Shown: positions 1-64,000 of the stretch, in pieces
Layout of the letters: each line of letters opens with the position of its first letter
How positions within the stretch are numbered: the stretch's first letter is position 1
NCBI GenBank assembly: GCA_964057225.1
Contig: OZ059895.1
Span: 5,518,001-5,582,000, forward strand
Source of the DNA: Auanema rhodensis
Taxonomy: Eukaryota > Animalia > Nematoda
Direction: 5' to 3'
Length of the DNA: 64,000 nt
Program-made: the position numbers and the translations under genes
The notes under the pieces: generated by a model
Seen by the model: the letters and a program-made list of their open reading frames with translations, nothing else
Database searches by the model: none
Told to the model about the DNA's origin: nothing

Positions 1-72
<72 letters not shown>
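1..72. repeat. (CT)n microsatellite, truncated by window start
   Basis: Perfect CT dinucleotide run from base 1 to 72. Confidence 0.98.
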
Positions 73-77
<5 letters not shown>

Positions 78-1365
78 AATGTCATTTCTTTTTAATATTC
101 TTCCAACTGTTGTCCGGAAAATTTGACTGAAACGTCAAACTATTCAAAACTTTTTAAAATATTTTTTCGTGTTAATATGAAATACCATCATCATGCCTCG
201 TATTCAATCCAGAAAACAGCTTTGAACAATTGGAATGTATTAAAAGAAATTCTTTTCTATGAATTTCTACAATACTACTTGTCAAAGAAATTCTAATAAA
301 CATATTATCCAAATAAGGTCTGAAACTTCATCTTACTAAGTGGGTTGATGCCACCACAGGATAACATACTATTAGGATGTCGACATGTTCTGACCTTCAA
401 ACTTTTGGGTCGGTCCTATTCTAGAGCTTATACGCCTTGCTGACGTCCTTCAGGCAGTATTCTCGAATCACCCTCTTTCTTCGTATACGCCCTCTATTCC
501 CTCTCTTTCTACTTTCCTACTCTGATCTCTCTCTCTCTTTCTCTCTCTTTCATTGGTTTGCTGTATTCTCGAGCTGACATGGTCAATAAAGTTTTTTTTG
601 CGAACTTATCACAATCATTAACAGCCCATTGGTCAGAAAAATAAATAAATTTGGCGAGAAAATTGATTTGAAATAGTTTTGGCAATAGTTTGTCTCGTTT
701 AATTTCAATCAACTATTAAAGTATAGTTATAATATAAAGAAAACATGATGGTAAAAATGATTAACAGCTTGATTCATCAGAAACATTTCCTATTTCCGAA
801 TAATATTATTATCAAATTGCATTAACTGTAGAAAAAACAAACTTTTTCTTGTTTGAAAGTTTGTTATTAAGCATTGTGAAAGAAGTGTTTAACTATTTGT
901 ATGTCTAGTTATAGTCAAGCTTTTAGAATGAATACTTAATGACTAATGACATATGATAGTGGACAACATATCAAATCTTAGTTAAAGATTGATTATGAAA
1001 ATAGATTTATTTGACATTTTCTTTAATTAGATTCTTAAAGAAATGAAAGGAAAATCATAGAATTGTGAATGATTACGTGATGTTGAAATGATAATGATGA
1101 GAGCTGGATTAATGGATATTGAATGTTTAGACGATCATAATCAACTATACGCATAGCAAAGAATAATATACCATTTTTCTATATCATCTCTTCATCATTT
1201 TCTTCACATAATCTCACTTTTCCACCTAATTTGGGTACTAATTTCACTTTTACCATCGAAAATAGATGCAACTTTTTCTAATATAGCCCAATTATCATCA
1301 ACAATCACAAAATCTAGTGATGATGTACCAAGAAGCAGAATATCGGCACATCTAGTTTCTATATT

Positions 1366-1368
1366 CTG

Positions 1369-1425
<57 letters not shown>

Positions 1426-1427
1426 CT
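1366..1427. repeat. Imperfect (CT)n/(CTTT)n microsatellite
   Basis: Directly visible run. Confidence 0.9.
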
Positions 1428-2139
1428 TTAGTTCTATTAATTTTCTTAATTCTTCCTCTCTTTCATCAACTGCAACTGCATTTCACCTGCCCTCTTCGTC
1501 CCTTATTGTTCCGTTCCACTCATATAAACAACAATAACAACAACAGTAGCTTTTATCAAGAAAACTTTTATTAAGTACGAACAATTAGTGTTTGACACTT
1601 CATCAACTATAACTATGATGATGATGATTAGTAGTTGAACTTATATTTGTCATTTGATAATTGTTTGAGCTTGATGTTGAATAAGAACTAGACGGATGGT
1701 AGTATTCGGTCATTAACAGCTTAGCCAAACGTGGAAAACTAGATTTTCTCAAATCCGACTGTATATTACCCCTGAGGACAAATACAAATGCACATGTATC
1801 ATGTTGGATAGTCATGAAATTGTTTAATATCTATCATTAGAATGATGTAATTTCGTTAGTATTCGATAGGAAATAGTATAAAACGTGTTGTTTACAATGA
1901 TTCAAACTAGATATTGAGGGATAAAATACAAAAATATTATTGTTAACTTCAATAGTTTTCTTCAATTTTCTTTTTTTTTATGAAACATCTCCATACGTTC
2001 TTTCCTAACATGTTCACATATGTGTGTATGTTTCAAGGACAACGGAACATGGAACCGATGGTCATTTAGAATCATGAGTCACATCCTAACATCCAATCTA
2101 TGTAACATATACAGTGTGTTTTAACCTCACTTTCATCAG

Positions 2140-5100
2140 AATTACTACCACCACCTGTCCATATATCTTTTTCCATTTGTCTTCATTTCTCTACGAGTTT
2201 TTCTTTCATTTTGGGATTCTTCTTTGTGTTTTCTGAGACGATTAGAAACGATCCCAATGCAATTGTTCCTACTACATCCCCCCACCCCATCCTCTTCTAC
2301 CACAAACCGTACAAGGAATTGAAAATGCTAGAAGTCATATAAACAAAACAAAATTGAATAAAGAACTATAATATACAAAGATATTTAGACCAATGGTTCT
2401 CAATATTTCGATGAATATGAAACTTGTAAAAAAGAGGAAGGCTTCGGAAATTCTTCCTATGTATGTGATCCATCCCATCGTCTTGCAGCTAATACTAAGA
2501 AGAAGCTGAGTGATATGCTTACAAGCCTTCAGACAAGAATAGGGTTAGAAAATTCATGATCAACAATCTGATTGATGCTATTCCAGATGCGAATGTGTAG
2601 ACGGATGCCAACGTGCAGATGGACGTGATGGATTCATCGGTGTTCTTCATGTATCAACAACAAAGAATGTTAGTTCTTATTCCGTATATCATTCTGAATT
2701 TACATTTTTCATATTTAGAGTGATAATTTGGAAGAAGATGTTCGTCAAGAATATGCTGATCTTCAACTTGGTAATGCTAGCTGTGATCATGGGTTAATCC
2801 TGGTATATATGAAAGATACTCAAAAGGTTAGTTTTATAAACATTTTTTATTAGAAATATATTAAAATTTGAAAACAAAGAAAAGAACAAAATGGTTTAAA
2901 GAATCTTTCAAATCCTATAATTCATTCATAAATCTTATTTTTTCTTTTTTGATCTTTGTCGAAATTTAAGTTGTCCTTCTAAAGGGCATTTACATCTGAC
3001 ATCTTAAGCATCCTGCTCAGCAGGATTCATTGATGCACGATCAGTAAAACGGTACTGACCGCGTTACTGGCATAAGATGAGATTCTGTTCAGATGAGCCG
3101 TCAATGACTAATGTCATTTCGGCTTTTTGACTTAAAATGTTGAATGACAAGATAGTTCAAGATGAAGGACAACAAAGTGATATTAGAGAGACAGGTTGAC
3201 ATAGAAGAGTTTGAAAGAGTTCAAAATGAAAAGATTTAAGAGATTTTCTTTATAAACAAACATAATTACAAGTTTATAATTATAAAAAAGAAATAAAATT
3301 ATTTATAATAAAACAATTTCTTTACTATATTTTAACTATAAAAGCTTTTCATATAATTAGAATATTATATTTATTCAAATACATCATCAGTACATCTTTC
3401 TATATATTATTACTCTTTTTTTTCTTTTTTCCTTATAATGATTTGAAGAATTGTGTTGAAAGAAAACAAGAACCAGTCTTCTAACCGACAACCTATCATT
3501 TCTTTCTCTCTTTCTCTCTTATTCTCTTGTTCATTCCCTCTTTCTTTCACTATTTCTTTTTTTCTTTTTTTTGTCTCTTCATGTCCATTGATGATGTTGA
3601 CAAGAATTATTATGAAATTATCAAACAGATGACATTCCATTGTCATTACTACATAATTGCCTCCTTCTGTTTCGGTTTCGTTTTCTTTTCAATCTCTTCA
3701 TCTTTTTCTTTCTATCTATCTATCTATCTATCTCTCTATAACATTCAGTTTCAATGGTTATATTCAAATTGAACGAAGCTGCTTGATGACATAGATTTCA
3801 AATCATCACCCACCACCACATTCATTGAAATATTATATGCGTGAGCGATTAGGAAATGAAATGATAAAAACATAGCAACAGATGAGAATATTGAAGAAAA
3901 AGAAGAAGAAGAAGCAATATACAACCGTCTTTATCGGAAAAATCAAGTTAAGATATGATATTTTCACGTCTAATTTGCATACATTCACGTATTGCGCATG
4001 ATGCCATTATGTTAAAGCTTGTTGAAAACATAGATTTCTTCGTTAAATCTATTGATATCATAAAAATCGTTTCAATTTGCTATTGCACTCGTAAAATTGA
4101 ATTTGCGCTGAAACTTGGTTCAAGTTTTATAGTTGATAATAAGCTAATTATCGCCTCAGGGGACTGTTTGAAACTTGGAAGAAATATTGAGTATGGAAAA
4201 TGATCTAATCAATGTCATTATTACTTAGATCATAATCAGAATATTTATTGATGATGTTTGGTAATAACATTACCATATCATCAGAAAAAAAACATAATTT
4301 TTACTTGAAACTTGCATGTGTATGAAGAAAATGACACAAGTTTCTGCACTTGTAAAACACTTATCTTGTACAAGTTTTCATTCCATTTAAGGTTAAGATG
4401 ATTATAGTGCTTGTTAAAGTAAAGAGAATCAAAAGAAAAAGAAAGAGTAAACTAGAAGAAGAGAGAAAATCGAGTTTGTTTTTTTGAGGAAAAAAGGAAA
4501 ATAGAAAAAAAACGATTTTCACTTTCATTATGTGTTACTTGTATGAATAGAATTGTCTTACTCTTCTAATCGGCTTAAAGACCTAAAAGGAGAAGAGAGA
4601 GAGAGGGTGAAGGAGAGAGAGAGAGTAGGTTACAAAAAAACATTCCATTATATACATAGACAACTCATTTTTTTTGAACAAGATGAGGAGAATTTAACAT
4701 GAAAATTGCAAAATTTTCATCCTGTTTGCATAATGTAGATTATTTTTTATTATATTTTGTAAATGTTTGGGAAAGAAAAATAAATAAGAAAACAAAAAAA
4801 AACAGAAGAAGAAAATAAATTTAAATTAAAAAGAAGGGAACTTAAGTAAAAGATTTATCTTCTATGTATATATTCCCTAATAAAGTAAAATATATTTCTT
4901 TAGTTGTTCCTTCTACACATAGAAGAGCTTTTTATTTTAAAAATCATTAAATGGCCAGTTTAATTGACAAAAATGTTGTCTTAAAAAAGTAATTGAAATC
5001 TAATATAGTGTGACCGGACTCGGCTATTATTCGTAATAGGCCGGTGATCGGTAAGTAACATCTATATTTCTAAATTATAATTTATTTCATTATTTTATAA

Positions 5101-8100
5101 ATTTTAATCTTTTATTAATATACATAATTATTTTAAAATATTAAATATTAAATATGAATTGATCTTTCTCTTCTTCTTTTCTTCTTTCTCTACTTTACTT
5201 CTCAATCATTCTCATGTATCGTAACGATTTTACCTCTATCTTTAACCTATCTTACATACATAAGCTATCGGTGTCTTAATTTCATTTCAACTGTTTCGGA
5301 ACATCTACTACGATACAAAACAGCCTTGACAGACCAAAGTTGAAATGTGTCTAGCCGATATTCTTGATGATTCAGATCTGAACTAAGATATTTCATGATA
5401 AACTTTCTTGATATGTCGGAATAAAAAACATAAAAGAGTTGAATATATAGTATGTAGATAAGCTTCATGAATGTATATATACAATTATTTATTTTAAAAA
5501 TTTAAATAATACAAAGAAAACGTTGAAAGTTAAGTTTTCTTCGTTATCTATTATCTTATCCAATTCAAATCTTTGTATTTAAAATGAAAATAATTTATGA
5601 CTCCTTGTTAGTTAGTGATTATCGTATCACATAGTTAATACTCTAGCTATTAAAAGCTATTGTTGATTGATCAGTCTGGGATTAAACCGACAAACATAAC
5701 TGTTATCATATATTTAATTGACTATCTCAATTAGGCTAAAACCTATAAAAATATCTAAATCTTAAATGACAAAAACTATATCCATGAATATACATATATG
5801 TGTACAAATATTTCTTTTATTATTTTATTTTATTAAAAATATGTTGACACGAAAATAAAAAAAAACTAAACGAGTTGGTCCTCTGTTTAGCTTGTTATTA
5901 CCCTTTTTTTCTCTTCTAAATCATCATCATCATCATCATCATCCAGATTATATTAGAGTAGTTAAACATCGCGAAGATACAAAAGATCAATGTTTTTCTT
6001 ATATTCATATAGATAGATAGATATATATATATGAATTAAAGAATTACTAGGCTAAAAAACATGGGAAATTGAGGACAAAGTCAAAATTTTTCAACAACAA
6101 GGAAAACGAAATAAACTTTAAATGAATTAATGATCTGAATTAATATCATTAAATGTATGTATTACAACTAAAATTATAGTACATACATATATATATATAT
6201 ATCAATAAAGAAACAATGTTAATGAAAAAGTACAAAAAAACAAGATTTCAATTGTTTTTTTTTGTTTTTTTTTAAAGAAAAATAGAAAAGATGATCTATT
6301 TGTCATAAATACATATATATTAAGAATTTATTTTTCAGTTGGCTACTTACCGAGGAGGACGTTCGTTTGTTCTACTTACTGATGAAGATATGCAGAAGCT
6401 TCATACATTAGCTGCTAAGGTAACAAAGATTCTATCAATGAAACCTCATAAATCAATGAGGGCGACCATCCCTTGTTTTGACATATCGTTTTAGTCAATC
6501 TTCACGAAATTTCATTGCAGAATTCGATAATTTTCTTTCATTTTTTTTCTGTTTTTTAGGGACCAGGAGAGAGCGATACATTGGCTTTGCAATTCTTATT
6601 AAGCAACTATAAAGATGTAATTGAAAATCCAGTACAACGATCTGAAACATGGGTGGTAAGTACTAGTTACATATAGTAAATATTTATTTTTAATATTATA
6701 TTAATTATCTTATTTTATAATTTATAGTTTATTTCAATATAACATACATATTATTCTAAATTTAATAATTAAAATAGAAATAATTTGAAAAAGAAATATT
6801 ATTGAAATGTTATCTCAATTTTTAATTATTTTTTATGTTAAAAGAATATTTTCTACTTTATAAGAAGACATCGTTCTACCGATATGCATGTCACATTACA
6901 TAGCTGTCGTCGTCATTGCCATATCTCTTGTTCTACAGAATGATACCTTCTCGGCCACAACTGCAATTGAAGCAATGACCTTCCTTGCCTGTCTTCAAAC
7001 ATGATGTATCATATCCATCCAGCCATCTGACTTGAAAGGAAAGCTCTCAAACAGACAAATGGTCCTATGGTGAACGAAAACGCTATAACCTTGAAGTGAT
7101 TTTGGTTCGTCAGGTCGTCCTCGTCAAATGCAACAAGTCGTAGTTATGTCATATTGAGCCTTTTCATGCTGGATTATGAACATCATGTGAGAGACTTAAT
7201 GCCTATTTCCTAGGATTGTCTTGTAGACAGTGTGATAAATCCTAGTTCAAGTTGTCTTAGGTTGTGATGAAATTTTATGAGGCAAAAACTGATTGACTTC
7301 AAATCATATAACGTAAAAACTTGGATGGAAAACTGGCATTCAGACAAATACAAACCCAAGTTGCTAGAAGCTAAAGCATTATGATGAATGTCTCCCTACT
7401 ATCGTCGGCTTTTGACACGTCCAAAACAAGTAGTTGGAGTCATAAATTTTGATTGCTTCTTCTCAAAAATCAAATATCATTTTCCACCTTGTCCACTTTA
7501 TCTCCTATCTTCATTTCCTACCAGAACAATCAAATTCACAGAGTTCAAGCAATTTCGACCGAATTCATCCGAGCCGATTACAACGTCGTGTGTTCAGATA
7601 TCTGCCCTCCGGCAAACTCGTTCAATTCGTCTGTGGCAAATCGCAAAACAATCGGCTTGTTAGTGGTGGAAGGAGATGACAAGCGTGTGGATGAACATAT
7701 AAAAACAACCGGTTTTTGGCAATCCGTTGACTTTTCTGAAACATTAAATGGAAGGCTAGTAGGAGGGGATGACATTTTTCCGTGACTATCAACGAAAAAA
7801 ATATGAGAAAATCGTATGAGATTCGGTTCTCACAATAGCGGGGTTTCATATTTCCCTTAAAATTATTTGTTTTTATAGTTAATCCAAAAACTTTTAAAAA
7901 TAATTTTTATTAAGAGAATTGAAGAAAAAAATAATTATTTCACTTATTTCAGCCTTTATTGGGTTTGATTGCTGCTGTTCTTATAGTACTCGTTATTCTC
8001 GGAGTACTTCTAGCTCTGTTATTAGCTCGTTTCTGTTGCTGTTGTGTCAAGAGAAAGAAGGATGTGTATCATGTTAATACTTTACCATCCTATAAGACAA

Positions 8101-8745
8101 TCGAGCCGTTGTATGTTGTTACTCCACCAGTGTAAGCAGCGTCATTACTTCTATAATTCCAAAATGTTTTAAATTTGTTTTCAGAGCTCCACCACTCAAT
8201 CGTGCTATGTCGGATGCTATTTACTCTACACCATATTCTGGAAGTCCTTTACCTTTCCCACCACCACCTGGCAGTGCCGTTCCTCACACACCATCATCAA
8301 CAGCAGCCCACCGTATACGTGGAGATCATGAAACACCAATTGCCAAGAGATATACCGATGTAAGTTTATGCTTCATGATGAAAACAAGGAATTATATATG
8401 TTCTGAATAGTATCTCTTTATCATGAAGACAATAATGATGGGATACATTTGAAAATTATCCTTTTTTCCAGGCTGCCCGCAGTGAGCCCGGTTCTCTTCG
8501 TCGTATCGGAGATACCGACATCTACTCTCTACCACCACCACCACTCCACGACCTCCAATCACACATTTATGGAACAAGTAATCACATTCTTTTATGAAAA
8601 ACATCAATACTTTTACGTTTTTTCAGTCCCACGAGCTACCTTGTCACCGAGAGCTCGTATGTCGCCAAAGGAAGCTGAAGACTTGCAATGGTTAGACCCT
8701 AAAAGAAAGCAAGAGACTCAAACAAGAGAAGAGTTAATCTACTAA
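2140..8745 (+). CDS. MOLO-1-like (TPM-domain) single-pass membrane protein, multi-exon; 5' end uncertain
   Basis: Spliced exons (~2390-2542, 2587-2668, 2719-2826, 6339-6419, 6561-6655, 7953-8131, 8184-8359, 8472-8577, 8627-8745) read ...FDEYETCKKEEGFGNSSYVCDPSHRL...IGCECVDGC...FIGVLHV...LQLGNASCDHGLILVYMKDTQKLATYRG..., then a TM helix (LLGLIAAVLIVLVILGVLLALLL), CCCC and a Pro-rich tail ending REELIY*. The CDP / CxCxxxC / CDxG(L/I)L pattern is typical of the MOLO1/TPM family. Start codon not resolved. Confidence 0.75.
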
Positions 8746-9184
8746 AAAAAGATGTAGCTGACTCTCGAACTGTCATCGGGTCTTATCCTCTTTCGTTATA
8801 TTATAATTTTGTAAAAAAAAAGACGAATAGTAGTTTAAATACCTTTGGACACCATCTACAAACTTCTTCTTACTTACGATGTCTTCAAGAATTCTAAAAT
8901 GGTCATATCCATTACAACCAAAATGATTGTTCTATTCAACTCAATTGACTAAGCATATCAAATGATATTATATCTTATTATTTTGATTTCTTTGAAATGT
9001 CCTCCTCCTACGACTTATGTAAGTACGTGCCGTTTAAACCCGTGCCTTCTTGATACTCAACTTGAACATAGCATTTTCCCAAGAAAGCTATTTTGCTTAT
9101 TGTATTCTTTAATTAAAGGTTACCATGTAAGCTAATAAATATATTTTAAACTCTAAAATAACTTTATTATATATACAATCTAAT

Positions 9185-10596
9185 TTAAGAAATCTCTATA
9201 ATTGTCTTTCCTTTACCATGTAATTGAGCAACTTTTTCGAATGCTTTTGGAACATCTGAGAAACCATAAGTGCATTCTACGATAGGTTTCAGCTAAAATA
9301 TAAGAAGTTATATTTTACATTGAACAAAGATGTCTAACCTTTCCTTCACTAGCAAAGCGAGAGATTTGCTGCATGCATTCCGAATGAGGCATAAAGAAGG
9401 CATACGAGAACCATCGTCCACGGAAAGCACTCTGAAATATTGGCAAAATATGGTAAACTAAATATTTAGAAATTACAGCATAGGATCTTTGGAAGTATTT
9501 AAATGCAGTTGTAAATAAGCCAGGCACTAAGCCATGACGGTCAGTTTCCCTCATTAAGGGACTAATAATAGTTACATGAACACAGTTTCTCCAAACACCT
9601 TGTACCTATAACATATACAGTAAAATGAAAAAATAAAAAATGAAAATTACATTATCACTCCATCGAGCAAGATCAGAATCAACACAATCAAATATAACTT
9701 CAAAGGGTCCAGCGCTGATTAGTTGATCCTTTACATCATCAGCTCGATAATCTATGGGAACAGCTCCAAGATTTTTGACTCTTTCAAAACTTAATAAAAC
9801 ACATTAAATCATAGAAAAACTGAAAGTACCTGTGTTGTGAACAAGTAGTTACAATTTTATCTACTCCCCAAGCTTTCAGCATCTGAATTGCAATTGTGCC
9901 AACTCCACCGGCACCTCCGTGAATCAAAACTCGTGATGCTACAAAGCAGATTATAATGAAAAACATAAGTATGAAATAACTGAACAATTTTTGCCATTTG
10001 GATTGAGACGAGCAACAGTTACAAGAGCACTCCAAGCTGTATTAGCTGCATAAGGTAAACTAGCAGCTTCCACGTATGTCAAATTTTTGGGTAGAGCTGA
10101 GCACATAGAAGCATCTGTCACAGCATATTCAGCATGGCATCCCTGTCTATGTGGAGGAAATAGAGCCATAACCTAAAAAAAGTTATAGTTCAATGGTGAT
10201 AAATAGAATTCAAAACCTCATCTCCTACAGCTAAATTATGAACTGCTCCACCTACAGCTTCTACAACAGCTGTACAATCTCTGCCAGGAATTAGTGGATA
10301 TCGTTCCTTTGAGAAATCCCACGCATCATATTGTCCTAGTTTTCCTAGAATTTCTTTTCCATAGCCCAAACACATGTAAGTGTCTAACGGATTTACACTG
10401 GCAGCCAAAAAGAGAAGAATCATGAGGGGTTAAGATACCGACTGCTTACTTTTACTTTCAATAAGACTTCTGTTGATTTAGTAATTACAGGGATTGGCAC
10501 AGTTTTCATAGATAAGGGAGCACCGGGAGCTTCTACTTGCCATGCTTTCATTTCACGTATGGCTGTGGAAGCCAATCTTCTTTGAACTGCTGACAT
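9185..10596 (-). CDS. rad-8: Reticulon-4-interacting protein 1 (RTN4IP1), mitochondrial MDR-family NADPH oxidoreductase
   Basis: MSAVQRRLASTAIREMKAWQ (mitochondrial presequence-like), then AASVNPLD..GYG, PLIPGRDC, GCHAEY, EAASLPYAANTAW, VLIHGGAGGVGTIAIQMLKAWG, ending HGKGKTIIEIS*. Confidence 0.93.
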
Positions 10597-11507
10597 CTTA
10601 TTTCTTTCTTAATTATTTGTATTAAGAAATATAAATAAAAACGAAACAAAAAACAAGAAATATTATATTCATTATTAGCGTCAATTCAACAAAGTAAACC
10701 ACAAATTCATCAATAAAGTTTGAAATAGGAAAATGAAGGTTATGGAGACATTGAATTGGAAGATTAACTTCGACAATGAGAAGAAAATGATAAAATTGTG
10801 GGTTTTAAACAGATTCGACACTGTGACAACACAAAGATCTCGAGCAATTTCATACATCTGCATCAAAAAAAAGTAAACAATCCATTCCATGTTAATCATT
10901 TCAGATAGGCAGGTGCATACTTTTTGTAAGCATTATTTGAAATATTTAATACATGCATAGTTGATTGACTAAAAGAATACTAAAAGAAAGATATACTAAC
11001 TTGAGAAACGTCAAACTTGTTTAAAAGAAAACAGAATTGTCAGCAAAACAAAACAGAACGCAAAAGAAATTTGCTCCATAATTACTTTTTATCGTTAAAA
11101 TTAATGATAATGTTGAAATTGAATAATACATATCAATTGAAAATAAGAATTATTAATAAATTTAAAGCTAATTCATTTTTAAGTTTAGAAATACATAAAA
11201 ATATTGACTAGTTAATCTATATACAATATAATGAAGTGCGTTCTATATCATTAAGTTTTTCAGAATTACATTATTGTTTTATTTACCTTTTATGAATGTG
11301 AATTTCTAAAAAAAACAGCTCATAACAAATAAACTTCTTGAAAGTCGCAAAAATACGTGCGATAATTTCTCTTACTGTATACTACGAACAAGCCTTAGTA
11401 CGCAATCCAAAATCATCAAAATTCTACGATCTCATACTTTATTTTTAGCTATGTTCATTACATATATTTTTTTAACTAGTTTTTATATAATATATTTATA
11501 TATTTAG
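10597..11507. promoter_or_regulatory. Divergent (head-to-head) promoter region between rad-8 and rpt-5, ending in TTTAG immediately before the rpt-5 ATG
   Basis: ~0.9 kb AT-rich spacer between oppositely oriented start codons; TATTTAG|ATG at 11501-11510 resembles an SL trans-splice site. Confidence 0.6.
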
Positions 11508-13283
<1,776 letters not shown>

Positions 13284-13652
13284 TATAAAGTCACCGGTGA
13301 TCTGAGTTCTGTTTTTTTTTGTTTAAATTTGACGTGTACTCCCTTTTTCAATGGTTCAACTCTAATTTATTATTATAATGACCATATATAAACGATTTCC
13401 TGGCTGCAATGTTGTTATTGTTTACAGGTTTTGCCCTGTTTAATACATTTAGCTGATAGAAGTATTAACTAGTAGCGTATGTTTGTTATTTAGTTTCGGA
13501 TGTGCATGCGTCATGTTGACGTGTACTTCTCACTCTTTACCTCTTCTAACTATTAGTCGGTCGGTCTTAGAGATGTGTAGAGATTAGAATGCTTTTCAAC
13601 CTTGGAATAGGGATATGTCACTGATTCACTTCTTTTTTGTTGTTTAGACCTA

Positions 13653-14911
13653 ATGTCCGCTTCTTGCGAAGCACATAACATTCACCCCAGTAGTCAAGTC
13701 GTATCAAAAGTCAAACACGATGGTCAAGTTGGTGAATTAAAAGTTATAGAATGGCATCATATGAATCTTGCCTTGTTCTATCCATCGGCACTATTAAGGT
13801 ATATTCCAATGTTATAAGTGTACTTTGGATTTAACGTTCATTGTTCTTTAGTACCTGGTCTGTGCGTACTGCTCTTTATCCTCTGAATGTTCTAAGAAGT
13901 CGTCTGCAACTTCAGAAACAACATACTGTTTATCGAGGAACCTTTCATGCATTCACTGATATATGGAAAAATGAAGGCATTCGTGGGCTTTATCGAGGAT
14001 TTTGGGTTACCATTCCTCAAATTGGTTGCTCATTTATATACTCGACAGTCTATGAAAAACTTCGATCTATTCTACAGAAAGATCTTGGAGTAACTAATGT
14101 CGCTGGTATCTCCTGTATATCAGGGGGAGCTGCAAGTTTTTGTTCACAGGTTGTTAATGTAGTTTAATAATAATACTCATTTTGTTTAGGCTATTTTTGT
14201 GCCCACAGATATTATAGCTCAGTACATGATGATTTATCGAAATGCCGACAAATTTATATCCGGAAATGATAAAACTGTGATTAGTAACATACAACGATTG
14301 GAAGGAAAAGGGAAATCTCTTTCTAAAAATGTTTTAAAAGCCATATATCAAGCTGATGGCATCCGAGGTTTTTACCGGTACTTATTTGGTTGTTGTCCTT
14401 TTTTTGCACTGTTTCTGTCTTTTCTAGTGGGTTTTTGGCGTCGTCAACTGTTTACGTACCATTTTGCTTGGTGTTTTGGCCATCATACTACTGGTTTCAA
14501 GATCTTTTTCATATGGTAATATAGTTAAACATTTTCAAACTATCATTGTGGAATTTACAGCTTCATCCTCCAACCACGCGTGGATTACTATGTGACCAAT
14601 TTTTTGCTGCAATATTTGGAGGTGTATGCTCTACAGTTGCTACAAACCCTATGGAACTACTTCGTATACGTGCTCAAATTCATCGAACATCATATGGTGA
14701 AACATTAGCTCGCATGTGGAGAAATGAACGGATTTCCATTTTTTGGAAGGGATTACCACCCAGGTAAATTAAATTTATGGATTTTTTTGTAAATAGGTTT
14801 TACTGCAGGCTGATTAGTAATTCACTGTATTCCGGCGTTGTTATGGCTGGCTATGAAATAGTTAAAAGAATGTGTGTGGTGCCTGAGTACAAAGATCAAG
14901 TAAAATGGTGA
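13653..14911 (+). CDS. Mitochondrial carrier, SLC25A44-like (paralog A)
   Basis: IEWHHMNLALFYP, LYPLNVLRSRLQLQ, EGIRGLYRGFW, FVPTDIIAQYMM, DGIRGFYR, TNPMELLRIRAQ, ending YEIVKRMCVVPEYKDQVKW*; three carrier repeats. Confidence 0.92.
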
Positions 14912-15201
14912 ATTGACCTTAATATCTATTTGGAAGAAAGTTTCTTCGAAACCATAACTAGTCATTAAATAGTAAATATTTTTATGTTCTTTTTTTTTTC
15001 TTGTTATAAGCGTTTTATCGTTATGATTATCGTATTACTTTTATTCAACAGTTTGATAATAGTCCCACCAATATTTAGACATTACATATGTTGTGAACTT
15101 CTTCTGATTAGTTTGGTGTTTTCTGTGTAATGAGCAGCTATTCTTTCTCAGCAGCATAGCTCGGGATATATATATTTTTTAAAAGGGAATTGCATGTTTT
15201 A

Positions 15202-16713
15202 ATGGCTTCGACTAAGCATTCAACGCAAATAGGGGGTACCCCTGAAAAGGTATTTCGTTTTATATATTATTGGATCGAAGATGTATGATTATATTTGTAG
15301 AAGAAGTTATTGGTTATTGAATGGGAGCATCTAAACTTATATAAGTTTTATCCCTTAGCTTTGGCCTCGTCATGGTCTATACGATGCCTTCTTTATCCAA
15401 TGTCTGTGGTAAAAAGCAGACTACAACTTCAAAGACAAAATAATGTCTATAGGTTTGTTTATAAAAAGTACAATTCGTTAATTTAAATTTTATTCAGGGG
15501 TATGAGACATGCATTTGTAGAAATTTTGAGAACTGAAGGTATGAGTGCGCTGTACCGTGTAAGATCATTTTGCTTGTTTAACATAAGTTCAATTTGCTTT
15601 CGTACTTCAGGGTTTTTGGATGACTCTTCCCCAGTTATCTGCATCTTTCTTATATTCTTCTACATATGAACGAACTCGAGATTTACTTCAGACTCACCTT
15701 GGTATTCGAAATCCATCTTTATTGTCTGCATTAGCAGGTTTCATTTAAAATTTTTTGAAACATTACCTAGCTTGATTTGTTAAGGAGGAATTGCCTCACC
15801 ATGTGCTCAATTGGTTTTTGTACCAACCGATATTGTAGCTCAGCATATGATGGTTCACAACAATCCCGAAGCTTTTGGAGGTATAACAGTGAAGGAAGAT
15901 GTAATATTTAACTTTTTCTTATTTCCATAGGTAGTAATAAAAATGTTCCTGTTGCTGAAGAGGTACGAAGAGATGGCCTTGCAAAAAAGCGGACTCTGGG
16001 ATTAAGAGTAGTACGAGCAATATATGTTGTTGATGGTCTTCCAGGCTTTTATCGGTAACATTAATACACATTTTTTCTTTATAATTATAATTTGTTACAA
16101 TTTAATTGTATTTATTTATTAATATTAATATTTTTAGCGGATTTTTCTCCTCAATCATGTTATACATTCCTTCCACTATGGTTTTCTGGTCTACTTATTA
16201 TCATGCCCTCAGCATGTTCCGTAAAATTAGAGAGCGGGTGATCATATTATAATTTTTTTTTGTTATTTTTCATGTGTTACAGGTTACTGAATATGAAACT
16301 GGTGTTCGTCCTCGAAATGCTGCAGAGGTTGATGATCGCAATCTATTTCTTGATCAAGCGGTCTCCGGGTCTATTGGAGGTATAGCCTCTGCTATTGTCA
16401 CAAATCCTTTAGAAATGCTTCGGATCAGATTACAAGTAAAATTTGCATCAGAAAGTACACACTAACATTGCATATTATTAAGGTTCATCGAACAACTTAC
16501 GCCGAAACTATTTCTAGATTGTGGAAGTATGAAGGCCGTCGAATATTCACAAAGGTTTTGTTTTAACGATTTGAATTTAATATCTCGAGATTTAAGGGCC
16601 TCGCTCCAAGAATTGTAAATAACAGCTTATATTCTTGCCTCGTTATGTTGTCATACGAAACGGTTAAGAAGCTGTGTGTACTTCCTGAATATCAGGATAA
16701 AATTGTTTGGTAA
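15202..16713 (+). CDS. Mitochondrial carrier, SLC25A44-like (paralog B)
   Basis: IEWEHLNLYKFYP, LYPMSVVKSRLQLQ, EGMSALYRGFW, FVPTDIVAQHMM, TNPLEMLRIRLQV, ending YETVKKLCVLPEYQDKIVW*. Confidence 0.93.
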
Positions 16714-17051
16714 TCGTGATAGGAATGGTTTTAGAACTTTTTCACTAGTCAATTTTTTCAAATTGTTCGCATCTCTTTTCGTATTATCCCGTATATTGTT
16801 ACTATTTTGCTACTAATTCTGTCTCTAACACCTCTAGTTATCAAAATAGTTTATTGTTGAAGGATCTAAGTTGTTTTAAAACGAATTGTCTTAGCCTTAA
16901 ATATCGTGGTTGTAAAGTTCTTTCGTGTAGCTTAGCTGCCAAATACATATTATATATATATCTGTTAATATTTGATATTTTTATCGAGGTAATGACCTCT
17001 TTATGTATCTTCACATTTTCTTTTTATCATTAAGTTTTAAAAAATTTTAGA

Positions 17052-17964
17052 ATGTCAGTTAGGAAGGCAATATCTAAGTTTGATAGAGTAAATCAATGGC
17101 TTCAATTTTCTAGACAATGGCATATTGTAGATGGTAACCAACAAGTGTGTATAGATTCATTATTTTTTTTATTAAATTTACTTTTAACTAATACTATCGC
17201 AATTCACATTTTCATGGTGTTTCCAGGATGCTTTTCGGTTAGGCGAGAAAGTAGCTCGTCATTTGGCTGGAAAACATAAACCAATTTGGCATCCAGAGAC
17301 TGATTGCGGTGATCATGTTGTTGTTGTAAACTGCAAAGATGTCGCTATGCATGGCTTTGGTTGGAAGCACACATCATTCCACTTTAATAAGGTATTCAAA
17401 TCAAATTGCATCTTTGTTACAAAATTATATTTATCAGGAGTATCCCCGATCTAAAGCTGATATTCCTGCATGGCAAATTCACGAATATGATCCATGTAGA
17501 GTAATGTTTTTATCTGTTTACAAGGTTCGCTAATAATTAAAAATGATTGCTCATTGTAAACAACACAGGCTTTGGGTAATAATTTACTTCGCCGAAGACA
17601 TATTCAGAGATTACATCTGTTCCCCGATATTGAAATGCCCGATTTCATTAAGCAGAATCTGGGAAACCAGGTTAGTGGTGATACTAGGAGTATTTTTCCT
17701 GTTTTGCTTCTCTTGGCAGTAGTTAATAATACATTGTTGTTTTACAGTTGGAATCCGTCCAAAGAATAGTTAAGCGAAGCGATCAGTATACAGCGGAAGA
17801 AAGAGCAACATTCCCTAAATTAGTCAGGTATTTATTTAAAAAATGTAAAAACTATAAAAGAAAATTAAAGATATCGTGAGGATCATATCGAAGATTGGGA
17901 AACATCACTAATTGATCCAGGTAGACATGTAAAGCCTGGACCTAATACCAAGAAGGAGAAGTAA
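17052..17964 (+). CDS. mrpl-13: Mitochondrial ribosomal protein uL13m
   Basis: QWLQFSRQWHIVDG..DAFRLG..LAGKHKPIWHPETDCGDHVVVVNC, NLLRRRHIQRLHLFPD; TTTTAG immediately before the ATG. Confidence 0.95.
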
Positions 17965-18648
17965 ATAGATATATATGTGCATATTTAGGTTTCTTTGTTG
18001 TTATATTTTTGTTGATTTGAATTTAAAAGCCGCTCACAGAGTTGTTAACCTAAGCTATTAAATAAATTTTAGAAACTTTTATTTAATACTCTGCTAAGAT
18101 CTTCCATCGGATATTTATTTGCAATATTCTAGAATACTAGGCAATGGGTCGTATTACGTTTAGAAATAAATAACATGTACGGCATGTTGTCATCAGTATA
18201 ATAACAAGCATGAATTTCCTGCATTTTTGCTAGTAAATGTTTGTTTTTTCTAAAGGTCGTATTGCTCTGTTGCAAAGAATCATAATCCGGAATCAAGAGA
18301 GGTCGTATTTGATATGATTGGAAGGCTAATGCATACACACTGGTTTCCCTATTAACTGAAATGAACAGGAAAAGAGTATAGTGAAAGAGAGTATGAGGAA
18401 AAAGGTGATGCCGTTAAGGGATTATCTACTATGGATACGTTCGACCTGACCATAATTATGCGTTCGATTTTCTGATGTACATGGTCAGTGCCGTACGCTA
18501 TTGGCCTGACAGCTGTATGCATCCGGATTTAGCCAATATCCCATTCAATACATGTCTATCTACTTAGATTTACATCTTATAGCACCACATGAATGTGTGA
18601 TTTCCGTTCATAACTTATATTTTTTGGCATTTAGGTTGTTCGGAAGAC

Positions 18649-20507
18649 ATGGCATTTCGAGATCCTCCTGTATCCGGACGGTCAGTGAGCTCGGAATGTC
18701 TGGAGATGAGGAACGTTCAGGTTGCATCACCAACATCTATCGATATAGAAATAATGGGAGGTGAAGCAATGTATTACGATGATGAATTTACACCAGTGTG
18801 AGTCATTTTTTCCAAAAAAGCTTTTTATCACTTGTTATAATAAAATATATTTGTCAGTTTGTATTTGAACTATAATATTCAAAGGCTTGCTATTAGTATT
18901 ATTGTTCTAAATCTTTATCAATCAATCAGTAAAGATACATGTACATACATATATGTATTATGCATATATGATTTTCGTTTTAATAGTGAAAAGAAAAATT
19001 AGATGAGTTGTTTTCATTTAAGAAATGATTAGTTAGGCTCAGTTAGGTATCAACATATGCCATCAGACTTACTTTTGTTCTTAAAAAACGCTTATAGGCG
19101 ATTGAATGAGTACAACCTATCTATACGAATGCATGGATTAAATAATATTGTACACGTGAACAAGCCACGTCAAAATTTCTTCAAAAGTTCATGTGTCCTT
19201 CGGTTTTCAAATACTGTAATAATCGCGCTATTAAAAATCTTTTTTTTAATAATTGGGGTTTCGAACTGCTTCAAAATTATTTGCCAAAAAAAAATTTTAA
19301 ACATGCTTATGACTTCATTCTAAGATAATAGATATGTATATGTTTTTATCAACAATACCGATAACAAATGTTTGAAAACAACTTTCAGAATGGGCAAATT
19401 CGGAGCACCACGGTGTCGTTGTACGCCTTCACTCATTTCCCTTATTGGGATTTGTATTGGAATGATTATAATGACAGTCGGAATATGTTTACTAATCTTC
19501 TTCACACATGAACAATTATTTATTCCACCAGTTAGTTTTTACTCCAGTTGTTACTTATTGGAGCATGTTGTGAAAACAAAAGAAGTTTTTAAAAAATAAT
19601 GGAGATAATTCAAAAATAAAGAAAAAGCCACAATAAAGCAAAAAGTTATGCTTATAATCAATTTTTAATTAATTTATATTATATGTAGTTGATCACATTA
19701 CTTAATTATTCTCCATTGTTCTTTCTCTTTACAATTTCTAAAATATTTACTTTTTTTATAAATAATTTAACTGTTTAGTTGTTAAATTAGTTTTCAAAAA
19801 ATTAAACATATCTTTCATATCTTATCTTTATTTTACTTAGGGAATTACATTATCTTGTATTGGTTTTCTACTTCTACTCATTGGAACTATTTTCTGGACT
19901 TCAGAATTTATGTGCAACGATTGCCTCACTAAGTGCTTCACTAAAATTCAAGAAGCTCCAATGCGAAATGCCATCAAACGTCGTGAAGAGAGGATAAGGT
20001 TCGAACTTAGAAATTCATCAACTGGATGACCCTTCAATCATAGTGTAATATCAAAAGACCGATAGATTTCCCACGCCTTTCCGGTCATATTACTGACTTC
20101 TAATTAGATATAGAATTAGATATTTTTTCTTCATTTAGCTATCAATCTTCATTTATCTACATATCTTGTGATTTGTAGATTTTTAAGACTAAATGAAATT
20201 ATTTTAAAATTAGATTTTGGAGCAATTAAATAGGAAATAAAAAAATGAAACCGCATTTCACAACAAACTTTCCATTAAGGAAATCATTCCATATAAAGTC
20301 ATTTATAGTTTGTTTTATCAAATCTGAAGAATGTTGTTAAAAAGGGAAGAAAAATGAAAAAAATATATAATTTGAAGAAAAAGGGGAGAATTTCTATTTA
20401 CTAACATATATTCTTTTAGGTCACAAGCTAGTGGACGTGTGGACAGCCGAACTTCCATGAACTCCCGGGTATCACGAGCAACAGATGCTACACTTGTCCG
20501 GTACTAG
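18649..20507 (+). CDS. Small two-transmembrane protein of unknown function (4 exons)
   Basis: Phase-compatible exons 18649-18797, 19389-19530, 19841-19998 and 20420-20507 give MAFRDPPVSG...MGKFGAPRCRCTPS-LISLIGICIGMIIMTVGICLLIFF-THEQLFIPP-GITLSCIGFLLLLIGTIFW-TSEFMCNDCL...DATLVRY*. Confidence 0.7.
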
Positions 20508-20969
20508 GAAAATGAGAGGAATCAAAAAATAGATCTCTTCTTTGTTTGATCTTTATTGGACTTCAGTATATTGAACACACACACATATATATAAATATAT
20601 ATAAAGAGCTTTATCTCACTAAACACATAGGAACAAATAGGGATAGCGTACGATATATTAAGGGGAAGAATTATATGATTACGAAGTTATAAAAATTGAT
20701 GTATTATCGCACAATTCAGCACAAAAAACACAAAATGTGAACAAAACATAGCTTTTCCGATGAACTTATCACTGCATCCCCATAAAAATATTTTTTGACA
20801 ACTTTCATTTAAAAAAAACTGAACAAAGGGTCCTAAAAGTTTCAAAAAAATGCAGGTTCATTCACCCATACTTTAAATAATACTGTGAGTCAGAACATTC
20901 CTTTTATTTGTAATAAAAGTAAGAAAAGGGTTGAAAAATTGCTCGAATCTTTCATCCAATTAGGGAAAG

Positions 20970-22327
20970 TTAATTAACAATGTGATTTCTGAATCGGAGA
21001 TCCGCAAGAACTTCTTCAGCAGAGACTCCAAGACGTTCTCCAGCACGCAAAACTTCTGTCAGACGAGCTTCGATGGCATGGACTACTTAAAAAGCGAAAA
21101 CTAATTTAATTTTTTATATAATTGAAATTTTTTAGCTGAAAGATAAATGAATCAGATTAGCAAAAGGTGCGATTGTTTGATAAAATAGAAAAATGGATAA
21201 AGAATAAAATAGGGTTAAAGTTATGTAAGTTTATACATCATATGCAAAATAAATAAGACTTGATCAAAATCAATAAAAACGAAATTAAGTTGTATATTAT
21301 GATCAAGAATATAGAGAAAAAAATCTGATAAGGCTCGTAATGACGACAATAATGACACTTAAAACGAAAAATGTGATGATAACTTCAAGTAGCTGTGTGG
21401 AAATTCTGGACAGAAAGGAATGTGATGAATTTTATCATTTTAAAGTTATGATAGGACAAGATGAGCAGAATGAGCAAGACTGGAAAAAAAAGTAAGCATG
21501 ATCACGAAAGATCAAGGGTATGATTAATAGAAAATCATAAACGCATGATGAAAAAGGAATTAAAATTATATAATTACATAATAGCTCTTTCTCCCATAAG
21601 TACTTGCCAAAAAATCGCAATGATCAGACAGCTGATTTGCTGATCTCTATTAAAATCGTTTTGTCCTGTCATAAACATTGCATTAATGGAGACTAGATAA
21701 CACGTACAAGTATTAAAAAGAAAGAAATCTTTTAGAGAATAAAGGGAATTATTGATAAGCTAAGCGGCTACGGAATGCATACGACAAAGTGTATATACTG
21801 TGTCAAAACCTAATTTTTTCAAAAAAGAACCATGAAAATAACTGAGGAAGCAACGAAAAATAACTGATATAAGAAATAAAAACTTAAAAAATACTGAATA
21901 TACTAAATATAATAAAAAACCAAAACTTACAAGGAGCTCTATCATCAGTTACGGTTCTTTTCATAGGTTGCCAAGCTACCATTCTTTTAGATGGTTGCCA
22001 ATTCTTTCCTTCGCCAGATGGAGCGTAAATAAGCTTTGCCGCATCCTAAAAACCAATTCATAACAAGTTAAAAAAAAGTTTCCAAAACAATATTATTTCG
22101 AAGAAAAACGTGATCATTACCTCCTTTTCCTTGTCTGGGGATGTTCCAATAGATTTTTCCAAAGCTTCAACTTGCTGTTGAAGTTGTTTTAAGGCATCCT
22201 CAATATTGAGAGGAACAGCTATAATGGAAATGTTAAATGTTCGTGGTCAAATAAAGTTAAATAAAAAGTGAAAATACTAACCATAAATAGTGGCTGAGAT
22301 GAGTAGAAGAGCTAGAAAAGCGCGCAT
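20970..22327 (-). CDS. nlp-40: Neuropeptide precursor NLP-40
   Basis: Four exons, not captured in the ORF track: signal peptide MRAFLALLLISATIYA, then ...LKQLQQQVEALEK...KR-MVAWQPM-KR...RAPLVHAIEARLTEVLRAGERLGVSAEEVLADLRFRNHIVN*. MVAWQPM and the GERLGV..EEVLADLR tail match C. elegans NLP-40 as recalled. Confidence 0.95.
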
Positions 22328-22896
22328 CGTGAATGTGCAGACGCAAGAGGAACCCAAGCGTTATCAGTTATGTAGCTCCTCCTCATCCTAAGAATAGGAC
22401 AGAAATACTTGGGCTGATGACATAAGAAAACGTCATGGGTTTAAGAGTTTATAAAAAAATAAGAAGAGGATGAATAGAAATTTGAGTTCAATTATTCATA
22501 CTAAGTGACATGTAATGAAGTGACTAATAAATATCACAAGATGATGATACTTTTCTATGATTGAGTCACGAAAATTTATGAAAGTTTATTAAATAAATTT
22601 ATTGAATAAATTATATTCAAAAACCTACAATGTATAATTTTAAATATTATATTAATGAATTAATGTTTTACGAGATTCAGCAATGTTGTGACCGTTTTAC
22701 AATGCGTCTGCGCCACCATTGCACGAAATTCTGGCTATAACCAGATTTTCACGTGCTTATGAGTCCGAGAATGCAAACTTTTGCTTTTATCTTCACAAAC
22801 TTGATTAATTCGGTTTTAACTCTTTCCCGATATATATTAGCATTGCTTGTTTTATCCGAAATTATGAACTGAAACCATTTCAGATAGGTATTACTA

Positions 22897-24671
22897 ATGG
22901 TTTTATTTGATCAATCGTGGTACTGGGGTAATATTGATAAAAATACTGTGTCCCAAGCCCTATCTACTCAAAACGATGGTGCTTTTATAGTAAGAGATGC
23001 CAGCACTCCTGGTGATTATACATTATCTATTAGGTAATTTTCAAATAATTTATTATGCTTCATGTGGACCGTTCAAATTAGTTCGCAACTTTAATTATTG
23101 CCTTTATTTTCAAATCGAATGTAATTAAATATCAGTTTTTTCCAGATATAAAGGCCAAGTCAAATTAGTAAGAATTCATGTTAACAATGCTCGTTGTGGA
23201 TTTTCTCCAGAAGCATTAACATACCCATCGGTTGTTTCACTTGTTGATTACCACAGGAATGTTTCTCTAAAAGTCTGTTTCAAAAATATTATTTGTTCAA
23301 TCACAATATTGTTTTAAGAGTTATAATGAACAACTCGACACTACTCTTTCTCATCCAGTTCCTCGTCCAAATTCATTATTAAGAGTAAATTCTCCTCGTG
23401 GAGATGGAAACTCATCAAGATCCTCTAATCAAAGTACGGGACCAACCTCATCAACACCTTCTGGTGGTCAAAATGATATTCAAAATATTGATCCAGGTAT
23501 TGTGTCTACCAAATATTGAGATTTTCGTAAACGCCACACACAGAATGGGAGTTGCAACTTGGTTTAGAGAGACTACGTATTGCTGAAACCTCAGTAGAAC
23601 GTAGTGCTAGATTGTTTGATGCTGTTCATTCCGAATCAGGTAGAGCTGATACTGTTTTACATGCCTTAGTAAAATCGGTTAGTTTATTCCTAATATTCTC
23701 TCATCATTTTATTAATATTAAGATAGCTGACTTAGAAAAAAAAATGGCGAAGCTTCAAGAAATATCAGAAACTCAATTAAGTTGCATCGAAGAAGAAACA
23801 GATAGCGAGAAGCAAGAAGTATTGAGAACAAACAAAGAGGTTTGAACGGTAATTTTGACATCGAAAATCTTTAAATTACAGATAGTGGATAAAACTATTA
23901 TGAAGCTCAAAAGTGAACGGGATATTGTAGTTTCTCAAAGAGCTCGATTGAATGCTGTTATGGAACAGATGAGAGATGAAACTGCATTTGCTAAGGTTAT
24001 AATTAGTTAAAAAACAACATTATAATCTTATTTACAGAAGCGTTTAGTGAATAGTCAGGAAATTAGAAAAGCAGCATATCAATGTTTGCACGAGAAGCAC
24101 GTTCCTCGTTCAAAACTGGCTGCCACGAGGAATCATGCTCTCGAAATGATTGCTAAAGAGTCTATGAAGGTTTTTTCTCTCTTTTAAATTAGAATATTCT
24201 GTTATATTAGGTGAGCCAACTCTTAGCTGATCTTGTATTACCCTGGGATCCCGTGCAGTACGTGTATATTTCTACATTGTTATTATTATTATTTTATTTT
24301 CAGATATTTGATCAATGATGCTTCTAAAGATATGGCAGGAAGTTTAATCATGCATGCTCGAGCTCGCGCTGTATCTGAAGGCAAAAAAACCGATGGAATA
24401 TTTCTAATTCGACCGTCTGCTTCTAAAGAAGGGAAATTAGTGTTAAGCGTTTTGAATGGGGATAGAATATCTCATTGTCTTATTGAACAAACCGATCAGG
24501 TTTGTATATAATTTTGTACAAATCGAGAAACATAATTTACAGGGTTGGGGTTTTGAAAATGGAGGATTATATTTCGTTACGATAGGTGATTTCGTGCGAT
24601 ATTATGCACAAGCTTCACTAGAAGAACATAATAAGGATATAAAAACATTCCTAGCAATTCCGGCATTATAA
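22897..24671 (+). CDS. aap-1: Class IA PI3K regulatory/adaptor subunit (p55-like: SH2-iSH2-SH2)
   Basis: N-SH2 WYWG...DGAFIVRDASTPGDYTLSI...SVVSLVDYHRNVSLKSYNEQLDTTLSHPV, a helical coiled-coil middle, and C-SH2 DGIFLIRPS..GKLVLSV..ISHCLI...FVRYYAQASLEEHN. Confidence 0.88.
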
Positions 24672-24860
24672 TTATATATTTTTAACATTAATTTATTAGG
24701 ATAATTACTTATTTTGTTTGATTTGATATTCGTCTCATCTCGGTCTCTTCTTGCCATCTCGAAAATCTACGTCTATTTACGGTGTTTAGTTTTCTATATA
24801 TTATTTGTATAACTTATTCTTGTCTTCGCATATCTTGAGTGATTGTATATAACTAATGAG

Positions 24861-24879
24861 AATATAAATCTTTTTTCAG
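24861..24879 (+). promoter_or_regulatory. Poly(A)-signal variant abutting a trans-splice acceptor (aap-1/TMEM106 junction)
   Basis: AATATAAATCTTTTTTCAG, 190 nt after the aap-1 stop and 25 nt before the next ATG. Confidence 0.5.
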
Positions 24880-24904
24880 CTCCGCAAAAATCGATGACAG
24901 AAGT

Positions 24905-26080
24905 ATGATGGTGGAAAATCTCTGGAATCAAGTTAGGACTAGAGCTATATCTCTTTTTGGACCACATAACAGGTTGATAGAAACTAACGAAGATGGACCT
25001 CAGGAAGGAAGCTCAAGGTTTTCTTTAAAAGATGCATTTTTCTACTCTCAAGTTATTTTAGGAGCGTAAGTACTGACTACACTGAATTGATGGGAGGAAG
25101 TGTACCATGTCCATCATGTAAAGGAACGGGTAGAATTCCAAAAGGTTAGATTAGATATATATATATACTTATGCTATTCAATCTTAATCTGTTTTTTAAG
25201 AAATGGAAGAAACTTTAGTAGCCTTGATTCCTTTAAACGATGATCGATTGAAGCCTAAAAGAACATGGTTTTGGGTATTAATCGGAATAGGAGTATACTT
25301 TAATTTATCTTTTTAAACATTATTTTATGTTTTTCAGGTTTGTGTTCTTTTAGCTTCGGCTGCTATATTTATGCTTGTGCCCCGTGCTGTAGAATTATCA
25401 AGTGCTCGAACTGCTGTTGATATAATCCATGTATTTTATCATAATTCCACAGTACCAAAGATTGAATTTCATTTTATGGTATGTATTTTTGATTAGATTA
25501 TATCATAATACTTTTAAAAATTTAGAATCATGTAAATATCTCTAACTCCAATTATTATGTTGTTCAAGTTGTGAATTTAACTGCTCAGGTTGGCTATGAA
25601 TACAAGGATTTTAATATAGTCGTATCGTCTTAGGTTATTTCTAAATTCCAACCATGGAGTAATGATCCTATCGGAAGTGGTGCAAACGATACCTTTGTAG
25701 CAATCGCTCCATTGAGTAGGAAAAACAATCAATTATTTTTCAACAATACTGTCACACTGACAGATGTTGTAGCGTAAGTTTTATCTTTTTGTTTAGTTCA
25801 TATCTAGCTGTGACATAACAGAAATATTTAATATTTCAAACAGAATTTTGTAATTCTAAGTTTTTATAGAGAGTACTGCCTTACTTTTTCTCGGTTGACA
25901 TCGCTCTACGTCAATATGCAATTTGACGTTGTGGTGTCCCTTCTCTATTTTAACCACAGGGAACAGGTATGAGATCGTATAAAGGAACTGTGTATGAAGC
26001 TCGAAACTCTTGTTTAGATATCACTTTCAACAACTCAACAAGTTTGTTGTGTACCATCTGGAAATTGCACTTCAAGCTGA
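24905..26080 (+). CDS. TMEM106 family type II lysosomal membrane protein
   Basis: Spliced product contains [34 protein letters not shown] (TMEM106 signature; human CPTCQGTGRIP..LVALIPYSDQRLRPRRT as recalled), a TM helix ending LVPR, and a luminal domain with NIS/NLT/NDT/NNT sequons ending CCVPSGNCTSS*. Confidence 0.92.
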
Positions 26081-26661
26081 TTACTCACGTGTTTCATATG
26101 TGTACATGCCTTTTAATCGTTTTATATTCATTTATTCACTTGCCTTATATATATATCTAAACCGTATAGATCTCTAGTCCTTGTTCATTGTAAGAATATT
26201 TCTAAAATCATTTCAACTAAGTCAATTTGGGTGTCATGACATCACAATATTATGAACACTCTGTATCACATTGGAATAAAACTTCATACTTCCTTTCATG
26301 TTCTTCTTAAATAAATATCAACTTTCATTACCTATTTGCTTATTAGATATAAATTAAAAAACGATATTTATTCCGTATCAGTCTTATTAGAATCATAATT
26401 AGTAAAGCAATATATGGTGTTATGACTGGCTGGTGTTTATATATGACATGAAAAGAATCATACTATGTTGTCCCTAATAATTAGCTTTTTATTGAAAATA
26501 GTTGATTCATAGAAAACTAATAATGGAAAACAAAAAAAATACACCATAAGCTAAGAAAATTGATCGCAAAAAACCTTATCACAATTAAGATAATTTTCTT
26601 TGATTGATAAATGCATTCGAATAGAAGAAAAAGTATTTGGAGAAAAGAAAATGTGCTGTTT

Positions 26662-27000
26662 TTAACACATTTGGATATCCTTGCAGATTTTATCTGGTTT
26701 TTCACCATTCTCAATTTTTTGGATTATGGTTTCATATTCTTGATTGACCAACTTTTCACAATAGACTTCGATAATTGGCATATCCAGCATGCTTCTGCAT
26801 TCTTTATCCATTTTCTATGAAACAATAGATTATAAGGAACTTTTTCAAAGAATTCGTACCTCCTTTAAATGAACATCTTCTTCGATTTCCTTTTTGTCTA
26901 TTCCTTTAACAAAGTCCATGCACACAGCACATTCTAAACCACGCTGGAAAGTTGGAAGACACAAACTAATAAGACAAACAAAAAGTAAAGCTCGATTCAT
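26662..27000 (-). CDS. Secreted saposin-B-domain protein (spp/caenopore-like), 2 exons
   Basis: TTTTCAGC-ATG start; MNRALLFVCLISLCLPTFQRGLECAVCMDFVKGIDKKEIEEDVHLKE|KMDKECRSMLDMPIIEVYCEKLVNQEYETIIQKIENGEKPDKICKDIQMC* has the six-Cys SapB spacing (CxxC...C...C...PxxICxxxxxC). Confidence 0.9.
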
Positions 27001-27497
27001 GCTGAAAATATATATGAACATAATATATTAACGATAACAGTTCAAAAACCCAATACGTTACTTTAAATAAAGATAAATGATAGTCGGTTTGAAATTGAAA
27101 AGAAATCGAGCTCATTTTGAGTGCATAGAAACCAAGACAAGTATGAAAAATTATAAAACTATTGTTGCATGACCGCAACTTTTGATAGCAGAAGAACGAT
27201 AATAGATGTTTTATCACAAAGGAAAAAAAGAATATAAATTCTTAGCAAAGATTAATAGACATCACGTTTAGTAGTATACTATATCTTCTAGTAGCTTCGT
27301 TAAAACAGATAACATAAAATCTGCCGATTAAATGAACTTTGAAATATTGATAACCAAAATAACTCAATTATTTCAATTCAAGAAGTATTCATATTAAAGT
27401 TTTAGATTCTTTTCGGCATTATCGATATTATTAGTCTTTCTCTCTTCTATTTTTATTTTTATGATTCTTGTCAGATAGCTTTCCTGAAAACAAACTA

Positions 27498-28091
27498 ATG
27501 ATAAGCGCGAAAAAGAATATCCTAAGATTTATAATAGAAAAATCAAAAAATGTCTGGAAAAAATCTGAAAGTACAAACCATATTATAATAAATGACACAC
27601 GTTTAGAGGACTATTCATCTATACTTTTACTATTTAGTCATTACCATTTATTGGTGAATAAGAAAACATTGTTATCTTGCTCAGCTACACTAGAGACTAC
27701 AGATATATTTTTCAACTCAAAAAAACGTTTAATTTCTATAATTACAATAGTAAAAGTGACAATTACTACTGTATTACATAAAATTCATCTAAATATTTTA
27801 ATTATTTTGCTCTTACGGGGACTTAATATATTTTCTTTGCCTGTCCAGATTCAGCTATTGTACTTCAATATTCCAGATACAGTACCATCAAAGAAACTGA
27901 TTTTGAATTGTATGAAATATATAAGTGATTGCTTCATTAATTGTAAGTTTCGATGCTTTCATTATTTACAATCATATTTCTACATATGAAACTATGATAT
28001 TCCAGATTATCGAGCCAAACCTAAGAAAGTTCGAAGACCCTGCCCCATTGAGAATTGTCATTGGAGCAAAAATAAATATTTTCAAATTTAA
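27498..28091 (+). CDS. Candidate orphan protein upstream of npp-13
   Basis: 173-codon stop-free frame (27468-27989) in very AT-rich DNA; a GTAAGT..TTCCAG intron (27943-28005) joins in phase to YYRAKPKKVRRPCPIENCHWSKNKYFQI*. No recognisable domain. Confidence 0.35.
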
Positions 28092-28205
28092 ACCTTTTCC
28101 TTCTTATTCATGATTAATTACAATATTCGATGCAAATTTATCAAAGAATCTATTTTTCTTTTGGGATATAGGTGTAGTTAAGTTGATTTTCAATTTTTAC
28201 AGAAA

Positions 28206-31200
28206 ATGTCTGCCTTTTTAAATGAGATTCTTGGTAGAGCAGAAAAACTATCATCAGCCAACTATCAAGAGGATATAAATCATGTAGTTGTGAATGCTTC
28301 TACAGGAAGGCAGCAGCCTGCGACGAAGAAAAATGTATTAGTAATTGAAAATGTATTGTTTTCTTACTTTTTTTTAAGGTACCTCTTTTCGCTGGAGGAA
28401 GCTCTGAAATTGATTTAGCTAGTATATTCCGCGCCAGTGAAAACTTATGGAGTAAAGCTGATTCTAACAACATAAAAGTTGGCATTAATTATAAGAGTAA
28501 AATAATAAAAATTTGTTACAGAAAGATTTTCTTTTTGGGGACAAAGGTGTTGTATTTGGAATTAATGCTCCTGAACTCAGCAGTACATTTTGTGAAAGAG
28601 CTGTCGAAGAAGAGGATGAAGATGTGCATATTTATATTCATTAATATTTTTTAAAGGTTTTATGGTTTTAGGTTGATGCCGATATTCAAAGAATAAGAGT
28701 AGAAGCCGAAAGAGCCTTCTTCAATCATGTTCTTCTCTCAAAGCCTCAGACTGCGTTATCTTCTGCTGCTGCAGTTCAAAAGCAAAACGTAGTTTTAAAG
28801 TTGATCTCCATATCAGACATTTATTTATATAGATCAAGAATGCTGGTTCAAATGATTTTCGACTAATTCCTAACTCTGCTACTTCGAGAAGAGAATTACT
28901 GTTTGGTGATAAAGTTCGCAAATATATTCGAAGTGGAAAAAGAGTGAGTTTAAATGTTTAAGGCAAGAATTTTACACTACTGTTTCAGAAAGATGTTTGT
29001 GAACTTCTCAACAGTGTAAATGAGGATCCATCTACTGATAGTGTTCTTGTTGATATCTGGGGTGAGGCCGCAGCTATGATGACGAAAAAACTTTCGGAAA
29101 ATAGAGATGAAAATTCGGTATCTCGATTCTTTGTGGAGAATGCTTGTAATTTTTTGCATAGACAGTAAGTAATATGAAGCTTTTGTTATTCATGTATTTA
29201 CTGCTAGATATATTCAACACATGAGCGACAAAGTTGAAAGGAATTTGGAGATTGCCCAGCGTGGAGGTATTCCCGGAACCAAAGGTCTAGTTGAAGCTTT
29301 CTTAAAGGTACTTTTATTTATGAAAAACTGTGTCCCTTATGAAGAAGTTTTTTAGATTGCCCCTGATGATCCAAATGCTGAAGATGGCGTTATAAAGGGA
29401 CTTCCTGTCTGGGAGGTATGAAGTTGAGATAATTGTTTTCCAGGATTTGTTAATTTTTCAGGTTACATACCATTGCTTTAGAGCAGGTGAACTTTCTGCT
29501 GCAGCTGATGCTCTAAATCAACTTAACAATTGTCCTCAATCTGCGTGCCTAGTCCAATCTTTGCATCACCTGGATAAGTACAATAAGTGTGTTTACCTTG
29601 AGAAGTTTTATTAAATATTTTCTTCCCCACAGATTGGATGCTGAACTTAAGAAAAAGGTTAAAGTAGAGTGGAGACATAACATGAACAACATTCGTGATA
29701 AGTACAAAAGAGCACTGTATGCCGCTATTTTAGGAACAGGTGCGTGCATAATTGCACTTTTTCTAATATGCACATTTTCTTTTAGAGTCCCCTCTAGCAG
29801 ATTCTCTAGAAAACTGGCTTTGGTTCCAGTTGATTCCCCTTCATATTGATCCTCATATGACTACTACTTTGTTTACGGAAGTTCAGAAGACGATATCTAT
29901 CGATTACGGTATTTTTTTTATAATTCCTTGATTATCTGAATTCTGAAATTGTAGGGGAGGATTATTTCATGAGAAGTGGAGAATTTCATTATTATTTCAC
30001 AGTTTTATGGCTTAGTTCTCAATTTGAGAAAGCTATTGAGGTTATTTGTTATTATTTTTCCTACAAATTATAATTTTTCAGCTTCTCACCAATAACAATC
30101 ATATTTTGGAAGCTGTCCACTTGGCTATTTTAGGAAACGAGCTTGGATACATTAGATGTTGCTCCGATTCTTCTGCTCCTCTTGGTTTCTGAGATTTTTT
30201 TACAATAATTAATGTTTATTCATTTAGTGGTTACGGATCCTTTACAGCCTACCGTTTGCTCATTAAACATCCCTCGACTTGTTGTAACATATACCAAAGA
30301 ATTTGAACTAACTGACCCTACTCGAGCAATGGATTACTTTTTTTTGGTTAAGGTACTTTATTTCAATATATTTCCTGTCAACATTTTAAATTATAGGGAT
30401 TCAAAACTCCAAGTGGATCTGACGTTTTTGAAAAATCTGTTAGTAGATCTGTTTATCTGTGCAATAGTAGAGAGGAAATTGATACTGTTGTTGGTACTTT
30501 TGATAATAGTGGAAATAGGACTCGAGGTCTTATTGATGAGTATGTTACTTAATATTTTTGAAATTCTTTCCAAAAAATTTTTTAGATATGTTGAGGATGC
30601 TACTCCTATTATCGAGAGTATCGCTTTTGATACCGAAACTAGTGGAAGCACATTGGAAGCCCTTCGCCTCTATCTGTTAGCAAATCGTCCATCCAAAGCC
30701 GTGAATTTGCTATCTTCCGAAATTAGTACTGCTCTCAGGTGAATAAAAACATTGTTGTTCTAGTATAGAAAGATTGGTTTCAGATGTGAACGCAATGACC
30801 TGTTGGCTTTAAGAGATGTTGCTGTAGAGTTCTGGCCTTGTATTATTTTAAAGTCATATTTTTTTATCATCAGCATTTTTTAGTGTTGGGTCGGGCTTCA
30901 GCCAGTGATTATTCAGAGCTTGCAATTCTTGTGGATCTTATAAAGATATTTGGTGCTTGCTCCAAAAGTAATGCAGAAGAAGCTTATAAGTATTTTTATA
31001 TAATTTTTATTATTTTTTTAAAATGTTTTCTTAGATGGTCTCAAGAATTGAGGTTGTTACCCGTGGAAGCCGAGGGTGTTGCTGTTGCTGGCGATGAATT
31101 CCATTTAGTGCCTCAACGTGTAAGTGGATTATCGATATTTTAAATTAACTTTAAAAATAAATGAAAATGATTTTAGGTGCGTGAAGTTATTCCCGACTAT

Positions 31201-31420
31201 TGTCTAGCAATGATGAAATGTATGGTGAATTCCCTGCTTGAGAGACATAATCCAAAGTATTTGAAACAGGTTTGTTGTTTACGGATGAATCTGAGTATGA
31301 TCTGTTGTTTTGTTTGTTTAGGTTAAAGCTATTGTATTGTATGCAGCGACAATAAGCTACAAGTTCCCTCAGCATATTTCTTCACAGTTATTAAAGTTAC
31401 AAGCTACAGTTACTTTATAA
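28206..31420 (+). CDS. npp-13: Nucleoporin Nup93/Nic96
   Basis: HMSDKVERNLEIAQRGGIPGT, GLPVWEVTYHCLRAG, DKYKRALYAAILG, ADSLENWLWFQL, DYGEDYF, QFEKAIE, AVHLAI, LNIPRLVVTYTKEFELTDPTRAMDYFF, ending AATISYKFPQHISSQLLKLQATVTL*. Confidence 0.92.
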
Positions 31421-31737
31421 ACTTTGTAGTTATTACGATATTTATTTTCCATATTGTTTTAAGTGATTCTTGTTGCTTAACCATTTTGATGCTGATCGTT
31501 GTGATTTAATTGTTACAGCTTGGAAAAAATGTTTCTTTATTGTGTGTTACTTTATCCAAGAGGATATCCTCACTCTGCAGCTTACTTGAAGGATCAACAA
31601 TCTTGCACTAGTTAGTATTTGCACGGACGTAGTGCATCACGTCATGTGATGTGCGACTACTTGCTTTTCCTTTTTCACCTCTAAACATCGGTTTTGTGTT
31701 AATTATTTGTTGCTTCTTCTTCATCGGTTTGTAGTTC

Positions 31738-31980
31738 AAGATGAAAAATCAAAGGAACATTCTCGTTCCAAACTATGGCAGGTTTGACCTTGCGACTATG
31801 GTTTCACCTCTACAAGGGCACCTTCTATCGATAGTTATTGCCAATTCTTTTTGGGTCACAAAAAATGCAGCTGTAGTGGCCGTTCATGATAACACGGGCA
31901 TTACGTTGGACTCATTTTATATGGCCGATAGCATTACCTGTTTACACGTTGGGCTTTTTCTCGTATTCTATACTCTCTGA
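31738..31980 (+). ncRNA. Putative structured snoRNA/scaRNA-like RNA in the npp-13/DMGDH intercistronic region
   Basis: GC-richer ~240 nt island bounded by a C-box-like AAGATGA and a D-box CTGA, with two internal stem-loops separated by ANANNA (ACAAAA) and followed by ACA (31944-31946). Folded by eye only. Confidence 0.35.
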
Positions 31981-32048
31981 TTTCTTGTTTTGTCATTTCC
32001 TAAAGATTGACTATTTTTTTTTGTTTTAGAAAACGTGCATTTCTGAAA

Positions 32049-35000
32049 ATGTTGCGCACAACGGGTTTGCGACCTTCCAGTATCTTACTGGATAGTGTCA
32101 GGTAAGAGTTATAATTGGCTTGCTTAGCTTCATGGAATTAGATTGTTGCCTATTCTATTCGCAATGAAATATTTTTAAGGAATGCTTCCACTCGCCATGT
32201 GTTTGCATGTGTTTTGGGATCAGGTGTTGCAGGAAGTTCAGTTGCATACCATTTAACACAGAGAAATATGAAAGATGTATTACTATTGGATAGAACTTGT
32301 TGGTTTTTGAAATCAAAAGTTTATTTTATTAATTTCTTCATTAGCTGGAGCATCTCCAGAAGGAACTTCTTTCCATTCTCCTGGTTTGGTAACAGCAAGT
32401 CATCCAGCTCACCGCTATAAACCTATTCTTGCTTACTCTATTGGATTGTATGAGAAACTTGCTAAAGAAAGTAATGAGGTTCGTTTTCCTTTCTGAAATG
32501 AAATCACATTTGAATTTTGTATACAGAACGTTAACTTCAATCAAGGCGGCACTATTCGTTTGGCTACGAATGAAACCAGACTGAAGGAATTTAAGCGTTA
32601 TGTTGCCAGAGATTACTACAAGGTTCAGATGACCTCATGTATTTACTTTTCTCATTGCGACTGTTGTTTATAGGAAGGCGACGTCTGCAAAACTAGTCTC
32701 TTAACTCCTGCCGAAGTTGCTCAAATAGCCCCCGGTCTTGATATCTCGAAGGTTGGCTGATCATTTGTCGATGAAAAACATATTTCTTTGATTTTAGATT
32801 CTTGGTGCTCTTTATACAACCAATGACGGAACCATATCGGCTCAAGGGCTTACTAAAGCTTTGATTGATGGCGTTCGTAAAGCAGGGGGTGAAGTCCAGA
32901 ACGGAGCCGTTCCTACCATGATCCGTTATGATAAGGTTCTTATGACTTTTGGAATACTTCATGAATTATTTATATCCAGGAGAAGGGTGAATGGCTGATT
33001 GGACTGGAAGATGGAAGTCTTGTATCAACAAGAAATCTTGTTAACGCTGGTGGCATATGGGCTAATGACATTGCTCGTTTGTCGAATCATCGCCTGCCAG
33101 TTGTTATTGTTGAACATCAGTACGCTATAATTAAGGTTTATAATAGAAGTTCAATATATACGTGTGTTTTATAATTTTTAGCCGAACAATGCTCCTGCTG
33201 ATATTCCTGCTATTATCGATCATGATAGTACTTTCTATGTGCGCAAAAGTGGAGACAGCTATATTTTCGGAGGATTTGAACCAACGGAGAAGGTTGTTTT
33301 TCGTGAGGATTGGTACAAGAGCGGAGTTCCTAACCGTACGTGACTTTATGAAAAATAATGAATCATGGATTTTGTTTGTAGTCGGATCTCGTGGTGTTAC
33401 TGCTGACTTCTCAAGGCTGGAACTCGCTCACCAAAGAGCTTGTGAACTAGTTCCAGATCTCAGAAATGCACAGGTTGATGCGAAGGCTGCTGTTTTCAAT
33501 ATGACTGCTGATGGCTATCCTTTGGTTTGTCATACGAGAGTTTTATGTGATTGAGTTGATATAACTAACAATAGGTCGGGCCTTTCGATAAAAACTATTG
33601 GGTATCAACCGGGTTCCTTGATGGTGTAAGCAGTGGAGGAGGTATTGGTAAATATCTCGCTGATTGGATGATCGATGGCGAACCTCCTCAGGAACTGTTC
33701 GACACCGATGCTAGTCGTTATGATAGATGGGCAGAGAGGAAGTTCGAAAATCAATTGCACAGGAAACTAAAATTTCTAATTTTAGTTACATTACCGAAAA
33801 AAGTAGAGAAACCTATTCGATGTACTACAACTGGTCTTATACTGACAGAGCTGGTGGTCGGCCAACGAGCCGTGTTAGTGGTGTGTACGGTAGACTTAGA
33901 AATGAAAAAGCTTACTTTTCTTTCCGTAACGGTTGGGAGGTTTGATTATTATTTTTTAGTTACACTCTTCATGTTGTAATTTAGGTAGCTCAAGTTTTTG
34001 GTGTTGATGATGAAGGTCTTCTTGCAACCCTTTCAAGAGAATACGAGAGAGTGACTAACAGGTTGATTATCAATGTTTATAAATATACGTGAAAATTTAG
34101 ATGTGGAGTTATCGACTTGTCCTGGAAAGGTAAGATTGAAGTTAAAGGAAAAGATGCTGAAGCTTTAATGGAATATGCCATTGCTGGACCTGTAAGTTTA
34201 TTTTACATTTTTATTTATATTTTTTTAAATAAAGGTTCCACCTCTTCGCAAAATCGGTTCTGGCTTGATGCTCACCAGGGAAGGAGGTTTACTGTCACCT
34301 CTGAAAATTTTCCATCATGATAATGCTCGATCTGCTTTTATTCTTCTCACAGAACCTGAGAGAGAAAGTCGCGATTTGTTCTGGTTAGTAATTCTACTCC
34401 TGAATAGATTAATTGTTGTCTTTTCAGGCTCCGTAGAGCTGCTGCTGAAAAGGGATTCAAAGTTCAAGTTAACTGTGTATCTGAATATTTGGCTTCTCTT
34501 GCTTTGGTTGGACCTAACAGTCGTCAGGTTTTGTCTTTCCCAGTTTATGAAAAACTCTTGTCATTTTAAGCTTCTCTCTGAACTAACAAAATCTGATGTT
34601 TCTGATGCCGGATTTCCTCAAAGATCCACAAGGCTTCTTCGCTTGGGTGCTGTTGCGACTGTTTGTGCTCGTAGTTCCACATCCACTGGTCAACTCAGTT
34701 ACGAACTTTTCCACAACAGAGCTGACTCTTTTAAGCTGTACGAGGTATAACTAGTTATATTTATTTATAACCATTTTTTTAAATTAACAGGCTATTATGA
34801 GAGAAGGAAAACAGTACGGTGTTGCTAACTTTGGGCAAGCTACAATGAATATGATGAGACTGGAGCATGGCTACAAGATTTGGGGACGTGAATTGACTCT
34901 TGATACCAATCCATTTGAATCTGGTCTTGGAGGTATTTTTTTATTTCACTGTTATCATCATACATAAACTTTTTTTTCAGGACTTGTTGATCTTAGCAAG

Positions 35001-35428
35001 CCAGACTTTATTGGAAAGAGTGCAGCTGAACGTCTTAAGGACCAGAAGTTCGATAGAAAGCTAGTTCTTCTCACGTTCGATCCTGCTGAAAATTCCGCTG
35101 TTCCTCTTGAATGGAAAAACCTGCCATTTGGAAATGAAGTTATTCGTCGAGATGGAGAAGAAGATGTTAGTTTTACGTGTATTAGTAATTAAAATATTTT
35201 TTTTAAAGAGAATTGGACAAATTACCTCTGGTTCCTACAGTGTTCGTTTGCAAAAACCTATTGCCTTTGCCTGGGTAAACAGCGAAATTAACAGTAATGA
35301 AACTGTAAGATTTTCTACGATATAAAAAAAATAATAAAATTTCTCTTCAGTTAACTGTAGACATTGGTCTCGATCATCGTTTGAAGGCCAGAGTTCTCGA
35401 GGATTTGCCCCATAGACCAACACATTAA
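32049..35428 (+). CDS. Dimethylglycine dehydrogenase-like mitochondrial flavoprotein (DAO + GcvT folate-binding domains)
   Basis: Presequence MLRTTGLR, VLGSGVAGSSVAYHL (FAD binding), GTSFHSPG (His for covalent FAD), VNAGGIWA, TADGYPLVGP, GGGIGKYLADWMIDGEPP, FRNGWE, MRLEHGYKIWGRELTLDTNPFESGL, GQITSGSYS. Confidence 0.93.
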
Positions 35429-35727
35429 AAGAAGGCGCTCCATCGCCAAAAATGTAAAAAGACCGCCAACGTTAAAATTTTTGATTCTATGTATTTGAGA
35501 GGTTCAACAATTTTTTGTTATTTTTCTGTATTCTTAACTTTATGGGTTATATTTATTGGTATTCATTTCACTTAGAGCTATTAGATATATTACTTGCCCA
35601 GAAATCTTTTTTTTTGCGATTGTGTCAGATATTTTAACAGAAACAATAAATTTGAGTTGAAAATATTTCTCTTGGACTGCTAAGTACATATTTGTTTTCA
35701 GTTATTGAAACATTAAAACAATACGAC

Positions 35728-38351
35728 ATGATTATGCAACATGATGAACGGTTTGCAATAATAATAAAAATTAAAATGAACTAGAGAATTTAGGGAGAAT
35801 AATCCCGATCTAATTCAGGAATTGAAAAAAAGTAGACTTAGATTGAAGTATAACTGGGAAAATTTATTCAAGAAATATGAGAATATTAAGGAAAGTGGAA
35901 TTGAAGTGAGTCTTTGTTGAACCTAAATAAAGAAAAGATTTCCAACATAGATTCAACTGGATACTTTTGAAGTATTTGCTCCAGAAGGAATGGATCGACG
36001 AACAGTTACCAAAGAAGTTGAAAAACATGAGTTTCTTGGATCTCAATTTGGGTATTGTTTTATTAAGTTCATACTTATTTGTTTTGTATCAGGACTTCGG
36101 CATTAGCTGCTCCCTGCAATGATGTTGAATCTTTAGAAGGTTGCCATCCGAAGGTTATTGCTAAATGTCGTAAGATGGACAAGGTGATTAAAACTAACGT
36201 TTTAATGAATACATTATGTTTTACAGGAATTTTCGAAAATTCACCAAGTGTTAGCAGTGGTACCACATAGGCAAAAGTTATGGAAGAAGCCAGTTAGACC
36301 GAAGAAGATTATTATACGAAAAACTATAAGGGTTAGCTTTATAAACTCAGCCTTTATAACACATAGTAAATGTTTAGGAAGATATAATAGCAGTAGATAA
36401 AAAATCGCTTGGTTTTCGTCCGATTGGTATTGCTTAGGAGTTTAATTTTAATGATATAATTTATTTATTCAGTTGCTATTGATGATGGGATGACTGATGG
36501 CCCTGTTCCTCAGCACATTCAATCAGCTTTACGTAAGATTTTTCTTGTATTATTTTTTTTTTATTGTTCAATTTACATAGAACTCCTTGTTCCTTATACT
36601 TATGAAAGTCATCTTTTTTGTACTATATGCTATTTAGAATCTGAACCTAAAAGACAAATAGTTTGTCCACCGTCTTCACAAATCCCTTTTCCCGCTGTGG
36701 CTCTCAAGAATGGATTAGAGGACGGTCCAATATCTTCCACAATGTGTATTGCTGGTAAAGATATTTTATGTTATTTTTCTTCATGGTATTGTTATCAGAA
36801 TCAAAACGAAGATCTTTGCCTGTTAGCTTGATGGGTTTAGGTTTGTGTAATAGTACATAATTGCATGTCTTATTCAACTATAGGTTGTTCAGGAGTGAAG
36901 TCTCCTTCTTTCAACTTTAAATCTGCTGTTCATCCTATGTTGACAAACGGTCTTTCGGATGGACCTATTGAAACAAATTTAATGACTGATGAACTCTGTT
37001 ATCAGCCGGAGGAAATGCCGGACGACACAAAAGAAGATGGACCTATTGTAGAATTTCCTTCCTCGCAATCAATTATTGTAAATGACGGACTTTGTGACGG
37101 TCCTCTTGAATTATCCCAGTCATCGCAATCATTTGATGATAATGAAGGATTAGATGTCGCTACGATATCGTCTCAGGAAGACACATATCACGATGTCGTC
37201 TCTGGACGACACAGCTCACATCCTTCAATAATGTTTAAGAATGGCTTAGAGGACGGTCCTGTTTCTATAAATCAGAGTCTAGATCGTATTATAAATTTAT
37301 GTATTAAATTTCTAAATAAACTTTTCAGAATTTTCTGTAAACGATGAGCCTTATTCTCGTGACTCATCTTCTGAACCAAATGTGGCCAAAGACGACTCTG
37401 TTTTGATTCCTGCGGTTCGAAGAACTGAAACCACTGAAGAATATTGTCAAAATCTAACTCTCAACACAAATGTACAAAGCTTTTTTACTCAAAATAGTTC
37501 TCAAAATAGTTCTCCTGTAAGTAGCATGTTCGTGGTTGTATTGATTGTCATGATTCAGATGCCTCGTGGCAGCAATTTTTCTATAGCAGTGCCGTCTCCA
37601 GATGATTCAACAGTGAGTTTAGATCTTAATCATCGGGAGAAATGCTTATTTGACAATATTTTCAATGCTTTAGTGTTCGCCTTCTCGTTTTGTTGTCGCA
37701 GCTGAAAAGATAGAGTCGACGCATTTTACTATGCCGACTCCTCATGTGGAACAGTCAAAGTTTCAAAGTTGCTCTTTTCTGCATAATGTAATTTTTATAT
37801 AGAAAAAGTATCAAGCGAAGTTCCACAGAAAGTGGTGTTGATATGATTGGTGCTAAGAAACCAAAAAGGTAAGTTAATTGCTTTTATTCAATCGTATAGA
37901 AATATTTAAAGAGACATACTTGATGCTAATACTGGTCAACCCGGAGAAGAAAATGATGGCCTTGCTCAAGATATTAGTATTTTAGAATATTCAACTGAAA
38001 TTAATAACTTTTGGATGGAACTAGTATGTTATAATATATTTTCCATGTTCCATCATTTATTTTCAGTTGTTTGATGATATTTCACGAGAAATTAACAAGT
38101 CAAGTTGTAAACCGCGACACTTTTTAGGAATAAAAATGACTGAACTGTTAGGTGATCAAACTCTTATTACTAATTGGGTTAATTATTCTAAAAATGGCAT
38201 AGAAGAGTAAGTAATGTTTTGAAAGTATGAATATACTTGGCTCTTTAGAATCACTGATGGTCAAGATTATGTGGCGAGAGAAGAACGACGTTTGTACTGC
38301 AGTGCTAGAAGGAGAAACAGTTTCATGGTCCGAGGGTATTCTGCTCTTTGA
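35728..38351 (+). CDS. Uncharacterised multi-exon protein with an N-terminal Scm3/HJURP-like CENP-A-binding domain and (N/D)G(L/M)xDGP repeats
   Basis: TTTTCAG acceptor at 35695-35701; exons 35728-35750, 35794-35905, 35951-36051, 36093-36183, 36228-36332 and onward splice in phase to MIMQHDERENNPDLIQELKKSRLRLKYNWENLFKKYENIKESGIEIQLDTFEVFAPEGMDRR..., a basic KKPVRPKK segment, an acidic/Ser-rich repeat region and a last exon ending SFMVRGYSAL* (38351). The gene itself is well supported; the HJURP/Scm3 assignment is by manual alignment. Confidence 0.75.
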
Positions 38352-38705
38352 TATTCTGGATAATCAAGAAAATATTCTAGTCATCTAATGTATATATTTA
38401 TCATACTTTTTTATCATAGGACTATTGTGATTAAAGTTTTATGAAAAAGAAAAAAAAGAAAATACTAAAACGTATTTATTGAATAATTAAAACTGATGAA
38501 ATATATTTGTTAACTTTCTTTTTACGGTAATAATTGTGAAGTTGTTTTTCTTATCAGGGATTTTAGTTTCAGCGTGAAATTTGTGCATAAACCTTGAATC
38601 ACAATTATCGTAAATCTTGTATCATTAAACCTGTATATGGTCACTATGTATTTTACATTACGAGCAAATTGTTCTTACTAATAGCAGAACTTTGTAGAAT
38701 TTCTT

Positions 38706-41700
38706 ATGACTTGGAATCTTAATGCAAGTCTACCAGCGATTGTTGGATCAGAAGTAAGTTCTTAAAATATATATGATTTCAACAATAATTTGTCATAGTG
38801 TGGGATTGACATCGGAACAGCTGATAAATTAATGGAATTGTACGAAGATGGAAATGAGGTTTCAATTATGTCTTGAACGAATTTTGTGTAGTGAGAATAC
38901 TTAGGTTGCCTATGTAGCACGATACCGTGGTGATGCACATAAGGGGTTGTCGTGTCCAGTTTTGCGATCTACATTTGAAACATACCTAAAAATCAAGTAA
39001 TTTTGTTGTTTATTTATATCTAATCCGGTATAAACAGAGATTTGAATAAGAAGGTAGAGAAAGCTCTACAAACTGTACAGTCTAAGATTAATAATGACAA
39101 TGAGAGAAAATATGCTGTTCAACGCTTGCGGGAAGCTCGTGATGTTAAAGATGTCTCGGAAATAACACAAGCATTGATGTCAGGAAGAAAAACTAAAGCT
39201 GATAAAGCCAGGTTTAATACTAATGTTGTTGATGAAATGTAAATCTTTGGCTTTTAGGGAGCTAGGCCTTTCCAAAGTTGCGGATGCTATATTAGATAAA
39301 CTTCATATATCTGTGGTAAAATATGTGGATAAGAAAAATCCTGGTAATATTATGAGAAATTGATTTTTTAAATGTTCATTTATCTGTGATTTTCTTTTAG
39401 AACTTGCTGATATTGAGAAAGTCAACGAACATTTAGTATACTGCTTATCTGATGCTATTAATCGTCTTCCAGAAACTATCGATTATGGCAAAGATATGTA
39501 TGCTTTTCAAGTTTCTATATTTTAATGTTTTTGATTATTCAGAAGTAGCCTGAAAAATCCGTCGGCTCGTATATCAGTTAGGTGTGAATTATCTAATAAA
39601 GCTAAGAAATGGACAGAGAATGATCGAGAATTTCATTTAATTAAACACTTCGAAGCTTATACAGATTTTAAACGGGATGCTAGTCGGGTTCAAGGTTACC
39701 AAGTTAGTCAATATTTTAGCTTCTATTCTCATGATTTTTCTAAGATATTGGCTATGGAACGAGGTGATGAGAAAGGTGCATTATCTTGGAAAATAGAAAT
39801 TGGTTCTGATCTAAAGCGCTCACATCCAGCTTCAAAAATCAGGTCTGTTGAAATAGTTTCAAATATTTGAAGTCAGCTCAAATTTCATTCAGGGTTCTTC
39901 CAGAGCATGTTCAACTCTTTAACACTGCCCTGGATGATTCTATTAATCGCTTACTTATTCCAAAAATTCAACGTTCTATTAAGTATTTTAACTTACTGTA
40001 TCTGATATTTATCTCTATTTACAGACGACTGCTAAAGTCGCAAGCTGAGGCGGAAGCTATTGCATGTTTTTCTGCAAACTTAGTTCAGCTTTTTGCTCAA
40101 GAAGGGTTATCTGATAACTATGTGATTGCTCTTGATCCTGGCTTTGGAGCATGCAAGTCAGCATATTTAACGGACACTGGTTATTAGTTTCTTTATGAAT
40201 TCCAATATATATAATGGTTATATCTAGGAGCTGTAATTGAGACAACGGAATTTCATCTGCGAGGTACTATGTTTGATAAAAAGGGACAAGATACTCTTAT
40301 GCGATGGGTGAAAGTTTGTAAGCATAAAGTTGTTGTCGCTATTGGTAATGGTACTGCTTCAACTGAAACTCAAAAAGCTGTTGCTGAAATGATCAGGAAG
40401 CGACAATTTGGCTCGAAAGATATTCGCTTTTGGTTTGTAGATTTATAGTAACTTATTACGAACTATTTGCTTGCATATGTAAAGTGTTGTGACAGAAAAT
40501 GGAGCTTCCAAATATAGTATCACACCATTAGCAGAGACAGAGCTTCCCAACATGCCTATAACGCAGAAAAGTGCAGGTTTTTAATATTAATTTGCTCTTC
40601 ATCTTGTCGATAATTTTAGTGTCTATTGGCAGACGTTTATTGAATCCTATGGCAGAATATGTCAAAATTGAGCCAAAACACTTAGGTTTGGGAATGTATC
40701 AAGTATGTTATTACAATTATTTTTCCATAAAATAATATATTAAGCATTCGGTTAATGAAAAGAAATTGAGTGATATATTAGAACTTGTTGTCCGAGAATG
40801 TGTATCACTTCGAGGAGTCAACATCAACAGTGCTTCGTTTCATTTGTTACAGTAAGTATTTCACATAATCTTACTTCTATGAATATAAAATTAATTAATT
40901 AATATGAAACTTCAAACTAGAAAATTTCATGTAAACTATGTTTGACCTTTTTTTTCTATATTTATGTCTGACCAAACGGCTCATTTTCAAAATGGCGTTA
41001 TGGAATTATACTTTCTTTTTTTCCAGACAAATCTGCGGATTGAATAAGAAAACATCTGAAGGAATCGTAGCTTACAGAAACAAGAATGGTCACTTCACTT
41101 CGAGATTCCAGTTAAAAGATATCCCAGGATTGGGCCCTAAGTCTTTTGAGCAGTGTGCTGGTAGAACAATTACTAAGTTTTGCCCACTTTTCTACAACTT
41201 ACAGGTTTCCTTACTATATCTCCGCCAAATGACAGTAGCGAGAGTAAAGTTTCAAATGCCAAGCGGAGAAAACTCGATTATAATCCTTTAGATGGAACAA
41301 CAGTTCATCCAATGCATTATGATGTCGCAAAAAAGTTTACTATTTTATGAAAATTTAATAGAGCTTTCACGTTCCAGACTTTTGAAGCGTTGCAATATCA
41401 ATCTTGAAAATAGCATAAGCTTATCACCGAAGCAAATTAGTGATTTGAAATCTTTTCAGGTTTCAAACGGTCTTCAGGTTGTTAGATTGATTACAGTTCT
41501 TTAGAATCCATCATCGGATGAACAACTTGTTATTGAGTTGCTTACGGAACCTTCAAAAACAATTCCTCCACCTCCTTTGCTAACAGAAGTTCGTTCAACT
41601 TCTTCCCTTCAAATAGGAGAAACAATGTTTGGGCGGGTTCAAAATCAAGTTGCATTTGGAGTGTTTGTTGACATTGGGGCAGAATGTAATGCATTGGCTC

Positions 41701-41870
41701 ATAAGTCTTCATTAACAGAGCCATTTCCAGAGGTGATAACTCTAATAGAAAGTCGTACATTTTCATTTCAGGTTGGAACACAACTGCTTGTTAAAATAGT
41801 ATCTGTAGATGTTCCACGAAAACGCATCAACATATCACCCGTTTCAGTTAGTCATTTTTCTTTACGTTAG
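38706..41870 (+). CDS. S1 RNA-binding domain protein 1 (SRBD1/Tex family)
   Basis: GNEVAYVARYRG, YQILAMERG, VIALDPGFGACK (YqgF/RNase H-like), [50 protein letters not shown], HhH GLGPKSFEQCAGF, NPLDGTTVHP and a C-terminal S1 domain (FGVFVDIG). Confidence 0.94.
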
Positions 41871-42031
41871 AGAATATAAAAATATTAAAAAAAGCTATAT
41901 TTTACGAGAAAAGTACAACTAAAAGAAATATATGTATAATGTTCACACAATATTAACACTAAAATCTACAATATTCAAGGTAAAAATTACAAAGTACAAA
42001 ACATAGTATATCAGGTGATTGTTAAGAGTTA

Positions 42032-43174
42032 TTATTTTTGAATATTGTTAAATATTATCAATATACTGACAAGAAAGCTGAAAATGATTGGCATTTTTGC
42101 AGTACCACTTCCTTCCGGGTTCTTACGAATTTCTCGAATTCTTTGGAGATCTTCCTACAAAAAAAACAGGAATATTGAGCATTTTTAAACTGTCAACAAA
42201 CCATATCAATAGCTGTATCTGCCCAGGTGAATTTCTCATTACATTTGGCTGCTCCACGACAGCAGCAAAGACGGCCTTTCTTTTCAATTCCATCTAGCTG
42301 AAACGGTTTGTGATTTAAACGTTGAGCATCTGAAGCCAAAACGAATAGTACCTCATAAAGGAATTCAAAACAAAGTGATTGAGTTCCGTTTGCTCCCATC
42401 GCATCCATAGCGATGTCTTCACAAGTCGGCTGTGTAGCTAATGCTTCAGTATCCCTCCAACGACTATTATTGTGAAATTTCTAGATAGTAGTAATACTGA
42501 TTAAAACATTATAAATAGCCAATTGAACCTTGTCTTCTTCAAGGGACATATGATGAAGAACAAGTTTTCGGGAGTGACATCCACGGTGTACAGTTGTTAT
42601 CCCTCCTTCAACATCCTAGAATCAAATTGTAAGACAACGAAAACTAAGCTTTTTCAAGATTCTGGCCTATGGGGTGAAAGAACTGTAGAAACACACCGAA
42701 CTAAGCATAGCATAACACCAAGGATCATCGCACGGTTTGAACAGTCGAGCTTCTTCATTTGGCTCTTCCACCGAGTTGTAACAAGACTGGCCAGCAGCAT
42801 ACTTTGGTGCGACCGGAATAAAACCAAGATTGCAACCATCGGCATCATTACAGCAACAAACAGTGCTGTTATCCCGAGAAAAACAACCACTATTCTTTTT
42901 GTTTTTCAATGTTTCCTATAGATATGAGACATATTCAGGAACAATGCATGTAGGCGCTACCTGTCCAACACAGAAGTTAGCTTCATCGCAGTCAAAAGCT
43001 CCTGATGATTTATTATGGAAACACCATCCCCAGATGTCATGGCCTTTACAGAATCCCTGTAAATTGCTATATCAAGTAGAATATATATATATGTAAATAT
43101 ACCTTCTTGTCATCAACGCAGAAGCGGGCGTCTAATGGTATTAGACATACAGCAATCAGTAGTAATAGATACAT
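42032..43174 (-). CDS. Secreted/GPI-anchored-like Cys-rich protein with tandem three-finger (Ly6/activin-receptor-ectodomain-like) modules
   Basis: Signal peptide MYLLLLIAVCLIPLDA; two modules ending CCCNDADGCN and CCCRGAAKCN, with C..WCF / CDDPWCY / RGC motifs; hydrophobic C-terminus MPIIFSFLVSILIIFNNIQK*. Confidence 0.75.
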
Positions 43175-46026
43175 AATGAAAGGATTTATTAAATATTCGA
43201 ATATATTATGAAGAAACAGTAGGAAAGAAGATTTCTTTAGCTTTCAATATGCTCTTCTTCCTGTTGAGACGATCGCGCAGTGTTCGCTCGCCTTTTCAAC
43301 CGTCTACTTGATATGGTTCTGGCTTGCCCGGGTGACAGTATGGCAAGAATACGGCGCAGCACCAAACTTACAAAACCGCTGAGTAGGATTGCAGCTGAGG
43401 GTCTGAGAGAGAGTTAAGACCAGGAGCTCGGAGGAGCTTCCGTTAAAATAGAAACAGGGCTGGATAGAAGAAAGACGACCAAAAGAGAGGGAGAAGAGGG
43501 AAGAGAGAAGCTATGTTCATATCGAATGATGACATGCATTTTGAAGGAATTGCTCCTCATCCATCTGTCATTACTCATGCCACTTCGTATAGGGACTGTC
43601 AAACGACATGGCTGAAATGTGAAAAAGCTATTCTCCGGCTCTGGCAAGAACTCATTTCATATCAGCTTTTTTCAATTTTTTCTTTTTTTTACAAAGTTGA
43701 CATTGTTCCTAGATATTCCTATGCGAAATAGATAATAGAAGAGACCCAGAGGGGCACAAAGTATTTTGATCGTGGCATCGTGAGCTATCTTATGTGCAGA
43801 AGCAAGTCCAACATCTACTTTAGTCTCTCGCATTAATGAAACGTTTTCTCTTCAACTTTCAACTTTTTTATCTTTCTCGTTCATATATTTTTAACTCTTT
43901 TCTCCTACTCATGATCTCTCAGCCGCTTTCCTTCACTTTTCAATACTCATATCTTTTCTTGGACTCTCCATCATACACTGAATCATTTTCTTTTCATTTT
44001 TCGTAAAAATGAGAAACTTCTTGAAGATATCTTGTTGTGTTGTCATCAGACTTGTAAATGACGGTAAAACAATAAATCTTGCAATAAGAATAAAGAAAAT
44101 ATGAATAAAGGCAAAGATGATAAAGGACATAAAATGAACAGAATTAGTTAACAGTTGCAGCAGATGGACACACCATTTTCTAAGAGTTTAGCGGATTAAG
44201 CTGCAGATGGTTATGTAACGGATGTTACAATGACTCAATCTGTTTTTGCTTGATGAGAATAAGAAATCATTCAATAGTCATTGCGTGATTATCTGCCTTA
44301 TTCTTAATTATTTTGAATATGTATATTCAATCAGGTCTTTCTTATATCACTTTGTTATTCCACCAACATAGTTAGAAATGTATGAAAAGACGAATGTACA
44401 ACCAGTTTGTGAGTCGATTGAATAAAAAAAGACAGACGAATGTCAAAAAAAAGTTCACGTAAAACGTCACAATTTCACGCAAATTTCGCATAATTTAATA
44501 TTTAGTCTAATTAACTATAATTTTTTGAATTATACGTTTGTATTTTGTAAAATATTAAAATGTTTTTTAAATGTAATGATGACAGTTTTATAAAAATAGA
44601 GAAATTATTTAAAAAGCTCTACTTATATGTAATTTTCATTTTTTTTTGTTTAAAAATAACATACAAAATATAATAAATCTTTATTTTACATTCTATATAC
44701 AAGCTGTTTTGAGTGACATAATTAGGGGTGGTGAGAAATAATTTTTATAAAAAGATAACATTTAAATGAAAAAAAAACACATTAATAATGACATACATGT
44801 ATAGGTAGTAGTAATAAATATTTCTTCATATATATATATATATATATATTTAAATTTATATGTATATGCTTATACTTCTTTCATATTGTATCTGTTTTTG
44901 GAAAAGATTGTGAAAGAGGAGATGTTTTCCGGAAAGGCAAATATAGAAATACATCTTTGAATTGTAAGCTGTAACTTTGAGATTAACGTATGTGTTAGAT
45001 ATTTCATGAATATTCTTAGAATTTATTCAGTAAAAAACTTCTTTCAAACGTTCTTCTGTTAAATTTAATGAAATTTGTTTAGAAATAGTTTTTTCCTTAT
45101 CTATGTAATTGCATGTTCATCTAATTTGCCTTGTTTTGGTTTTACTGAATTCTGAGGAATATTCATCAATCACACAAACATTATCTTCGATTACTGAATT
45201 ACCGAATTTCCAAAATACAACTAGTAACAACAGAAGTTGAATTGAATTTATTTCATTTAATTTGTATTAAACTAGTGATTTTGGGATTTTGTGATTCATA
45301 AGTCTTTTCGTGAATGATGTATTTTGCCGTATATGTGTTGGGACCATTCATCCTTTTATGGGTTTAACAGAAAAAAAAACTTTTTCTTCTTCTCAAGTTG
45401 ATATGGAAAAGAAAAGTTTTAAAGATCTGCTCTAGGAAAGATCAGCAGAGGGTAGAAATAAATGAAGTTGGAAGAAGAGCAACAACAATTGAAATGTATA
45501 GTTGAGAAACGAGGAAAAAAACATTTTATTGTTATAGTTTAATATTTTCTTATGAAAGTTTCAAATTATCCATAGTATATATATATTATATATATATAGT
45601 AGAATGAAGGACTTTTTTTTTCAAAAACAAAATTAAATAAAAAATAAATGAGGTCAATGAGATGTACGCAAGTCTGGAGGTGACACTTCGACGTCATCAG
45701 TTTTTGGATTAGTCAGATTAGCTTCAGAATATACTTATATTTACGGGAATTCCGGATAATTTTCTCAATTTTGGGTTGGTAATCGCCTCGTATGAAAGCA
45801 ATCTGAAGAAGGCAACTGATGACATATTGTAATATACAAAGTTATTGAGTTAGAGAGATTTGAGTATTATTCTGATTTACGATATCGTGATTGATCATTC
45901 GTGTCATCAATATTGAAGATAATCATGGACATCGTCATCATCATCTGAATCCCTGCATTCATACGGTAGTGATAATGACAGTTGTGCGTTTGCTAATGGT
46001 GAAATAGCCGTTGAGGTTGACTGATG

Positions 46027-48661
<2,635 letters not shown>

Positions 48662-51600
48662 CTGAAATAGAATTTCAATGAATTTCAAGATTTTATGCTT
48701 GTTTTCTTCTGATTTGAAATATTTGGGAAAAATGAGCGAGATACGTCGGGAGGAGCGGATATAGATTTAGAGCATGATTTACTAATTTTTCCTTAAATTA
48801 TTTTACAATTTTAGGTATAAATCTTTTATTTTCTTCAAACAAAATAATAAATTAGAATGAATTTTTTAATAAAAATAATACCAAATAGAAATTATAGTTA
48901 AGTTATATAAATATTTAAAAGTTAAAAATCAGTTGTTGAATGTTTCATAACAATTTCAAAATTCAAAAATTTTATTTTTTTAACTAAATATTCAGGAATA
49001 GAAGCAAAATTTCAAATATTTGTTCTCACATGAAGAAAGTTAATTTTTTTTTCGTTAACTATTAAGAACTTAGAGTGCGATATAAAGTAAAGATTATTGA
49101 GAGAGTGATGAAAGATATAAAGGAAAGAGAGACTTGAGAGAGGGAGAGAGAAAGAGAGAGAGAGAGAAAAAGGAAAAATTCTAAGCAAGAGTACTTGACT
49201 ACTGAGCTTGAATGTTACAATTTTCGGATCGAATACATTTCAAAGCAGGTGAAGATTGATGATTTACTTTTTCAAAACAAGTTTATAAGTTGGCAAGTAT
49301 GCATTCCAAGTCAGTAAGCAGCGTGTTAACAACTTAAGCTCAGTCAATGTTGAACTTCAAGGACAATTTTTTTTTTGTCACTAAACTTGTCAAGTTTTTA
49401 CAATATTCATAACTCACTATGATATTTCAAAGCGTCTCTTTGCATGTCTCTTCTCTCTCTCTCTTTCTTTTTGTCTTTAATTCATCTCTTACATTCTAAG
49501 AATTTCTCCGATATTTTAAAAAATATATAATATTCCTTTTTATTTGTAAAAATATCAAAAACAACTAATTGAATTGTGGAGGTGGGAAATGAGAAGATTC
49601 TTGGCGTGTAAGCTCACCTCTGGGTCCGACGAAATTTTTTCAGCTTTTCTTGACCAATTACCCCAAAAGAAGAAGTAAGAGTTTTTTGATCAAAGAAGAA
49701 CAAGCTGTATGTGATAGGCGAAACTCTCGAGTGGATCGAATGGGTGGTATTCTAAGCCTAGTCCAGGTCCTCGACTTAAAGGTTGAGGGAGGATGAAATC
49801 CACCCAATCAATGCCTTTGCAGCTTCTCCTCAAAGACAGATGGTTGTACTTGACAAATGTTTTGTCTCTCTTTCATCTTCTTACATCTCACACCTATCTC
49901 TAATCTTGAATTTCAAAAATTTCCCTCTTTCTCTTATTCTAACTAATGATAGAAAACGGAAAAACGTCTCTGTTTCTTCTTTGTTATCTCAGCTTTTCTA
50001 ATTTTCTCTCATCTTTCCAATTCTCATCTACCTCTCTCTCTCTATTTCTATTGCATAGTCTCTGGCAAATTTTTCTTAAGCATTCAATAGCCTCAAGCGG
50101 TTTTCTTTTTTGCTTCTCCCACCTTGATATCGTAAACTTTTACTTCTTCTTCAACTAAAGCGTAAGAGGGTGGAGGAGGGAGGATAGAGAGATGAGTTGA
50201 AATGTGAAAGAAGATAGACGAGATCTTCTGTTTTTTCATCAGAAAACACTAATCAAACTGGGGACCAGAGCAACACCAGGGGGTTTAAAGTCACACAGAC
50301 ATTCCTTCTGTTTCCTCTTCAAAATCATCGTCACCAACTACCATTGTAACTTTTACGTGATGAAAAAGTTTTTTCTTACAATTTTTGGTGTCCACACAAA
50401 AAGAAAAACTTGGCTGAACTTTCACGTGATTGTCATTTCATTTTTACTAAAATTTTTCATAAGGACGGTTGTTTTTTTTTAAATTTTGGAACAATTATAT
50501 TTGAAATTAAGTGTATGTTGTTATGTGAAAACGATTTATGAAAAAAAATAAATATAATGAGTTCATATAAGTTTTGTATCGATGAATTCCAGCTTAATAC
50601 CGTGTTACTTCAAGTGTTTTCACAGTAATTCGAAAAAGGTGAAGAGAATGAAGAATCAGTGTGTGTGTGCGTGTATGTGTAAGAGAGAGAGAGAGAAATA
50701 GGAAAGGAGAGAAAGAGAAAAAACAAGGACTAACAGAGGATCAAAATCAGGAAAGGGGTATTGTTTTTTCTTCCAAGTTTGCTGCAAGTCTTAAATAGCT
50801 ATTCCAATCTTTTTTCTGCGTTATAATCAGCTTATTGCACATATAATCTTCTCACAACGAACTACATGTATACTATTGTTTATGTATAAGTATAGTTAAA
50901 GAATAGTTAAGCTAAAACGTATAAGAATTTACGTTGATTTTGTAAAAAAAAATAGTTTGAGGGGTTACATTGAGTATTTATGGAAATATAATCAGCTATA
51001 ATAAGTATTATTTTTTATTTATTATCATTTTATCATTTTATCAATGTAAATTTGATATTTCTAAATTAAAGTCAAGCATGTAAGCATGATGTTACATCAT
51101 GTTTCATCAAATTTGATAAGATAGAATGCTTTCACCGAATAACGAATTCAATCAACATCTACGTATTGCGTACATTGACCGCCTGAGGCGAAAAGATAAA
51201 AAGATAGAAATACTATATGGTTTCATTAAATGTTGATTCTTATTCATGAATAATCAAAAGAAGGTTTATAAGACATAAACCATGGAAACGAATTATCTAT
51301 TCAACTTGACTTTCTCTTATAATCTCAAAATGTTGGACATTAAGATTATCCATATAATTAAGATGTGATCTTACAAAGTTACATCATCAACAGATGAGAC
51401 ATAGACAATAGCTTCAAATAGTAAAATGCTTGAATAACTAGCTTAAGCTTAATGTCGTCATCTTAATATTTGATATCATTGATGATACATTACATTTATA
51501 TAATTATTAATGAGATTTAATAGTATTTATTAATATATTATAAAGAAAATAGAAGAAACATCAAAAAAGAATAGGAATCATATAGTTAAGAAGTATTCTA

Positions 51601-53258
51601 TCAAAATCTAATCTATGAGAGTTAATGAGATTTTATGAAATACACAGACATGCTAGTTGGAGTAACAGCTACTGCTGGCTTAACTTCTGCAGATTATCAA
51701 CACAGTTTGCATGTGTAGTGTGTATGCGTGAGTGTGTGTATGTATGTGATGTCGATGTGTCGTGGGCGACGAACTCACGGCAACTGTGATGTTGATGAAC
51801 CTGGGCTTAAGCCACCCTCGGTGCTCGCAGCATCATCTGACTCCCTCTCATCTACTGGAAACAAAACCCGTTTCCTCAATCGCTTACTTTACATGCTGAC
51901 AATCGGAATGAACGATAAACGAAAAGGTATTCCACTCGTTATAATTCTTTGAATTTTCGATTAATATGCGAAAGTTAGATCAACTTACGCATCGTCAAAG
52001 CCTAAAACAGTATATCAAGCGTCATTGCTAACGTCAGCAATGACAATTCCATGTATTAGGGGGCGGATTATTGTATTGTTTTACTGAAATTAGCCTGTAT
52101 TCGCACATGAATACACAATGTGTGTGATGATATCGTTAACGGTACATCGACGTTCACAGCGACGACATGTATGGCTATGATGACGAGCCAGTTGTGTGAC
52201 TTGTGGCTTTTATTGAACATCTCTGAGACTTCAAAGCATCAGCACATGTTAGCCGCTTATTCATCTTGTTTTAAGAGTTGGAATCCCTTTCAAACTGATT
52301 GCCAATAACACTGCTAGCAGAATTGCTGATCATCAACTATTCTAGAACTTTGGATAAGGCTGGAAGATATGCAAACGAAAAGAGCTCTCTCTTTCTCTCT
52401 CTTTCTCTCTGTATGTTTATGCACAACGATACTTAGAAAAGGTCTTAAGAACATTGGACTCCGATGATGGTTTGGCATAGCAAATCGGAAGTCTTCGACA
52501 TCTCTCAACCGGATCCGTATGCCTGAGCCTGATTCATTCAACCGTTTTGCCTACATGTATTCAAACTTCCGCGACGTTTCACGTTCGACATCATTGTAAG
52601 GGACGTCACGTCAGCCCTACCAGTCTGGTATTTCCGTATCGGATGTGATAGCATTACGCTTGAATCGACGTCCGACGACTGTTCTTCAAACTTCAACATT
52701 GCAGGTTGCTCAATGAGTTCAACTTTGCTGCACGCTGGCTTCCTATAGAAGCAATGGCAACGTGTGACGTAACCGGAAAGCTGCTGTCGATGGGTTTCAT
52801 TGAGATTTGTTCTGAACAACCTTTAAAACGTTGACAAAGAGAAGAACAAGGAAGAGGAAGAAGAATCATAGAATAAGCTGCTTTTAAGCAATCTATGAGT
52901 TTTCAACGAAAAGAAGAAAAGTAGCCAGCTTAACTGATTTTGGAGGATATGAAGATGAGGAGAATAATGAAGTAGACAGGGGTGAAACTAAATACAATCA
53001 CTAGAATAGTATAATTTGAGCATGAAGAATCAGAAGAATTAATAATAATTATGTGAATAATTAACTTCAGATCAAAAAAATTCTAATAGCTTGAACATTA
53101 TGAATGAAACAAATAATTTCAAATGAAAATCATTGAAATTACATATTTGGTTAAGCATGGTTGAAAATTAAAATCTTTTCTTTATAATATGGAAGTGTAG
53201 AAATAATCAAAAAAATACATATATAGTTAATATTCTATAATAAATAGTTAAAACATAC

Positions 53259-53348
53259 CTTGAGCACACCAATTGGCCTCCCTCCTTCGTGTCCGGGCAG
53301 AAGGAGGGTAGGTGGACGAGGCATCCCATGCTCAGCAATTTTGAACAC
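53259..53348 (-). CDS. Probable upstream coding exon of the klumpfuss-like gene
   Basis: GC-rich 90-nt block flanked by TTGTAG and GTATGT, phase 0/0, reading VFKIAEHGMPRPPTLLLPGHEGGRPIGVLK; joins in frame to TPPVICEQG at 48661. Confidence 0.6.
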
Positions 53349-55818
53349 CTACAACTAAATATATTAATATATGTAAAACTTGAAGATAAAGTTTTAAGAT
53401 AAAGCACAAATATATATAGATAGATAGTTAGATATACGATATAATAATTAAAATAAAGAAAAAGTTTTTTTTTCTCTAAGGATTTGATTCAAAATTTACA
53501 CGCATGTGTGTGAAAAGGAAAAATTGCATTTGGTTAATATAAAGGAATGACCAATTCTCAGACAGATGCTTTGCATAATGCTTGAACACGTGTTGGTGAG
53601 AATCTGAGAAATCTCCAGAAGTAGATGTATGTATAAGAATAATAATTTTAAAAGTAAAAATGATTAAGAAATAAGTTAATAAGATCAATGAAATAAAGGT
53701 TTTTGTTTTATTTCAATTTATATTAATTATAATTATATAAATAATTTATGTGAACTTTTATGTGTAATAGGTCATATCAATGTTTTTGTTTTATATTTAT
53801 TTATAAAATGAGAAAAAGAAAAGATGTCAGAATCTTGTATGATACTTTGGTATAGAATATTAGAAATTTAGAGTATTGTGAATACGAAAAGGAAGAACAA
53901 CTAATGTTGATAAATCGATAAGAATGAACATGAACATAAAGATTAAAGAGAAAATATAAAAAAACTGGCGCTTGTTTAGTTGTTGCCACCTCCAGCCCTC
54001 CCCCTTCCTCCTCTTTTTGCTTGGCTCATTGCTCCTATATATGCTAATTGTGCATATTGATTGAAATTTTAGTTTATCATAAATTTTAAATCAAATTTAA
54101 TAATATTATATAATAAATAGGTTTATATATTATTGAGAATAGCCGTCTATCTTAACCATATATAAACAGATCGCTTAAATTCAGAGAATGTGGAGGAGAT
54201 ATGTATCTCCAAAAGAAGGAAAAGCATTCTATTTAATAAAATATAATTTCTTTACATATATATTTCTGAATTTATAAAGTTTTTCAAATAACTGTTACAT
54301 AACTGTTTTGTAGCCTAATGTCTTATCTATTTGCTACTATTCTGATTTTCTAAACTTTGATTTTGGTTCTAAGGATTAAGAAAACTTTAAAAAATTATTA
54401 CCTATATACATAGTTACATATTAAGTATATGAATATCTGATAAAATACAATAAAACACTCTTTTTCTCTCTCTTTCTCTCTCTCTCTATCTCTCTTTACT
54501 CTCGTTTTTTCCCTAAACGAAAATCTATTTTTATAATTGAAATGCTAAAAAATCACCAAAAAAATGTATTGAAAGAATGAGTTAAATGATCCGAAAGAGA
54601 GAGAGAGAGAGAGAGTGAGAGAGAGAGCTGCTGATTTCTATATTGTACTTTCATTTCATGAATAAATAAGAATTGTTAATCAGCATAATATAGTTAATAT
54701 ATTTTATATAATTATTCATTTTAATATTTTGTTTTTAGGTTGAGAAGGGGGAAAGTATTGAAAGAATGTCACAATCTTCTCTACCGCGTTTATATGATTC
54801 ATTTCGAATTCATGATTCTCCAATTGTGAACCTTCAGAAGCCTAGAAATAAGCAACGTCATGATAACAGTAGTGGCTGTACTTGTAGTTAAGATCTGATA
54901 TCTTATTACTGTATATAATATAATTTATATTAAATTATTTTTATATTATATTGATTAAATAAATTTTTTATTTATATAAATCTATGCGAGTGACTAAGAT
55001 TATCTAAAATAACTTTTTTTTTATGTTTCAGAACTTATATTCATTGGCAAAGCAATGGAAATTATAAATACAACCGGATTGAACACATTTTACCAAATAA
55101 ATATAACCCGAAAATTTAAATTTTGACGTAATATGAATAGCAGTTGTAATAGTGATGCACACGTGTTGGTAAAATATGCTAATTGCGATCAGGTTAGTAA
55201 GCCGGAGTTTGAGGGGGAGCACATTATGTAGGCGGAGGAATTGAGAGGATAGAGAATGATGATCAGTAACCAGGTAAGAGCAGAAGAATTTTTTTTTTAT
55301 CAGTTCCAGTTATGAACGGCATGGAGATTTGCTCAATTTCTTCTGTTTGGATGAAGCTCAAATAATAAAAGCTTAAAGAATAGTTGATGAAATAGGGAGG
55401 AGGGTGAATGAACTGACAAATGAAATGAAAACGTGAAAATCAACATATATTACGTTTTAGGTTATCAAAGTTCCTGTGTTTGAGCATATTATTGCCTAAA
55501 ACTGCTTTCTGGCCGACGGCGGTCAATTAACCGAATGGCTGTAATGAATGCAATATCCGGACATATAGACTCATCTGATCAAATAACCTTTTAGTGATAT
55601 AAACTAAAAAGAAAATTCATAAAACTGATCATAAGAGCTAAGTAATAGCATATGATGTTCAAAATCCATCATATTTCATGGAAAATGTGACAATTATTCG
55701 AATATGATATGTATATTATATAGATTATATAATAATATATTCTAAAAAGATAAAAACTGTATGTGTAACAAGAGTGTATTCATCAGATTTTGGATAAGTT
55801 AGGATTTGAAGATTGAAT

Positions 55819-55822
<4 letters not shown>

Positions 55823-55866
<44 letters not shown>
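55823..55866. repeat. (GA)n microsatellite
   Basis: Directly visible run. Confidence 0.95.
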
Positions 55867-55870
<4 letters not shown>

Positions 55871-56371
55871 GAGAGATTATATATAAATGAATTATATAAG
55901 ATGATTTGAACTAAAATTAAGAAAAATCATTAAAATCGAGTTTTGTTCATTTGATTTCTTTTTTTGTTGCCAAAAATAGAAAAGATAAGAAAATAGTTAA
56001 AACTACATAAACTATATTGAAATATATTATGAGACGTCACATAAAAAAATAAAAAAAAGCAGATGATCACGTTGCTGTTTGGAGTAAAATTGATAAAAGG
56101 ATAAGATAGTAGTCGTATCCGTCGTGCCAGCATCTGAAGTTATACGGAAGACTACTGTTATGACAGACATATAACATAGTAATCTTCTTGGCTTTTACAG
56201 AAGAAGAGCTTTAGCCTGTTGAACTTCAAACTATTTTTTGAATGAAAAGGCTTGAACAAAATTAGAATAAGTTAGAAGATGAAGAATAATAATCCAGGAT
56301 TTTTGAAAAAAGTTTCAAAACATCTTGAATGAAAAAGTTATGGCATACATGATAGAAATAAATATATAGAG

Positions 56372-56384
<13 letters not shown>

Positions 56385-56448
<64 letters not shown>
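56385..56448. repeat. (GA)n microsatellite
   Basis: Directly visible run. Confidence 0.95.
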
Positions 56449-56454
<6 letters not shown>

Positions 56455-57914
56455 GATAAGGTACAATAGTCTGGTTATCCATTAGCACAGTATTGAAAAA
56501 TAATCTTCATACTGATGTCTGAAGTGTTGTTTCAACGGTATCACACATATTTTCATTAATATTAAAGATTTTATGATAATGAGCTTATTAAGTTCATAAA
56601 AGCATTTTTAAAATTACAATATTAATTTAAAATATGTATATGATATATATATATATAATAATAATAATATTAACTATATGTATATAGTTATGATAATATA
56701 AATTATTGAATTATTAAGATTTGTTAACATCAATTGATGTTATATACATATTTCTTTAATGAAAAATGTTAGCGTAAACAGATATAAATCGTTTGAATGA
56801 GCAATACAAATGAAATGTCAGATTATTCGGATCACGTATGTTGCAAACATATGCACATATTGATAAATGAATTACATATAATGTTAGTAGATCAGGGAAA
56901 TAAAGTTATTTATATGTATATAGTTTATATGATATGTTATCAATCAATTAATTAAATTAATTTTTAGTTAATGAATATATTCTCATCTTACTATCTATCA
57001 TATCACTATTTTATATATTTTATAAAAGAAATAAAGCCATTAATTATTTAAAGAATATTTTAGTAAACTGTATTGAGAATCAAAGAAAATGTTTTTGTTG
57101 ATATTTCTTTAAAAGAAAAAGAAAAAAGATTGAGAAGATTTAAAAAATAAAATAAAAAAAGAAATAAAATGTAAAAATAAATAAAAAAATATATAAATAA
57201 ATAATATTAAATAATAAAAGTTTAAAAAATAAATATGAATGAAATGAAGCTATATAGGGGATATTTGAAATGAAATACAACCATATGACGCGTCAATCAT
57301 CGTGAAAAATAATATTTTCACGTGAAAATGTGTTGTAACATCTGCGTGATAGAAGATATATGTATAAAGAAGAATGAAAATTTCAAACTAATAGTTTATA
57401 TATGAAAGTTTATTAAAAATATTTAATTATATATTCATAATTGATATATTTAATGAAATATTTGAGAATTTTTGATAAAGAAAATGAATATTCGGTTCCT
57501 TGTTTAAGCATTTTAACTATACGTAAATAGTAATGGTAGTTCATTGAGAATAGAGAGTAGTATGGAAGCCATAACATACATATCTCAAGAAATATGTGTG
57601 AGGGAGGAAGGTTGTAAGAGAAATAAAAAAAAACATGAGAGAAATAGAGATTGAGAGAGTTAAGAAGAGTGAAAGGTGAGCTACAGCTGAAAGACAAGGT
57701 TGCAAGCACCTGTCTATGTAGTTTGTGGCTGAGATTTGAAGAATCACAAGACACTGTATCATAACAAGATAGATGGAGAGAGTAATGTGAGGTAGAATTG
57801 CAAAATTTCAAAGTTGAAAACTGATCAGCTGAAATTCATGTTAGTAAATTAGACATTAAAAGAATACAAATGTAATATAGTATAGATAAATATGAGTTAA
57901 ATGGTGTAATACAC

Positions 57915-57967
<53 letters not shown>
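57915..57967. repeat. (GA)n microsatellite, imperfect
   Basis: Directly visible run. Confidence 0.92.
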
Positions 57968-57972
<5 letters not shown>

Positions 57973-58998
57973 AGATGGAAGAGAATAAGGAGATTAGTTT
58001 GTAGAAGAATTTTTATAGCTTTAGTTGACAACGTCAGTGAAGCTTATCAGCTGATTTGAGTTCTTTGATCTGAGCTGAATCTTCAAAAGCTTGAAATGGG
58101 TCTTATTCATATAAACTGATAAATTCATTATTGTTGATGAAAAAGAATTCATCTACTTAACCCAACGCCTCCTCATTCTTTCTCTTTCTCTCCCACTTTT
58201 TCCCTTTTCTACTTTATGCTTTGTTGGATATTTCATCTTGTGATTCTTCTTACCAATTTCTTTTTTTCTTTTTTTTTTGACAGTAAGAATCAATGAAGAC
58301 AATGCTTGTACATATTGAATTGTTATGCATAATAGTAAAGCTTAAGATGTATATCTGACTTTAAGAATCAGAAGATGTCTTCATCGTTGCTGATTGTCAT
58401 GACGACCATCCAAGTACCTTCAACATTGTTACTACAAATAAGACAAGCACAATCTCGTCCTTAGAAGACGATGGTCGATGTGATATCTGGATGTCATGGA
58501 CTAGATCCGGATCAGGTTTATATTAAATTCTGTTTCAATCATAATTATTAATATAATCTAAGTAAAAAGATAAAGAAAAACATATATATATGTGAGAGAA
58601 AATTTCATTCAGCTTTTACTTTATCCAAATCAAAAAAAAAAAAAAATTCTGTGAAATGATTGTTTCTTAAAATAGATATTATATTAGAATATTTTATAAA
58701 TATATGATATAGTTAAAGAAAAGAAATCATTAGTTAAAGTAAATGGATATACATATAGAAGTATCTTTACTGGAATGAATAAATCCAAGTTTTAGCAGTA
58801 GAATGAACAAAATGGAATTTTGCATTTGGCCACAAGTCAAAATAGGACATGAAAGATTAGAACATGAATGATATAGTGCATGATCATGATGATGAACATT
58901 GTAAGATTTGAATAATTCATGAAATCTTTTTTAAAATTTCAGAAAGAAAAAAGAAATTGAAGAGAGAAAGAGAGGAGGTAGATAGATAGAGAGTAAGC

Positions 58999-59000
<2 letters not shown>

Positions 59001-59038
<38 letters not shown>
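59001..59038. repeat. (GA)n microsatellite
   Basis: Directly visible run. Confidence 0.92.
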
Positions 59039-59042
<4 letters not shown>

Positions 59043-59443
59043 AATAGTGAAGAGGAGAGAGAGTGAATGAGTAAGTGAATGAAGGAAAGAAGAAACATAT
59101 AAGATATAAGAAAAGTAAAAAAGAGAAATAGATATTGAATTGAATAGAAACGAATATTAACTTTAAGAAACTTTTAATTTAATCGCATTTTCGATGTAAT
59201 GACATAGAAAAAAGGATTGGAAGAGAAAATGAAAAATATCTTTCCCTAGATAATATGTTTTAAAAATATTTATAATTAATTTTGATTTACAATAGAGAAA
59301 ATGTTTTTTGTTTGTTTAAAATATTTGAAACAGAAAAATAAGTTGAGGTAAGTCTTTAAACTACAAAACTGATTTTAAATCCCGAAAAAAAGTACATTTG
59401 AAAAGTACATGGGGGTGGAGGATAGCAGAGTGTTTCACTTATG

Positions 59444-59481
<38 letters not shown>

Positions 59482-60760
59482 TGACAACTATTCCATATTT
59501 GACAGTAATTTGAGAAATATTCATATTTCGAAAGAAAGAAGACGAGAAATGGAAGGAATCTGCACGGAATGATAGAAAATTCAAAGAATGAATTTCATAC
59601 TTTTGAGAATAAAAACAGTGTGAAAGTACAAAAATAGTATTTTCTTTGTCTTTTCTTCACATTCACTTCACATTCATTTCAATATTATGATTTTCCTTCC
59701 TCATCAGGTATCATACACACATTCTGATTCTGATTCTGATTATGAGATGATGTCGTAAAAGTGAACACAAAATGAAAATAAATGTTGATGAAATAGAAAC
59801 AAAAATAAAAAAAAGTTAAAGAGAAAGAATTTTTTTTCTTTTGGAATAAAAATGAAATAAATATTTATAGTATATGAAGCTTTGAATAAGATTTTTTAAT
59901 TTGAAAATCATTGTTGTCTCTAAAAAAGACAAAAATGCTTTTAATTGACACGATGATTACATCATTCTGAATTTCGAAAGCATGAGAATTGCTACTTCAT
60001 TACCATCAACTGTCCAGTTAAGCCAGGTTGACGCTGAAGTTTGACTTCTAGTCGTATTCAAGCGCAAACTATGACCAACATTTGAACGACCATAGAATGG
60101 TATGAGACAAAGTTGTTACGATGTAAAAGAAAAACTTGGAAGACTTATGAGTTTTCAGCATCATTTTTTCTTTTTTTTTCTTCAATGTATCTTCGATTTT
60201 GTGTCTTTATGTTCATTCTTTTCCTCTACTTCCTCTCAATCTACCTCTCAAGCAATGAGATTCTTCTCACATTCAAATTCCGTTTACGTTCAAATAATCT
60301 CAATCTGCTTATCTCAGTCTGTTTTTTGTTTTCATATCTCTTTCTCTCTACTGCAATTCCTATCTCAGACTTGGTAAACTCCGGAAATGACGAGACGAGA
60401 AGTGGGGGAGTAAACGAGTGTGGGTGAGAAAAATAAAGCAAAAGAGCCCTCAGGCATTTTACTTTATATGTAACGATTGAAGAAAAAAATGAAAATGAGG
60501 CAGCAGATTGCAAGTAAGAGAAGCGTGACCAAAGAATGTGTTAGTAAAGGAAGAAGGACGATTCTAAGTCTGCCCTCTAAAGGACTTCGTGCCACCACTA
60601 GGCCAAAAGAGAAAATGGAGAGATCGATAAGAGGCCATTGGAAGGCTCATGACTATGCATGTCCAAGAAAAAAAAAGAAAAATGGATGAGAGAAGGGAAG
60701 AAAAAGCAAAGAAAATAAAATAGAAATAGAGAAAAAGAGAGAGAGAGAAATAGGAAGAAA

Positions 60761-60766
<6 letters not shown>

Positions 60767-60804
<38 letters not shown>
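60767..60804. repeat. (GA)n microsatellite
   Basis: Directly visible run. Confidence 0.92.
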
Positions 60805-60807
<3 letters not shown>

Positions 60808-62490
60808 TTTTCAATAATATCCATGGAATGTGTTCTTCAGATTCAACTATGTATTCCCGAATTGAACTTTTAAGATTAATGAACGATCTTGTCAGTATTT
60901 ATCTCTCTACGCTGTACGATATACAATATTTCCAAGAAGACCTACTATGTGAATTGTTTTACCACCTTGTTCTCACTCTTTCTCTCTCTCTCTCTCCTTC
61001 ACTTTTTCAATTTTTATTTTTAAAAAAGCCTTCCACCTCGAATATTCTCATGAGAAGTCGATCTTTTGGCTTCAATTTTAGATTTCACATATGTTTCTAA
61101 GAAGAAAGATGCTAAACTTGTGATATATAGAGAAAGACAAATGGAAACAATATATAATAATATATATTTTCTATTGAAAAATTTAATTAAAATAAAGAAT
61201 TTTATTTAAAAAAAAGAAGAAAAGGAAATAATATAGAATATTGATATGATTGAATTATAATCAATGATATAACATTGATATATAAAATCTTCAATTTAAT
61301 TATATTAATTATTCCAACTAAAGTTATTTATTATAATTTTTATAAATTAATTTAATAAAATTTTCTAATTATGACGTTTTGATATAGATGAATGAATGTA
61401 TATATGTAGCATAATCTTAATACATGAAAATACAGACAAAATATGAGAGAATTTCATAGAAAATGTTATAGAAGTTATATAAATTAATTTAATTATATGT
61501 ATATAGTTATCTCAATGACCTCAAAATTTAAACAAAAAAAAAAGAGAATGAAATATAGTTTAGAACTTTTATTAAATTGAGAGAAATAAAGTAAAAAAAA
61601 AAAGAAGAAAAGAGCATGGAAAAGAGAAGTAAAAACGTCAGCATCATCAATTTACAAATAGAATATTCAATTATTATATCAGCTGATTATGATATTTATA
61701 TATCTATTTATATATAAAAAAAAAGAAAAAAATATAAAATATGAATAATCAAATATTTTATTTTATAAATTATTTGTTTTATTAAGTTAATTATACATTT
61801 TAGTATAACTATTTATGATAAATTATGAGAAAAATAATAAAATTTAGAATAGAAACTTGAACAAGCATGGAGGAAGAGATGCTTCTTCTTCTTTTTTTTC
61901 TGAAACCATCAGAAAAAAAAGGTTTTATTGTTCTTCTAGCTGTGCAAATGTAAGAGCTCTTTCTGATTTTTGATGTTTTCATCTTATCTAGGAAATGGGA
62001 AATTGGTTGTAATGAACAAGTTCATAACCAGCATTGAAAGACTATATTGAAGTCAATGACGCATGAGCAACATAGGTTGAATTAGTCAGGTTCTATCTAA
62101 GCTTATTCACTTAAATGAATTTTTAGATGGATTAAGTTCAGAAACAAGAGAAAATGGACCAAGCAATAGTAAAAAAATTTAAAAAAAAACATAAAAATAT
62201 TATGAAAATATTTGGAGAGATGACCAGCATAAACAAAACTTCACGTGAAAAGTTTAAATTATTAAAAAACAATTAACTATATGGTAACTATATCATAACT
62301 ATATGGTTTTATAATATAAAATACAATGTTATAATTAAGATTATAGTATATTCATGTTAACTATATGTATATATGGATATTTACAAAATGAATAGATTAT
62401 ATGAAACATGTGGATATTTGACTTATTTGGAAAACATGAAAATACATTTCTCACATATGTATGTTCGTCAAAAACAGAAAGACATTATAC

Positions 62491-62559
62491 TCTGAAGCTG
62501 AATGGTGAGTGGATGACTTGTTGGTTAGGATCTCTGAGTGTGCTGGCTGAAATCTCCAT
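62491..62559 (-). CDS. Candidate first coding exon of the klumpfuss-like gene
   Basis: Polypyrimidine tract, then TTCTCCAG|ATG, 23 codons MEISASTLRDPNQQVIHSPFSFR and a phase-0 GTATAA donor compatible with the 53348 exon. Confidence 0.4.
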
Positions 62560-62691
62560 CTGGAGAACAGAGCAAGATGGGGAAGAAGAAGAAAGAAAAA
62601 GAATTGGCACCAAGTTTTCTTCTTTGTCATATGCATGAGACCGTAGTGATGTGATTGGAGATGCTCCTTTAGGTATTCGGTAGAATGGCAT

Positions 62692-62774
<83 letters not shown>

Positions 62775-62785
62775 CGAGAGAGAGA
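62692..62785. repeat. (GA)n microsatellite, imperfect, ~90 nt
   Basis: Directly visible run. Confidence 0.92.
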
Positions 62786-64000
62786 ACAGAATATTAGGCT
62801 TACAATCTTAAACGGTTTCTCCAGTTCTCGGGATAATCAAAGCTAAGTTAGGAAATCCAGGTTGTATGGATATGATTGTGTTGACAGCGTGTGTGTGTCG
62901 AAAGCGCAGGGTGAGGGTGGAGAGCGGGGGTGTAGGAAGGAGGAGAGATGGAAGAGAGAAAGAAATAGAACCAGAGCAGGCAGGGAAACATTTTTCGAGC
63001 CAGAGTCAGCTAAAGCTGAAACCTGATGAATATGAGAGAGTATTCATGTGTGATGTGAAGCAGAGGAGAGTGTAAGACGCAGCGAGAGACTGCGATTCTG
63101 TTCTCAATGGCTGCCGTAGAGCCGCAGAACCAGAACCAAACGGGCAGCTCGGCAGGCAACCACAGTTAGAAAAATGAAAAAAAGATAATAAGGAGAGAGG
63201 AAGAGAGAGAGAAGGAGGGTGAGAGATATATAGAGAGCGAATGCAAGATAAGTTTTAGATGGGAAGGAAGTAGCGAGCAAGAAGCTCACTACTACACCTG
63301 TAATCAACATCATTTTCAATTTCTCTCCTAAATATTAGCGACAGCATGTGATATAATGAATTCCGATGGGGGGGAAATATTTTCAGCCAAACGTGAAATA
63401 TTTATATTTTTTTTAAATTTTGAAGATGTCACAGCTGTTTTTGATTAAAATCGAAGAAACTAATATGGAGAGGTAAGTAGAAAAAACAGAAGGAAGGAAG
63501 TAAAATTAAGAAGTTATATCATAACTGGAATATAAGACAGTTGATTTATAATTGAATCAGATTATGATTATAAGAAGCTATGAAACATAAAACAAATAAT
63601 AAAATCAAGAATATTGCTCTATTTTTGTTAAAAAAAAAAGAAAAAAAAGAAGATTTCGATAATGATGTTGATGAAAAAAAGCTGGTAATGATCGAGGGTG
63701 GTATTAACGTAAGAATATTGTAAGAACAAAAAAAATGTAATTAATGGTATGTGAGTACGAAAAAGGAGATGATGTGATATAGGTTGTTGGTAAAAAAGTA
63801 AGCGGTGGAAGATGAAACATACATATGTATATATCTTTATATAATTTTACTTTTATTTCATAAAATGAATTAATATTATGAAAATTTATATATTTTATAT
63901 AATATAGTATAAATTATTATAAAATATTAACTATAAGTAACAGTTTAATATAAAAGATTAACAGATGAAAGAGGATAAAACATTAAAAATGCTATTATTC

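Follow-up and report, generated by a model that had tools for sequence, protein, structure and literature searches.

Do nematodes encode a dedicated chaperone for the centromeric histone CENP-A, and is the gene described here an instance of it? The question is posed by a locus of the rhabditid nematode Auanema rhodensis within a 64,000-nucleotide stretch of contig OZ059895.1 (hereafter the window). At this locus an earlier note, made from the letters alone, had joined three small exons into a candidate Scm3/HJURP N-terminus and had raised failed detection as a reason for the apparent absence of such proteins from nematodes. Failed detection is also the answer given by Hollis et al. (preprint March 2026; Sci Adv, 2026; PMC13322267), according to whom nematodes do have an HJURP/Scm3 chaperone. 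We conclude that the locus very probably encodes an expressed, correctly spliced orthologue of HJURP/Scm3 (NEFR-1 in nematodes) of 616 amino acids, by homology a CENP-A/H4 chaperone with a fast-evolving, disordered tail.

An expressed, correctly spliced gene

The three exons first proposed (23, 112 and 101 nt), their coordinates, the GT..AG introns of 43 and 45 nt between them and the peptide quoted for them are all exact in the sequence, and the RNA bears out the splicing. Transcript contigs from four RNA runs, all of one organism, cover the HJURP gene with 0 base differences from the window and carry the predicted joints 35750/35794, 35905/35951 and 36051/36093, plus 12 more downstream. At the 5' end these contigs skip positions 35751-35793, 35906-35950 and 36052-36092. 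GT..AG was verified at the 15 joints, ambiguous ones having been refined to GT..AG; they represent 15 of the 16 introns, the other, intron 9 (36841-36883), being placed from the ends of contig pieces together with reading of the sequence. Once joined, the exons give a 1851-nt open frame, stop included, consistent with the exon set (Table 1). Two RNA runs use the acceptor at 36893, their contig pieces beginning at 36891, against 36881 in the other two, with matching record offsets.

On the minus strand beneath the gene there is no ORF of 70 aa or more, and an Rfam scan of the whole window gave no match. The gene is apparently unannotated; an orthologue of its kind was published in 2026.

Table 1. 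Features of the HJURP/Scm3-like locus, in window coordinates.
Feature	Position	Strand	Basis or remark
Putative HJURP/Scm3 orthologue, coding region	35728..38351	+	17 exons, 616 aa
Exons 1-6	35728-35750, 35794-35905, 35951-36051, 36093-36183, 36227-36331, 36378-36426	+	
Exons 7-12	36473-36532, 36638-36754, 36799-36840, 36884-37285, 37329-37516, 37559-37612	+	
Exons 13-17	37674-37759, 37803-37868, 37912-38023, 38067-38206, 38249-38351	+	TGA 38349-38351
5' UTR	35670..35727	+	three contigs begin ~35700, one extends to 35670
3' UTR	38352..38437	+	contig pieces; reaches at least 38437
Scm3 domain, aa 15-62	35813..36001, interrupted by 45-nt intron 35906-35950	+	Pfam PF10384
Basic patch, aa 126-144 (KLWKKPVRPKKIIIRKTIR)	36275..36331	+	read from the translation; partly kept in JU1783
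Disordered middle region with six (N/D)G(L/M)xDGP-type motifs	36481..37275	+	motif scan
9 nt skipped by tandem alternative acceptor 36893	36884..36892	+	in-frame isoform, 3 aa shorter
KR(S/T)STES conserved motif and second basic patch, aa 478-498	37803..37868	+	alignment with JU1783
C-terminal conserved module, aa ~500-616	37912..38351	+	comparison with JU1783

The upstream neighbour is a gene for a DAO-type FAD dehydrogenase, whose contigs stop at 35662-35665, 12-15 nt past an AATAAA. The gap from there to the 5' end of the HJURP transcript is about 35-40 nt, and the ~35700 start shared by three HJURP contigs adjoins an acceptor-like TTTTCAG at 35695-35701. Such spacing is compatible with an operon and with trans-splicing of the downstream transcript. 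The same closeness, together with the one contig that reaches 35670, could also be taken as a sign of read-through from upstream, the open frame then belonging to a mis-assembled or untranslated transcript and the domain never being made. This is exceedingly improbable, given that the 616-codon frame comes out identical, intact and with all introns removed in four runs, that the frame is opened by the first ATG past the acceptor-like site, and that both the frame and its ends are kept in a second species.

The N-terminus matches the Scm3/HJURP family

Comparison of the N-terminal 78 residues with Pfam Scm3 (PF10384), a check of the kind suggested at the outset, gives 34 bits, over the curated gathering score of 24.3 (E=2.3e-8), with aa 15-62 aligned to profile positions 2-50 of 53 (49/53 covered). 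The domain is laid out as a long amphipathic helix that closes with KY (aa 35-36), after which acidic and short hydrophobic residues alternate (IEIQLDTFEV); each of these traits is regarded in the literature as diagnostic of the family. After KY the residues read E-N-I-K-E-S-G-I-E-I-Q-L-D-T-F-E-V and align position by position with those of HJURP 3r45_C and Scm3 2yfv_C. The identities counted by hand also hold: the 14/48 to human HJURP agree with the HMMER alignment to 3r45_C, and the 11/30 to S. cerevisiae Scm3 are right for the Scm3 sequence as it had been quoted.

In a search of solved-structure sequences, K. lactis Scm3 (2yfv_C), human HJURP (3r45_C) and 2l5a_A, an S. cerevisiae Cse4-Scm3-H4 fusion chain, take three of the top four places, all as weak matches (E 0.05-0.1). 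With a profile built from two species, the top rank goes to chain 3r45_C of human HJURP (E=0.0047) and the third to chain 2yfv_C of K. lactis Scm3 (E=0.0099), and the matches to single solved Scm3/HJURP chains are weak overall (E 0.005-0.25). Second in the two-species search is a DnaI N-terminal domain, near LEGCHPK (E=0.006), which we judged a chance match because the first cysteine is not kept in the second species, Auanema sp. JU1783. Protein-language-model features have two Scm3 families as their nearest clusters, at low scores that make this a lead only. An AlphaFold2 monomer of the JU1783 Scm3 region has a helix at 5-39 and a strand at 48-51, in an unreliable model (mean pLDDT 42).

The weakness of these structural matches invites the reading that a charged amphipathic helix in an unrelated disordered protein resembles Scm3 by chance. 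The helix is indeed rich in lysine and glutamate; a spectrin chain scores level with the single Scm3/HJURP chains in the solved-structure search, and the DnaI chain behaves alike. Yet the Pfam score stands 10 bits over a curated cut-off across nearly the whole profile, and the N-terminus of the JU1783 orthologue independently passes the same cut-off (27.4-31.1 bits). The KY and the strand pattern are where they are expected, and the domain is placed near the N-terminus of a long, polar, fast-evolving protein, as in the Scm3/HJURP family. We regard a chance resemblance as very unlikely, and the sequence comparisons support assignment of the N-terminus to the Scm3/HJURP family.

The orthologue in Auanema sp. 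JU1783

Searched against 1.84 billion representative proteins, exon 2 (37 aa) returned one convincing match, 86% identical over the exon. This entry (P0001) is the 'unnamed protein product [Auanema sp. JU1783]' and carries a precomputed Scm3 hit; the JU1783 protein is cited as CAI4225225/CAI4225445.1 by Hollis et al. (PMC13322267). The other three matches (P0002-P0004) are repetitive proteins in which a short acidic/hydrophobic stretch is matched several times, and were set aside as matches of composition.

Full-length BLASTP of the window protein against the JU1783 protein gives E=6e-80. Identity is 88% in the Scm3 stretch, the best-kept part between the two species, 83% over aa 1-78 and 68% over aa 79-145. 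In the tail it is 38%, with more than 200 window residues unaligned; the C-terminal 116 aa are 40% identical, and a block within them (aa 584-612) is 72% identical. The 88% of the Scm3 stretch against the 38% of the tail is what would be expected if the Scm3 domain were the constrained functional core.

The database entry is 1146 aa long because its gene model fuses two genes. Its native HJURP part has about 404 aa and a stop of its own: on the JU1783 contig (L001) the HJURP frame ends ...NSFLARGSAV-stop at 7346-7348, and a Tex/SRBD1-like gene has its ATG at 7666. In the window the HJURP gene is unfused. A Tex/SRBD1-like gene (~38884-41864, with HHH_3 and S1 domains) lies downstream of it, as in JU1783, and farther downstream a C2H2 zinc-finger gene on the minus strand is likewise found in both. 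The two proteins also have their elements in the same order, namely the Scm3 domain, a CHPK..CRKMDKEF block, the basic patch, the DGP motifs, KR(S/T)STES and the C-terminal DGQDYV..RRRNSF; they differ in that the JU1783 protein has two DGP motifs, at equivalent places, against six in the window protein. Judged from sequence and from the gene order in common, the window gene is the orthologue of the JU1783 protein.

No further relatives, C. elegans NEFR-1 included, were returned with JU1783 aa 1-445, the entry restricted to 1-445, or aa 1-402 as query (E up to 10), in searches that need shared words of five residues and a length window. Because these JU1783 queries did not return the window protein either, its gene seems to be missing from that word-indexed collection.

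A fast-evolving tail with a DGP motif array and a conserved C-terminal module

The low-complexity tail and the basic patch that had been claimed from the translation are both present, and the patch (Table 1) may act as a nuclear localisation signal or in DNA binding. Among the commonest residues of the 616-aa protein are S, E, D, K and P. In the disordered middle region the DGP motifs start at 36496, 36721, 36958, 37036, 37096 and 37252; composition alone would give 0.15 of them, and none of 20,000 shuffles (0/20000) reaches six. At the other end, the best-kept C-terminal block (38250-38336) reads DGQDYV-x-REERRL...ARRRNSF. RRRNSF, at the end of this block, appears to fit a basophilic-kinase consensus.

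No Pfam family was found outside the Scm3 domain, either with the tail searched exon by exon (E up to 1) or with JU1783 aa 1-402, and the vertebrate repeats HJURP_mid (PF12346) and HJURP_C (PF12347) are absent from the same tail pieces and from JU1783 aa 1-402. To judge by these profile searches, the vertebrate sub-architecture is not present and the Scm3 domain is the sole part in common. The feature search gave the C-terminal module only low-score clusters of SPT6/Tex type; we rejected a relationship, these being probably bleed-through from the fused Tex-like part. AlphaFold2 modelled the JU1783 C-terminal module as a monomer with low confidence (pLDDT 55).

Neither the DGP motifs nor the RRRNSF module is mentioned in PMC13322267. 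It is possible, though we put this forward tentatively and would not bet on it, that the DGP array and the DGQDYV..RRRNSF module are undescribed centromere-targeting or regulatory parts of nematode HJURP. The DGP units might then act as short linear motifs for the docking of a loading factor (such as KNL-2/Mis18BP1, CENP-C or LIN-53), with fast-evolving copy number, and RRRNSF might be a switch for a basophilic kinase of the Aurora or PKA type. Both elements could be starting points for studies of the chromatin targeting of nematode HJURP.

Proposed function

It is established from the structures 3R45, 2YFV and 2L5A and from PMC13322267 that the Scm3 helix lies antiparallel to alpha-2 of CENP-A (the CATD), that the rest of the contact with the CENP-A/H4 dimer is made by the KY motif and the next strand, and that the dimer stays soluble and pre-nucleosomal until deposition. 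By homology, the helix of the Scm3 domain of the window protein would lie along CENP-A alpha-2, and its KY and acidic/hydrophobic strand would pair with the CENP-A/H4 dimer. CENP-A/H4 would thereby be kept in solution and away from DNA up to its deposition at centromeres. The basic patches may serve nuclear import or contact DNA, and targeting to centromeric chromatin and cell-cycle control would most likely fall to the tail elements, among them the DGP motifs and the C-terminal module, as they do to the parts of HJURP and CAL1 outside the Scm3 domain.

The closest guide to function is the C. elegans protein. NEFR-1 is essential, and when it is depleted from the germline the embryos have no CENP-A(HCP-3) on their chromatin and segregate catastrophically; NEFR-1 colocalises and co-purifies with CENP-A, and in vitro it prefers HCP-3/H4 to H3/H4 as binding partner (Hollis et al., 2026; PMC13322267). 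By analogy, the window protein would probably act like NEFR-1 in CENP-A/H4 binding and CENP-A loading.

A true descendant of the Scm3 domain might nevertheless have another main job than CENP-A deposition, such as the handling of a different H3 variant, or a neurofilament-like role in axonal transport of the kind first described for C. elegans TAG-63/NEFR-1 (cited in PMC13322267). The 48-aa domain is all that connects the protein with HJURP, and neither tail nor C-terminus belongs to a known family, which leaves room for such a role. It is, however, the Scm3 stretch that is most conserved in Auanema; loss of the C. elegans orthologue strips CENP-A from chromatin, with direct binding of HCP-3/H4, and across opisthokonts the loss of HJURP tracks the loss of CENP-A (PMC13322267). 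A principal function elsewhere is, in our view, unlikely, and a CENP-A/H4 chaperone remains the preferred reading.

Relation to the published nematode HJURP

The major point raised by this locus, that a dedicated CENP-A chaperone is present in nematodes contrary to earlier belief, was already published in 2026 with C. elegans genetics and biochemistry (PMC13322267). In that work Scm3 HMMs missed C. elegans and caught the Auanema sp. JU1783 protein, from which iterative BLAST led to C. elegans nefr-1 (PSI-BLAST E=7e-19 after iteration); the nematode orthologues follow the species tree, and the Auanema gene is termed an unannotated stepping stone (PMC13322267). The reasoning of the earlier note was right and is an independent rediscovery, because Hollis et al. 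had used the JU1783 orthologue as their bridge to NEFR-1. Its claim of a nematode Scm3/HJURP chaperone is upheld by the Pfam match, by a JU1783 orthologue that passes too, by a spliced and translatable mRNA and by PMC13322267, and its question whether recent surveys list the gene can be answered: they do, as a kind and for the sister species (PMC13322267).

Our modest additions are an RNA-verified, unfused gene model for HJURP of the Auanema clade, where the public JU1783 entry is fused, and the finding that the Scm3 domain of this clade is canonical enough for a direct Pfam match.

Comparison with known CENP-A chaperones

C. elegans NEFR-1 (NP_491161.2), by the description in PMC13322267, shares with the window protein an Scm3 domain with KY and alternating acidic/hydrophobic residues, as well as a conserved C-terminal motif, found in Caenorhabditis HJURP generally, with little conservation between the two. 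Each gene also sits in a tight same-strand cluster or operon (PMC13322267 for NEFR-1). The differences are that the Caenorhabditis domain is missed by Scm3 HMMs whereas the window domain passes Pfam directly, that the domain of NEFR-1 lies farther from the N-terminus (construct aa 68-196) against a start at aa 15 here, and that the neighbour of NEFR-1 is msh-6, in place of the DAO-type dehydrogenase and Tex-like genes of the window (PMC13322267).

Human HJURP (3R45 C) and yeast Scm3 (2YFV C, 2L5A) align with the window protein without gaps over ~45-50 residues and share L-x-Q-x-L, SR-x-R, KY and the strand that follows. Human HJURP differs in that domain identity is only ~29% and in that its HJURP_mid and HJURP_C are not matched in the window protein. 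Drosophila CAL1, likened here by description only, has the same general layout; this chaperone combines a diverged Scm3 domain with a conserved module at its C-terminus, the binding site for CENP-C (PMC13322267).

Results

The dehydrogenase gene, HJURP and the Tex-like gene, with a junction at 35640–35702 of the window, form an operon-like cluster. The transcripts of the upstream dehydrogenase gene end at 35662–35665, past an AATAAA at 35645–35650, and the HJURP contigs start at ~35700, adjoining TTTTCAG. The Tex-like gene has the same orientation as HJURP and lies ~500 nt past its stop codon. One exon further upstream matches Nup93/Nic96, and we therefore place a nucleoporin gene upstream of the dehydrogenase gene. 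In the orthologous Auanema locus a zinc-finger gene lies downstream on the minus strand, at a position equivalent to that of the C2H2 gene of the window, and the shared gene order therefore reaches past HJURP.

The 1146-aa public protein of Auanema sp. JU1783 (contig L001 of GCA_943334845.2, 5611–10831) is an annotation fusion. The reading frame of JU1783 HJURP closes at a stop codon of its own (L001 7346–7348), over which the splicing of the public gene model passes, and the Tex/SRBD1-like gene has its starting ATG at L001 7666.

Features of the HJURP gene and its neighbourhood (window coordinates)
Feature	Position	Strand	Remarks
Nup93/Nic96-matching exon	30212–30742	+	Pfam PF04097, E=3e-11
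SLEGCHPK..KCRKMDKEF block	36094–36183		Immediately C-terminal of Scm3 domain; kept in Auanema
(N/D)G(L/M)xDGP-type motifs (n=6)	36481–37275		HJURP tail
Tandem alternative 3' splice sites	36884–36893		9 nt apart; CTATAG/GTTGTTCAG/G
KR(S/T)STES block	37803–37868		Adjoins basic patch; kept in JU1783
DGQDYV-x-REERRL..ARRRNSF block	38250–38336		72% identity to JU1783
C2H2 zinc-finger gene	46027–47532	–	Within GC-rich patch (46% vs ~32%)

Among the RNA-run transcript contigs, those of X1 and X4 use the first of the tandem 3' splice sites and those of X2 and X3 the second, giving HJURP isoforms that differ by 3 aa.

No known family was found for either the DGQDYV..RRRNSF or the KR(S/T)STES block; by its pattern, the terminal RRRNSF is a putative basophilic-kinase site. 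The SLEGCHPK..KCRKMDKEF block weakly matches bacterial DnaI (E=0.006) in its N-terminal, zinc-binding domain, a likeness that is probably due to chance because one cysteine of the block is not conserved.

Discussion

The DGP-type motifs of the HJURP tail are absent from the text of the 2026 HJURP paper (Hollis et al., 2026; PMC13322267). DGP occurs six times in the tail against 0.15 expected from composition, and none of 20000 shuffles reached six. These motifs may represent a short linear motif with rapid copy-number change. The JU1783 orthologue carries only two copies, both at equivalent positions, in contrast to the six of the window HJURP.
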